This document shows, one piece after another, positions 1 to 64,000 of a stretch of 64,000 nucleotides of DNA. The translations under genes were made by a program, and so were the position numbers. The notes under the pieces were generated by a model. The model was not told where the DNA came from. It was given only the letters and a program-made list of their open reading frames with translations, and searched no databases. The DNA is from Obrimoposthia wandeli. Taxonomy: Eukaryota. Numbering within the stretch: position 1 is the first letter of the stretch; every line of letters starts with the position of its first letter. The stretch covers positions 62,001-126,000 of the forward strand of contig CDROCS010000384.1 of NCBI GenBank assembly GCA_977020255.1, read 5' to 3'.

Positions 1-653
1 AAATAGTAAGAAATCTGTTGAATTTTTTTAAATATTATGAATTCGGATATAGAAGAAGTTTTTCAATAACTCTTGTAAAGTAAAAAGAAAAGAATTATCG
101 ACATAGTAGTGACGTAAAAAATAAGGATATTATATCCACTCAAGTACATCATTCGATTTAGATTTTACGAGTCCAAAATTAAATATGAAACTAACAGCTA
201 GACAAGCACGTAAAATCTGATCTCTAACCTGCTAGGCAGAAAAGTAAAACCAATACGTAATGCTAAGGGCATCTTCATTTAGTGTGTGCATTTGAATAAA
301 GTGTCATAGGATTAGTTGTCAGTACTTTTTAGAAATATAGTTAGTGTAAAATAAAGAATAGATCTTTCTTACAAATAAGTAGTTTTAACTTGAATCAACC
401 CACCTAGGATCTGAACGAGATCCACCCCTCTATACACCACACCACAATAAGGAAACTTTTTTCAGTACCTGGTGCACACAACTCTGTACACAACCCACAC
501 GACAAAACCACAAAAACCTTCAGATTTTGAGACTAGGATAAGTAAGAAAACATCTAAAATAGGCCCCCTATCTGTAAGACCTATTGATATAGAACTCACG
601 TTGGGGGCCTCACACGAGGATCTATTTAAGAGTTTCAAATAGAAACCCCAACA
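1..653 (-). mobile_element. Solo-LTR family copy D (5' end at 653; runs toward or off the window start)
   Basis: The reverse complement begins TGTTGGGGTTTCTATTTGAAACTCTTAAATAGATCCTC...GGCCCCCAACGTGAGTTCTAT, the same 5' block as the copies at 3011, 5585, 5771, 38290 and 50667. Homology is recognisable down to ~245. The 3' end is not visible. Confidence 0.75.
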
Positions 654-1039
654 AATTCCTTCATTATAAATTTACAAAAATCAACTTCACTATATATTTT
701 ATAATATTTTGAAAACTTTTTCAGTTCCAGTTCATATTTAGTTCTAGTTTCAGCTAACAGTTTTGCTACTCTACTAGGAACATTTCTAACTGATTTAGAT
801 AAGACAATGACTCGTTTCTTTTTATCTACTGCATGTTTGCTAACAAAACCGAATTGGACAGCTTCGTTTTTAGATTCAAATGTCAATTTAATAAATTCTA
901 ATCGATTATTAAATGTAACTTTTTTATTTTTATAAAATACTTTCACTTTTTATCTATAGAAGATTATGGCTCAATAATAATAAACCTTTAGTAATTAGCT
1001 AGTAAGCAACACATTATGTTTTAAAGTTTTCAGTAAATT

Positions 1040-2190
1040 TCAATGAAGACCATGTAATGACCAAGAGAACATTTTTAGGTTATTTGCCCAGAATATTCGA
1101 TCTTTTAGGATTAATAAGCCCTGTGGTAATAGTTGCTAAGATATTTATGCAGCAAATTTGGTTGGGATGACAATTTAAGGAAAGATTTGAATGAAGAGAT
1201 TTCAAGTTAGATAAAAGGTTCTCAGGCCTTAGCTAATGTTCAAATTCCACGTTGCTTGATGAAAACAAATGGCAAAGCTTCAAAAATACATTTATTTGTG
1301 GATGACTTTATTGAAGCTTATGGAGTCGCAGCATATATCCGAGATACCAATTTAGTTAAATTAGAAGTTCAACTAATTACATCAAAAGCAAGAGTTACAC
1401 CTAATAAAGCAGGAAGCATTCAAAGATTAGAGCTAATAGTGGAATGCAAAGGGGTTCGATTGGCAAAGTTAATAGTAGGTGCTTGGAAGAAATACGTCAA
1501 AGAAGTTGTGTTTTGGTGTAACAATGAGACCGTTCTTTGGTGGATAAAATAACCCACAAGTGTTATAAAACTGTTGTGGTTAAATGCGTAGGACGGATAC
1601 AAGAAGACCCAGATCCTAAGCTATGGCTATGTGTTTCGTCTCAGAAAAATCCAATGGAATTTGTATCTCGTGGTAATGACACATTTCAAGACACTGGTAA
1701 TGCATTATGGTGGTGTGGACCAGAGTTTCTACGGATGAGTGACAAATGATGGCAATCAAGTTTTTGTTTTCGAATCAAGAAGAAAGACATAGAAAGGAAA
1801 AAACCAATAAATATGTTTGTCACTTCAGTTTCAGATTGTTCTCAGATAGGAATTTGTTTCGGGTTTGATGTATTGTTGAGAGTGTGAGCTTGAATTGTGC
1901 GATTTGATCATTGTGAGTTTTGACAGATGAAATTAGAGTCTAGGAAATTAAGCGTCGATGAATTAAAATTTAGTGAAATAGGGCTGGGCAAGAAGTGGCG
2001 CAAGGAGTAAGATACCTTGAAAATAAATGTATCGGTATTAATTTTAGACAACAAAAATGTAAGATGAGCTTTGCCATTATGAAGGGTAATCGAATTGATA
2101 CCAAATAGTGATGGTAAGGTTTAAGTTGCGAGATTAAGAACTCAAGGTAAACATATAGTTACGGAAATTCGTAAATTATGTTTGTAATAT
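1040..2190 (+). mobile_element. Degenerate BEL/Pao LTR retrotransposon pol (late RT, Pao RNase H region, integrase C-terminus) with an internal deletion
   Basis: Translates, with stops and frameshifts, to TKRTFLGYLPRIFDLLGLISPVVIVAKIFMQQIW, IHLFVD..AYG.AAYIR..VQLITSKARVTP..SIQRLEL, LWWCGPEFL and RVIELIPNSDGKV.VARLRT. These are canonical BEL/Pao motifs. Confidence 0.88.
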
Positions 2191-2820
2191 TATATATTGT
2201 TCTTATAATAATTTATTATAGAAATCTTCAGATAAATTTTACTATAATAAAATTATTTGTGTTGTTAGATTAAGGAAAATTGAAAATAAGATAAATAATA
2301 ATAATTATTTATACTAAAAATTGTAACCTTAAAATCAAAAGTTGAAATTAATTTAAATAGAAAATTAAAAATAAATAGATTTTAGAATAAAATATCGAAT
2401 TAAAATAAATTAAGACCTTGAAGAGTTCGTGGGGAAATGTGTGTGGAATGAGTAGAACTGTGTGAGAAGGGGCCGAAGAACATAAATTTGGTGAGAGAGG
2501 ATGGGTAAATTTCGGAAAGGAAGTTGAAAACTAATTAAGTAAGAGGAACGGGAACCTATTAGTCGTGGAACTCAAATTCATTAGTTCGCGAAGAAGCACT
2601 CAGACAGGAATACTTCGAGATGCAGCCGGCATCTTCCATGTTTCAGAGACTGCGAGAAAAAAGAAGTCAGTAAGTTGGATATATAAAAGGAAATTATTTA
2701 TCGACTTAGCAGAAAATATCAGAATAGAAGAAATTCAAAAAAGGTCAACGAAGAGAGAAGAGTATCGGTGTTGTGAATTGAAGGCGGAAGCGGACATGAG
2801 TAGAGTTAGGCTCAAATCAA

Positions 2821-2955
2821 ATTATTTGGAGAATCTGGAATTGATCTCGAATCATATTATTTGGAGAATTCGGAATTGAACTCGAATCACATTATTTGGA
2901 GAATCAGGAATTGAACTCGAATCACATTATCTTGGAGGATCAGGAATTGGAACTG
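2821..2955. repeat. 35-bp tandem repeat, ~4 copies (ATTATTTGGAGAATCAGGAATTGAACTCGAATCAC), inside the putative BEL LTR
   Basis: Units start at 2821, 2856, 2891 and 2926. Confidence 0.9.
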
Positions 2956-3010
2956 GTGAGAAATATAAACAGCATTAATTGTGTAAAAGTTTTATTAGAT
3001 TTTGGGAATT

Positions 3011-4235
3011 TGTTGGAGTTTCTATTTGAAACTCTTAAATAGATCCTCGGATGGAGGCCCCCAACGTGAGTTCTATAGCAATAGAGCTTGCAGTTGTTCG
3101 TGGCCTATTTAGAGGTTCTTACCTGTCTCAATTTCTAATCTAAAGGTTATATTTTCAATCGGAATTGTAGATGTTTGTGTGCAGAGTTGTGTACACGGTA
3201 ACTGGGAAATTTCCCTTAGTGTGGTGTAATGTATGAAGGGTTGGTTCTAACCTGATTGCAAGGGTTTGTTCAAGACAACACTATCTAATGTAGGAAATTT
3301 TTATTTTCTAAACTCACACTAATTAGGTTCCTAAAAATTACAACAATTAGTCCTAAATACGTCCTTAAAATTCACACAATGGGGATGTCTTACGTAATCG
3401 ATTTTAATCGACCTAATAATTCGATAAGTTTATCAACTTTAATTTTTGAATGTAGATTCTTTTATAAACTTTCGATATAAAATATGGGACAATTTAACTG
3501 TACAATAGATTCTTTTTCACCTTTATCGTTCCTTCTTGAATGGCCCACAGAGACTGGCTGGAGTTTACCGTCAAACGCTTAGAGACCGAGGTCTGGCAAA
3601 TTGTCCTGGTAATCCGTTCCTTGTTTCTCTTCTTTATCCTGGACAACTGAAATTAATGGTGCTGATCAAATAACTTAGTCACCTCTCGTTTTTATCCTCT
3701 TTGTCTCTATCCTGGATAATTCACTTTTCTGATTTCTGTAGTAATTTCGAGTCAATTTTAATTAGTACTGCCCGCTCTCCGATAGTATATTCTTTATATA
3801 ATCCTGATTTCTGAAATGAATTAAATTTTCACTTAAATTAAGTGCTATTACCTTGTCTGGATTCCGGCTGTTGATTTCCCGCTCGCCTCTTCGCTGCAAT
3901 GGACTGGCTTGTAGTGGTGCTAAGTGGCGCTAATGGACTCCTGTCTGAGCGCTTTTCTTCTTTCTTCTTAGTTCTCAGTTTTCTTCTTTTTTTAATTTTG
4001 CCCAATCTCTTAATTGCACTCCGTCGCTAATTATATTCAGTCTTCTATTGGTTTGTTCTCTTTTTGGCCACTAAACTCTTATATATCTCATATCATACAC
4101 TTGACCTTGTCAAGGCCCTAAATACTTTTTATCTTATAATATTTAATTTTAAATTCCATTTAAATTTTATTTTATTTTTAACCTTGCTTTCAAGGATTCA
4201 TTTTGCTATATAATAAATAATTATTTTTGAAAATT
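3011..4235 (+). mobile_element. Solo-LTR copy A; its last 9 bp (ATCCTAACA) are displaced to 5586-5594
   Basis: Starts TGTTGG at 3011. AATT occurs at 3007-3010 and again at 5595-5598, directly after ATCCTAACA, giving a 4-bp TSD. Confidence 0.85.
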
Positions 4236-5585
4236 AATTATTATATAGTAAAATAAATTCTTGAAAGCAAGGTTAAAATTGAAATAAAATTTTAAATGGA
4301 ATTTAAAATTAAGTAATAAAATCAAGAAGTATTTTAGGACCTTAAAAGGTCATGTGTAGTGTGAGATGTGTATAAGAGTTTAGGGCCCCAAAATACGAAC
4401 GAACAAAAATTAATTAAGCCACCTAAGAGAAGAGAAGAAGAGTAATTAAGAAGAAAATCAACAGAATCTCCAACAGCACTTACTTAGCGTTGTGTTCGGG
4501 ACAATTCCATTAGCGCCACTTAGCGCCACTACGAGTTCTCCAGAATAACAAGAAAACACTGCGAGCCGGTAGCCAGACTAAAAGGTGAGTGCACATAAAC
4601 TAAGTGCAAATTAATTGTTTTATTTAGACTTATAAATAAGAAGATACTTACCCCAAAAGTGCAAAGTTGTTGAGAAAAAGAGGGTTAATTTTAAAAGAAG
4701 AATTACTTACCCCAAAGTCAGATTTCTGAAAAAAGAAGATTTAATTATAAATTTGGTGGATTAAAAGATTAAAAGAAGATTTGTTCATAAAAAAAGATTG
4801 TAGCAAATCAACAGATGCGCCGAGAAAAGGTGAGAGAGATAAACGAGTTTTTCCATCGTAGAATCGGCAAAAATAAGGCAAATTAAAGAAGTTATTATTC
4901 TACTTTTCAGACGTACCGGAAGGACAACAGACGTGCCGAGAAAAAAGGTTAGAACGAAAATGATTTTGAATTAAACCGATTTTGAATTAAACTAAAAGAT
5001 ACTGAAAGATTTTGAATTTTAAAGTGAGAACGAAAGGATAAATCGCTTTTTAATTGAAATATATTTTGCGTTGATTTAAAGATTATTGTGTTTTGATTAA
5101 AGGATTTCAATTAAAAGATAATTTGTTTTTTGACTAACATAAATTGTAATTTGAAATAAAGAGTATAGAACTCGTAAATTTTTTAGACCGATTAAAATCG
5201 ATACGTAAGATATCCCCACTGTGTGAAATTTAGTGACGTAGTTAGGACTAATTGTTGTCATTTTTAGGAACCTAGTTAGTGTGAGTTTAGAAAATAAAGA
5301 TTTCCTACATTAGATAGTGTTGTCTTGAACGAACACTTGCAATCAGATCAGAACTAACCCTCCGTACATTACACCACACTAAGGGAAATTTTCCAGTCAC
5401 AGTGTACACAACTCTTCATACATCTCCACAACACAGATTGAAAACAAAACCTTCAGATTAGAAATTGAGACAGGTAAGAACATCTAAAAAGGCCACGAAC
5501 AACTGCAAGCCATATTGCTATAGAACTCACGTTGGGGGCCTCCATTCGAAGATCTATTTAAGAGTTTCAAATAGAAACCCCAACA
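4236..5585 (-). mobile_element. Solo-LTR copy B, inserted in reverse into the 3' tip of copy A; own 3' end truncated
   Basis: The reverse complement starts TGTTGGGG at 5585 and is roughly 88-90% identical by eye to copy A over the first ~400 bp. The 3' block (TTAACCTTGCTTTCAAG) is present in reverse at ~4255-4280. Confidence 0.85.
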
Positions 5586-6229
5586 ATCCTAACAAATTAA
5601 TTGTGTGAAAGTTATAATCTATTTTGTGAAATAATTGTGTAAAAGTTTATAATCGAATTGTGAAGACGTGAAGCATATAATTGTTTGACACCTAAAATTA
5701 GAATTGTGTAGATTGTCAACTTCAGTTTGGGTGTTGTAAGTGATCTAGTTACTTAGAACGTTCATACTTGTGTTGGGGTTTCTATATAAACTTCTCAGAT
5801 ATAGATCCTCTGATGGAGGGCCTCAACGTGAGTTCTATAGAAGCAGGACTTGTAGTTGTTTGAGGCCTACTTAAGCTATGCTTGCCTATTTCAATTTGTA
5901 TCCGAAGGTTTAATATGGTTAGGTGTTGTGAAATGTGTGAAGAGCTGGGTATATGGTTATTGCAAAATTCCCTTAGTGTGGTGTGTTGTATGTGGTGTGT
6001 TGTATGTGGTGTGTTGTATGTGGAGTAGTTGACAACTACTTGCTTGCAAGGGTTCTGTTCAATACAACACTGTTTAATGTAGGAAATCTGTATTTCTAAA
6101 ACACACGAATTTACGTTCTAAAAACAGCAATACTAATCCTAATTACTTTGCACAAAGTCTCTACACAAGTGGGGATGATCCACGTATCGATTTTTATTTA
6201 GGGTCGTTGGTTTACTAGAGTCTTTACTC

Positions 6230-6350
6230 TAAAATTATGGGCTGATTTTAGAGAGCTGGTTGCTCTAAAAATATGGATTGATTTTAGAAAGCTGGTTGCT
6301 CTAAAAAATAGGGATTGGTTTTAGAAAGCTGATTGCTTTAAAAATATGGG
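6230..6350. repeat. ~36-bp tandem repeat x3 with an internal hairpin (TTTTAGA(G/A)AGC-TGGTT-GCTCTAAAA) in LTR copy C
   Basis: Three consecutive units read directly from the sequence. Confidence 0.8.
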
Positions 6351-6445
6351 ACAATTCTTTGTCAATGAAATAATTGCCCACTTGCGGGTCAATTCTTTTT
6401 CAAACGCGGTCGTTATTAAAGGTAAAATTAGGATAACTAATTTAA

Positions 6446-6549
6446 TTCACTGATAACAATATTACTTCACTGATAACAAAATTACTGCACTGATAACAAA
6501 TTACTTCACTGATAAGAAAATTACTTCACTGATAATTACTTCACTGATA
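6446..6549. repeat. ~20-bp tandem repeat x6 (TTCACTGATAACAAAATTAC) in LTR copy C
   Basis: Units at about 6446, 6466, 6486, 6505, 6525 and 6540. Confidence 0.9.
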
Positions 6550-8445
6550 TTTACTTCACATTTCTTACCTTCCTCCGAATAGGCCTGCACGTCCGGTCTC
6601 GTTCGGTTCCTTCAATGTCGGCAGATTCCGGCTGCTCTTCCTCCTGTCGGCTACTTAGTCCTCGTTTCCAGGTGCTATAGTTGCACTGCTCTGATGTCCT
6701 ACCAAGTTTTTCAAGATTCGGCTTCTTCTTTTCCACTGTTTTCTGTTTTCAACAAATTCTGTTTTTTTCCCAAACGATTCGATTTGTTATTCTGTCTTTT
6801 ATATCGAATTCTTAAATTCAATTAGTTAATTTCAGCACTTAATTTAAGTGCACTTAATTTAAGTGCACTTACTCCCAAACGATTGATTTCCAGTGAGATA
6901 CACTTGCAATTCTTCTAAGTGCTTTATTCTTCTGACTGTCTAACAGCAGTCAAATCTCAGCGAGAGCGAGTTATACTTGCCGTTCTTCTAAGTACTTTCT
7001 TCTTCTGACTGTCTAATAGCAGTCGATTCTCAGCGAAGCTGGTTTTTAATTTTTGGGAATTCTTCTTAATTAATTCTGGGATTCTTTCTTGCTGGACCAA
7101 TTAACTTCTTAATGATCTTCTTTTTGACTAAATCTTTTTGGGGGCCGTTAACAATCTAAACTCTCCCTCATATATCGCAAATTAAACATGACCTTCGTGG
7201 TCCTAATATTTTCCCGATAAATTCTATTTTAATTTTATTTCATATTTAACCTTGCTTTCAAGGATTTTATTTTGATATAAAACAATTAATTATTTCGAAA
7301 ATTATTCAAAACCTAATCCTAACACTTGTGTAAAGTAGTGAAACTATTTTAGTTGTTTTTCATAAATTAAGTATTTCCTAAAATACTGACTAGTTGATTT
7401 ACGAATCACCACTCACGGATAGACGTAGGCACCTCTAATCTATATGTCGGTCGAGGGACAACCACGTGACGGTGTTTCAAGCACTGGGGTATTTGAGAAT
7501 TATTGTGCCCCAATATCACCGGAGGAACATCGTTATCGTCATTAATTTTTGGTCATATTTACCGAATCGGGATAACCTGTATTTTATACATCTTTAATAA
7601 ATCTTGAACCCTCTTCAGTTTAATATAATTTATTACGTTAAAATTGTCTCGTAGCCATATGATGTACTTGAGCTGTAATCTTGCAGCAATACGGGTTTGA
7701 ATACTCCTTGTGCATATAGCACACTAAATGATTTTAAAATTATTTTTCTTAATTTACGGTAACCAAACGTATTGAATGCTATTCAGGTACTGTTAAAATA
7801 CACAATTATTGTCAAACTTTATAGCTTTCTAATCGGATGAAATATCTAATATTGTCTAAGTCTCAAAATTACGGTTTTTAAAAAAGATAAAAATTAAATA
7901 TTGTCTTTGTAATTAAAATGATTTCAACAATTTTATTCAATAACATAATTTAATTCATCGGAACTAATTTTCGTTGGTTCTTTAAAAATCAATAAACAAT
8001 ATCTAAGAGTTTATAAATATCTGAGTTTCACAATTTCAAATACAAAAAAATTATATCCAACACAAAAAAATTAGTTAACTTGACTCTCTTATAAATAATA
8101 TTCAAATAAAAAAAAATACAGTCAGCAAAAGTCTAAAATATCCAATAATCCTACATTTTACAACTTTAAGAAATTTTTTTTTAATTCAGAGAAAATGTCT
8201 AAATAAATCAATCTAAACTGACATACAGTTTATTATTATTTTTTTGTGGTTGTGTTTAAGACGATGTAATTTCAAAGATGATCCATTTTGATTATGAGCC
8301 AATGGACTTGTAGTCGTATGTTACATGTTTAATATGCAGCGAATCAAATCGTAGTTGAATAATGACTAGGTTCACTTGTTTCACTTTTTGTAATTACATG
8401 TAATTTGTATTTAGGAATTTATCCATTGTAACCGTGATTCTTAGC

Positions 8446-9906
8446 ATGTCTCAATTTTACGGTGGATCGACGATTTTGTCCCCATTGACAGATGTTGTCG
8501 GACTCCCCGTGGATCAGATTAATTTTTTATTCTGTGGCCTTATCTCAATAGCGTTTGGTCAAGTAATGCGATACAAATTTCCTCCAGACCGGTTTTCTCC
8601 AGGAATTCGGGCATTAGTAGAGTCTTCGTTTGGCTTGTTAATAGTATTATTCTGCTATGGAGTCCAGGTAAAATATCTAATTTTTCAGTCTATGGTTGCA
8701 TATCTGATGCTGATGGTTTTGCCTTCAAGAGTTGCCGCTCATATGGTCACATATTGGAGTATGGGGTTTATGGCTGTTGTACATTTGTATCGGATGCATT
8801 ATGATTATGGTGGTTATACGCTTGACATATCTGGTCCGGTGATGATTCAGACACAAAAGTTGACGAGTTTGTCGTTTAATTTGTTAGACGGACATCGATT
8901 GAATATGGGTCAAAAGCTAGCAAACGAAAAGCACAAAGAACACGCTGTGAGAACGTTGCCAGATGCTTTTAATTTCTTTTGTTATACGATGTATTTTCAC
9001 GGCATCTTGGCAGGACCCTTTGTATTTTATAATGAATATGAGTATTATCTTCAAGGATACAAAAGTCAATCAATCCCAAATGCCAAGAAACAACTGTCAG
9101 CTGCTCTATGCTTCTCTGTAATTCATGGATTACTAACGGCATACGTTGCCCCGCAATTTCCTTACATATTTGTGTGTAGCACAGATTATCAGAGAATGCA
9201 TATGACACGACGGATCATGTTTACAATGATTTCTTTCTTCCTCGTACGCCAGAAATACTATTTTGCCTGGTCCATTGTAGAAGCTGGTGCTCTCAGTGCT
9301 GGCTTAGGTTACAAAGGCAAAGACGAAAAAGGTGAAAATGACTTTTCACTTGTAAAGAACTACGACTTTGCAACAATTGAGAGTGGCAGTAGTCTCAAGG
9401 TAATTATTGATGGATGGAACATCTCAACAACAAGATGGTTGCGTGAGCTGATCTATGAGCGAGCACCGTTATGCTGTCGCACTATTCTGGTATTTTTAAC
9501 GAGTGCATTCTGGCATGGTTTCTATCCCGGTTACTATCTGACGTTCCTGACCTTTGCGCTCATGACAATCGGAGCCCGCAAGATTCGCAAACACATTCGC
9601 CCACTCTTTGCCACCAACCCGGTTACTCTGCAATTTTATCACATCATCACAAAGATATCCGCCAATCTTGCTCTCAATTACGGTCAAGCACCATTCTATC
9701 TCCTGGAGTTACAATCTGCACTGCTTTTCTGGAAGCCCTACTACTTTTTTGGACACATTCTGGTGCTCTTCTTCATTGCTGCACTGCAGCTGCAGCCAGC
9801 AGTGGTGATAAAAGAACATGTGGTGCAGATTAACTATCGGTTTAGCAAGAAGGCACTACGCCATTTAGTCAGACTGAAATACCGGTTACAGCGGACGCTT
9901 GGCTGA
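8446..9906 (+). CDS. MBOAT2: Membrane-bound O-acyltransferase, MBOAT1/MBOAT2 (Oysgedart)-type lysophospholipid acyltransferase; CDS has no introns
   Basis: 486-aa ORF from ATG 8446. N-terminal YGGSTILSPL..VGLPVDQINF, DISGPVMIQTQKLTSL, LAGP, RQKYYFAW, WNIST.RWLR and the catalytic-His motif SAFWHGFYPGYYLTF. MBOAT1 and MBOAT2 cannot be told apart. A possible 5'-UTR intron lies at 8316-8414 (GTATGT...TTTAG). Confidence 0.9.
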   Translation: MSQFYGGSTILSPLTDVVGLPVDQINFLFCGLISIAFGQVMRYKFPPDRFSPGIRALVESSFGLLIVLFCYGVQVKYLIFQSMVAYLMLMVLPSRVAAHMVTYWSMGFMAVVHLYRMHYDYGGYTLDISGPVMIQTQKLTSLSFNLLDGHRLNMGQKLANEKHKEHAVRTLPDAFNFFCYTMYFHGILAGPFVFYNEYEYYLQGYKSQSIPNAKKQLSAALCFSVIHGLLTAYVAPQFPYIFVCSTDYQRMHMTRRIMFTMISFFLVRQKYYFAWSIVEAGALSAGLGYKGKDEKGENDFSLVKNYDFATIESGSSLKVIIDGWNISTTRWLRELIYERAPLCCRTILVFLTSAFWHGFYPGYYLTFLTFALMTIGARKIRKHIRPLFATNPVTLQFYHIITKISANLALNYGQAPFYLLELQSALLFWKPYYFFGHILVLFFIAALQLQPAVVIKEHVVQINYRFSKKALRHLVRLKYRLQRTLG

Positions 9907-10843
9907 TAGCATGTTTGTACATACGAAACAAATGAAAGAATTATGTTAATTCCGTTTGATCAAAAACTCAGCGTAACCAACAGATTTGTATTTCAATTAT
10001 AAATGAGCATATAAACATAATAATATTTATGATTAATTTGTCTTCAGTCTATTTAATATTTATTTGTATAGCAATATATGGTACTGTTTTCTTAATCATT
10101 TCTTATATACCCTTTTACTTTTTTATTAATATGTACTTCAAAGATAATTTATTTTTGAATTAATAACCCTCATATATTCATTATTTCGAGCTACCATGCT
10201 TATACGAAATTACATTTATGGACTACTTGAATAATTTGTGTTTTTATTTTCACACATTAGTTTAGTTTGAATATTAAAAATATATATAAACCCCAATATT
10301 AAAATGTAATAAAATCGAGATTTTAATTATTAAATAATCCAGAATGTAACTAAACATAAAAACAAATTTACAATCTTTAATTATATTTTGTGACAGTTTA
10401 ACCCGATCTTCAAATGAATTTATACAAATAAAACAAGTATGAAACATTTTGTATCGTGGAATTCATATAAAAATTTTATAGAAAATCTTTCTTACATTTA
10501 CAATAAAGGAATACATTCTTGGTAGTATTTACATTTTACAACTGTTCCACGTTAATAATTACTACATGTCTTAATTTCTTTTTATCGAATTTCAAATACC
10601 AAAAGACTAAAACATTATTTGAATAGTAATTATTTCAATCAAATAATCTGTTTCAATCTGTAAACATTTAAAAATAAATTCAGTTTGTAGAAATTATGTA
10701 ATCAGATAATTCAGATATGGATCTTATTGATTAAATAATTACTTTCACAATTCGATTGTGATTGGATGTTGACAAACGTTGCAAACTCGTAGTTTTCTAT
10801 GACGAAAATATTGATTTTAAATTTAGAAAAATGTGGTCAGATC

Positions 10844-12217
10844 AAAGATTTTGTATACATTTGTACATGCAAACCGACTAGTTACATGTGCTAATTAATC
10901 ATCATTTGATTCGTAATCAACCGTAAACTATGCATAGTTTCGACTTTAGAGTCAATCGAATTATCAATCTAAGCTGAAATTAAAATGTTGACAAACTAAA
11001 GTGGTTACAAATTGAGTGTTTGAGTGTTTCTTTGTCAACTTCATTTAACAAGTATATTTCAGGATATAGATAATTTCAAAATATGGACAGATTAAAGTCT
11101 CCAAATTGGAACTCTTCGTAAGTAAATCCAGTTTTCACTTCATAAAGTTTAAGTCTAAATCAGTGCTCTTCAGCTTTTTAACACGTGCAGCTCACTTGAA
11201 ATTTTCAAAAAGATAAGTTTTCCTTCCTTCCAGTGATATTTAAAAAAGTGATATAAATTTATTGATTTAAATACTTTGTATAAAGATTGTATTTGTTTAA
11301 AGATTTTGTATACATTTGTACATGCAAACCGACTAGTTACATGTGCTAATTGTACTATGTGCTAATTAATCATCATTTGATTCGTAATCAACCGTAAACT
11401 ATTGCATAGTTTCGACTTTAGAGTCAATCGAATTATCAATCTAAGCTGAAATTAAAATGTTGACAAACTAAAGTGGTTACAAATTGAGTGTTTGAGTGTT
11501 TCTTTGTCAACTTCATTTAACAAGTATATTTCAGGATATAGATAATTTCAAAATATGGACAGATTAAAGTCTCCAAATTGGAACTCTTCGTAAGTAAATC
11601 CAGTTTTCACTTCATAAAGTTTAAGTCTAAATCAGTGCTCTTCAGCTTTTTAACACGTGCAGCTCACTTGAAATTTTCAAAAAGATAAGTTTTCCTTCCT
11701 TCCAGTGATATTTAAAAAAGTGATATAAATTTATTGATTTAAATACTTTGTATAAAGATTGTATTTGTTTAAAGATTTTGTATACATTTGTACATGCAAA
11801 CCGACTAGTTACATGTGCTAATTGTACTATGTGCTAATTAATCATCATTTGATTCGTAATCAACCGTAAACTATTGCATAGTTTCGACTTTAGAGTCAAT
11901 CGAATTATCAATCTAAGCTGAAATTAAAATGTTGACAAACTAAAGTGGTTACAAATTGAGTGTTTGAGTGTTTCTTTGTCAACTTCATTTAACAAGTATA
12001 TTTCAGGATATAGATAATTTCAAAATATGGACAGATTAAAGTCTCCAAATTGGAACTCTTCGTAAGTAAATCCAGTTTTCACTTCATAAAGTTTAAGTCT
12101 AAATCAGTGCTCTTCAGCTTTTTAACACGTGCAGCTCACTTGAAATTTTCAAAAAGATAAGTTTTCCTTCCTTCCAGTGATATTTAAAAAAGTGATATAA
12201 ATTTATTGATTTAAATA
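10844..12217. repeat. Near-perfect tandem triplication, units ~455-472 bp
   Basis: Units start at 10844, 11299 and 11771. Copies 2 and 3 carry a 16-nt insertion and a 1-nt insertion that copy 1 lacks. Confidence 0.95.
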
Positions 12218-12371
12218 TTTTTTTATTATGTTTGGAAACTAAATATTGGATATCTGATTCGATTTTCGTAAGCAACAAGGGATTTCTCTGTTTATTGATT
12301 ATTTAATTCACACCGCTAAATCCTGATTACACTAAATATGAGGTAGGAAAAGACAACAGTAAATTATTGTC

Positions 12372-12417
12372 CGGCGGGTAAATGTCCGGCGGGTAATTAT
12401 CCTAGAACCCAGTGATT
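12372..12417. mobile_element. Probable isolated DNA-transposon terminus (MULE-like TIR end)
   Basis: The reverse complement is GGTTCTAGGATAATTACCCGCCGGACATTTACCCGCCGGACA, with a 14-bp subterminal repeat. No partner end was found in the window. Confidence 0.4.
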
Positions 12418-12419
12418 TA

Positions 12420-13690
12420 TGTGATAGCAACAGGCGGTGGATTTGACTGCTCACGTAGATCATGGCACGGCACGAGATGGTGTGGTCCTGAGGGTCACGG
12501 CCTTCTAGTAAAGAAAGCTCTGTCTATATGTATTTTCGAATTATTGTCAGCTTGTAGACTGAGGGAGACTGGGTGGAGGGAAAATCCGTAGGCTAAGTAT
12601 TGATCGAGTGACCAAACATTTGTTTGTGCCCCAATGTCGATCACAGCTTCAAAATCTGCAAATATCGATGGTGAGTGGAGGCCGACTGTTCGATGCTTAC
12701 TCTGAGATGGACAGTTGGCTGTTTTGTAAACCGAGTACGGCGCCACTCGCCGGCCGTGAAGATCTGATGTTGTAGGGCGACAACTTGAGGGTTTGTTCGG
12801 GGCTGCATTGGGCGTGGACTATGTCATCGGAGGGCGCTGATGGATGACATGTAGTTGCCCGTAGTTGAGATGGCATCAGTCTTAGTTGACATCGTTGAGC
12901 CGTGCCGTTGTCACTTCGCCAGGTAGCATTCCTTGCATCTTTCGTGGGCCTTCCTATTCCAGCCCCGGGGCGTTTCCGAAAACAGTAAGTAGCTTTTATG
13001 GCAGTCCGGACATGGCGCCGGCTTGGTTCTCTCAGTGGGCATTGCTAAGGGAACTTGCTTACGTTTAGCGGATGATATGGCCGAGTTGATAGATGATGAG
13101 AGGGCATCTCTCGCCATTTTCCATCCTTCAATGAAACCGATGACATCGTTGACCGTATGTAGCAGTGCTCCTTCAATGCCCAGGGGATATTTCGGCCTTG
13201 CCACGAACCCTTGCGGCGAAAAACCAGAACGCTTGGCCTGTGCTCTGGTGCATAGTGACAACTTCGGCGCGTTTGACACCGCGAGAAAAAGAGATGATGG
13301 CCAGTGATTTCATTGCTTTAATTACCTCGGAGATCAATCGCGAGGTAATGACTGGATCGGATTTGAGGAGGGCATCACCAAGAGCGTTGGTGGCGCATTG
13401 GAATAGCTGCAAGGGAGCTGATGCTTCATCGATGCCAGATCCATGACAGAAGATATTTTAACGCTGCTCGAAAGCATTCCACATTTCACCATCGACTCCC
13501 ATGTCGAAGCACGGCAGCTCGAGTCTCAGACCCTTCAGTCGTGTGGTGGTGTAGGCATTATCCTGGATGGCGAGTTGATGGACCATATTGTGGTTGCTTA
13601 GTAGGGCAATGGCGGCGGCTTCTGAGTTCTCCATCGTCTGGAAACAACAACTTGGAATTCCGCATTCGAGGACAACCATTTTCTTGATTT
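12420..13690 (-). mobile_element. Ty3/gypsy LTR retrotransposon gag-protease pseudogene
   Basis: GC-rich island. Frameshifted reading gives MVVLECGIPSCCFQT..., LELPCFDMGVDGEMWNAFEQR, LQLFQCATNALGDALLK, FAARVRGKAE, a Cys/His knuckle CPDC..WN.KAH..CKEC, and the protease motif AVIDIGAQTN (DTG degenerated). Confidence 0.85.
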
Positions 13691-14523
13691 TACATTATTT
13701 AAACAAACTTCCTCAGTTACATTACAAAGACCTTTGCTCCTTGTATCAAGCTAATACGCTAATCGTATGTGTGTGAAATGGACTATGTAAATAATCTTTA
13801 TGAAAAATTTAATTTACAATCAATACGATTTTTAATCGATATGAAAATTTAAGTTTCGAGATATTTTAAATTAATTGTGATATGTTTAAATTTTTTATTA
13901 TAGGCAAAATAATCTAAAATTACAAAAACTAAATCTGTTACAAATTTCGTTTAAAATTTGTTTGAAAATCAAACAAATAAAAAATACAAAATTTGTCGTA
14001 TTTATTCTGAATAATAAGATGTGAAAAACTTTTCAAAACGAATATAAACAAGATTGCTTTTTTAGTATTTTAATGATAAAATACAATAAAATTTTCCATT
14101 AAATGTGTATTAGTTAATATAACACTTAAATTTTAAGTACAATAAAATAAAATTTTGATGGCTATACAATATTTAATTCAGTTAAAAAAAATGTTAGTCA
14201 ATTTTTCGGGATAAATTGTTATGAAAATATCATTATATTAAATGTATGTTAAGTTTATGTTATGTATTTTTCTTATAGGTTGCATTTATAACTAAAAAAT
14301 TAGGATTAAAGTGAAATAGTCTTTCAAGTATGAAAATAAAGTTTTCCACCACAATATCTAACTAAAGCTTACTTAAGTAAACTGAAAATATTAAATAATT
14401 TAAATTAAATATAAAGAGGTTTCTTTTAATATTAGAAGCACATAACTATAGAAACAGATGCGTAAATATTTTAAATAAATTAAGTAAAAGAAAAAAATAA
14501 AATAAAATTTACATCAAAGCAAA

Positions 14524-14550
14524 ATGAGTACAGCAAAATTGGGATTTCAA
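14524..14550 (+). CDS. TTC29: TTC29 putative first coding exon (MSTAKLGFQ)
   Basis: ATG followed by a strong GTAAGT donor at 14551. Phase 0 matches the acceptor at 14860. Confidence 0.5.
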
Positions 14551-14860
14551 GTAAGTATATTTTTTATAAAATATTAAAAATTATATATATTGATATAAAT
14601 TTAAATTTTTTGTCGATATTTTCATTGATTATTTTTGTCGGTTTATTGCATGTTAAACGGATAATATTTTTCACTAACACGCAACTGTCAAATATGAAAG
14701 GATAATGAATCGTGATCACTACACAATGGATCACTTTGAAGTGCATCTGGGCAGCAATAACAACGCACAGATGCTGGGCACACATCACCCACACTTTGAC
14801 CATTTTGGGTCATGGAATTTTCTGCATGGCAAGGTTCACTCTCTTATTGATGTTGTTCAG

Positions 14861-15033
14861 CCTTCCACTGGAATGACAGCCAACATCGACTTTCGTGACG
14901 AGGTGATCCCATGTCCCAATGGTCGGCCACCAACTCATTTGGATCCCATCAAGATCTTCCGGGGAGAAAATGCCGAGATCGTCTGGAAACTGCGTTCTGA
15001 CATTCCTTACTTAACGAAGATGGAAATTAGCGA
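14861..15033 (+). CDS. TTC29: TTC29 exon 2 (may begin further 5', at 14701/14705)
   Basis: Pyrimidine tract plus CAG acceptor; GTGAGT donor at 15034. Phase 2 joins 16938 to give LTKMEISD-YRN, aligning by recall to human LSKEEVAA-YRN. Confidence 0.7.
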
Positions 15034-16937
15034 GTGAGTTTTCAGCTGTCTTTCTGGCAGTGCCTTTTATTAGTGGCTAAAAGACAGTTATAAATGGTAA
15101 GGTGTATCTAAAATGGGGAGCAATAATTAGGGTTATTATTCCATCTGGAATTCGAGGATTTTCTTATTTTCTCAGAGTACAAAGTTTGGCTTAGCACATA
15201 GTTATACATGTGTTTGATATGTTTTACGGGTTTCATCAAATTACACTTAGTTTTTTCACAGATTTTTCAGATTTTGATAATTTCCGACTCGCGCTTCCAC
15301 ACATCTTATTGTCTTAACATTAGTAAAAAAAGGGTATATGGGTTTAAAACATCCATAAACTTGTATTATTTAATAAAGCACTAGAACCAAGTGAATGAAA
15401 TCTATTCAACAACGCTTAACACTGTTTACTTCTTTTGAATTATTATTCGCCCTAAAACGTATTGATCAGGAATATTCTCAAAATCACTTTGTATGTATCT
15501 ATATTCTTGCAATTTCTCAGATTAATAAAAGACAAAATAGCAACCAGTATGAAGGCCATATAGAATAATAGAATGTTTGAGTCCACGACAGGTATCAATT
15601 AAGTTTCCAAAAGGAATCGTCCCAGGAGAATCGAATGGCTGAAGAAGTGCAAGTTTGAATAATGAAGGAGAGAGTTATGTAATAAGAATGTGGAAATATC
15701 CTACCGAGAATATCTGATCATAAAAATCCTGTATACATGAATAAATCTTATGTTTGTATAATCTGACTCTTTTGATTTATGTCTACGATGGAAAAAATAA
15801 CTGAAATGGTACTCAATTTTATTGGATAGAGTCAAATCCGTTTAAACCGGTTCACTTTCCGTACACGAACTATTATTTATATCTTTTATTTATATTTGAA
15901 ATATGAATAAACCGTATCTCATTAATATTTTTCGTAACTTTCGTCTTTTATTAATTCACTTAAACTGGATTATTAAAATGTTTAACATAATATATAAACA
16001 TAATTTAGATTTAACGAATAAAATATTATTAAATGACATATTTGTGTATCAAATATATCATATAATGACATAGCTTTAAGAGAGATATTACAATTTTTAT
16101 AGCAATATGATTTTACATTTTTTTCAAGAATTATTGCTGAATACTGGGTTAATTGAAAATAAAAAATAATAAGGAATGTGTAAGAAAAAACACATTTCAT
16201 TTGAGTTGAATAAAAATTAAAGTCCCAAATCAAAGGATTGCTTAGGAGCTCTCAACATGATCCAGACTTGGTGGTTTATGCCTGATGTGGGTAGCGACAA
16301 TATTAACCGAGTTCTCACGATTTGGCAATGTCTTTGTAAACTGGAAGATTTGATTCAAAAGAAGATAGAAATGTGCCATGGTTACGTATTTGTATTACGT
16401 TTGACTGTTTCTCTATACTGCTTTACATTTGATATTCTCCATTGTTTATTATATAAATGAAAGTAATTATTTTAATAGCTATAAATATTGGGTTAGCCTT
16501 ACCATTTCAGATGGGATTTCGGTAATATTTGCAATAATGGAAACTAATGGAAAAAAAGCATATTTTACAATTTCAAATTATTTTACTGTACAGAATTAAC
16601 ATATGCGGTTTATGCGGATATCTGTTTAAACTGGATATTTTTCGTGAGTTTAGGTGATCTGATTTAAGCAGATTTGACAAAACTAAATAGAATGGTTGAT
16701 TAGAATAATAAAATAAAATTTCTGAAAAAGTCACCATTAATTTGGACTACTTCTTGTCTGAATGTTAAATAGCTTTCAAAACATTTAAAATAAGTCCCTA
16801 CGATTCAAATATACCAAAGGCGACTGACAAATCTAACAATTATCATTTGAATTGTTTTTATTTTAAAATTTGGTTTCTTATGATTATCAAAATCATATAT
16901 TACTCCAGCTTTAGTCAGTTACTGCACTTCATTCCAG

Positions 16938-17214
16938 CTACCGCAACGCTTTCTACCAAAACCTATGTCTATGTATGCTGTCGTTGGGCTATCATCGGGC
17001 GTTCAGTGAAATCTTCCATCTGGTGGAGCGGCAGGAGCTGGAGAGACAGGTCGCAGGTCCGGATTCGGTGCTGTGGAGCATGTCACCGATCTCAATGCAA
17101 GAAGACAAGCTAACTCTACTCAAAGACTGTCTCTGTGCTGCAGAGGACTGTTATCGCAAAGAAGATCATCGAGGTAGACTTGAGAGCTACAACAGACTAG
17201 CCAACTTTTTCAAG
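16938..17214 (+). CDS. TTC29: TTC29 exon 3
   Basis: YRNAFYQNLCLCMLSLGYHRAFSEIFHLVER...DKLTLLKDCLCAAE matches the recalled TTC29 N-terminal region ([26 protein letters not shown]). AG/GT boundaries. Confidence 0.9.
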
Positions 17215-18485
17215 GTGAACGGCAGGCATAAGCACTATTTATTTACTTTTTAATATGAGTAGTATGAATTATTATTTTTAACTGATAATTGGTGATTATT
17301 TCTTTCTTAGGTTCTGTGTTAATATAACCAATTTTTGTTTTTGTATTGTTTTCAAATGGAATTGGTGGAAAATTAACATAGGTAAAGAAAAGAATTATTA
17401 ATACATCTAAATATGTTTTAATTTAACATTTTAAAACCTTTAATAGTGGTTAAAAATATCCATGATAGTAACAATTATCGAAAAAAAATATCTTCTAGAA
17501 CTGATAATACATGTACATATGTGAAAAAAACATCTGACTATATCGTAATGCAATCATCTATCAAAAATATTTTAAATGGGTTTGACAGATTTGGTAAATT
17601 TTCGCGGATATAGTAAATCATAAAAGTATTTTAACACATCGAAGTCTACGAATTTAAATAACACCCAATGCGTCAAAGTTCCCTCAGCGAAACCGATACA
17701 CGTAGAAAATAATATTCTGAGTTGAAATACAAAATAGTAATTTATTTTAAATAACTAATCGGAGAAAGATTTATTCGAAATCTACCTTATAATATTCTTA
17801 AATAAATTTAAATATATTTACTAAAATTTCACATTTTATATTTTAACGAGAATTTAAGAAATCTATTAATGCTTATAGTTTTGAAATTCAAAATAAGCTG
17901 TAATCAAACTTCTGAAATGGAAGTTTCAATTAATTCATTTAAAATAGTAAAATAAATTAAAATTAATGACAAAAAATGAATTATATTTTTTTTATCTACT
18001 AGCTCTATTTAGCTGAGAACTTATTAAGCTTGCTTCAGGGATTATTTTTTATTAGGTCATTTGTCAAACTTAGTTACATGATGTTAATTTGGACATTTTA
18101 ACTTTTATTCAGTATTATGTTGTCAATTTAGAGTTTAAAAATAAATTTTCAGGTTTATTTAATGTCAAATGTTCCAATTAGAGCAATTTTGAGTTCATTT
18201 GATCGATTCCTCTGATGAAATTACATAGAATTGACCACTCTGGGGTTCCCACGGGGTGAAATTAGTGAATGAGATGCAAATTATAAAACAAGAACATATA
18301 ATAAAAAATAATTAAATTATGTTGAAAAAATATTAATTAAACGTTTTTTATGAGATTTTAATTTCTCGTTTTCAACAATGATACGCTCTACAGAAAAAAT
18401 TATACCGGAAATTTTAACATAAGTTTTAAACAACCAAACATATATTCCATAGCTAGTTTAGAATTTTTCCATTGTCCCAATTCAG

Positions 18486-18621
18486 GATTATCCGGAAGAC
18501 AAATGGCTTGTGGACCATTTCTTGCAATATTGTTGGGAGGTGTCTAAAAAGATTATCGACGATAATAATTACAAGCATGCTGAAGCTAACTACTATCTGG
18601 GACTTGCCATTGAACAAAACA
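18486..18621 (+). CDS. TTC29: TTC29 exon 4
   Basis: DYPEDKWLVDHFLQYCWEVSKK...HAEANYYLGLAIEQN (TTC29 EDKWVRNHF...EAEAHMHMGL). TTCAG acceptor and GTGAGT donor; phases 0/1. Confidence 0.9.
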
Positions 18622-18989
18622 GTGAGTTGCAGTGTTTTATTATGTAAAATTCCTTAACATAAGATTTTAAAGCCGATTTCTTTGTAAAAAAGTCAGTTTG
18701 TAATTAGCTACTGCGTCTGTAAAATGAACTTTCTGGATCAAGAATTCCCAACTTATCCAATGACTACTTTTATGAGTACAGCCAAACATCGATAATAGGG
18801 ACTTTTAATTAAGCATATCTTTTCTAAGTTACAATTTTTAAAACGCTTAGAAATATATTAAATAATATATTAAAAATGATATTGAAGTTGCTAAGTATCA
18901 AATACACATTTGTAGGGAGCAGTCGTAATCGAAATCAACGGTGTCAGCTTTCTTTTCAACGATTTTAAATAATTAATTAAATCAAGAAC

Positions 18990-20650
18990 AAGGGACTTCG
19001 TAAGCAGCTGTATCCTCGTCTTTCCAAACTATCTTCTTAGTAGTTTGTTTCTTCGTTTCATTACGAGTTTGTGCAGAGGTAATAAAATTCTTGATACATT
19101 TGGTATGAGCCAGTGATAAAATGATATCCCTCCAATAAATCTCTGTATAGCTTTAAATATATAGGCTTACTCATTTCTATAGGCCCTGCTTCTTAAGTTT
19201 GGCTGGACATGTACCCATAGGAGATACTTCAAATCCTAGAAGCTCAATACTATTCTGATTCAATTGGCCCTTTTCTTCTTTGATACTTAAGTTATATTTT
19301 TTAAGTTGACCAAATACTTTGTTTAAATGATTTTGATGGTCTATTTTATCTTTAGAAAATATAACGATATCGTCCACATAAGAAGCTGAAAATTCTTGAC
19401 ATTCTTGCAAAAAACTTCATCCATAAGCCTCTGAAGTACGGCTGAACAATTCCTCAATCCAAATGGCATCATTTTGTACTCAAATAGACCAAAAGACGTT
19501 ATTATAGCAGTTTTGTTGACATATATTTCTGCAATAGGAACTTGATGAAATGCCTTAGCTAGATCAAGTTTACTGTATACTTTAGCTGTTCTAAGCTTGT
19601 CTAACATATCATGAATTCTTGGCAGAGGGTATCGATCCGGAAGCGTTATCTTATTGAGCTCTCTATAATCACCACAATGTCTCCATGTTCCATCTGACTT
19701 TTTAACTGATACGAGAGGAGATGCCCATTGGCTGTTACTTGGCTGTATGATACCTTCGGCTAGAAGTTTGTCGAACTCCAATTTTGCCGATTCTAACTTT
19801 TCACCAAATAGTCTACTGGACTTCATATCTACTGGGGATCCTTCTGTATTAATGGACATTTGTGTTTTGAGGGTGGTATGATCTGTTTCCAATAACATGT
19901 ACTGTTGATTGTAATCCATTTACTGTTTTTCGAGACCTGCAATGAAACAAGGATTTATTATAACATGAAACTGTAAAATTATAAAATGATAAGAAATCTG
20001 CTCCAAGAATTGGTTGTTGAATATCTGAAATCATGAAAGTCCAATTGAAAATCTTGTCTATCCCGGGAAGCTTGATAAACGTCTCAAGTGAACCTTTTTT
20101 TGAATTGGTGATCCATTAGCAGATATTAATTGGCAGCCAACTTCGGAAGAATTCGGAGTGAATAACCTTGTTGGTAGAATACTTCTGTCAGCACCAGTGT
20201 CTATTAAAACATTTACAGGAACTTGATTTACCACTGCTCTGATATTTAAGGTTGGTCGACCTGAGATATGTGCGAAATGCACCCATGGGAGGAGACAGAT
20301 CTCAGGCTTTCTGTTCCTCCATCTCGTTTCCCATCCATTTTTGATTCCAAAAGCATGGCTTCTTACATTTTTCTGGCTTTTGGACCATATGTTTTATGAT
20401 AGAAGCATACAGAATCTACAAATGTTGATTCTGATTTTGATAGTAGCTGAGGTTTTAATAATACTTATGCACTTAATAATACGATGCACTCTTTCAATGA
20501 AATACTCCAATTTTCGAGGTACTGCATTGATGTAATTAATAAAAGTTTCATTTACCATTGTAGCGCCCAAAATCCTTTCCTTTAGATATTGTAAATTTCG
20601 TTGTCTATGTGCTGCTTCAACATTATTTGTTAACCATCCCATACATGTAG
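18990..20650 (-). mobile_element. Ty3/gypsy gag end-protease-RT pseudogene in TTC29 intron 4
   Basis: CFYHKTYGPKARKCKKPC knuckle, VLIDTGADRS protease, WASPLVSVKK.DG.WR.CGDYR.LN, YSKLDL.KAFHQ, MPFGLRN and YVDD. Frameshifts present; truncated after RT. Confidence 0.92.
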
Positions 20651-22699
20651 AGGTTAAGTGAATACATATGTACGTTAGAGTTGGAACTGACCGGTAAATA
20701 AAAATAATCTAAATTTAAAATATTTATTAAAAATAATTAGCTACGTTCACTTATAAGTAATAAATTTATGTATCATTTAAATTTTCAATATTAGGCATAA
20801 ATACATCTGTTTTTATTACAAAGATTGTTGACATTTATTTCTTTATAAAATTCTATTTGCAAAACAAATTTGTTTTTTTATTTTCCCGCCGGCCTCAACT
20901 CTTCTACATGAAGCCCAACCAAAATTAGTTCTACCTTTAATCACTCTACTGGAAACAATCCTTTCAAAATCTACAGAAAAACCTTTGCCCTATATGCTCT
21001 GAAGATTGAGTTTAAAAATTTGTCTTTCTCAGATATCAGAAGTTCTTTGTTGAGGTTGCTTTGAAACATTATAATTAATGGAATATTTACTGTTTAGACC
21101 CCGTTTGTATCAAAGTAGCTTTTCTTCACTATAAATCTTGGCTACACTAATAACGTTTTTCAGTCTCTGGTGACTGAATTTTATAGTAATGTCGAGGTCA
21201 CCCGAAATGAATGAATTAATTGACTTGTAAATATTGTTGCATTTGTAACTTTTCATATTATTTTAAATTTATTAAATAAATTATCTTAGTCAAGACTATA
21301 AAAACTGATTTTTTAAATTAATTTCTACCCATCTCTTTCTGAACCGTTTTACGTACTTTTCCAAATATATTTTCGGTTTAATGTATTAATTTAGATAATA
21401 AAAAACAAAGAAGTATTTTGAGGATCGGATTCGAATTTTTAAAATTTTGTTTAAGTTCAATAAGTTTAAAATGAAAATTACTTTTAACTTACGACTATTC
21501 ATTATTTATTAAATAGATTGTTTTGGTTTATTTAGTTCTAATTATAAAATATAAAACCATTTTTTCTTAATCTTAAAAGGTACCATGACAATATCATCAA
21601 ATTCTTGTACAACATACGCTTACATTATTTTTATATCGGTTTAAATTATTTTTTTTAACAATTATACATTCTATGTTTACATTAATATAAAAAATTAATT
21701 AGGTAAAATTAATATATTTTAAATTTCTATTGAATAAGCAAATTAGCGAACGATTATCAATAGCAATGTCTCATCGGTAATTAGACTGTAAAATTTGAAC
21801 ACGAAAGCTCATGATTGTGTCCAATTAGAATTGCTAATTACTAAATCGAAAATATAAAAAATCAGTAATTAAACATGTGAGCGTCATTGATATCCTTGAT
21901 CATTGACCTTTTATCAGGTGGTGCCTCATTTCGACTTTGTCAAGTTTTAAATGTTGGCATTAAATGATAGTTTAATTAGTAAAGATTGTCTTCTAATTGC
22001 ACGATTTATATTATTGATATTTTTAAAATTTGAAAACATTACAGTTTATTATTTAAAATTATTTTATTTAAAACAATAAATGCAAAGAAATAAATGCAAA
22101 GAAAATACTAAAAAATGTATCAAATATTAGTACAGTTAGAAATATGAACAGCTTTACTATTCTCTGACGGTGTACAATCATTCAATGCAATGGTTCTAGT
22201 GACTGTAAACTAGGAGTAGCTCTGTCATTGCTGCTTTTAAAGAGATCAGAATACGAATCTTTTGCAAAAATTATTTTTAACTGTTTAATTTAAGCTATTT
22301 TAAGCATTCTATAATTTTAATTTTTAAAATTAACTCTTCTGCGAAAGAAATAAAATATATTTTTCCACTATACATTAATATCATTGGTTTTTAGTAAAAT
22401 TTCAAACTAAAATAACATACTCAAAATTGAATTGAATTTATGACATCGTTTTAGTTTGGAAATAATGTCATTGGTAGGATTAGGATTTACAGCATTAATT
22501 AATTATTTATATAGGAAAATAGAACCTTGAAACGTAATAGAACGTAAAACGATACTTTACAAAATCCACATAAATAACTATTATTCATATTTAACAAAAG
22601 TTTCATGAATATGTGCAATTTATTATGTCTAGATAATTAATACATTGGAATTCAGTCAAATAATTCAGTATTTATTGATTGGTAACAATGTTGTATTGA

Positions 22700-23010
22700 T
22701 TTGGATTGTAACTTGTACTACAGACCAGATTCTCTGAAGAAATCTACAAATCAAATAATCTTTCATGATTGCTGTGTCCTAAGGTATCGCTGCTCCATTA
22801 TCAAAGTGTTCTGGTGGAATTTTTCTCCGTGTTTGACAAAATATCACCCACGTTGGCTGGGAATAAGTTTTTTAAAAATCTTCTAAATCCCATGACATTG
22901 TAATTTTCAGAAGACCATTTACAATTTCAATGAAGTCAGCTGATTTATATTTACCTTAAAATTTGACACCACAATTTAAATTTTCGTCATGCAGCCTGCC
23001 CGAGCTCACT
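22700..23010 (-). mobile_element. DNA transposase remnant of the widespread invertebrate LHxKLGL...ExGERFHQD family (superfamily not assigned)
   Basis: GKYKSADFIEIVNGLLK, FPANVGD and KHGEKFHQNTLIMEQRY in mixed frames. Confidence 0.65.
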
Positions 23011-23485
23011 CAAACTGTTGTCAATTTTGTTGTAAATATCAGCGATCAATTTGACAACAGTTATTTATAATAATATTTTTGCAATTATTGGAAATCAGTC
23101 TGATGTTTTTTAATGGTTTCACATTTTTTAGATGACTTAAAGCTGAATTCAGAATGCTTTTAGCACCAGATTATGCATAAAATCATTCAGTTGAGGCTTA
23201 GTAAGAAGCTTATGATGATTATCCGTATGGAGTTGGCACAAAAGTATCACCATCTCTTTAAACTGAGTTACTGTCATCACTGGAAAGGTCATTTCAGGAT
23301 TTGTGAAGTGTTTTGTAGAAATGAATTTTTGTAAATCAGCATACATTACTTTCCATTAGCAAAATGTTTGTTGACCAGTAGAAACAGAAGTTTAGAAGAA
23401 TAAAACATGAAAAAAAGAATTATAGTTCAAATATATTTCAAAAATATATATCCTAATTAGTAACCATGTTTGAAACACAACATTA

Positions 23486-26272
23486 ACTTCGCCCTGAGAA
23501 AAGGAATTTTAGTGAATTCTGTATTTGGGTTTGTATGTTTTTGTGCGGTGATGTTGAGGTTCCTGTTATTGGTTAGTGTAGTTTTTAGCTTTTTGTTAAT
23601 ATGTGTTGTGTTGGTGTTGTATCAGTTTGTATTTTGGTTCTACACCTAATCCAACTCAACGGTGATAATAGTCATCGTTGTGAATTTCCTATAATAAAGT
23701 AATGCAATTTTAGGTCAAATAAATAATACTTACTATAGGAATCACACACTTTCCAAAATGTGATAAGTAAAATCAACGGTGATATAAACATAGAAACACA
23801 CATACACATACAGACAAGGTACTGTATGTGATTTCATGTATTTCTTATACTATAGAAATTAATTTCATTTCAATCGTGATAAGTAAAATGAACCGTGATG
23901 CTATTTTGCAAAAAGTTAATGTTCCGGGGACCTCAAATAACGTTGAATTGTAAGTCTATTGTAAGTCTTTTATTTTAGTCTATTAATGTTTTAGGATAGA
24001 TGTATCCTCCGACAGTGAAAATAATACAATAAGTTGTGCCATGTAAGGAAAATAGGATTCAAATGTAAGTTATTGATGTTTTAAGTTAATTAATGTTTTA
24101 ATCAGATAAAGCGCACCTAATTATGAAGCTGGTGAAGATTATGTTATGCTCGGTAAAATGCTAAGAATAAAGCCCAACACCGTAAGAAACATTATTTACC
24201 GATACCGAAAACTAATCAAGGTCCAAAAGGTGGTTCTTTTCTTAAAATTACCGATACAGCTGGAGAAGACTTGATGAGAGAAATATTTTGATGTTTTATT
24301 TACAAAACTTACATTTTCTTTTTTACTTTCCATTGCGATGTTTTTGTTTCATAACGTGATCATACAGATCACAATTAATCACAAACAAAAACTATATCAT
24401 TATAAATAAATATAATTATGCTTAATCATGTACGAATCCATACCTATACAGTATACAAAAACTGTAATGTGTACAAAACTACACTAGATTTTATATTTAG
24501 TATTGATTTAGTATGATGCAAATATTGGATGCATCGACTCATATCACCGTTCAGTGTAAACTTGTGTATGTGATATGTGTTTAAACTCTTTCGTGTGTGT
24601 TATGTTCTTTAAATATTAATTGTGTTAGGCTGGTATTGTTGTCTGTACGGTGGGTTTCTCAACCCCATGGTACAATTGTATATGTTGTGTTTTCAATGTT
24701 TTGGGTTTTTGAAGCATGCGAGATTTTTTTTATGCGATGGTGCAGTCTTTCTATTTTACCGTTTGATTGTGGGTTGTATGTTGTAGTGGTGGTGTGTTTT
24801 ATTATTATTTTACATAGTTCGTTGAATGTATGGCTTATGAATTGTCTTTGGTCAGTGATAATTTTTTATGGGAAACCGTGTGAGACGAACCAGTTTTTGT
24901 ATAATTTGTTCCAAATGTATTCGATTGTTGGGTTTTTGATTGGTCATGTGGAAAACCAGCTTGTTTTATCGTCTATTGTAGATTGGAGGTATGTATTAAA
25001 TGCGTTGTTTGCTGGTAGTGGTTCGATGTGTATGGTGTGAAAAGCTTTTTTGTTGATGATGCTAAGGGGGTTAGTTTTGCAAAGTTTCTGTGATTTGTTG
25101 TTGCATTTTACGCAGTGTTGTACGAGAAGTTTTATGAAATAATTTGAGTTGTTGGAGAATTGTGTTGTGGTCTTTTGTTGTGTCTGTGTGGTGAGAATGA
25201 TTTGTATCAGTGTATTGTTGAGTATTGGTTTGTGTAATGTTTGTTGTAAATTTTTCAACTTTTTCTGCTAGTGATGTGATTTTTACCTGTTGTAGTAATA
25301 TCGTCTTCAAATAGATTATATTTGATTTGTTTTGGTTTAGTGAGTTATTTTGTATATGTAGTGTTTTCTGTGCTTGGTTGGTTGTAGGAGTTTAGTTTAT
25401 CGGCTGTTGCTAATTCTTAAAGTATGTGGTTTTATAAAGTTGTGAATATTTTCTTTGTATCTGATGGTAATTGTCTGAAGAAAACTCCTCGAAGAATTGA
25501 ATTGTGTTTATCGAGTGTGATGGTAGGTTGGATGCATTCTAGTTTGTTTCTTTGTGTATGCACGTGATTGCTAGATTATTCTGTGGTGTCCATGTGTGCA
25601 TTGAATAATTCCTCTATCTTATCCTTTTTTGTTAATCGTGCATCCTTTGTTCAAGGGGATTTTTATGTATTCTAACGGTACTGTGTTTTTATCGATTTCA
25701 GTTATGTCGTCTGGGATTTCACTGACTATGTTCGTTTGGAGTGTTGACATTATTTTGTGTATGATGTGTTTGGCTGGATAAGTTTATGATGTTCTCAGTT
25801 AGAATGAGAAATTTGTTGGGGCTGTTATTTTCGTTTAGGAAAATTTGTGAGATGAATGTTTTTCGTGTTTGATTGTGTTTGTATGTTCTGTGTGTCGATT
25901 GTGTTGGTGGTGTTCTGAGGTAGGATGAAAGGTGATTAGTGGTGTTAGAAAGAGGTTGAGGGAGGTTAACACAGGTTGAACGAGGCTGATAGAGGTTGAG
26001 TTGTGTCTTCTTCTTTTGACACCAATGTTGGGTTTTTCGTGCGCGTTGAGAGAATGTTTCCAAGACAAGAATGATGATTCCAAAACAGAGAAAATACGAA
26101 ATCTTTCTTCAAATACCAAATACTAATTGATAACCAAGCAAATTCACATAGACACTATATACAAATGTTGAGTAGAGGAATTCTGTCTCCAATTCTACCT
26201 CAGTTGGAATCAAGCATATGTTGTTTTGTAGATTTCATTGATATTTTAAATTGTCTAATATTAACCAATTAA
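23486..26272 (-). mobile_element. Ty3/gypsy gag + integrase fragment with a G-depleted coding strand, interrupted by a Tc1 element
   Basis: Integrase core HCVKC...EPLP...TIDDKTSW...PIK...HGFP.KIITDQ.QF...TYNPQSNGKIERLH at ~24640-25130. A gag-like LRGVFFRQLP...LATADKL segment lies at ~25390-25620. A flanking 33-bp direct repeat is present. Confidence 0.8.
23643..24556 (+). mobile_element. Non-autonomous Tc1/mariner element
   Basis: TA on both flanks. Right TIR reverse-complements to CACTGAACGGTGATA; left TIR is CAC[+insert]TCAACGGTGATA. Inner repeats at ~23760 and ~23877. HTH remnant YEAGEDYVMLGKMLRIKPNTVRNIIYRY at ~24122-24210. Confidence 0.7.
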
Positions 26273-26490
26273 CTAATTAATAACCATGTTTGAAATACAA
26301 AATTACAATAGGCATAGAAAAACTACGTTCACTAATTAGAAAAGTCAATTTCAATACATGAAACTCTTTGAATCATATTGAAAGGTACTACTTTTGTTCT
26401 CTGAAATTTAGCCCATAACTCACTAAACCAATAATTTTTTCTTATTTTGACTTGCTACTTGATAAACTTGTACACCTTTTTGTTCCCCAG

Positions 26491-26715
26491 AGACGTATGA
26501 GGATGCATACGGCTACTTCCATGCACTGTACGAGCTGTCAAAGAAGCAGGACTGGCGTGTGGCCGGAACCAGGAAAACCCTTCACATGGAGTCATGTGAG
26601 CACCTGGCAGCGATTCGGCTGAAGATGGCAGATGCCTGTAATGATAAGCTTCCCAATCTGGCCGTCTCGCAGCGTATCAGCTATTTTCGGGAAGCCTACG
26701 ACTACGCCAAAGAGA
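26491..26715 (+). CDS. TTC29: TTC29 exon 5
   Basis: TYEDAYGYFHALYELSKKQDWRVAGTRKTLHMESCEHL...FREAYDYAKE. CCCCAG acceptor, GTAAGA donor; phase 1/1. Confidence 0.9.
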
Positions 26716-26981
26716 GTAAGAGTGGGGACTGAACCCGACTTCAAACTGGCATCTGAAAGCAACTTTAAAAACAGCTCCTCGACTTAACCAGCTTATATTA
26801 CTGCAATAAAATATTTTTCTGTTTTCACTTTCAACTTCTTCATTCAGTACATTAAATTTGTGATGAGTCAGTGCGTTAGTTGGTATTAGTTTTTGGGCTT
26901 TTTAGTATCATAATGTAAATTAATATTATCGTCTAAATTTATGAAAATGTTTAAGTAAAATATTCATTTTTCTTCAAACAG

Positions 26982-27067
26982 GTGGGAATGCCAAGCTTGA
27001 AGCTCAGTGCTCCTACAAACTGGGAGTTTCCTACCATGAAGCGGACAAGCCAGACGTAGCAATTGCA
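26982..27067 (+). CDS. TTC29: TTC29 exon 6
   Basis: (S)GNAKLEAQCSYKLGVSYHEADKPDVAIA, a TPR helix. CAG acceptor, GTGAGT donor; phase 1/0. Confidence 0.9.
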
Positions 27068-27679
27068 GTGAGTTTAATCCACCCGGGACGTCCAGACAGT
27101 CTAATTTTTCACTGATCTTTACCGAGACAAATATTTTAAAATTTTCAAAAAAAGTTTATTTTATTTAGTTTTTAGCTTGAAATTTTGACATATTAATCAG
27201 AATTGTAGAGTCCGAATTTAAACTATCTGTTAGTTAAAATTCAGATTTCCATAGAATCAAAACTCTAATTTCAGCTTTACAACAACAAAAATTTTTAAAT
27301 AAGTTTTTTGTATTCTGATTACAAGAAAAATACATTTAATACAATACACGTCCAAAAAATTATTTTTACCAAGTAACTGTTAATTTTTAAATTTTAATTA
27401 ATTTATTTTTGTAATTGTTAACATTGTTGATTTTTAATAAAATCCTTTATTTATGTAAATGTTATATTTAATTATAAAAATTATTTTTATAAAAAACAAA
27501 GCATTATTTGCACATTAATTTTAAATTATAATATTAAATGAATAATAGAATTTGGCTCAGTTGATGTCGTGAAATTTGTATAATAAATCTCTAATGAAGA
27601 AACTGACTAAATGTTTTTGTTGTAATTGTAGTGGAGAATTTAAAATTACTTCAGTTAGAATAAATATTTCTCTTTAATA

Positions 27680-27810
27680 CAAGAAGTGTATCTGAATTAT
27701 CCAAGACTAGGTGTTGTAAAAGTAAGCGATGGAACATTTACAAAACCAGATATACGAAAATTACTACGAGACAATATTTTTAAAGAAAACTTAATGAGAA
27801 AGAATATTTT
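27680..27810 (+). mobile_element. Short remnant of the same DNA transposase family as 22700 and 31090
   Basis: YPRLGVVKVSDGTFTKPDIRKLLRDNIF resembles the family motif FP.LS..K.KEG.F.GPQIR.L..D..F. Confidence 0.55.
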
Positions 27811-28489
27811 TGACATTTAAATTCGAAATGATAGAGAAGTCACAACACGTGTACCTATTTTTAAATGGAAAATGTTTGAAAAATATTTCTTTAAATTGAG
27901 CTATTAATTGAAATCGTATTTTATGTTGTGTTTTTTAATACGCTACGGTGTATTTAGTTCATTATTAAAAGCAAACACAAAAAATTGAGGTAATTAACTT
28001 TCCTCATTTATCGATGGTGACAGAACTTAATTTATGGGGTTCAATTCTCTTTATGAACCAAAAGTCAGTATATATCGGTAATTATTTATTTACGAATGTT
28101 GGGGAAAATATAATTAAAATAAGACATCTAAAACATAGTCCACCTTTTATTTATTAACCCCACTTAAAGCTATTATATTTCATCATTTTCCGTTCTTTTG
28201 AAATATAAGTTTACTTTGACATTATATCTCTGTGGCATTCACCTTTCAATTTCTTATAACACTGAGTAGAGTTTATAGTTTATCTTAGGATAAAATTGAT
28301 TTTTTTAGAAAATAATTTTTTATGATAACTATTTTATGCTTTTAATTTATTGGACACTTTTTGTTAAGATAATAAATAGCAAATAAAATGCTGAAAAAAA
28401 ATAAAAACATAACATACATTTTTTTATTTCCCCGATTATACAAAATGTTTAGATATTATTTCTTTACACCTACGTAAAACAATCTCTAA

Positions 28490-29210
28490 GTTTTTTCTGT
28501 TTTGAATAATATTTTGAACGGCTTCTTGAATTTTAACCCATAATTTGTGTTCCGATCCAAATCTTTCAACATCAGATTTTAGAGTTGTAAATATATATTA
28601 TCGACTTAAGTTAGCTGACCAAATTAAGGTTCTTATATTATCTCTCACGAAGTAGGCTTGGTTCTTGGAGGTATGCGGTCACGCATTGTCTTGTTCAAAG
28701 ATAAATTAAGAGTATTTTAGAGTATTTTTAGATGGTCCTTCCAAATTAATATGTACTTCTCAGCGTTTAAGTTACCTTCAACTTGTTTATTCAGAATGAT
28801 TCCATCTCTCGATAGTGCAAATTATACTATGAATGTGTCTTAAATCCCGAAGATCGTTTTCACATTCTCTAACTAACTTCCTTTGCCAAGTATTTATCAG
28901 GACCATCCATGAAAATCTTACCTCGTCAGTAAAAATAACATTTTTCAAAGAACTTATTTTATGAACCGTAACTTTATAATTTCCACTCTTGACAGCTATT
29001 GTGTTACGTTAAGTTTAATTTCTCTTTTTCTGGAACTCAAGATGAAGTCTGCATTTACGTTTAGGCACTTTTGAACAGTACCTAGAGATGATAATTCCGG
29101 GAAATTTTGACAAATATTTGAAGCTAAAACGTGACTTTTCACTTCTTTTATTTTGTGATATATATATTTTTACTTGTTTCACTAACCTTTTATTGTTGTA
29201 CATTGGTTTT
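28490..29210 (-). mobile_element. Tc1/mariner transposase pseudogene
   Basis: NVIFTDE.RF.MDGPD and FEQDNA*PHTSK DDE motifs, with multiple stops. Confidence 0.8.
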
Positions 29211-29689
29211 GGTTATCTTATAGCTAATTTCTATAAAATTTGTGACATAACGTTTCCTTGATTTCATTGACAGTATTTTTTTACATGCAAAAAGTTACTC
29301 TTACTCAATAAACTTTACTAAAATTCCGCTAATAAAAATATGCGAATTTTGTAAAAATTTATATTGTATTTTTAAATTTATTACAATGAAAAAATTATTC
29401 GTTTGTATATAATTGTGTATATTTCTGCTATTTAAATATTTATAATTTCCACTCGAAAAACTTACATTTTCCAATTAATTTCCAAATAATCATACTGTTC
29501 AATAAATTTATGATTAAATTCACAAAAAATTATTTTTTATAAACTTAACTAAATGATACATTTTCGTGAATGTAATTTTATTGATATAATTCTTAATAGG
29601 GCTCTAAACTCATATATTTTTATTTAAAATTTTAGGATTCATAAAAGGATAACTTATCTTTGTTATTCTTTGAAAGTACGCTACAAAAT

Positions 29690-30160
29690 TGAAATTGAAA
29701 GTAGGTAAATTAGCTTAGGAGCTGCTGGGGTATTTGGCATCAATGAGAAGCAAGCGGAAGAGTAAAAGTGCACAACATGAGGAAAACAATGCCAATGATT
29801 CGAAATAGAAACTTCATTAGTAGCTTAGATAACAGGAAAAAGAAATTATGATCATAACATAAGTTCAGTTTACAAGTCGAGTCTATCTAGTGGTCCAAGA
29901 AGAATCGTGAGCTGATCAAGAATTACAAGGTGTTTCGTGGTTCGCTGTGCAGATTCGTGTCAAGAAATAATTTAATCTTACGCCAGAAGATAAAAGTAGC
30001 ACCAAAACTACCAAATGGTTTGGATATGATCATTTCCTTTCCAGAATTCATCATTAAACATCACAAGCACCACAACTATCCACTCATTAATATTGGGAAT
30101 ATGAATGAAACTGCGATGTGCTCCGACATGAATGAGAGAAAAACAGAAATAATATTTAAA
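29690..30160 (+). mobile_element. pogo/Tigger-type transposase remnant
   Basis: F.GS..RF..RNNL.LRQK.KVA.KLP..L...YPLINIGNMNETAM matches the CENP-B HTH to GNMDET region. Confidence 0.75.
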
Positions 30161-31089
30161 AGTTACCTTTTTTACCAAACAAACCTTTGCTTCTCATATT
30201 CATTATTCTAAATGTTTCTTAAATATTAATATGTTTTTTGTGTAAGTTAAAATTGTCATGAATACATTTCTATTTTTAAATTTGAAATGAATTATTTAAA
30301 GCTCAGTAAATTTTAAGAGTTTATATTTCTTCTTGACTTGACTTAACATCAAAGAGACCTCACATTATTAAAATTTATTTTCTAATTGAAAAATTTCAAT
30401 AAAGCTTTTTTAATACATAAATTTATGAAACACTAAGAAACGTAACAATACTTTAATTCGTTTATATTTCTCATGATGTTTTCTGAGAGCTAATATTTTA
30501 AGATTGTTCCTGAATGATTTTTGAGTATTTTGTAAATATGAATTATTTTTCTAAATTCCTCTTCGATAAATTTTATTTGAGGAAAAATCCTTAAACCGCA
30601 TACTGATACATTGGCAAGTTTACATTGTGTTGCTCTTGTAGCCTAAGTTTCCAAAGATGTCTGGAGACGGGAGAATATAGTGACTGTTATTTTGTTAAGT
30701 CGTTAGTCGTTAATTTTATATCAAAATACATATTTATTCAATTAATAATTTGTTCTTACATCCATTAGTCTTTATATCGACCATATACTGTTTTTTATCT
30801 CAAACCAATTTATCAATGCCAGGGTCAACAAGATAAACTTGTCAATATTCGCTAAATTAATTATTAGTCATTAATAAAAAATCCCAAAAATTGGAAATTC
30901 ACAAATTTTTCAATGTTCGGGGAGGGGTCTTTCTTATTTACGGTCATATTTTCTCCTGAATTCAAAAATTCAATTTTTTTTCTATATCAGGTCAGGTTTT
31001 TTTGATGTGAAAATGTAAAAAACAACATTTATAATGGTGTCATATTTTTCTCGTAAAAATAAAATTGGCGCTAACATTCTTTTATATTA

Positions 31090-31730
31090 CTACATGTGAT
31101 GTTCGATTTTAGAAGTAGAGTAGATGACTAGAATTTTGTCCGATGAGAGGGTTTCGAGACAAGGGTTACAAATAGGCTCATATAATGTTCTGTCTCACCC
31201 TCTGGTCAAACCACATAAGATACTACTCCCGCCACTGCACACAAAACTCGGTCTCATGAAAACTATGGCTAAGGCGCTGAACAAAGAAGGTAGAGGAATC
31301 AGTTTTCTGGTACGCATATTTTCAAACAGTTAACCAAAGTTGAGTGAAATTGAAGACAGGAATATTTGATGGTGTCTAATTAAGAGAGCTTATCAATGAC
31401 ACTCGCTTTGAGGAAGTATTGAATGCCAGTGAACTTTCTGCTAGGCTGGCCCTGAAGTTGATCATTGCAAAGTTTCTAGGTGAGTATATACGTCCAGAGT
31501 ATCAGAATATTGTTGGTTAACTGTTTGAGAGTTTCTGCTGATTAGGTACATGGATGTCAGGGAAAAATAACTTTTTCAGATCTCATCTGGACTATTTTTC
31601 AAATAATTTTGGAGACTTCCTTGAAGAGCAGGGTGAGCGTTCTCATAAGGGTATTTGAATGATGAAGGAGCGCTATCAAAGCTGATGACTGCTGTTGGTG
31701 CCTATAAAGAGATGTAATATCCGTCCACTA
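31090..31730 (+). mobile_element. DNA transposase pseudogene (LHxKLGL...EQGERFHQD family)
   Basis: KILLPPLHTKLGLMKTMAKAL, SHLDYFSNNFGDFLEEQGERSHKGI*MMKERYQ. Confidence 0.8.
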
Positions 31731-32305
31731 AAAACGGTAGTCACCAAAGAAGCGATTCATCCTCTTTAGCAATGTATTGTATCTTTCAGTATTTCTATAA
31801 GAACCTTTTATAAGTATATGGAATAAAATATAATTCTTCACGAATTTTGTACCACTGTTAGTGCTTCTTTAAACTTAATTATTTACCAATCCAATTATTT
31901 TTATATTCTTATCATATAATTTTAATTTTCTTAATCATTGTTTGGCAATATTTTAAATAAAATGCAATGAATACAATTTCATTCAATTATTTTAAAATGA
32001 ATATGAAACATGAGTAATCGTGTTAATAATAATAATACTTATTTTTAGTAATGTTTTTAAAATCATTTTAATGTAAACTGAAATCCATATTTCTTAAATA
32101 AAAATAGTTCTAGACGTTCTTCAATATAGTGTAGTTGTTTATATAAAATATTTAACATCAAAGTATTGTTAACAAAATTTCAAATATTTCAATAAACACT
32201 ATAAATTTTAGTTTTATTTAGTATTGATGTTACTGACTACAATAAATAGTATCTATTAAACAATTATATCCAGAGAAATGAATTTAAGTTTCTATTCCAC
32301 TGTAG

Positions 32306-32645
32306 TATCTGAACCAGTTCTACTCGCTGAGCAAATCTATCGAAGACATCGAGAATCTGTGTTTGGCGTGCGAGAGTTTGGCAAATGTGTACCGGAGTCA
32401 GCGTAAGTTTGAGGACTGCATTCGATTCCTGGAAGAGTTTGTGTCATGTGCGGAAGCGGTGCCACACATGAAAGCGACTTTCTGTCGGGCATGTCGAGCG
32501 CTCGGTGACGTCTACAACGAGCTGGGCGACTTCGGCAAGGCGAGCAGCTACTTCTCGCGTTCTTTCGGCATCAGTCGCAGTATCCCACCAGGCCAGAGTG
32601 GCTCCAATAGTGGTGGCACTGTGGACGAGGCTCGCATACTTTTCG
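32306..32645 (+). CDS. TTC29: TTC29 exon 7 (TPR repeats)
   Basis: YLNQFYSLSK...ACESLANVYRSQ...ACRALGDVYNELGDFGKASSYF...VDEARILFG. TGTAG acceptor, GTAAAA donor; phase 0/1. Confidence 0.9.
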
Positions 32646-33692
32646 GTAAAATTAATTTTGTTGCTCTTCAAGAGAGGAGTAAATCTCGTCCCTCTGAACC
32701 AATTCCAGAGAGAGTGCTGACACATGTTTCAGACAAAATACACAGGGACCACATATCGTACTTAAACCTTTTAGTTATTATTGCTTAGCATCGAAGAAAA
32801 ACTTGTTTGATGTCTTCCTCCTGCCCATACATGCGTCACACTCATTTTTCCTATTATCTTACCAATTCCAGCGAGTGTTCCATACTAAGCGATCGGAATC
32901 TATTAGCCTCGCCTTTTGACTAGTGGTTTTCCAGCTCTTCTCTCTCTCCTGATTTTCCATAAATTGCCCTAGTTCTGCCATGGTCCATGATCCTAATTAT
33001 CTAAGCACTCTTCGTTCTTGCTTTGCAACAAAGAGCCACTTCTTGTTCTACTCAGGTTTGTACATCAATAAAGAGATAAAGAGTTAAAGTTATGTTTTCT
33101 ATCGTAGACATATTTCAAAAAGTTTTATTCCACAACACAATTTATATTATACAGACATAAATGTATCTATTTGAACAAATTTCCTCCGTAGGATATTTCT
33201 GGTTTCTGATTACATAACTTTTAACATTAGACTATTAAAACATTATCAACGGTTTTAACTTCATATGTCTAATAATGATCATTGTGAAAAAGCTTTATTG
33301 ACGAACAAACCAGTATGTTTGTTTTGATAAAATAATTTGATATAGAAAGCAAAACAGATTTTATAGAAAAATATAATTAAAGGCAACCTAAAAATGAGGT
33401 TCAAAGGTAAATTTAGAGAAAACAATGTAATCGAATGTGTACAACTGACTACCTCGAGAAATGTTCAAATATGTAAAGCTTGAAACGGCAAGTAAAATGT
33501 CATTTATTAAACCGATACTATCACCCAGATACTGGAGAATTAAAGCCCGATAGAAAAGAGGAAATAATGAAGAAGATGACTGATTGAGTAACAGTTTTTA
33601 GATGTATTTTCTTTAAATGTATATTTATTTTATCTTAACCTAAAGTAAAAATTAAAAAAAAAGATCCTTACAGTTTTTTTTGCATTGTGCAG

Positions 33693-33839
33693 GAGTGTCG
33701 CAGGCCAACAACATGAATTTGACCTTCAACGAGCATGTGCATGTAGAGAGCAAAATTGCAGTCGATCGGCTGATCCAGTGGAAGCGGGATTGTAAGCCAG
33801 ACAATACCGGCATAGCCCAGCCGATCCCCGATAAAGAGA
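33693..33839 (+). CDS. TTC29: TTC29 exon 8
   Basis: GVSQANNMNLTFNEHV...DRLIQWK aligns by recall to GIAKAHQMMLTVNNYI...LLSWK. GCAG acceptor, GTGAGT donor; phase 1/1. Confidence 0.88.
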
Positions 33840-35199
33840 GTGAGTGGGCCTCCTCTCTACATCCTTTTTTCTCCACATATGCATCATCTATTGGATATTT
33901 AAATCCTAACTACCTAGTTTTTGATACTACGCATTACTACTAACAAGGGAACAAACTTTAGTTATAGCACTTTAATTCTTTGACATTTGTTTTATAGACA
34001 AAGAATATTTAATTCGTAGGAAATAATGTTTATTTTCTCCTTATTGTCTTATAAAAAAATATAGCATGATAAATTCATTAAAAAGATCATTTTAAATATA
34101 ACTTCTTTTAAATTGAATTATAACTTAATGAATTACAAAATGGTTTCATTTAATTCATTAAAAATTTAAAAAAAGTTTTAAATCAGTGTAACTTATAAAA
34201 TTTTTGTGGCTGGAGAATATTTACCATTAAAATATTTTACAATTAACATTACTTAAATAATTTTAACAGAAAACATTTAATTTATATTTAAATTACAAAC
34301 TTATTAAATATAATGTGAAAACTTGATAAAAAATCTGCATCATTTAATTTTGTTCCAATTTTAAATACACAATTTTTTAAAACCAATTAAATTGAAAGCT
34401 TACTTGCTAAAATTGTACAATAATAGAAGGATTTTCTTAAAACGATTTTTTTATAAATACGTTTATCATTTAATTATCTGCCAAGTAATATAAAAATTGT
34501 TGGTAATTATAATCATCATCTGAAGTATGTTTCCTTGTAATGATAAATACGACCCCATGGCCTTACATCACAGTTTGTAGGAATGTTTCTGACTGTTTTG
34601 ATTTTTTTCTGACTTCAATTCTGGGCATCATTTGGGATTCAATGAAGAGAAAAATGGTCTTATGATCATGAAAAAGAAACTTCGACTGATGACAAACCTA
34701 GCATTGAGTTGTGTATCGTTTACATATATCATCCAGACTTCGATTCCGTGTCTTATTTAGTTGCAAAAGCTCATGAAATTAGGGATTATATCTACTTACT
34801 AGCTGACCATCTCTCCAAATCAATTGTTCTCAAACGATTTTGAATCCAGAAATTTGTTCCGGTGTCCCCTAACTTATTCTTAAAATTTTAGCAGAAAACC
34901 GTAACTGTTAATTTCCCATTATTAAACATGTATTTATATATTTTTCAATTAATAACTTTAATAATTAATAGAAATAATAAATAAATTTAACATAAAATAT
35001 ATTAATGAATAAATTTAAATGAGATGGATGGGCTTTATGAATTAATATTAGCTTCGCAATATCTGGGTTTAAAGTGCTTAGCAGGAGTCTTAGATCACCG
35101 CGTTCAGTTAACTGCAAACGACTTCAAACGTTGATTCGTTCAACTGTAATACAAATTATGTTCTTAATTTATTGCACAATGTCATTAAGTTAATTATTA

Positions 35200-35620
35200 A
35201 TTAGTCATTAATTATATCATATGATGACTTTTTTAAAACAGTTCTCAGAACACCACCGATTGCTGGTAGAATTAATCCTTCACCAATTGTATGTGGCTTA
35301 CGAGACTTAGCAACTAACAAATAAATATTGTACAATTCATGCAAATCATCAGTGTGTTTTATTTCGATGGCTTGGGAAACATGCTTGATAATGTTGTATG
35401 TTTGTGGAATCGTTCAGAAAGTAATTAAAAATATGTTAAGTTCTTATCAGTCTGGTCACTGAGCATATTCTTCCAAGGTTTATTAAATCGTTTTACTGTC
35501 ACTTAGTGGAAAATATAGAAGTACATTATCATTCTAAGCTCCAGATGTATCTGAATGCAGTAAATGGGAGTAGTATATTCATCTCACGATTAACAATTAT
35601 GCAGTCATCGCAAGCAATAC
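35200..35620 (-). mobile_element. hAT (Buster/ZBED8-SCAND3-like) transposase N-terminal remnant
   Basis: YNIYLLVAKSRKPHTIGEGLILPA motif. Confidence 0.75.
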
Positions 35621-35901
35621 ATGTAATAATGAAGACTAGATATTTCTAAACAAATTCATAAATAAATCAAAATTTTCTGAATTAGATAATTAGAATAATA
35701 ATTTTAAAATATATCCTGATTGATTAAGATTTATAACTTGAAACTTCTTTTAAAATATTAGATATTGTAAGATAAAATTATATTCTACATTTAATATATC
35801 ATCCGTTGATTAACAGGTTTTTCTTAACATAAGATACCCTTTGCTCTAAATATATTGTGATGTGAAAATAATAATTTTTAACTTGGAAATTTCATTCACA
35901 G

Positions 35902-35972
35902 CTGATACAATCCGCAATCGACAACCAACACGGAATATATTTGACCACATCGGAGCCTATCCGAAGTTGTGA
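35902..35972 (+). CDS. TTC29: Candidate last coding exon of TTC29
   Basis: TTCATTCACAG acceptor. Phase 1 gives (T)DTIRNRQPTRNIFDHIGAYPKL*. No homology support. Confidence 0.4.
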
Positions 35973-38072
35973 TTGTAAAACTATGGATATTGTAAATCAC
36001 TTGCTGTAGATTATCACCACAACCAATGCTTGAACATTCACAAAAATCTTACTCACACATATCCACCAGATCTTCTATCTCTGCTTCTGTGTTTCTACTT
36101 ATTATCACAACTTTCCTTGACATCGTACAGATTTACATTTAAAACGCAAATTGATGACGTCTTTTCTTTAACATAAGTTCTACTTTGGTCATTTAGTCTA
36201 ATTAACAAAATTTTCAATTCAATTTTAATGATTGCTACAATTTACACCAATTTTAAAGTTTAGAAATGGTCAGTCAATAATTTTTATTATTAAAATTTAA
36301 AATAATTCAACCTCTAATCTAATTGGTGGAGATTATATAGTTGAAAACATAATTAACAAAATGCAAAATTTTCCAAATAACGAAATTAGGCAACTTAATA
36401 ATTCTTTCTGCGAAGGAAGCTAATGATGTTGTCATAATTTATAACGATTTAATAGAGTTTTAACAAATAATGTAGAACTTGCAAGTTCTTGTTTGGACGC
36501 CACGTCATAGATTTTCTCGTCTCTCATATCTCTGTATTAAATCCTGAAAGTTGTGGTCACATTAAGAATATATCAAACGTAGCTATTATATTTTTACTGA
36601 TTTTGTATTGATTTTTTTAATTTTGGTCTTTTAACTGATGACTGTATTGCAATGAAATTATTAATATTTTGAATAATTATGAAGTAAACTGATAAATCAT
36701 TCTTCATAAATTTTATAAATATTAAATAAAATTTGAAGGATTTTAGTCTGAATTTTACAATACCTAGAGTATATATGCGCAATATATGGGGCATCAGAAT
36801 GATAAACTGTTTTAAATAATGGGACTTAATTGAAATTTATGACTTTACTATCCTATCCTGATCGACAAATAAAATAAATATATTTCAACAACTTTCATTC
36901 TATATTTGGTAAAATTTAATGTTACATTTTAATTTTGTTTAAATAAATCCAATAATTTATTCTCCTTCAGCCATCTAAAATACTGATTGAACATTGGTCT
37001 ATTATAGAGAAATGCTAAATGGGTGTTTTTTTAATTTTATGAGTTCAAAGAAATCAATGAATCGTTTTAGTGTGCTGATTTGTGTAAACATGTAAGAGAC
37101 AGTTTTATAAACCCCACTTTTACACATGTGTTGCTTGGGTGATACAAAGGTGATATTACATATTTGATAGAACACAACAATGTAGCACCAGTACCCTTTT
37201 TCATTGACAATAATAGGCTTATACTCCGGAAAGACCTGTTTACCAGCGTCTACTGTACTCGTGATTGAAAAAGTAAGGAGTCTCGTTACTTCCAGAGAAT
37301 CAATATATGCCTGCATGTTAAGTATAGAGCCAAAAATGCTTAGATTACTTATGTTATTTACGAGGAATAGCTCACAATGTGGGACAAAGTTTTACGATTT
37401 TTCAACCCTTCAATGCTTTTAATTAAGAATAACTGTTCAATTCACCCTAAAGTAAAACTTACAAACTTTCGTTTAGAACTTATCTTATCTAATACAACAT
37501 CCATAAGGGGATTCCATCAGTCAGAATTATTGCAGCTCTTACTGCACCATTTCGAATCTGGTAATATTAAGCTAATGACTTCAGATATCAACATTAGCTA
37601 AACGGTTTCAATTCTTGAAGCAAATAAGCTAATTGCCAAGAGTTGTTATGCCCCAAACTATAGGAAATTGCTATAGGAAAAATGGTTTTACCGATATAAA
37701 CATTTAAACTGTTCAATTTTCAAAATTTTATTTATGAAGTATATATATTGTCATATGCCTAAAATTAAGAGACGTACGTATCATTCAATAACATCATCTG
37801 CTACAATGAAAAAACTTACGTTATCGAAGATCTCATAGAAAATATTAAGGACAAGCGACCACGTTTTGATGAAAACTATGAATAGAATAAAGAAGATGAA
37901 TACGATTTTATTGATCATAAGGCAGCAAAGATGTGTGTCGATAATCTTCAAACATGCACGAGGCAACCGGAGTTTAAATTTTATTTCTTGTTTTGACCCT
38001 CTTCAAGATTAGTTAAATAAAAAGAATTCAAAACATAAAATGCAACTCATATCTGATTCTCAATTGCCCTAG

Positions 38073-38096
38073 TATATATATATATATATATATATA
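38073..38096. repeat. (TA)n microsatellite, ~12 units
   Basis: Direct reading. Confidence 0.95.
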
Positions 38097-38289
38097 AATT
38101 TAATATTTCATACAATATTTGAATTTATTTCATTCTGTTCTTTTTTATATCACAACGTGAAAATATTTTGTGATAAATATTGTATGTATTACTGAAATGA
38201 GTACTTTTATAAAAATATAGAGGCTGTCCAAAAAGGGCTTCTCATTTTTTAAAGACGTGTGAAAGATATAAAGTAATGCTTATAGATGA

Positions 38290-39748
38290 TGTTGGGGTTT
38301 ATATTTGAAACTAGATCCTCGTATGGATTACCCCAACTTGAGTTCTGTAGCAATAGGGCTTACAGATGTATGTGGCCTATTTAGGTTATATCTTACTTAA
38401 CTTAGTCACAAGTCTGAAGTTTTTTTGTGCTAATGTAGTGCGAGATGTGTACAAATATGTGTGTATAAGGTACTGAAGGGGTTCCCTTATTGTAGTATGG
38501 TGTGTGGAGGGATTCGTGTCGTTCTAATCCTATGTGGGTTGATCGATTGACTATACTTGATGTGTAGGAAATATATTTATTTACGCTCGACTAAAAAGTG
38601 TGAAGATGACAATAATTTGCACTTAGCTAAAAAGGTGTTACAACGACAATAATTTGTCCTTAACTAAAAAGATCTTTCAACTACAATAATTTGTCCGACC
38701 GCACTTGCTTCTACAAGGTTAAACAAGGATGACCCTGGCCTAACGTATTGATTTTAAGTCTCCTAGTAATTCTACAAGTTCCTTTTTGGTTTGATTTTGG
38801 TTTGATTTTACTCTCTGAACTGACCTTATTCAGTACAGGAAAAGTTGATAAAGATCGAGTGCAACTTTTCAAGTTTTATGACTTCACTGGTATGAAAATA
38901 ACGATTAATAAAATTCCGATGTTCCAGTTTGTTAGTCAAACTTCGAAAGTCAATAAAACTTTAGGTTACGGTTTATCCAAAATTCAATGTACTTTTATTT
39001 TACGATTTATCCCAATTTTATGAAATTCAATATATTACTTTCCCAATTTCCAAATTCACGACTTTAACACAACTTTTATAAATTCAACCAATTCCCCAAT
39101 TTTATGAAATTCAATATATTACTTTCCCAATTTCCAAATTCAATATATTATTTTTATTTTTGTTTTAATTCTCACCTCTTCCTAATACGATCCACCGAAA
39201 GTCCACTGCAAGGTTCACAGAAAGTCCACGGATACATCCACAGAAAATCCACGGAGAGATCCTCAGAGAGCTTCACAGAATCCAATCTTGTCTTGGCTCT
39301 CCTGTCGTATTGGTATCTGCAAGATAATTTCTTCGGTCACAGGAATTCTGTTGGAGTCCTTTCCAAGTTCTTTTTAAAATAGTTGAATATCGCTTCTGCA
39401 ATCACTTTCCGAGTTGTTTCAGAACAATTAAATATTTCTTCTGAATTTACTTTCCGAGTTGTTTTAGTAATTGAGCTCGTGATCCTTTTATACTTTTCTG
39501 CAGAATAGTGCACTTAGCAAAACTAATGTTCACTGCTATTCTTTTTCCAGAGAAGTCTGAGGCTAATGGCCAGACGGGCTTTCCCACGTTTTCCCCGTAG
39601 CATGTCGGGACTTAATGGACCTTAAGGTCCTTAAACTTATTCAAAGTTATTAAAATTATTTTGTCATTTTATTTTATTTAGCTATGCTTTCAAGGTTCTA
39701 TTTTCCTATATAAATAATTAATTAATGCTGTAAATCCTAATCCTACCA
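38290..39748 (+). mobile_element. Solo-LTR copy E (1459 bp)
   Basis: Termini TGTTGGGG...CCTAATCCTACCA. 4-bp TSD ATGA at 38286-38289 and 39749-39752. Confidence 0.9.
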
Positions 39749-39789
39749 ATGACATTATTTCCAAACTAAAACGATGTCATAAATTCAAT

Positions 39790-40080
39790 TCAAAAATATT
39801 TCAGCAAAATGGAGCACCTCCACTTTGGGAATTTAGGGTACACCTAATTGGATGTTATTTCCCCAAATCGGAAGAAACAGCTTAATTTCATGACTTTTTT
39901 ACTGGTTTAAATCTTACAACACTAGATTTTTCTCTGGGGTTTTATAAAGGAGGTAATTTACATTCAGAGTTCAAAGAATTTAGAGAATTAAAAGATGTTA
40001 ATAAGTAATTCAGTTGGTTTGGTTTCACCGGAGACTTTAAAAAAACACTTGCCAATTCGGAAAAACGTATGGTCAAAGTG
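39790..40080 (+). mobile_element. Tc1/mariner-like transposase remnant, apparently interrupted by LTR copy E
   Basis: FQQNGAPP and LTTLDF.LWG.xK-type motifs. A TIR-like AGGCTGTCCAAAAA lies at ~38221, left of the LTR. Confidence 0.65.
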
Positions 40081-43000
40081 TAGATGGTGATATTTTTAGG
40101 TTTATATCTTGTATATTTCAGGTTTATTTTGGATCTAAATTACTGGTGTTTGTTAATTTAAATTGCTTGATTTTTAACTTAGAATCTAGGAGTCACATTA
40201 AGGAGAGTCTGTATTATTGATATTATTGAGTAATTCAGTTAATTTAGGCATACAGTTAATCGTGTAAAATTTCATATGACAAACGTGCCTTAATTAAGCA
40301 GATTCCCAAAATTTTATCAGTCACAATAACTATATCAAAATCTAAAAAATTCTTACTTTTAAAAATTAAATTTCATTTATTAAATTCTACTCTCAAAAGT
40401 AATTGGTAAACAAAAATTATTTCCAAATTTATGGTCAGTTTGATTCAAGTTAGTTTTAATTCTACGTATCCATTGGTTTCTGCAATGTTCATTCAGAATC
40501 TGATTGTTTCTACTAAATGACATTTTAAAATTTTTAAAATATATTCTTCACTGTACGATCACAATAAATAACAAAGTACACGTCACAAAACAAACAAAAA
40601 TTCAACACCAACTGTCTTAAAAAATCAAAACTTCTGTATCACAAAATGTCAGGTTATAATATAACCAGACACACCACAAGCACTCTAAAGTGCACTATAA
40701 AACTAAAACCGGTCTCCAATTGGCCAATCACCTCAAACCAAGGGATTCCGCAAGAATGTTGAATCCCGTTGTAGAAAGTACTTAAAGTACATTTCAAAAT
40801 TCATTTCAAACATACTCCTCTCCATGATCGAACTCGATTATCAAACAAACAATTCATGGAGGTATAAAAACACATTCCCGACAACAACAACAACATACCC
40901 ATACAACTCACCTCAAAACCAATCTCCGCTTTACTCTGGCTCTTAACACTTAAAATTAACTACTGAAATTTTAGATACAATGCTGTCATTTTAATGGTCG
41001 ATGTTTATGAAGCTATTCAAATTTATGCCGGATTCTTTATCAAAATATATCTAGAGATAGTGCACTAGAGTACATAGAGTAGATATGAAACTTATACTAT
41101 GGATATAAACATTTATAACAGATAATTTAAAATAAATAAATAAAGTACTTTAAGTTGGAACAGTTTTAACAAGTACACTATAATTTTTTTATAGGATTGA
41201 TAGAAAATACCCAAAGATCAGATTCAGTCTACATTACAAATGAACTAAACAACTTCACGGGTATTCCTAACTTCTAAAATAAGAATTGTAGAATTACAAC
41301 CGTTTTCAGACATATTTTTTGAAACTTAACTGACAACTTTTGAAATGTTTCTTATCGATGTGCGTGTATTTTAAGAAAATGTAATTTTAAAATAATTAAT
41401 TAATATCTCTACTAATTTTGTATGTTCATATCAATGATGGCTAAATTATTTTTTAATGTACAACAATTTAGCAGGTAAAATGTACCATCAAGCTTGGCTG
41501 TGTTATATGTCAACTGTACCGCATTTGTACGCGAATCAGTGACAGATATGAAAAATTATTACAACAAAACACACGATTTTTTTGAAGTATAGAAAGTCAT
41601 GTTAGGTTTGGAATTGTCCTAAAAAAATTAAAATTTTTTGATTCTTGCCAATCGGGTTTTCAATTTTTCGAGCAATTGGCAACATTATTTAAAATTTATT
41701 TTGATAGTTATATTTGTTATTTGATAGTTATCCTTGGTAGTTATATTTGTTTGCCCAATAGTTTGAGTTGATAGTTCCAAGAACAAAGCCATATTCGATG
41801 ATGCAACCAGGATCATTTTCTTATAATTATTTTCATGCATATTCCGTAGAGTTGGATTAAAGACTAATAATAAAAAATCCTTTAAAAAAATTAATTAAGT
41901 AAAAATTATCAAAGCTGCATATATTCGTTGATGCATATAGTCGTTGGTAATTTCAGACAGTGACAATCGTTTGATCGTTTCGCTCTGCTGGACTTGTTCT
42001 TATCTCTGATTTCGCGGTGGGCGAACGTCCGCGAAGTTAGATTTAAGAAAATTAAAGAACAACTTCCCTCAACATGTGCACACTGTAATGTACGATACTT
42101 GTATGTGTGTATAGGAACATTCTACTACACATACTTTCTTTTATGTTACATATTGACTTTCTCTTCTCTCGCATACTCGCTCTTTTTGCTCACGCACTCA
42201 CTCTTTGTTATTTCTGTGATCTCATATGCTAATTCCCTGTTTTGTATGTGTGTATCTGAATTAAAATGTTTTTCGTGCTGCCCAGATTCCAGATAGCTTG
42301 TACTGCCACAACTCCACATAGACACTGTGGAGTTGCTTTTCTCCTTTGACAGTGGGATTTATCCGCAGCCTGGAAGCAGATCAGCAATGTAGTGTAGTTG
42401 TCTTACAGTTCGACTATAAAGCAGCACATCTCATTCGCTTTATGATATAAATCAAATTAAATTATCTTGAATTTATAACACAGACTGAATTGTAATTACG
42501 AATTATACTACTATTGAAATAATTATTATTGCAACTGAAAAGCAGAAATTTACAATTGTTAAGTAGATAAAAGTTTGAATAAGAATTATATATTTCAAAT
42601 TATTTGATTATTTTTTCACCTACCCAAAAACAAACTTTACAGTAGTTTTTCATCCATTTCTTTTCTGTAATTTCTTTGTGATTTGTAAGGTTATCAAGCA
42701 CCCTGAAGATCAGGAATCTTTAGTCAATGAACGTGAGCTGCCACTGTATTGACCTTCACAAACGACCTTCAGAGTACCAGTCTCTTGCGTGACTTTTTTC
42801 CTCGACCAAAGCTTCTTCACAAATGTTAACATTTAAAACTGTATTGCTGCTAAAATGTTACTTCTGAATTAAATGAACTATTTGTGATTTTTTGTCTGTG
42901 TTTTTCATGACAATTTAATAAAAATGGCAACATATAGTTTTTGTTTTTATTATTTTGAAACAAAATGCTTTTTAGTGTCAAATTTTCGAAGCTAATATTT

Positions 43001-43331
43001 TCAAAAGTATAGCTCAGGATTTGAATTTGGTCGGAACTAGTGACAAGTTAATAATTTTCTGAAACTAGAAAATTTATCTAACTTAATTCCATTAATACTT
43101 TAAATGGTGTTTTTCAGATATTTTATAACTGACATTTTTATTAACAATCTTAATAACGAAAGTTTTTGTAAATTAAATAAAGTGGCATATTTCAGGTGTT
43201 TTAACTATCTAAACATTTCCACTTTTCAAGGTTAAGATTAAGTTAAACAATTAAATATTTTTTCAATTGCTATTTATGGGTAATATTTTCGTGAATTATC
43301 TTTGATTATTGTCTAAATAATCATATTTCAG

Positions 43332-43430
43332 GAAAAATCAAATGTCTTATTTGTAAGAAACGTTGTGAAGGAAGTGTACTGAAGATCAAGGAGAATAAAT
43401 TTATCCACAGAAAATGCTTTCTATGTCACA
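43332..43430 (+). CDS. ABLIM: abLIM/UNC-115 exon encoding most of LIM1
   Basis: (G)KIKCLICKKRCEGSVLKIKENKFIHRKCFLCH. TTTCAG acceptor, GTAATT donor; phase 1/1 joins 62765. A candidate ATG-G start exon at 43276-43279 would imply a 52-nt intron. Confidence 0.85.
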
Positions 43431-44249
43431 GTAATTTTATTTTATTTTGTTTATTTTAGTCTGATTAACTTGAGATTATTGAATATTTTGTTAAATCAAA
43501 GTACATCTTGTTGAACAAAGTTTTCTTTGATATTTTATTTGCAGTTAGAGCTCAGCACTGTAATTGTGTGTATTAATTTTGTACAATTTATTTAGATTAA
43601 CTGTAACATATTTTGAGAACAATTTTTATTTCTTATATTTTCCCAAAAGTGAAAAAGAATCATTCAGATATTGTTTTATTTTGAAAAAATTTGTGAAACG
43701 TTTTGAGTTAGAAATAAATATTTAGTTAACATTGGACGAAAGCTAAATTACCTTCAATAAGAATAGAACATAAAGTTTTAAGGATTTTAAAAGAAATTTT
43801 GTAGTTTTATTCTAAATAGGGTTTCTATAAGTTGGTGTTTAATATATAACCTGAAGTAAATAATATTTATCAAAAGTTACAACTGCCATGTTTATGGATG
43901 CTATTGTCACTTATGGGATTGACTTCCACAACTCATTATTCTACAATCTTTTACTATTTTATCTTAATAGATTTCAATTAACTATAACAAAGAAATGAGG
44001 ATTATAATAAATATTTATAAGTCGTCTAAAAAGTAAGAGGACTGAAAATCTATAGATTTGAACTACAGTGGCTGCCGTTAAATGCTCCAATAGAGTATAG
44101 TTGACTCCATTTAGAAATACATTTTGGATTTATCAACTCAGGAAACGAAAGTCGCTGAATAATCAAGACGTTCTTGTTAGTCTGCATCATTTATGAGTTA
44201 ATAATACAAACAATGTCAATGTCATCACATGAAAAACCTTTCATGGTCA

Positions 44250-44520
44250 TTAGCTTTGGTGGGCAGTTCTCTTAAAAGTCAGCGTTGATCTTTTTCTAGA
44301 GACTGTCAAAAAAATAACTCTGAATTCAAGAATAACAAAATCGAACATTCTAATCGAGCAAGCCAAAGTCGCATTTCAGCAGCTGTTGGATTCTCAGGGT
44401 GTTTTTCATCGTCATCATCATTTGAAACATTTTCTACGCTCACTTCAAGTTCCTCTTTAATCAGTGCAGAATGCCACCTAGTGTTTTTACCACTATGCGC
44501 CTTCATTCCCTCTGAGTATG
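44250..44520 (-). mobile_element. Possible Tigger/pogo C-terminal remnant
   Basis: Acidic tract followed by PTAAEMRLWL resembles Tigger C-termini. Weak evidence. Confidence 0.3.
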
Positions 44521-45337
44521 TGTTACAAGTGGTTTGTCTGTTCTGCCTGTCACATCTTCGACTTATGTTGTAGCACCTTTAGCGAAAGCTGTCTGTACCG
44601 CAGGTCAACACAACATATCTTGAGCCTGAACGAATAAGCGGTTGTATCTTCCTTTCAAGTGATATCAACATATTCACAGGTTGATTTATAAATTGAGGGA
44701 TTTTGAAGGAAAAATTCAGTCTCAATCCAATATGAATGCATTAAGCGACTGGATTTATTATCCATAGATTTATATTATTAAATCTATATATATTAATACA
44801 TTATTAAATCAATGTAATATCGATAGGATATTAATTAGGCATTGTCAGTGAAGCCATAGATATGAAAATTGAAAAGAAAATCGAATTTGAAAAGTTGGAT
44901 TTCGCCTTCTCAATTGCATCTCCCAATTTATTCAATCTTCTCTCAATCCACAAATGTCAACCACACAACAAACATAATAGTATAGTAAATTCTTTAATTT
45001 TCAGTTTTTATTATTCAAAAGTTTCCATTCAGCCTCAAAACAGTGTTGCAATCTTCCAGTCTCTAAGACAGACATTTTTACATAATTCGCTGGAAAACGT
45101 TTAGAAACTTTCTGTTATTTAATTTTTGGGCACATAAGTGAAAAAATTGGTCGTTTACTGATATGAATTGGGAATTTTTTAACATAATTATAACGGTTTA
45201 CAATCCATTCAAATGAGATTTAGCTTCATCGCTCCAAATGATTAGCTTTGATAAGTTTTCATTGTAAGCCAACATTTCATGGAATGTGTTTGTTTCCATT
45301 ATGACATTAACATTAAAAAGTCGAACTCCATCGCATA

Positions 45338-45643
45338 ACTTGAACATTTATTTGCATTCATTAAAATAACACTGACTTTTCGACCCCGACTCTGCATTCC
45401 GACATTTTCCTATGAAATCCGATACTCTGAACTGTCTACTCGAAATCAAACATTGAAAATTGTCTAATTTGAATACAAAATATTTTTACTAATGCATATT
45501 TAAATTTCATTATTTATACCATATTGGTATTTATGTTTTCTGAAACTGAAACTGCGGAAGTACGGTAATACATTTAAACAAAATGCATTTTCGCAGTTTT
45601 CTTTATTTAATTTTCTTTTTGAAATACAATTTATATTGCAACA
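45338..45643 (+). repeat. ~300-bp dispersed repeat or TIR, inverted relative to 48576-48862; its end carries a 63-bp tandem duplication (~45580-45710)
   Basis: Examples: AATACATTTAAACAAAATG vs CATTTTGTTTAAATGTATT, and ATTATTTATACCATATTGGTAT vs ATACCAATATGGTATAAATAAT. Confidence 0.8.
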
Positions 45644-46690
45644 GAATGCATTTTCGCAGTTTTCTTTATTTAATTTTCTTTTTGAAATACAATTTATATT
45701 GCAACAGAATGCTTTACAAAATTCGGTTCCTCGATTAAAATTGTCCTCTAATAGCTGTTTTCATTTTCAGTTGATAAAAACTCTCAGATACTAAAATCAT
45801 TGTTGCTACAGTAGGTGGAACTGTGACAATTTCTTTTTCAGGTGCGAGTGATGATTATTGGAGAATAAGATTAGCATTTATATTCTATAGTCTTTATTCT
45901 TCCAGCAAAATAAAATCGGCCACTACATTGCTGTCTTTGCATATTAATTGAAAATTAGTGATTTAGAAAAAATTAAATTTTCTGTAGAATGTTCCAGAAA
46001 AATTGATACGTAGGCTTTTATTTTATCGTCTTTTAAGGTTGTATAACTATATAAAATCACCACGTATATCAAATTCAAGACATGATGGAATAAACACTAC
46101 TTCATATATATGTATGTGCATCTCAGGAAACTGGAGCTTCTTTAAGACAGATTTTAGTACCATACCAAATATTCTTTTATTATTGTTACATCAAGAAAGA
46201 ATGCCTTAAAATTAGCTAAAATCACTGCAATTATCTTTTGCTTTTTTTTCATTTTGTCATGCCATTTAAAAAGCAGAAATTTGTACCTGAAATAAAAATA
46301 ACAACTGTTTAGTATACATTTTCCCGCACATTCCCTCGGTTTCTATTCATTTAAATGGTAAGTGTAAAATATCTTCTTCTATTCGGTCTTTGTAATTTTT
46401 TCTTACGAGTTTCATTAAACTAAAAATATTATTCTGGACTATCTTTGTAAACTTAATTTAATAAGTAACTAAGCCGCTTCATAAACCGTTGTTAAATGAA
46501 AAAAGAAAATGTAGCTACGGACGAGGTTTCTTAGATGATTCAGTGTGAAATGTACGTTAACTTATTTTAATAAATTTGGAAAATTTTAATTTCATTAAAA
46601 CAAAATATTGAAGAAATACTTTTTTTTTAGAATTTCGTACATACAGTTTAAGTAAGTTTAAAAATAATTTGTATTTTCTAAATATGAATT

Positions 46691-47134
46691 TTGGGTGTTC
46701 AGCGAGCTAGATCAGATATTACGGTAAAAGGTAGAACCTACGTCCACTATGTGGAAATTAAAGTTCCCTTTGACAGTAATATGAGTCAAAATAATAGTTA
46801 CAGCAAAGCAATGGACAAATATCAGAATCTAGTCGAGACTACGCGGAAAGATAATAGTGACAAAATGGTAGAACTCTCAGTCATTAGAGTAGGGACCCTC
46901 GGGTTCTGGAATACCAACAACAGCCAACCTTTCCAGGCTTACAAATATTCAGCTGCAGAAAGAAAGAAGATTAAAATACGAATCTCAAGTAAAGTCATAG
47001 AACATACCTGTGTCCAGTGGAATTGCTTTAGACTACGTGGAGTTTTAGAAACTGTGGATACAATACCTGATCGAGTAGATGCTATGACTGCCGACAAGTT
47101 GGAGAGGATTGAAAAGTGGATGTATGTATTATGA
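46691..47134 (+). mobile_element. Restriction-like endonuclease (RLE) domain of an R2/NeSL-type non-LTR retrotransposon, 5'-truncated
   Basis: RSDITV...VEIKVPFD...KYQNL...VGTLGFW corresponds to the R(P)D...(D/E)xK core and VG.LG.W motif. Confidence 0.8.
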
Positions 47135-48575
47135 AAACAAATTACCCATTTAAAATTTCTGACCCATTCTTTTTGGAAGAAATTGAAATACCAGAAAATA
47201 TAATATTTACTTTTCAATTGCTCTGGAATAATCAGAAAATGCAGTCACAACCTGGCAGACCACCAAGCAGTGTCGCACAAACAATCTCCTCTTGAGATTC
47301 ATCGGTCCTACATGAAGTAGAAGACACCTTACACTGTATTGGTATAGGGAATTTAATTCCCTGCATGTGTTTACTATGAATATCGTTTTCTTATCTTATC
47401 TTATTTATAGTACTTTGATACACTTTGATTGATACTATGGTGATGCCAATAGAAAATAAACACTGTTTGACTTTATATGTCCAAATTCTGAAATCCCGTA
47501 GGGCAAATCCTTCTGGATTTTACAAATATTTTCGATATTTGACAAATAAGGACTATATGGTGGCCATTTTAACTATTTTAAACTACTATTCGTAAAATAT
47601 TCAGTTGCCTTTTTACCTGTATGAGCCTTGTATTATTTTGCTGTAGGATGAAATTTTCAATATATTTGGCTCTCAAAGTCAGAACAAGTTTGTTTCTCAT
47701 TATATCAAAATGTTTTCATACATCAAATGTGTCAATAATTAAAAACTGAAATTCAAAATATATTATAAATTGAATAAAGTTTTACTATATTTTGTAAAAA
47801 TTTTTTCGATTAAGTTTTGTTCAAGCTTATTAATTATTGAAAATAATGTATCTGTCCGTTTAAATTGTCCCATAAACATTTCCTTAGAAATATTCTTACA
47901 AATTGCTTTATTGATTATATTATATCAGGTATTATGATTTATAATGTTAATTCATTGAATAATATTTAAAAATAATGTCTAAAGCAACAAGAACAGGTGT
48001 AATAATATGGGATAAATGATCTAAAATTACATAAAAAGAGCTATACAAAGTATTTAAAAAGATGAAATTTGATAAAACACATTTTATTTATAATATTTTC
48101 ACTTTTGTTTTCGTTTAATTTTTATAAAAGAAATTCTTGAAATATCTATTTTAGACAATCTAATATTTTTATTAAAAACAAAACCATTCGATAAACATTA
48201 ACATTTATGTTATCTCTGACATACTTAAATTTCAAGTCATTACAGTATAAACTTGTAAAGTTTCATACAAATATGAAGATATACATATTTTTAAGAACGC
48301 AGTATATTAACAATTATTGTTCAGAAATAATTTATTTCCTAAATGAATAACTTCTGTTATCATTGAGGTGTTTGCCAAAAAAAATTGTTCTCACAAATAA
48401 TTTACACAAAGTTTTTTGTAACTTTCAACTGAAGAACAACATCACAACAGTTTCTTTCAACTTGACACGTTCTCTTCCCAAATTTATTTCTTTGATTGAC
48501 GTAACTTTTTTGATAATGGTTATTATTTATATTCAATTATCTAACCATAAGGTAAACATAAAACATAATGTTACT

Positions 48576-48862
48576 TGTTGCAATAGAAATTGCATTTCAA
48601 AATAACAGATAGAGCAAAAACTGCGGAAGTACATTTTGTTTAAATGTATTATTCTTATTTCCGCAGTTTCTGAATAAACAAATATACCAATATGGTATAA
48701 ATAATGCAAATGCATTTTTCAAATATCAATTTCAATTTTCAAGTTGCATTATCGCAGTTTCAGAGTAAAAAAATATCAAAGTACAATATTTGTGTGTGGA
48801 GTTGGTTCGGTGAGTTATGATAATAATGTTATTTTAATGAATGAAAATAAATGTGATGTTCA
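48576..48862 (-). repeat. Inverted partner of 45338-45643
   Basis: Several collinear reverse-complement matches, read by eye. Confidence 0.8.
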
Positions 48863-51147
48863 TGTGATTTTACTTCTGATTTCAAAGAGGAAACAAAACA
48901 ATACTTAGTAAATGTTTTATTACAGACGTTCACAAACAATGTACTAATCGTCTGGGTCAACTTGAAACCATCTAATTTCAATGCAAAGTAATTCTTGGAT
49001 GCTATTCCATTGTAAATTTATCTTCAGTTGATCTTGAGTTTTCTGACACTACACTTTTCTTTATGATGCTCCAAAGAGCGTTATCAGATGACCCTCAATA
49101 AATTGGGTTATTGATGTAGCATCCCAGACTATGAGGCTGGCTGAGTGCCGAACGATATAGTCACAAAAAAGGGAATTTCTGTACTTCACCAGATAAAGTT
49201 ACGAGTCTTAACATATGCATATATAGCTCACTCAAAGAGAAACATTAGGTTACGGTATGTATCAAGCATTATTTAGGGACGGTGGTTTATATGTACCAAA
49301 AACCTATATCATAAGCTTAGGGTCCTTAAAGGATTAATGAAATCCGTGCAACATCTTTTTTGATTGCTTTGATAATCGAAAAACCATCTTTGAACAAAAG
49401 CTGGTTCACAAGACTCCAGTTCTACATATTCTCCACGTAATGTGATAAGTAGTAGTCTACGAGATATTTAATTCATTTGACCCATGCCTAATTGATGAGC
49501 ATGGCTCTGCATATCTCGTGAGATACCAGCTTTTGACACCATATATTACATCTCATCTCTCTCATCTACATTGCTGCTTATTTTTTGGGGTAAAACATTC
49601 TATGAAAGATAATGCTGTTGATAATCAGCTAACTCGCCTTTGTGATTAAAGTAACACCACAATTAATTTGCTCTAAGACAATGACAATGAAGAGTGAATT
49701 TAAACAATATATCATGCATTTTCTCACCCAAAATTCTGTATATATTAATGTTGTAAAAACATTAAAAAAACATTTGCCTAGTCAGGAAACCAACCTTTGT
49801 AATTTATATTCTAAACTGCAGGAGTCAGCAACTTGATGTTTCTGCTACCAATGTGACCTTTCTCTGTAAAGGCGTCAGTACACAATAAACAAAACAAATA
49901 TAACTTTTTTATAATGTACCTTTATCCACAATTGAACTTAAATCAAATGTTGAAAACATACAACTGAGCGCGAGCACAGTGGTGGGTGCTGCATGGGGAG
50001 ATTATTCAAGTTGCTGTCCAAAGTTTTAGTGTTTGTCACAAAAAATAAATATTTAGTAACAAACGTCGAAATTTATAAAAGAATCGTTGAACCTAAATGT
50101 TAGAAATATTATTATGTGATACGTAGTAGGAAATGTTTCTTCCCTTTCATTTATTAAGCTCGTTATGAAGAGCTTTTCTGTTCTTGCATTAATGAATGCT
50201 TTTCTGAATGCTTTTGAAGAGCTTTTCTGTTCTTGCATTCATTAGTAGACGTTCTGGTGCGTATATATGTAGTTGTAAACTCCTGTAACCTTGTATTTTG
50301 TTAATATTTCGCAAAGGGTTTCAATTTATTGCTTTTCCGAAAATAATGGTCAGAAAGTCTACAAATTATTAACCCGACAGCAGTATCAAAATCATAAATA
50401 CGGCAAATGCACCCATGGATCGTGGCATTGGTCACTGACATCTGAATATAACTTCTGTAGTTGGTGAAGCCAAGAAACATGCTCAATTATTTATTAAAAT
50501 ACTTTAAAAGATTCATAGCCTAAAAGTTTTCTAGAACACTGAAGAGTTCTAGTTCAGGAATAATAAATAAAAATACATATATAAATTAAACAATAATGAA
50601 TTTCAAATTTCGATATACATATACCCTCTTTTAGCGATTAAAGCAGTGGTTTACGCAAATTAAAATTGTTGGGGTTTCTATACGAAACTTGGTATAGATC
50701 CTCTTGAGTGCGGAGGGCCCCAACGTGAGTTCGATTAGAAGCAGGTCTTAAAGTTGGTCGTGGCCTACTTAGTGTTATGGTTGCCTATCTCTTGTTCTAT
50801 CTGAAGGTATTTGATTAGATGTCTCTTAGTCTGAAGGGTGTAAAAACAACTTGTTCTAATGTAGGAAATTGTTTATTTGTAATTCACGTAACTAACACAA
50901 CAATACGTTTATGTACGTATTTCTAAAAAGTATGATAAAATTCCTAAAGGACTTCTGTAAGTCTCTACAAGAAGTGGGGATGAACCACGTATCGATTTTA
51001 CGTTCAGGTGATTAAGCTTTTAGGTTTGTTCTTCTTACTTAGGTTGGTTAATCTATAACGCAACTCTCTTAAATTTCTTCGCTCCTACTTCTTATCTCTA
51101 GCTAAAGTTTCTTGGTTCCTTAACTCTATCTGTGTGTGTTTGACCCG

Positions 51148-51580
51148 AATTGTCTACTGTGAACAATGGGTCTCCTAAAAACCTAATTGTCAAGATGACA
51201 ATGAAAAACTTACTCCTAATTGTCAACTATGGACAATGAACGAACCGAATTGTCAGCTAGGGACAATGAGTCTTACCGAATTGTCTACTAGGGACAATGA
51301 GTATTTATCCGAATTGTCAACTAGGGACAATGAATGAACCTAATTGTCAGCTAGGGACAATGAATCTTACGGGTAAAAAGTCTGGGTATGATTCCTAATT
51401 GTCGCTGGGGACAATGAATAAATGTCAGATCTTAATTACCAACTAGGGGCAATGATTTTGTTAAAGAGTCGGAAATCCTAATTGCCAGCTAGGGGCAATG
51501 AATCTGTGTATTAGTTTAAAATTTAGAATTACCAACAAGGGGTAATGACAGTATCCTAATTGCCAACTAGGGGCAATGAA
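51148..51580. repeat. Array of 12 inverted-repeat units, ATTG(T/C)C-N5-7-G(A/G)CAAT, with variable spacers
   Basis: Stem starts at 51149, 51186, 51219, 51249, 51280, 51313, 51343, 51398, 51435, 51481, 51528 and 51559. Confidence 0.95.
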
Positions 51581-51705
51581 TAGTTTAGTTGGTGTTCTTA
51601 CCAGTTACTGCGACTAGTGGGACGTCTGATGCAGGATCCGTAGGTCTTTCGGAATCTTCTTCGAAGCAGAGATTATCCCTTGTGTGAGGTTTGAGTATAC
51701 GCTTG

Positions 51706-51989
51706 AATATACTTTGACTTGAAACTTTAATATACTTTGCCTTGAAACTTTAATATACTTTGACTTGAAACTTGAATATACTTTGACTTGAAACTTTAAT
51801 ATACTTTGACTTGAAACTTTAATATACTTTGACTTGAAACTTTAATATACTTTGACTTGAAACTTTAATATACTTTGACTTGAAACTTTAATATACTTTG
51901 ACTTGAAACTTTAATATACTTTGACTTGAAACTTTAATATACTTTGACTTGAAACTTTAATATACTTTGACTTGAATATACTTTGACTT
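51706..51989. repeat. 23-bp minisatellite, ~12.5 copies (AATATACTTTGACTTGAAACTTT)
   Basis: Near-perfect tandem units. Confidence 0.97.
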
Positions 51990-52889
51990 TTTGGACTTTC
52001 AATTAATTCAATTGATCTAAAAACAATTACTTTAACACTGACTAAAACCACCAAAAATTCACCTGTCGTTCTCCGCCCAGTTGATTACTCGTAGTCGATT
52101 TCGTTGTTGTTTCCTCTGTAGTTTACTCTGCCTTATATAGGGGCAGTTTTGTCAATCAATGACAGCTGAACTTATAGTTGCTGAGAACGGGGATCTGTCA
52201 CTCAATGGACAGCTGATTTCCAACGTTGGGAATAGTTTCTTGATTGATATCTTGACGTCTCTTGATTGACGTTTTTAATTACCTTCTTAATTTATTCTAA
52301 ATTGTCCTTTTTGGGTTAATTAATTTAACTTTTATACATTTTCGCATAATACACGACCTTCGTGGTCCTCCTAATTTTTACCCTAAATTCCACTAATTTT
52401 AATTCTAAAACTAAAATTAATATTTTAATTTAATTTTCAACCTTGCTTTCAAGGATTTTTATTTTAGTATTTAATCGACTAAAATATTTAATTTTCTTAA
52501 TTCTCAAACCTAACAAAATTATATTACTGAGAATATTACAGCGTAATGAGCATATACCTACAACATTTTTACAATTAGAGTTTAAAAATATGCTTACTTC
52601 AATTCTGTTTCAAAAAAGAGTTTCAGAAGTTTAAATAGCAAATTTTAACTACATTGAAGGAAAAATTAAATTGTTCTAGTTATGGGCTTCGCTCCAAAGT
52701 GCCATTAATATTCAAATGGTGTTTAAAAACTCTACTAATATATACTAGATTTTTTGAAGTATATGTGGACAATAGAAAGTAAAACGTGGTGACAGACGAA
52801 TCATAGATAACCACGTTTATTTACTTTTGTTTAGTTCATATTTTGTTGATGCTGGATTTTGCATATCCTATGCTATCATGTTCCAGTCT

Positions 52890-53400
52890 CAGAGATTCTT
52901 TAAAACATTGTTTGATATACCTTTAAACAATGCGTGGTAATTAGATTCTGGCATAGTTTTTGTATTATTTTATTTTTAAAATCCATAGAGTTAAATTGAA
53001 TTAAAAATAGCTCTATTATCTAATTAATCTATAATTATTATTTAAAAGTCCTTACTGTTTTCCATTTTTCTTACAGATACTTTTTGAATAGTAAAGTCTT
53101 CTGTTATTTCTTGTATTTTTCAAAATTGTTTCAATTTCTTTATTGATAGATTATTGTAAAGATTCGAAAGATGAAAGAATACATGTTTTTATTAAATGTA
53201 GGACCTCGAATTCAATTCTGAGATTGATCCGTATTCAAAGGAGCTTCATTAACTGTTCACTTGTACTAGCACTTTTCTTTAATTTGAATATCATTCCGGC
53301 GGTTTTGTTTAAATTATTTTGCAAGTGCTTTAATTGATAAGCTGAGATATTGAACAGACTTGATGTAGTCGTATGAGTTAGCATTATGAGTGATAATTAT
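52890..53400 (-). mobile_element. L2/CR1-type LINE 3' fragment
   Basis: LKHLQNNLNKTAGMIFKL...MKLL*IRINLRIEFEVL resembles the post-RT C-terminus. The 3' end shares sequence with ~59821. Confidence 0.6.
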
Positions 53401-53999
53401 TTATTTAGTTAAACTTATTTTTTGTGTAATACATTTTATAATTTATTAAAAATATTAAAAACATATTACTCATAAATAAACGTAGTAAATTTTATTAAAG
53501 AAATATTTAATAATGTAGACGTTTGTGGTCAGTTTCAATTTTGATGCGACAGGGATTATAATGAAATACGTTGTAAATTTACATACTCAAAGAGAAGAAT
53601 ATCGTGATAAGATTTGAGCTATGCCATTGTCAATAATCCTTCTATTTTTCTTTCTGGAGAGATTCCTTGTAATTTACATTAATTGCGCCATATTTATGCA
53701 ATTCAAATAGTACGTATTTTAATGATCTTCTGCTCAAATTTAGGCTAGAGCTCTTAGGTTTAAAAATGCTGAGAAAAAAAACTAAAATGAAAGTTAACTA
53801 ACAAATAAATCTAAATGATTAGTTTAATATATTTTTTTCAAATTGGGAATTTTACGCAATCTGTGAAAATCCACTTTTAGATAATGATGCAGAATCAGTA
53901 ATTTAAACATTTAGCTTTTTGTATAGACAAGGGATTAATCATTGAAAAATTGTTTCACTGTTTGAAGAAGTTGAAAATGATTACGGAGAACGGGAACTT

Positions 54000-54420
54000 G
54001 TGACTAATTAACTTGTACAAAAAGTTCCGTTCCAAGTCTAGAAAAATAAAGAAGCTCCATTGACAAATATGTATTCTCATAAAAGCCAAAATAATTATAT
54101 GATTTTCTCGAGTCTGGTGAAGTGAAGTGAGCATCTAAATGCATCTTAGGAGCAACGATGATGACTGTAGATTGGTTAGGAATCCTTAAATAACAAACAG
54201 AGTGATGGAATATTTGAAATTTATGCTCCGTATCTTTGCAACAATTTACTGATGAAATGTTTCGCACTTTCACAAACGGATTCAAATACTTAACCATTAA
54301 ATATCTTGGTACTCGGATTGAGTGTCGCTTAAGCGCAACTAAACAAATGCATGTTATTGAAAAATGGGAAATAAATGTTTTATTTTTATATATTGATTTG
54401 CATCTTCATAGTTATTGAAT
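54000..54420 (+). mobile_element. hAT (ZMYM1-like) transposase remnant
   Basis: LTIKYLGTRIECRLSATKQM resembles LK.LS.TRW..R..A.K. Confidence 0.4.
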
Positions 54421-55651
54421 AATATGTGGTATGTTTTTCTACAACTCCTTCGTCAACAATGAAAATAGCCACAATAACCCAATCACTATAATACATTATC
54501 TTTCTAATAAAACAATTGAAGAATTTTCAACATTATAACACTTTAAGAGATAATTTAGGGCTAGTGTAACTTTCAAAATGTATTATTTTTTCTTATTCAT
54601 CGTACTATCCAAACGTATCAGAAAATTTAATGTAATTCCTAAATTATTATATAAACTAAAATCTTTCGAACTACTTTTGTATATAATTTTAGATTGCTTC
54701 CTTTACTTTTTAAATTGGTCGGAAAAATGTGATGGATTATTGAACTTCAAGACTTATAAAGATACAAATAATATATTTTTTGCCATTTGTCACCCACATA
54801 GGAAAGCTGATTTGTTTGGGTTGCGAATGGTGATTTTCATGTATCTTAATGTGTTTCTAATTGGCACTATATATCAAAATAAAGATCAAAGAAAGAACAA
54901 GCAAGGTGATCTTTGTTTAAGTATTGTCAAATTTTCTGATGATAACCTAATCAAACGTTGGGTGACAAATTCGGTTCGAAATATTTAATCACATCATAAG
55001 AAATTGACGATTCAATTATCAGATTAAAAATATCTAGGTATACTGTGGTCGTGAGATTATGCCTCACGATAAGAATCGTATTTATAAGTCAAGTTACATA
55101 AATTTTAGTGTATAATCTTATGTTGCCGTTCAGTGTGTTTAGGCGAACTTATATATGTTTATGGTAAGAAATTGTACAGAAAATCAACAAATTTTATTTA
55201 AAGTTTTAAAAAATCAACCAAACCCGGTATTGTGTATTAAAAGTTCCTTATATGTTGCAATTCCCTCTCACTTATTCTAACTAAGCTTGCCTGAAATACT
55301 TTATTTAGAATAAGCATGGAAATGTGAGATAAATGTATATTCCCCACAAAGCTGAAGAGGGATTAATTTGCCAGATAAGCTTTTCATTTTGAGGATTCAC
55401 TTTTCCAGTGACTATTTCCGCAGTTTGTCACTGCAAAATGTCATGCCTAGAAGCTGTCATATCAGACGAAACCGAAGAGAAAAAAGAAATCTTGTTATGA
55501 AGAAAATAAAGTTTCAAGAAAAGTTTCTTTTTTTGACAATTTTCTCAGAAAATAGGAAATAAAATAGTTAGTTTAAGATTTATGCCTATATTTTTTCCAA
55601 GATCTGCTTTTTCTTTCCAAGGTTATTTCGTACTTTTGCCAATGTATAAAG

Positions 55652-56880
55652 CAGTGGTCTCAAACTCAAACCGATCTGAAAGCAGTAAATTTGCGTCACA
55701 CACTGCCAATTTTCAACCACTACTATATAGCATGATAACTACTCGGTAGATTACTTAAGAAATGATTTACTCCCAGTTACAGCTGGTGTAATTCGATTTC
55801 CAAAGACCAAAACAGATTCATATTAGATATTTTGAATACTTGTTAATTCTAAAAATATATTTTTTTCATCTGAGTTTAAAAAAGGTATTTATATGCAGCT
55901 GATTAGACAGTATTTAGGGCGGGTCTTAGGTCTGAAAGCTGAGACAGATAGTCTTATCAACATGAAAACTAGAATGAAAGATTTAAATCTCTGGACTATT
56001 GGGACTCCAAGGCATGGCAATGTAGCTGTGCTGTGACACCGTTGTTGAACTCATTGCTGAGCATAATCATAGGCTTCAGCAAAATATAGTGAAGTCTGGC
56101 GCGGCATCTTACAGGACAGATTTATCTTTAAGTTTAACGAAATGAATCTAAAACTGCATGGTGAAGACGAGACTCGTAATTAATTCCAAAGTTTTGGTAT
56201 GCAGAATCTGAGACTAGTCAAGTCAAATCTCAAGCGTAGAAACGTTTGCAACATTCCTCATTGGGACAGATATGTAGAATTGCAGGTGTTTAGTGCTCAT
56301 TTGGATATTTTGAGTTGAGCACGATAGGAAGAGCTGCTTTGCGGAAGTTCCTCAATGACAATCAACCCATTCATTGTATTGCGATCAACACTGATATAGA
56401 AGAAAAGCTATTTGACATATCTTGTGATCTTGAAATCCAGGCAATCTTTATCTAACAATTATCAACAATTTTCAATAAACAACGTTACACTGAGTTGGCT
56501 CTAGCGTTGTAGCTACTAATTGTGGCATTTCCGACATCATATTTGGATGAAAGAGGCTTTAGCACCGTTTCTCAGCTTGTAACAAACAACAGAACCGACT
56601 GCAAGTTTGAGAAAGCGGCAATCTTCGTATTCTACAGTCTGATATTCAGCCAAAATTTGCAGATTTGATTTCTAATCGCCAGGCGCATCCATCTCAAGAA
56701 CCCTTTATGTGATTTGAATGATATGTTGTCATGTGGGTTTGTGTGTGATACATCAAATTAATTATAATTATGTAATTCTTGAAACATATCGGGCTTATAA
56801 GAAAAATTGGTGAGCTTGAGCTTTCGTCAATATTTAATTTTTCAAGTGAACGTTGATATAAATAATTTAGAGAACCTCTG
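55652..56880 (+). mobile_element. hAT (Buster/Charlie-like) deletion derivative
   Basis: TIR-like ends CAGTGGTCTCAAACT and GAGAACCTCTG. Dimerisation domain LIVAFPTSYLDERGFSTV...IQP...QAHPS. The 8-bp flanks do not match. Confidence 0.75.
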
Positions 56881-57840
56881 ATGAAGAGCTTTAAAATGGC
56901 TTATGAAACTGAATTCATACAAAAAATTATTTGTTTGTACAATTAGCAGTTCCTTTTTTTACGAACAAAAAGATTTAGAGTTATCAAATGGTTGTCGAAA
57001 TCCCAGATCTTAAATTGACAGAACATATTTGGAAAGGAGCAACCAAAAAGTTTTAAATATATTCATTACAAAATATTTCAACTGTGAATGTGTAAATAGC
57101 AAACTGAATTCTATAGAAAAAGAAAACCAAGTAAAATAAGAACTGACAATATGTTTTTACCTCGTAAGTGAATACCTTCAACGAGGAATCTCTGAATATT
57201 AAAATAATATATTTTAATAATAAGTAAATATTTATAATATTTATCATTTTTATTTGAACTATAAGAACAAATTAATTTAATTTAAATGCTCTTACATAGT
57301 CAAAATTTCAAACTAAACTGAATTCGAAATATATTTTTTTACAATGATGCATATTAGACTAATAAATAAGTTTTCATTAAAATAAAACTAAAGTTAATAA
57401 TATTAATACCTTTGAATAGTTTATTAGTTCAAATTACTTTTTTGTACAATTTATTTATTTAACAAATATTATAAATTTTTAAATGATTTATTATATCTTT
57501 TAATTCAAATATATGTTTAACCCATTAAAAATCACATATTTTAAATAACTTAGACTAAACATTTGAAATATTACAAACTAAAACAAGACTTTTTATAAAT
57601 TTTTAGTACAGTTTTTCTCTTTTAATATATATATTACAATTATTACGTATAGATTTGTCGCCAATTTAATATTAATAACCGATCAAACAAATATGTATAA
57701 GATTCTAGGATCCAGCTCAGAATTATTCCCTTGTCAAAGGTATACAACAGGCTTCCCAAAACCTTTTCGTAGATTTAAAAATGAAAAGCTTCAATTCCAC
57801 TTAAAATTAAATTTATTGCTCAAATTACATCACATGAACA

Positions 57841-58488
57841 CAGTAGGTGGATATGTCTGTTCTAATCCACCCCACCCCACAGGGGCTACCACTGTCCTTT
57901 CAAACCGTGCATGTGTGTGGAGTGAAAATATATAAAATACATGACCTGAGGCGTGTATACACCTTTCAACTGCACAAATGCAGTTTACTGGCGGTGGATG
58001 ATACGGTGGTCAATGTGGGAAATAAAATTGGAAAATTAAGCGCATGGGATACTTGAATTCCGTCAAGAGCGAATTCGAGCAGGTTCCTGCGATTCCTGGC
58101 TTACCATTTAACTTCTGAATTCACCACTTAATCCGCACGTGTGCCGACCGTGCCATACCACTGCCACTAATTTCCTATATATGACTTTATGAATTATATA
58201 AAGTAACGTATACGTGTTTTATTTCTATCTCACCCCCCCTCCCTAACACCCAAAAAAATTAATTAATCCCATTTACCACCCTTTAAAATTAAAAATCTCA
58301 TAGTGCTCCCACAGAGAGAGGAAGTGCCTGAGAAGCCATATAAGGGCCAACGCGTGCTCTTAGGGCCCGCGGTGGCCCGAAAAACAATATAAATACAGGG
58401 TAAATACACACATGCACGGTTTTAAAGGACAGTGTTAGCCCCCAGAGGAGGGGGAGAGGTGGATTAGACCGGACATATCCACCTACTG
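57841..58488. mobile_element. 648-bp MITE with ~80-bp TIRs
   Basis: CAGTAGGTGGATATGTC...AAACCGTGCATGTGTGT is mirrored at ~58405-58488. AACA flanks both ends. Confidence 0.85.
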
Positions 58489-59789
58489 AACACTGATAAT
58501 TGAAGAGCCCTAGATAAAGAAGAAATAAATAAGAAATTACCGTATTAAACTCAAACGAGTAACAGGTATTTGACGATAGGAATGTTCATCTTTGATCAGA
58601 GAAAATATTCCTCTATAAACAACTTCTGATAATTCTGATAAATTTCCTAATACTATTTAAAACTTTTCAATTTAATTCACTGTGAAAAATTTAATTTGTT
58701 TGTTTTATACCTTTAACTGTGTTAAATTTATTGCTCGGGTTTGATTTCGTATAATAAATATTTAAACACAGGAAGGAAATTCGTAATAATTAAGTATGAT
58801 CAAAATTGAAGTATCCTTAAATAGTTGGTTCGGTGTATCGGTGAAGGCAGTAACCAGTCAACCAGAGAATCAAGTCACGAAAACCTAAATAATCGGTATC
58901 CCTATTCCATTTAATGATGTCTATTAAATTTGGACCGTTTCTGTTTTCAATTCTACAGTTAGCCTCGATATCAGATTGTAGAATTGAGTAATTAAAACAA
59001 GGTCTAGTTAATTTTAAATGGTGGATTTATTTTATTCCCCCAAATGCATCAAATTACCAACGACGTTTCTAACAAAGACAAGAAGATCTATCCAGAAAAG
59101 AGTGTTCAATAAGTAGATTGACAACTTCAGATAAATATAACTCAGAAAACTAATATTTTCATTAAGCTAACATTCACAATATATAGAGTACATAATATTA
59201 ATGGTCAAATTATTTTCCTTCGGGATAAATGTACCGGACAATGCGATGAATCCAATTGCACGTTTCATTAGATGTCATATTAAAAGTACTACAATTTCTG
59301 TTTTAGCATCTTTTACACGATCAGTAGACTTAAATTTAGAAAGATTACATTTATTGACGGGACTGCTTGGTAGTAGAGTTTTCAATTCTTTCTCCCATAG
59401 CACTTGAATCAGTGGTTGGTTGTAGAACTTGGTTCTAAAATAGCTTACACAATATTATTTATAAACCTTTTATTTCAATTTCCATTAATTTTTCCACTTT
59501 GTAGGAAGTAACCGATTTTTTATCGACTAACACTAATGATTGGGACTTGCTCGGTTTAGCAGCCGAATCCCTGAAATAATTTTGGAAAACTTTCAAACCG
59601 TAACTGGACTAGATGACCGATACACAAAATGAATGATATTATTGTAACCATTTAAACAATAGAAATAAAATGTGTTAATTGTGCTCAACTAACATGTGTT
59701 GCTATTTTCTAAATACACCTTATTCAATAACAATGAATTATTTAATAAAGTGCTAATATCTAAAAAATCTGTGATTTCACACTCAAATG

Positions 59790-60880
59790 TTTCTCATGTT
59801 TTCCATTATTCTTCGGGATATTTTCTGAATAGTAAAGTCTTCAGCTGCTTCCTGAATGTTTCAACATTGTTACAGTTTCTTATGTTTATCAGTAGATTGT
59901 TGTACATATTTGGATCAAAATGTCAAATATTTCATAACTATGTTTGTTAGGTGCGAATTTATTAACCGATCTACAGTCATCATCACTGATCCTCAGATGA
60001 ATATACATGTTCACCGCAATAGGCTCGAGAAGATCATATACATATTTAGAGCCTTTAATTCAATTCTCGCAGTGATCAGTGGCCAATGGAGCTCCATTAA
60101 ATGTTCACCTATAACTCTGACATATTTATATAAAATATTTTGTAATCGATTTAATCAATAAGTTAGAATATTTAATCGTAAAGAATTTTGTAAATCAAGT
60201 CTTGATCTAATAAATCGCATTTTTGAAGTGTATGTTCTGATCACATTATTAATTTGAAAATTAATTGTAATAATTTCAACGATGTCGCAACCAATGTTCT
60301 TTATTTTTCTGTTTTTTACTATTAACATTTTCAACGAAATGCATTAACATTTTTTAAAAGCTGTTTATTTTTGCTTAGAATCAAATAATATAGCTTCAGT
60401 TTTATTTTAATTCATTTTCAGTTGTTAAAATTCATCCATAAAGCTATTTTATCAATAATATTTTCCAATTCAGAAAATGTGATTCCATAGTCACTATATT
60501 CAAAACCAATAAAGAGCTGTGCGTCATCAACATAAAGGCGGATATGGATATTATATTTCTCAATAAACCATACAATTGATGAAGTCTATATCGTAAAAAT
60601 GATGGGACCAAGAATCGAACTCCAAGAAATACCGCATTTTAAGTATACAGAATCTGAGATAATGTCTTCAGTTGTAATATATTGTTTGCACAAAATTAAA
60701 TAACTTTCAAACCAATTCAGATATTTTCCATTGATTCCAATGTCCCAAATATTTTTTTAATGTTACAGATAGATCTAGAAGTATCACAAGTTCACATCTT
60801 TCTTTATTAAAAAATCTAAATATACAATTGCTTACTCTTAGAAATGCAATTTCAGTTGAATGATTACTTCTTTAAGCTGA
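59790..60880 (-). mobile_element. L2/CR1-type LINE RT pseudogene
   Basis: ILLDLS, CGISWSSILGPIIF, LYVDDAQLFI and terminal TFRKQLKTLLF motifs. Confidence 0.8.
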
Positions 60881-62764
60881 TTGGTAAATAGGGAGTATAT
60901 TATTAATTTCTAAATAAGTGCCTAATTGTATCGAAATCAATTTTACCCGAACTTTCGAATCCAATATATTTAAATGGGCATCAATAAAATTTGGTATTAT
61001 AACTATAGTTACAAAATCACAAATTATAAGTCACTTAAACTGATGGAATTTTCTCAAATTCAACTGAAGATGACAATTACTATTTCAAATGCGTACGTAT
61101 TCATTAAACCACAAATAGAGGGTACACTAATACAGAAGAATTTATTAAAGCAAATGAATGACATTTTTTTACCCCAGAAAATCATTTTAAGGTGTTGCGG
61201 AGAAAATGTCAACTTTTGATCAAAATAAAGATTAACACAACTGAAATTAGAAAAATATTTCACATTTTCAAATTCCTCGAGTAAAATTCATTCTAAATAT
61301 CTTTTAATATTTAATTAAAGAACAATCTAATATTTGTAGAAAAAATAAATTAATTAAATTATATAATTTAAAATATAATATTAATAAAATAAAATATATA
61401 ATTAATTACTTTTGTTATAAAATTGCTTTTGAGCAAATTTATTATATTATTTTAACAAAGGTTTTGGAAATGTTTTTTAAAAAAATCTGAATAAATTAAA
61501 ATAAAAAACCAGCTTTCAAAATATTGTTATCTTAATGTACTAATTTGATTTTTGATTTTCATAATGATGAAATTCAAACAACAAATATTATTTGAAAGAA
61601 ATCATATGAATAAAATCATTAAATAGTATAATAGTGATCAAATAGACATTTAATTATGTGACATTTACATGGGTTTGTGATACAATATCGGTATTTATAG
61701 AGCTGTATCTATATTTTGTAATATTCAGTAAATTGATTTAGAATGTATTTATTTCGTTATGTGATTTTGTTATTTCTGATTTACATAATTTTTGTACTGT
61801 ATTAAATAATATTTATATTGGGCATTTAGCGTGTTTTATATTATCAAACATACGAAATCTTTTTTCATAGTTAGTTAAAATAATTTTTAAAAAATTTTAA
61901 TTTTAATTTATGTAATCATATAAATTTATATTATTCCTTCTCCCACATTTTTGATATTAAATATCTAAATCTATCATCAAATAATAAAAGTAAATAACAA
62001 ATTTCAATGAACATTTTAAATACAATGAAGTCAATATTACCATACTGACTAGAAATGTTGTTTTCTTAAAGGGAAAAAGTAAGTTATTATTTTTTACACA
62101 GTGTAACTTTTAAATTAAAGTTGGGCTAATTTGATATTAAAAAAATCAATCAAGAAGTTAAAATCGATGTGGCACACACACACACATTTCTTACAATACA
62201 GAATTTCTAAAATAAATACACAAACCAAGAATTTTTAATGCTAAAATGGCGATAATATGAAAAAATGCACTATTATTGAATACGACTTTACACATGTGTG
62301 TGATATAAATAGTTAATTATTTGGTTACTTAAAAATCAATTTATTAAATTAGGAAATATCACAATATCATTCCTGAGTGATTTAAAATTCAAATCGGTAA
62401 TCTAATTAGCGTCACCAAACCACAATTCAAAAGATAAATCAATCACAAAAACAAAATCAAATCAAGGATCAATTGAAATCCCAAACCAACAATCTTCAGT
62501 CTGTGTCATCAATTGCCACATACCGGCATTACTATTACTGTTGTTTGTCCGGTTTATTAAATTTGAATAAAGCAATACTGATTATCCGTTATTATTTTGT
62601 CGCTTCCCAACTTCTCAATCCCCACAAATTCACTCAACAACATGATATTTATGGATATTCGCGTAAAATGTCTGATCTCACTAAACCTTTCCAAATTAAT
62701 ATTCAATCAATTTAGTCACTTTTTGATATTGCTAAAGTGTAAAGCTATCAATTTGTCTGTGCAG

Positions 62765-62948
62765 CATGCAAAGTAAGTCTGGAGACGGGTGGCTACTTCA
62801 GCCGCGACGACCGCTTCTACTGTCGTCTTCACTATCTGGAGAACTTCGGTGTGAAGTGCTGCAAATGCGGCGAAACTGCGGAGGGTGAGGTCATGGTGTT
62901 TCTGGGCGCCGCCTTCCATCTGGACTGCTTTCGCTGCTCGGCCTGCAG
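62765..62948 (+). CDS. ABLIM: abLIM/UNC-115 exon (end of LIM1 plus LIM2)
   Basis: CKVSLETGGYFSRDDRFYCRLHYLENFGVKCCKCGETAEGEVMVFLGAAFHLDCFRCSAC matches abLIM C..L..GG.F....Y.C..DY...G.RC..C....EGEV...LG..YH..CF.C. Phase 1/2. Confidence 0.88.
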
Positions 62949-64000
62949 GTTCGCCTTTCAGTCTCTCACCACACCGCACGGAAAATCCGGCAAATTGACA
63001 TCCTCTCTAATCTTAGCACCTAGTCAATCTGAGCAGCTTTTCTGTTTCATTCTTTCGTCATCAGTTAGTAACTCTTTAAAGTCGATATTCTTGTTTCATA
63101 ACATATTAAATATATTAATTTGTTGGCAAATTTAAAATAGTAACTGACAATCTCAGGGGCTTTTTCCATGCCATATAAGGAGAGACTGTTGTCATTCGAT
63201 CTCTGTCTATCTGGTATTGTCCAAATTTCCAACAGATAATACAGATTCTGAAGGGGAATTCGGGTCACTAGGGGGATTGTAGAACAGAACTTATTAAGAT
63301 AACCTTTAATCACTCCAACGTCACCTGCAGGTATGCTATATATACATAGATAGACAATTCTGTGTTGTAGAGATTAAATTATAAAAAAACATAACATGTA
63401 ATTAACATTTTTTCAATTTTCAATGATATATTTTTTAAACTCTTTCGCTACCAATACATTGATTATATGATAATTATTCGAAACATATAATAAAATCTAA
63501 GATAAGGTAGCAGCTACATTTAATATAAAGTTGTAGGGGGAATCAATTTATTATGCATTAATTTTATCGGAAATTTTTAACTGTATTTCTGTGAATCTTA
63601 TCAAGAAATGTGATTGAGAGTTTAATTAAAGTTAAATCTGCTTAAATCGGATCATCTAAATTCACGATAAAAACTGGTTTAACCTGCTAACTTTTCACAG
63701 TAAAATATTTATAGATTACCAAATATATCTAAATGTTTTCATAAGTACTGTATTACATATTTTACATAAATCCAACTTGGAATGGAATAGTTAGCTATAG
63801 TTATAGCTGTTAAAATAATCATTATGATTAAAATAATAAAGAATATACAATTATAGAGAAACAACAGAATGTGGTGCAATTCTTTAGAGATATTCCAAAT
63901 TTCTTCAACTTAATTGAAGCGTGTTTTCTTTTGGATATGCTAAATTATAGTTTAAAATTTAGATTAATAAAATGTAGGCAAGTAAGAACAAGTAATAGCA

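Follow-up and report, generated by a model that had tools for sequence, protein, structure and literature searches.

A tandem array of probable RNA hairpins behind a splice-donor-like site in the LTR of a Burro-like giant Gypsy element

Introduction

Burro/GYPSM1, a planarian giant Gypsy LTR element with thousands of copies, is the described system closest to the element studied here, and the two share a gag knuckle, a mononegavirus-like gag-pol fusion glycoprotein, BIR and RING domains and the order PR-RT-RH-IN (PMC6431247, consulted in part). The consulted part of the Burro account names tandem repeats in a figure legend and describes no LTR hairpin array (PMC6431247). Our picture of the cis-acting RNA signals in animal Gypsy elements is patchy, and for Burro-like elements we found none in print. 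No LTR hairpin array is described for such elements in the literature we searched, whose scope did not extend to the original 2018 Burro description or to supplements, which may cover LTR repeats; nor does one appear in the portions consulted of PMC3601003, PMC8532177 and PMC4974528.

Three features of other systems bear on this locus: the retroviral R region, of 15-250 nt (PMC12789967); the major splice donor of foamy virus, located within R upstream of the poly(A) signal (PMC3694450); and the pseudo-triloop, for which we adopt the definition of PMC1636360. Here we analyse a window of 64,000 nucleotides from Obrimoposthia wandeli, in which a hairpin array within an LTR had been predicted from the sequence, and we compare it with its relatives across the genome.

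Results

The host element

The array lies inside a solo LTR, as predicted: a TG...CA unit of a 23.4-23.5-kb Gypsy-type element occupies 50667-52515 on the minus strand, its ends set by alignment with 30 loci, and its flanks carry the 4-bp target-site duplication AAAT (left copy 50663-50666, right copy 52516-52519). A first look at the 1.35-Gb genome returned 2,552 candidates for the array region; the 40 of these that were scored are 98-100% identical and often paired 21-22 kb apart. In two cases the pair delimits an element, 23.4 kb long in one and 23.5 kb in the other; their own LTRs are 99.6% and 99.8% alike, and both elements are also flanked by 4-bp duplications. Their ORFs run on the strand that corresponds to minus in the window; these ORFs, the primer-binding site (PBS) and the paired LTRs of the two copies define minus as the sense strand of the LTR.

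The PBS stands 8 nt off the LTR and matches tRNA-Met genes; tRNA-Met(CAT) genes themselves form a tandem array of ~284-bp period at L206 (G000:C2252:1-12000), with a second cluster on C2837. In the one copy scanned with Pfam, the ORFs contain a CCHC knuckle, a Monjiviricetes-type fusion protein, two proteases, BIR, RING, RT, RNase H, integrase, phosphatase and a final RING; PF24664 (E 4e-95) and PF00653 fall within the gag-containing ORF. The fusion glycoprotein is in frame between gag and pol, a BIR domain is present, and the Gypsy order PR-RT-RH-IN stands inside LTRs with a target duplication and a tRNA PBS. Judged by these predicted features, the host matches a Burro-like giant Gypsy element apart from size and cargo: it has 23.4-23.5 kb and one knuckle, whereas Burro exceeds 30 kb and has two to three knuckles, and it has two phosphatase stretches, unlike Burro in the part of its account consulted (PMC6431247). 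MATH, BCL2, ankyrin and dUTPase, which belong to the Burro cargo, were not found by Pfam in the copy scanned. A sequence search with the RT found unnamed relatives at 65-67%, and no named Burro sequence is among the 120 RT matches listed.

About 15,000 LTR ends of the wider superfamily fit one end motif. The window holds five more LTRs of this superfamily (283-659, 3005-4230, 4225-5586, 5771-7325 and 38290-39740), two of which meet head to head at ~4227 and form a large fold-back. It also contains an intron-free 500-codon MBOAT acyltransferase frame (PF03062; 8404-9906, plus strand); a 472-bp tandem repeat at 99% (10886-12221); a 106-nt perfect inverted pair, 17 kb apart (22427-22532 and 39688-39793), one arm of which sits at the terminus of LTR copy E; and short RT-like and endonuclease-like frames, by eye of other retroelements (19341-19919, minus strand; 46688-47134, plus strand).

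Anatomy of the array

The array spans 51149-51577 on the minus strand and comprises 12 hairpins, each with a 6-bp stem ATTRYY/GRYAAT and a loop that is mostly C-NNN-G-Y-N. The 12 units carry the stems originally listed, 11 being recovered by pattern and the twelfth being the degenerate unit at 51149, and the measured period of 30-54 nt agrees with the 30-55 nt reported. The spacers, described as unique and non-repeating, have diverged from one another but are not all unique: across units 3-7 a 30-bp tandem repeat can still be recognised (81% matches), and there is a duplication of 63 nt at 92%. The degeneracy of unit 1 and the single mismatch of unit 9 are real on the plus strand and disappear on the sense strand, where the pairs concerned are U·G and G·U. 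The related palindromes pointed out in copies C and E do exist, but they are not the same hairpin, since they place the GACAA arm first, have 4-nt loops and lack the C..G loop.

The array region folds better than shuffled sequence on both strands (z -4.1 for minus, -3.6 for plus). Single hairpins are predicted to be weak (-1.9 to -5.7 kcal/mol), the energy model favours other pairings for most units when the whole region is folded, and 4 of the 12 units have a predicted probability below 10% even at a 30-nt span. An Rfam search of the array gave one chance match (E 1.9). On the upstream side the array is neighboured by a 23-bp minisatellite (51702-51976, minus strand; 12 copies, 98% matches) whose length varies between copies, and ahead of that by a weaker donor-like sequence (52057-52065, minus strand).

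Selection on sense-strand pairing

Stem states across the genome are strongly asymmetric: among amplified copies with the loop type fixed, G·U occurs 6,297 times vs. 58 for A·C (pair 4, G·U 4,408 vs. A·C 30; pair 5, U·G 1,889 vs. C·A 28), and double changes give A-U in 99 of the first 100 listed of 2,762. Amplification inflates these genome counts, and a state can also pass from one unit to another by conversion, with no fresh mutation; across 61 distinct arrays the numbers are 62 G·U vs. 9 A·C. Outside the stems, singleton transitions in 47 distinct copies (a set that leaves out two short loci and 10 duplicates of a place) number 36 of the G·U type vs. 34 of the A·C type, and mutation is therefore symmetric. 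Shared variants occur in 9 of 144 stem columns vs. 48 of 202 spacer columns (P 8e-6), in 8 of 81 loop columns and in 70 of 542 columns in the rest of the LTR.

A tree of 62 copies, from which the units themselves were excluded, served to reconstruct 34 stem changes. Of the shared ones, 21 of 22 end paired, 12 of them as G·U, and one of the shared events, in unit 11, results from misalignment; 5 of the 12 private changes are mismatches. A C·A affecting the last unit was assigned to the root of this tree and so is not counted among the changes. One subfamily shares a C·A in its last unit (5 of 20 loci), and U·U occurs in two array copies. Orthologous units change stepwise, as in the third unit from the donor-like site, which passes from G-C through G·U to A-U. 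Among the 30 distinct units seen at least three times (of 37), the sense strand pairs in 99.5% of cells and the antisense strand in 95.2%; and when each arm is read in register with its own unit there is 1 mismatch in 1,620 cells, vs. 16 in 1,488 with the neighbouring unit. The covariation score of these 30 units was reached by 0 of 500 shuffles, but two-sided changes are confined to two pairs and were matched by 245 of 500 shuffles.

These results suggest that the hairpins are very probably under selection on the sense-strand RNA. The original proposal of selection on a single-stranded hairpin is thereby supported, and the G·U and A·C counts narrow it to one strand. It had also been proposed that the arms form a symmetric dimeric DNA site, with ACAAT as an HMG/SOX core; such a double-stranded target of a SOX/HMG factor, or of one that recognises RFX-like half-sites, would act as a downstream enhancer or insulator. 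Inverted half-sites do occur 12 times inside the LTR, with ACAAT in 8 of the 12 units; however, ACAAT is lost in the other 4 with pairing kept, the arms within a unit change together, their spacing of 5-9 nt sets no fixed distance, and a double-stranded site gives no ground for distinguishing G·U from A·C. We regard this reading as highly improbable.

The same counts bear on a neutral origin, in which a palindromic minisatellite prone to slippage would have its arms matched by template switching or by conversion between units. Arrays do grow and shrink freely (in one element the LTRs at either end, L190 and L192, have 14 and 25 units; a donor-plus-array block tandemly triplicated to 35 units in L230), all states recur among units, and most subfamilies have no array, all of which speaks for a neutral process. 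Correction of palindromes should nevertheless give perfect pairs, and conversion should give A·C as often as G·U; the stems are more conserved than the spacers and the rest of the LTR; and mutation outside the stems is strand-symmetric. We consider neutrality very unlikely.

The loop rule

An unconstrained search found C at loop position 1 and G at loop position 5 in all 15 recurrent 7-nt loops, with positions 2-4 free. The loops are mostly of 7 nt, with two recurrent 6-nt types, and C1 and G5, able to pair across the loop, occur in 350 of 352 cases, and one U·G was seen; no two-sided change of C1/G5 was seen, and sequence conservation alone could explain the pair. The plus-strand loop consensus given earlier, (A/T)(A/G)CTAGG, describes these loops in a form that obscures their true invariant, the sense-strand C1 and G5. 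Read on its sequence, the loop would fit a pseudo-triloop with a longer bulge.

Several known motifs were considered and rejected: an iron-responsive element (the CAGUGN loop occurs in 0 of 15 loops, and Rfam gave no match of weight); a kissing-loop dimerisation signal (CUAG is replaced freely across whole arrays, so that no self-complementary loop is kept); an invariant loop AG serving as splice acceptor or hnRNP A1/Musashi site (the A becomes C or U in whole arrays); a loop-to-spacer pseudoknot (loop and flank do not covary); a hammerhead near 51625 (inspection by eye shows an incomplete core, and Rfam gave no match); and the Smaug, U1A and Ro60 motifs (key bases absent).

In copy C, a 36-bp repeat at 6227-6349 forms hairpins with another stem and a sense-strand C-AACCA-G-CT loop, and one of these hairpins is closed by a G·U pair. 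A second stem class, TTTAGAG/CTCTAAA, found in copy C of the window, also has a C..G-Y loop; among 84 other LTRs, 16 show this when the sense strand is read and 4 when the antisense strand is read, and 30 shuffles gave 2-10. As 11 of the 16 LTRs are one related family, this is no more than a hint.

The weakness of the stems, together with the unstructured AU-rich repeats that other subfamilies use at the same place, would suit a structure selected without a specific protein, whose weak hairpins keep a 3-kb leader scannable or help strand transfer over a long R. Stem and flanks are, however, far more fixed than pairing demands: three of the six stem pairs almost never vary, changes are transitions only, and C1/G5 is kept. 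Such generic selection is accordingly quite unlikely in our estimate.

The array lies in a probable AUG-free leader

The original prediction placed the array upstream of a TATA-like box, in U3, to be transcribed only at the 3′ end of the RNA. That box (52131-52140) had been taken on the other strand; on the minus strand it is the second of two, and the first, at 52329-52336, is the likely promoter, with a probable start near 52305. Because the ORFs, the PBS and the 3′ LTR all run on the minus strand, the array is downstream of both boxes, in the probable AUG-free 5′ leader, and both the position in U3 and the restriction to the 3′ end have to be withdrawn. TATAWA occurs at 140-215 nt of the LTR in 26 of 36 LTRs.

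The stretch 50667-52336 (minus strand) is free of AUG and forms part of a pre-gag leader of ~3 kb that lacks AUG in full-length copies. The sense strand of the window LTR has 0 ATG after 52337, vs. 26 on the antisense strand of the LTR; in 30 LTRs, the interval from TATA to AATAAA holds 20 ATG vs. 653 expected, and the depletion survives collapsing of repeats (33 vs. 711). It starts ~200 nt into the LTR, right behind the TATA-like box, and gag begins 0.86-1.45 kb past the LTR in the four full-length copies where its start could be located, the intervening sequence having no ATG. In L031-L036, L190, L193 and L199 a conserved open gag frame extends ~117 codons ahead of the first Met, and this pre-Met frame sits within the ATG-free leader along with further tandem repeats. 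A non-AUG start of gag, or an acceptor inside the pre-Met frame, is possible.

AATAAA at 50872-50877 (minus strand), ~210 nt from the LTR end, is the likely poly(A) signal, with a putative cleavage site behind it; a conserved TTTCCTAC and then a GT-rich stretch follow downstream. The five related LTRs of the window retain the signal, copy C having AATACA, and it recurs in most of the LTRs sampled; a search with one pattern for a poly(A)-tailed retrocopy ending at AATAAA gave 0 matches. From these borders we infer an R of ~1.2-1.45 kb. If polyadenylation occurs earlier, the array would be U5; its predicted place is in the 5′ leader either way.

A donor-like site at fixed distance

A 5′ splice-donor-like site, G|GTAAGA, stands 24 nt before the first hairpin (51596-51604, minus strand) and ~720 nt before AATAAA. 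A further 20 loci, chosen for a stem variant, all have G|GTRAG at a distance of 23-26 nt ahead of their first unit, and the flanking bases vary on both sides of it; in 6 of 7 other loci a script placed the donor 25-32 nt before the array, and in the seventh it was seen by eye in the sequence. Across all subfamilies, the motif occurs within 100 nt before the 3′ tandem block in 29 of 53 LTRs, mostly at 20-30 nt; the 24 misses include two LTRs of the hairpin-array clade whose tandem block was drawn too short. As controls, reading the antisense strand gave 1, and 12.9 kb of sequence lying farther upstream gave 17. Overlapping the donor-like site with its 3′ arm is a thirteenth hairpin (51600-51618, minus strand), which carries the same C-NNN-G loop on a different stem and which relatives retain in part only. 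The fixed spacing may simply show where expansion can be tolerated.

Distribution among subfamilies

At least 3,718 places (LTRs) carry one single-copy unit of this array type, so that a putative protein bound there could be of consequence for the host. In sister subfamilies the same hairpin unit has been re-amplified into arrays of ~8-25 units, with other spacers and periods of 30-55 nt. A sample of 90 LTRs drawn by the end motif, which under-samples the clade of the array, contains the hairpin array in only 6, and most subfamilies lack it and bear other repeats in the slot, which are AU-rich and unstructured. Between the repeats and AATAAA, 250-380 nt from the LTR end, most subfamilies have three small hairpins (L067-L096; stems TAGAGT/ACTCTA, GAGACTT/AAGTCTT and AATACGT/ACGTATT). 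Viral contigs gave one single match and no array, and metagenome contigs gave three short distant loci (35-48%) and no LTRs.

The proteins of array-less subfamilies are mostly 85-99% identical to those of array-bearing elements; because near-identical proteins occur without it, the hairpin is not required, and this leaves neutral or generic-structure readings viable. The array would then be one solution among several, which argues for a host protein over Gag as its partner. The element's own Gag, suggested earlier in the form of Gag/NC packaging, would use the array as a multivalent packaging signal or as a switch from translation to packaging in the 5′ leader. The place of the array behind the donor-like site in an AUG-free leader, the invariant loop G and the single CCHC knuckle agree with this, and in the part of PMC4974528 consulted, Gag is proposed to move Ty1/Ty3 RNA from translation to packaging. 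The knuckle region is, however, identical or nearly so with and without the array in the seven elements compared, and should AATAAA be in use, the array would also stand at the 3′ end of spliced RNAs, giving poor selectivity. A role of Gag is weakened by these points, and we hold it to be unlikely.

Discussion

We tentatively favour, at a little less than an even chance, the view that the hairpins fold in the RNA of the element and bind many copies of one putative RNA-binding protein that acts on the likely donor. The RNA would begin ~200 nt into the LTR and then run through the AUG-free leader, the donor, the array and AATAAA. U1 bound to the donor inside R would silence the poly(A) signal of the 5′ LTR, as in foamy virus; the hairpin-loaded protein would keep the donor bound yet mostly unspliced; and in this state the full-length RNA could be produced, then scanned as far as gag and copied by reverse transcription. 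A single unit would consist of a 6-bp stem, a pyrimidine bulge of 1-2 nt and a triloop closed by C-G. Template slippage in the long R may create and re-amplify units, whose stems would be kept by selection.

A bolder extension, which we think very improbable, is that donor plus repeat form an exchangeable cassette that provides subfamily-specific multivalent RNA codes, that of the array clade being a pseudo-triloop array, and that solo LTRs make RNA that titrates a host RNA-binding protein. Promoter, array and poly(A) signal would all be present in a solo LTR, so that such RNA would come from thousands of solo copies and be comparable to protein sponges of the CsrB/NORAD type. If so, an AUG-free RNA of ~1.4 kb with a dozen binding sites could titrate a host protein genome-wide.

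The thousands of natural copies amount to a mutational scan, from which the strand, the stem register and the loop rule of a new RNA motif can be read, and they tie this motif to a donor-like site at a fixed distance. A long-standing question can thereby be tested with short reporters: how a giant element whose R would be a kilobase long keeps its RNA from stopping at the first LTR and brings a ribosome across a 3-kb leader.

The likeness to retroviruses lies in structured cis-elements, including packaging signals, that stand in R and after the major donor (PMC12789967, in part); the retroviral R has 15-250 nt, whereas the R of this element would measure ~1.2-1.45 kb and is full of subfamily-specific minisatellites. 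The closest parallel for the donor is that of foamy virus, which likewise lies in R upstream of the poly(A) signal and partly inside a hairpin (PMC3694450, in part), the borders of R being putative here; unlike in foamy virus, the donor-like site, recognised here by sequence only, is followed by 8-25 hairpins and by AATAAA ~720 nt on. For the unit itself, the nearest forms are the pseudo-triloops of HBV epsilon, the IRE, the HIV-1 TAR loop and foamy virus R-U5, which share C1/G5 around three bases and a bulge after the G (PMC1636360, in part). A pseudo-triloop calls for a hexaloop with a single bulged base and a pair seen by probing or NMR, and the putative pair described here is read from sequence; the array units usually have a 2-nt bulge (7-nt loop, with 6-nt variants) and a free triloop sequence, and they occur in many tandem copies where the pseudo-triloop hairpins of that account are single.
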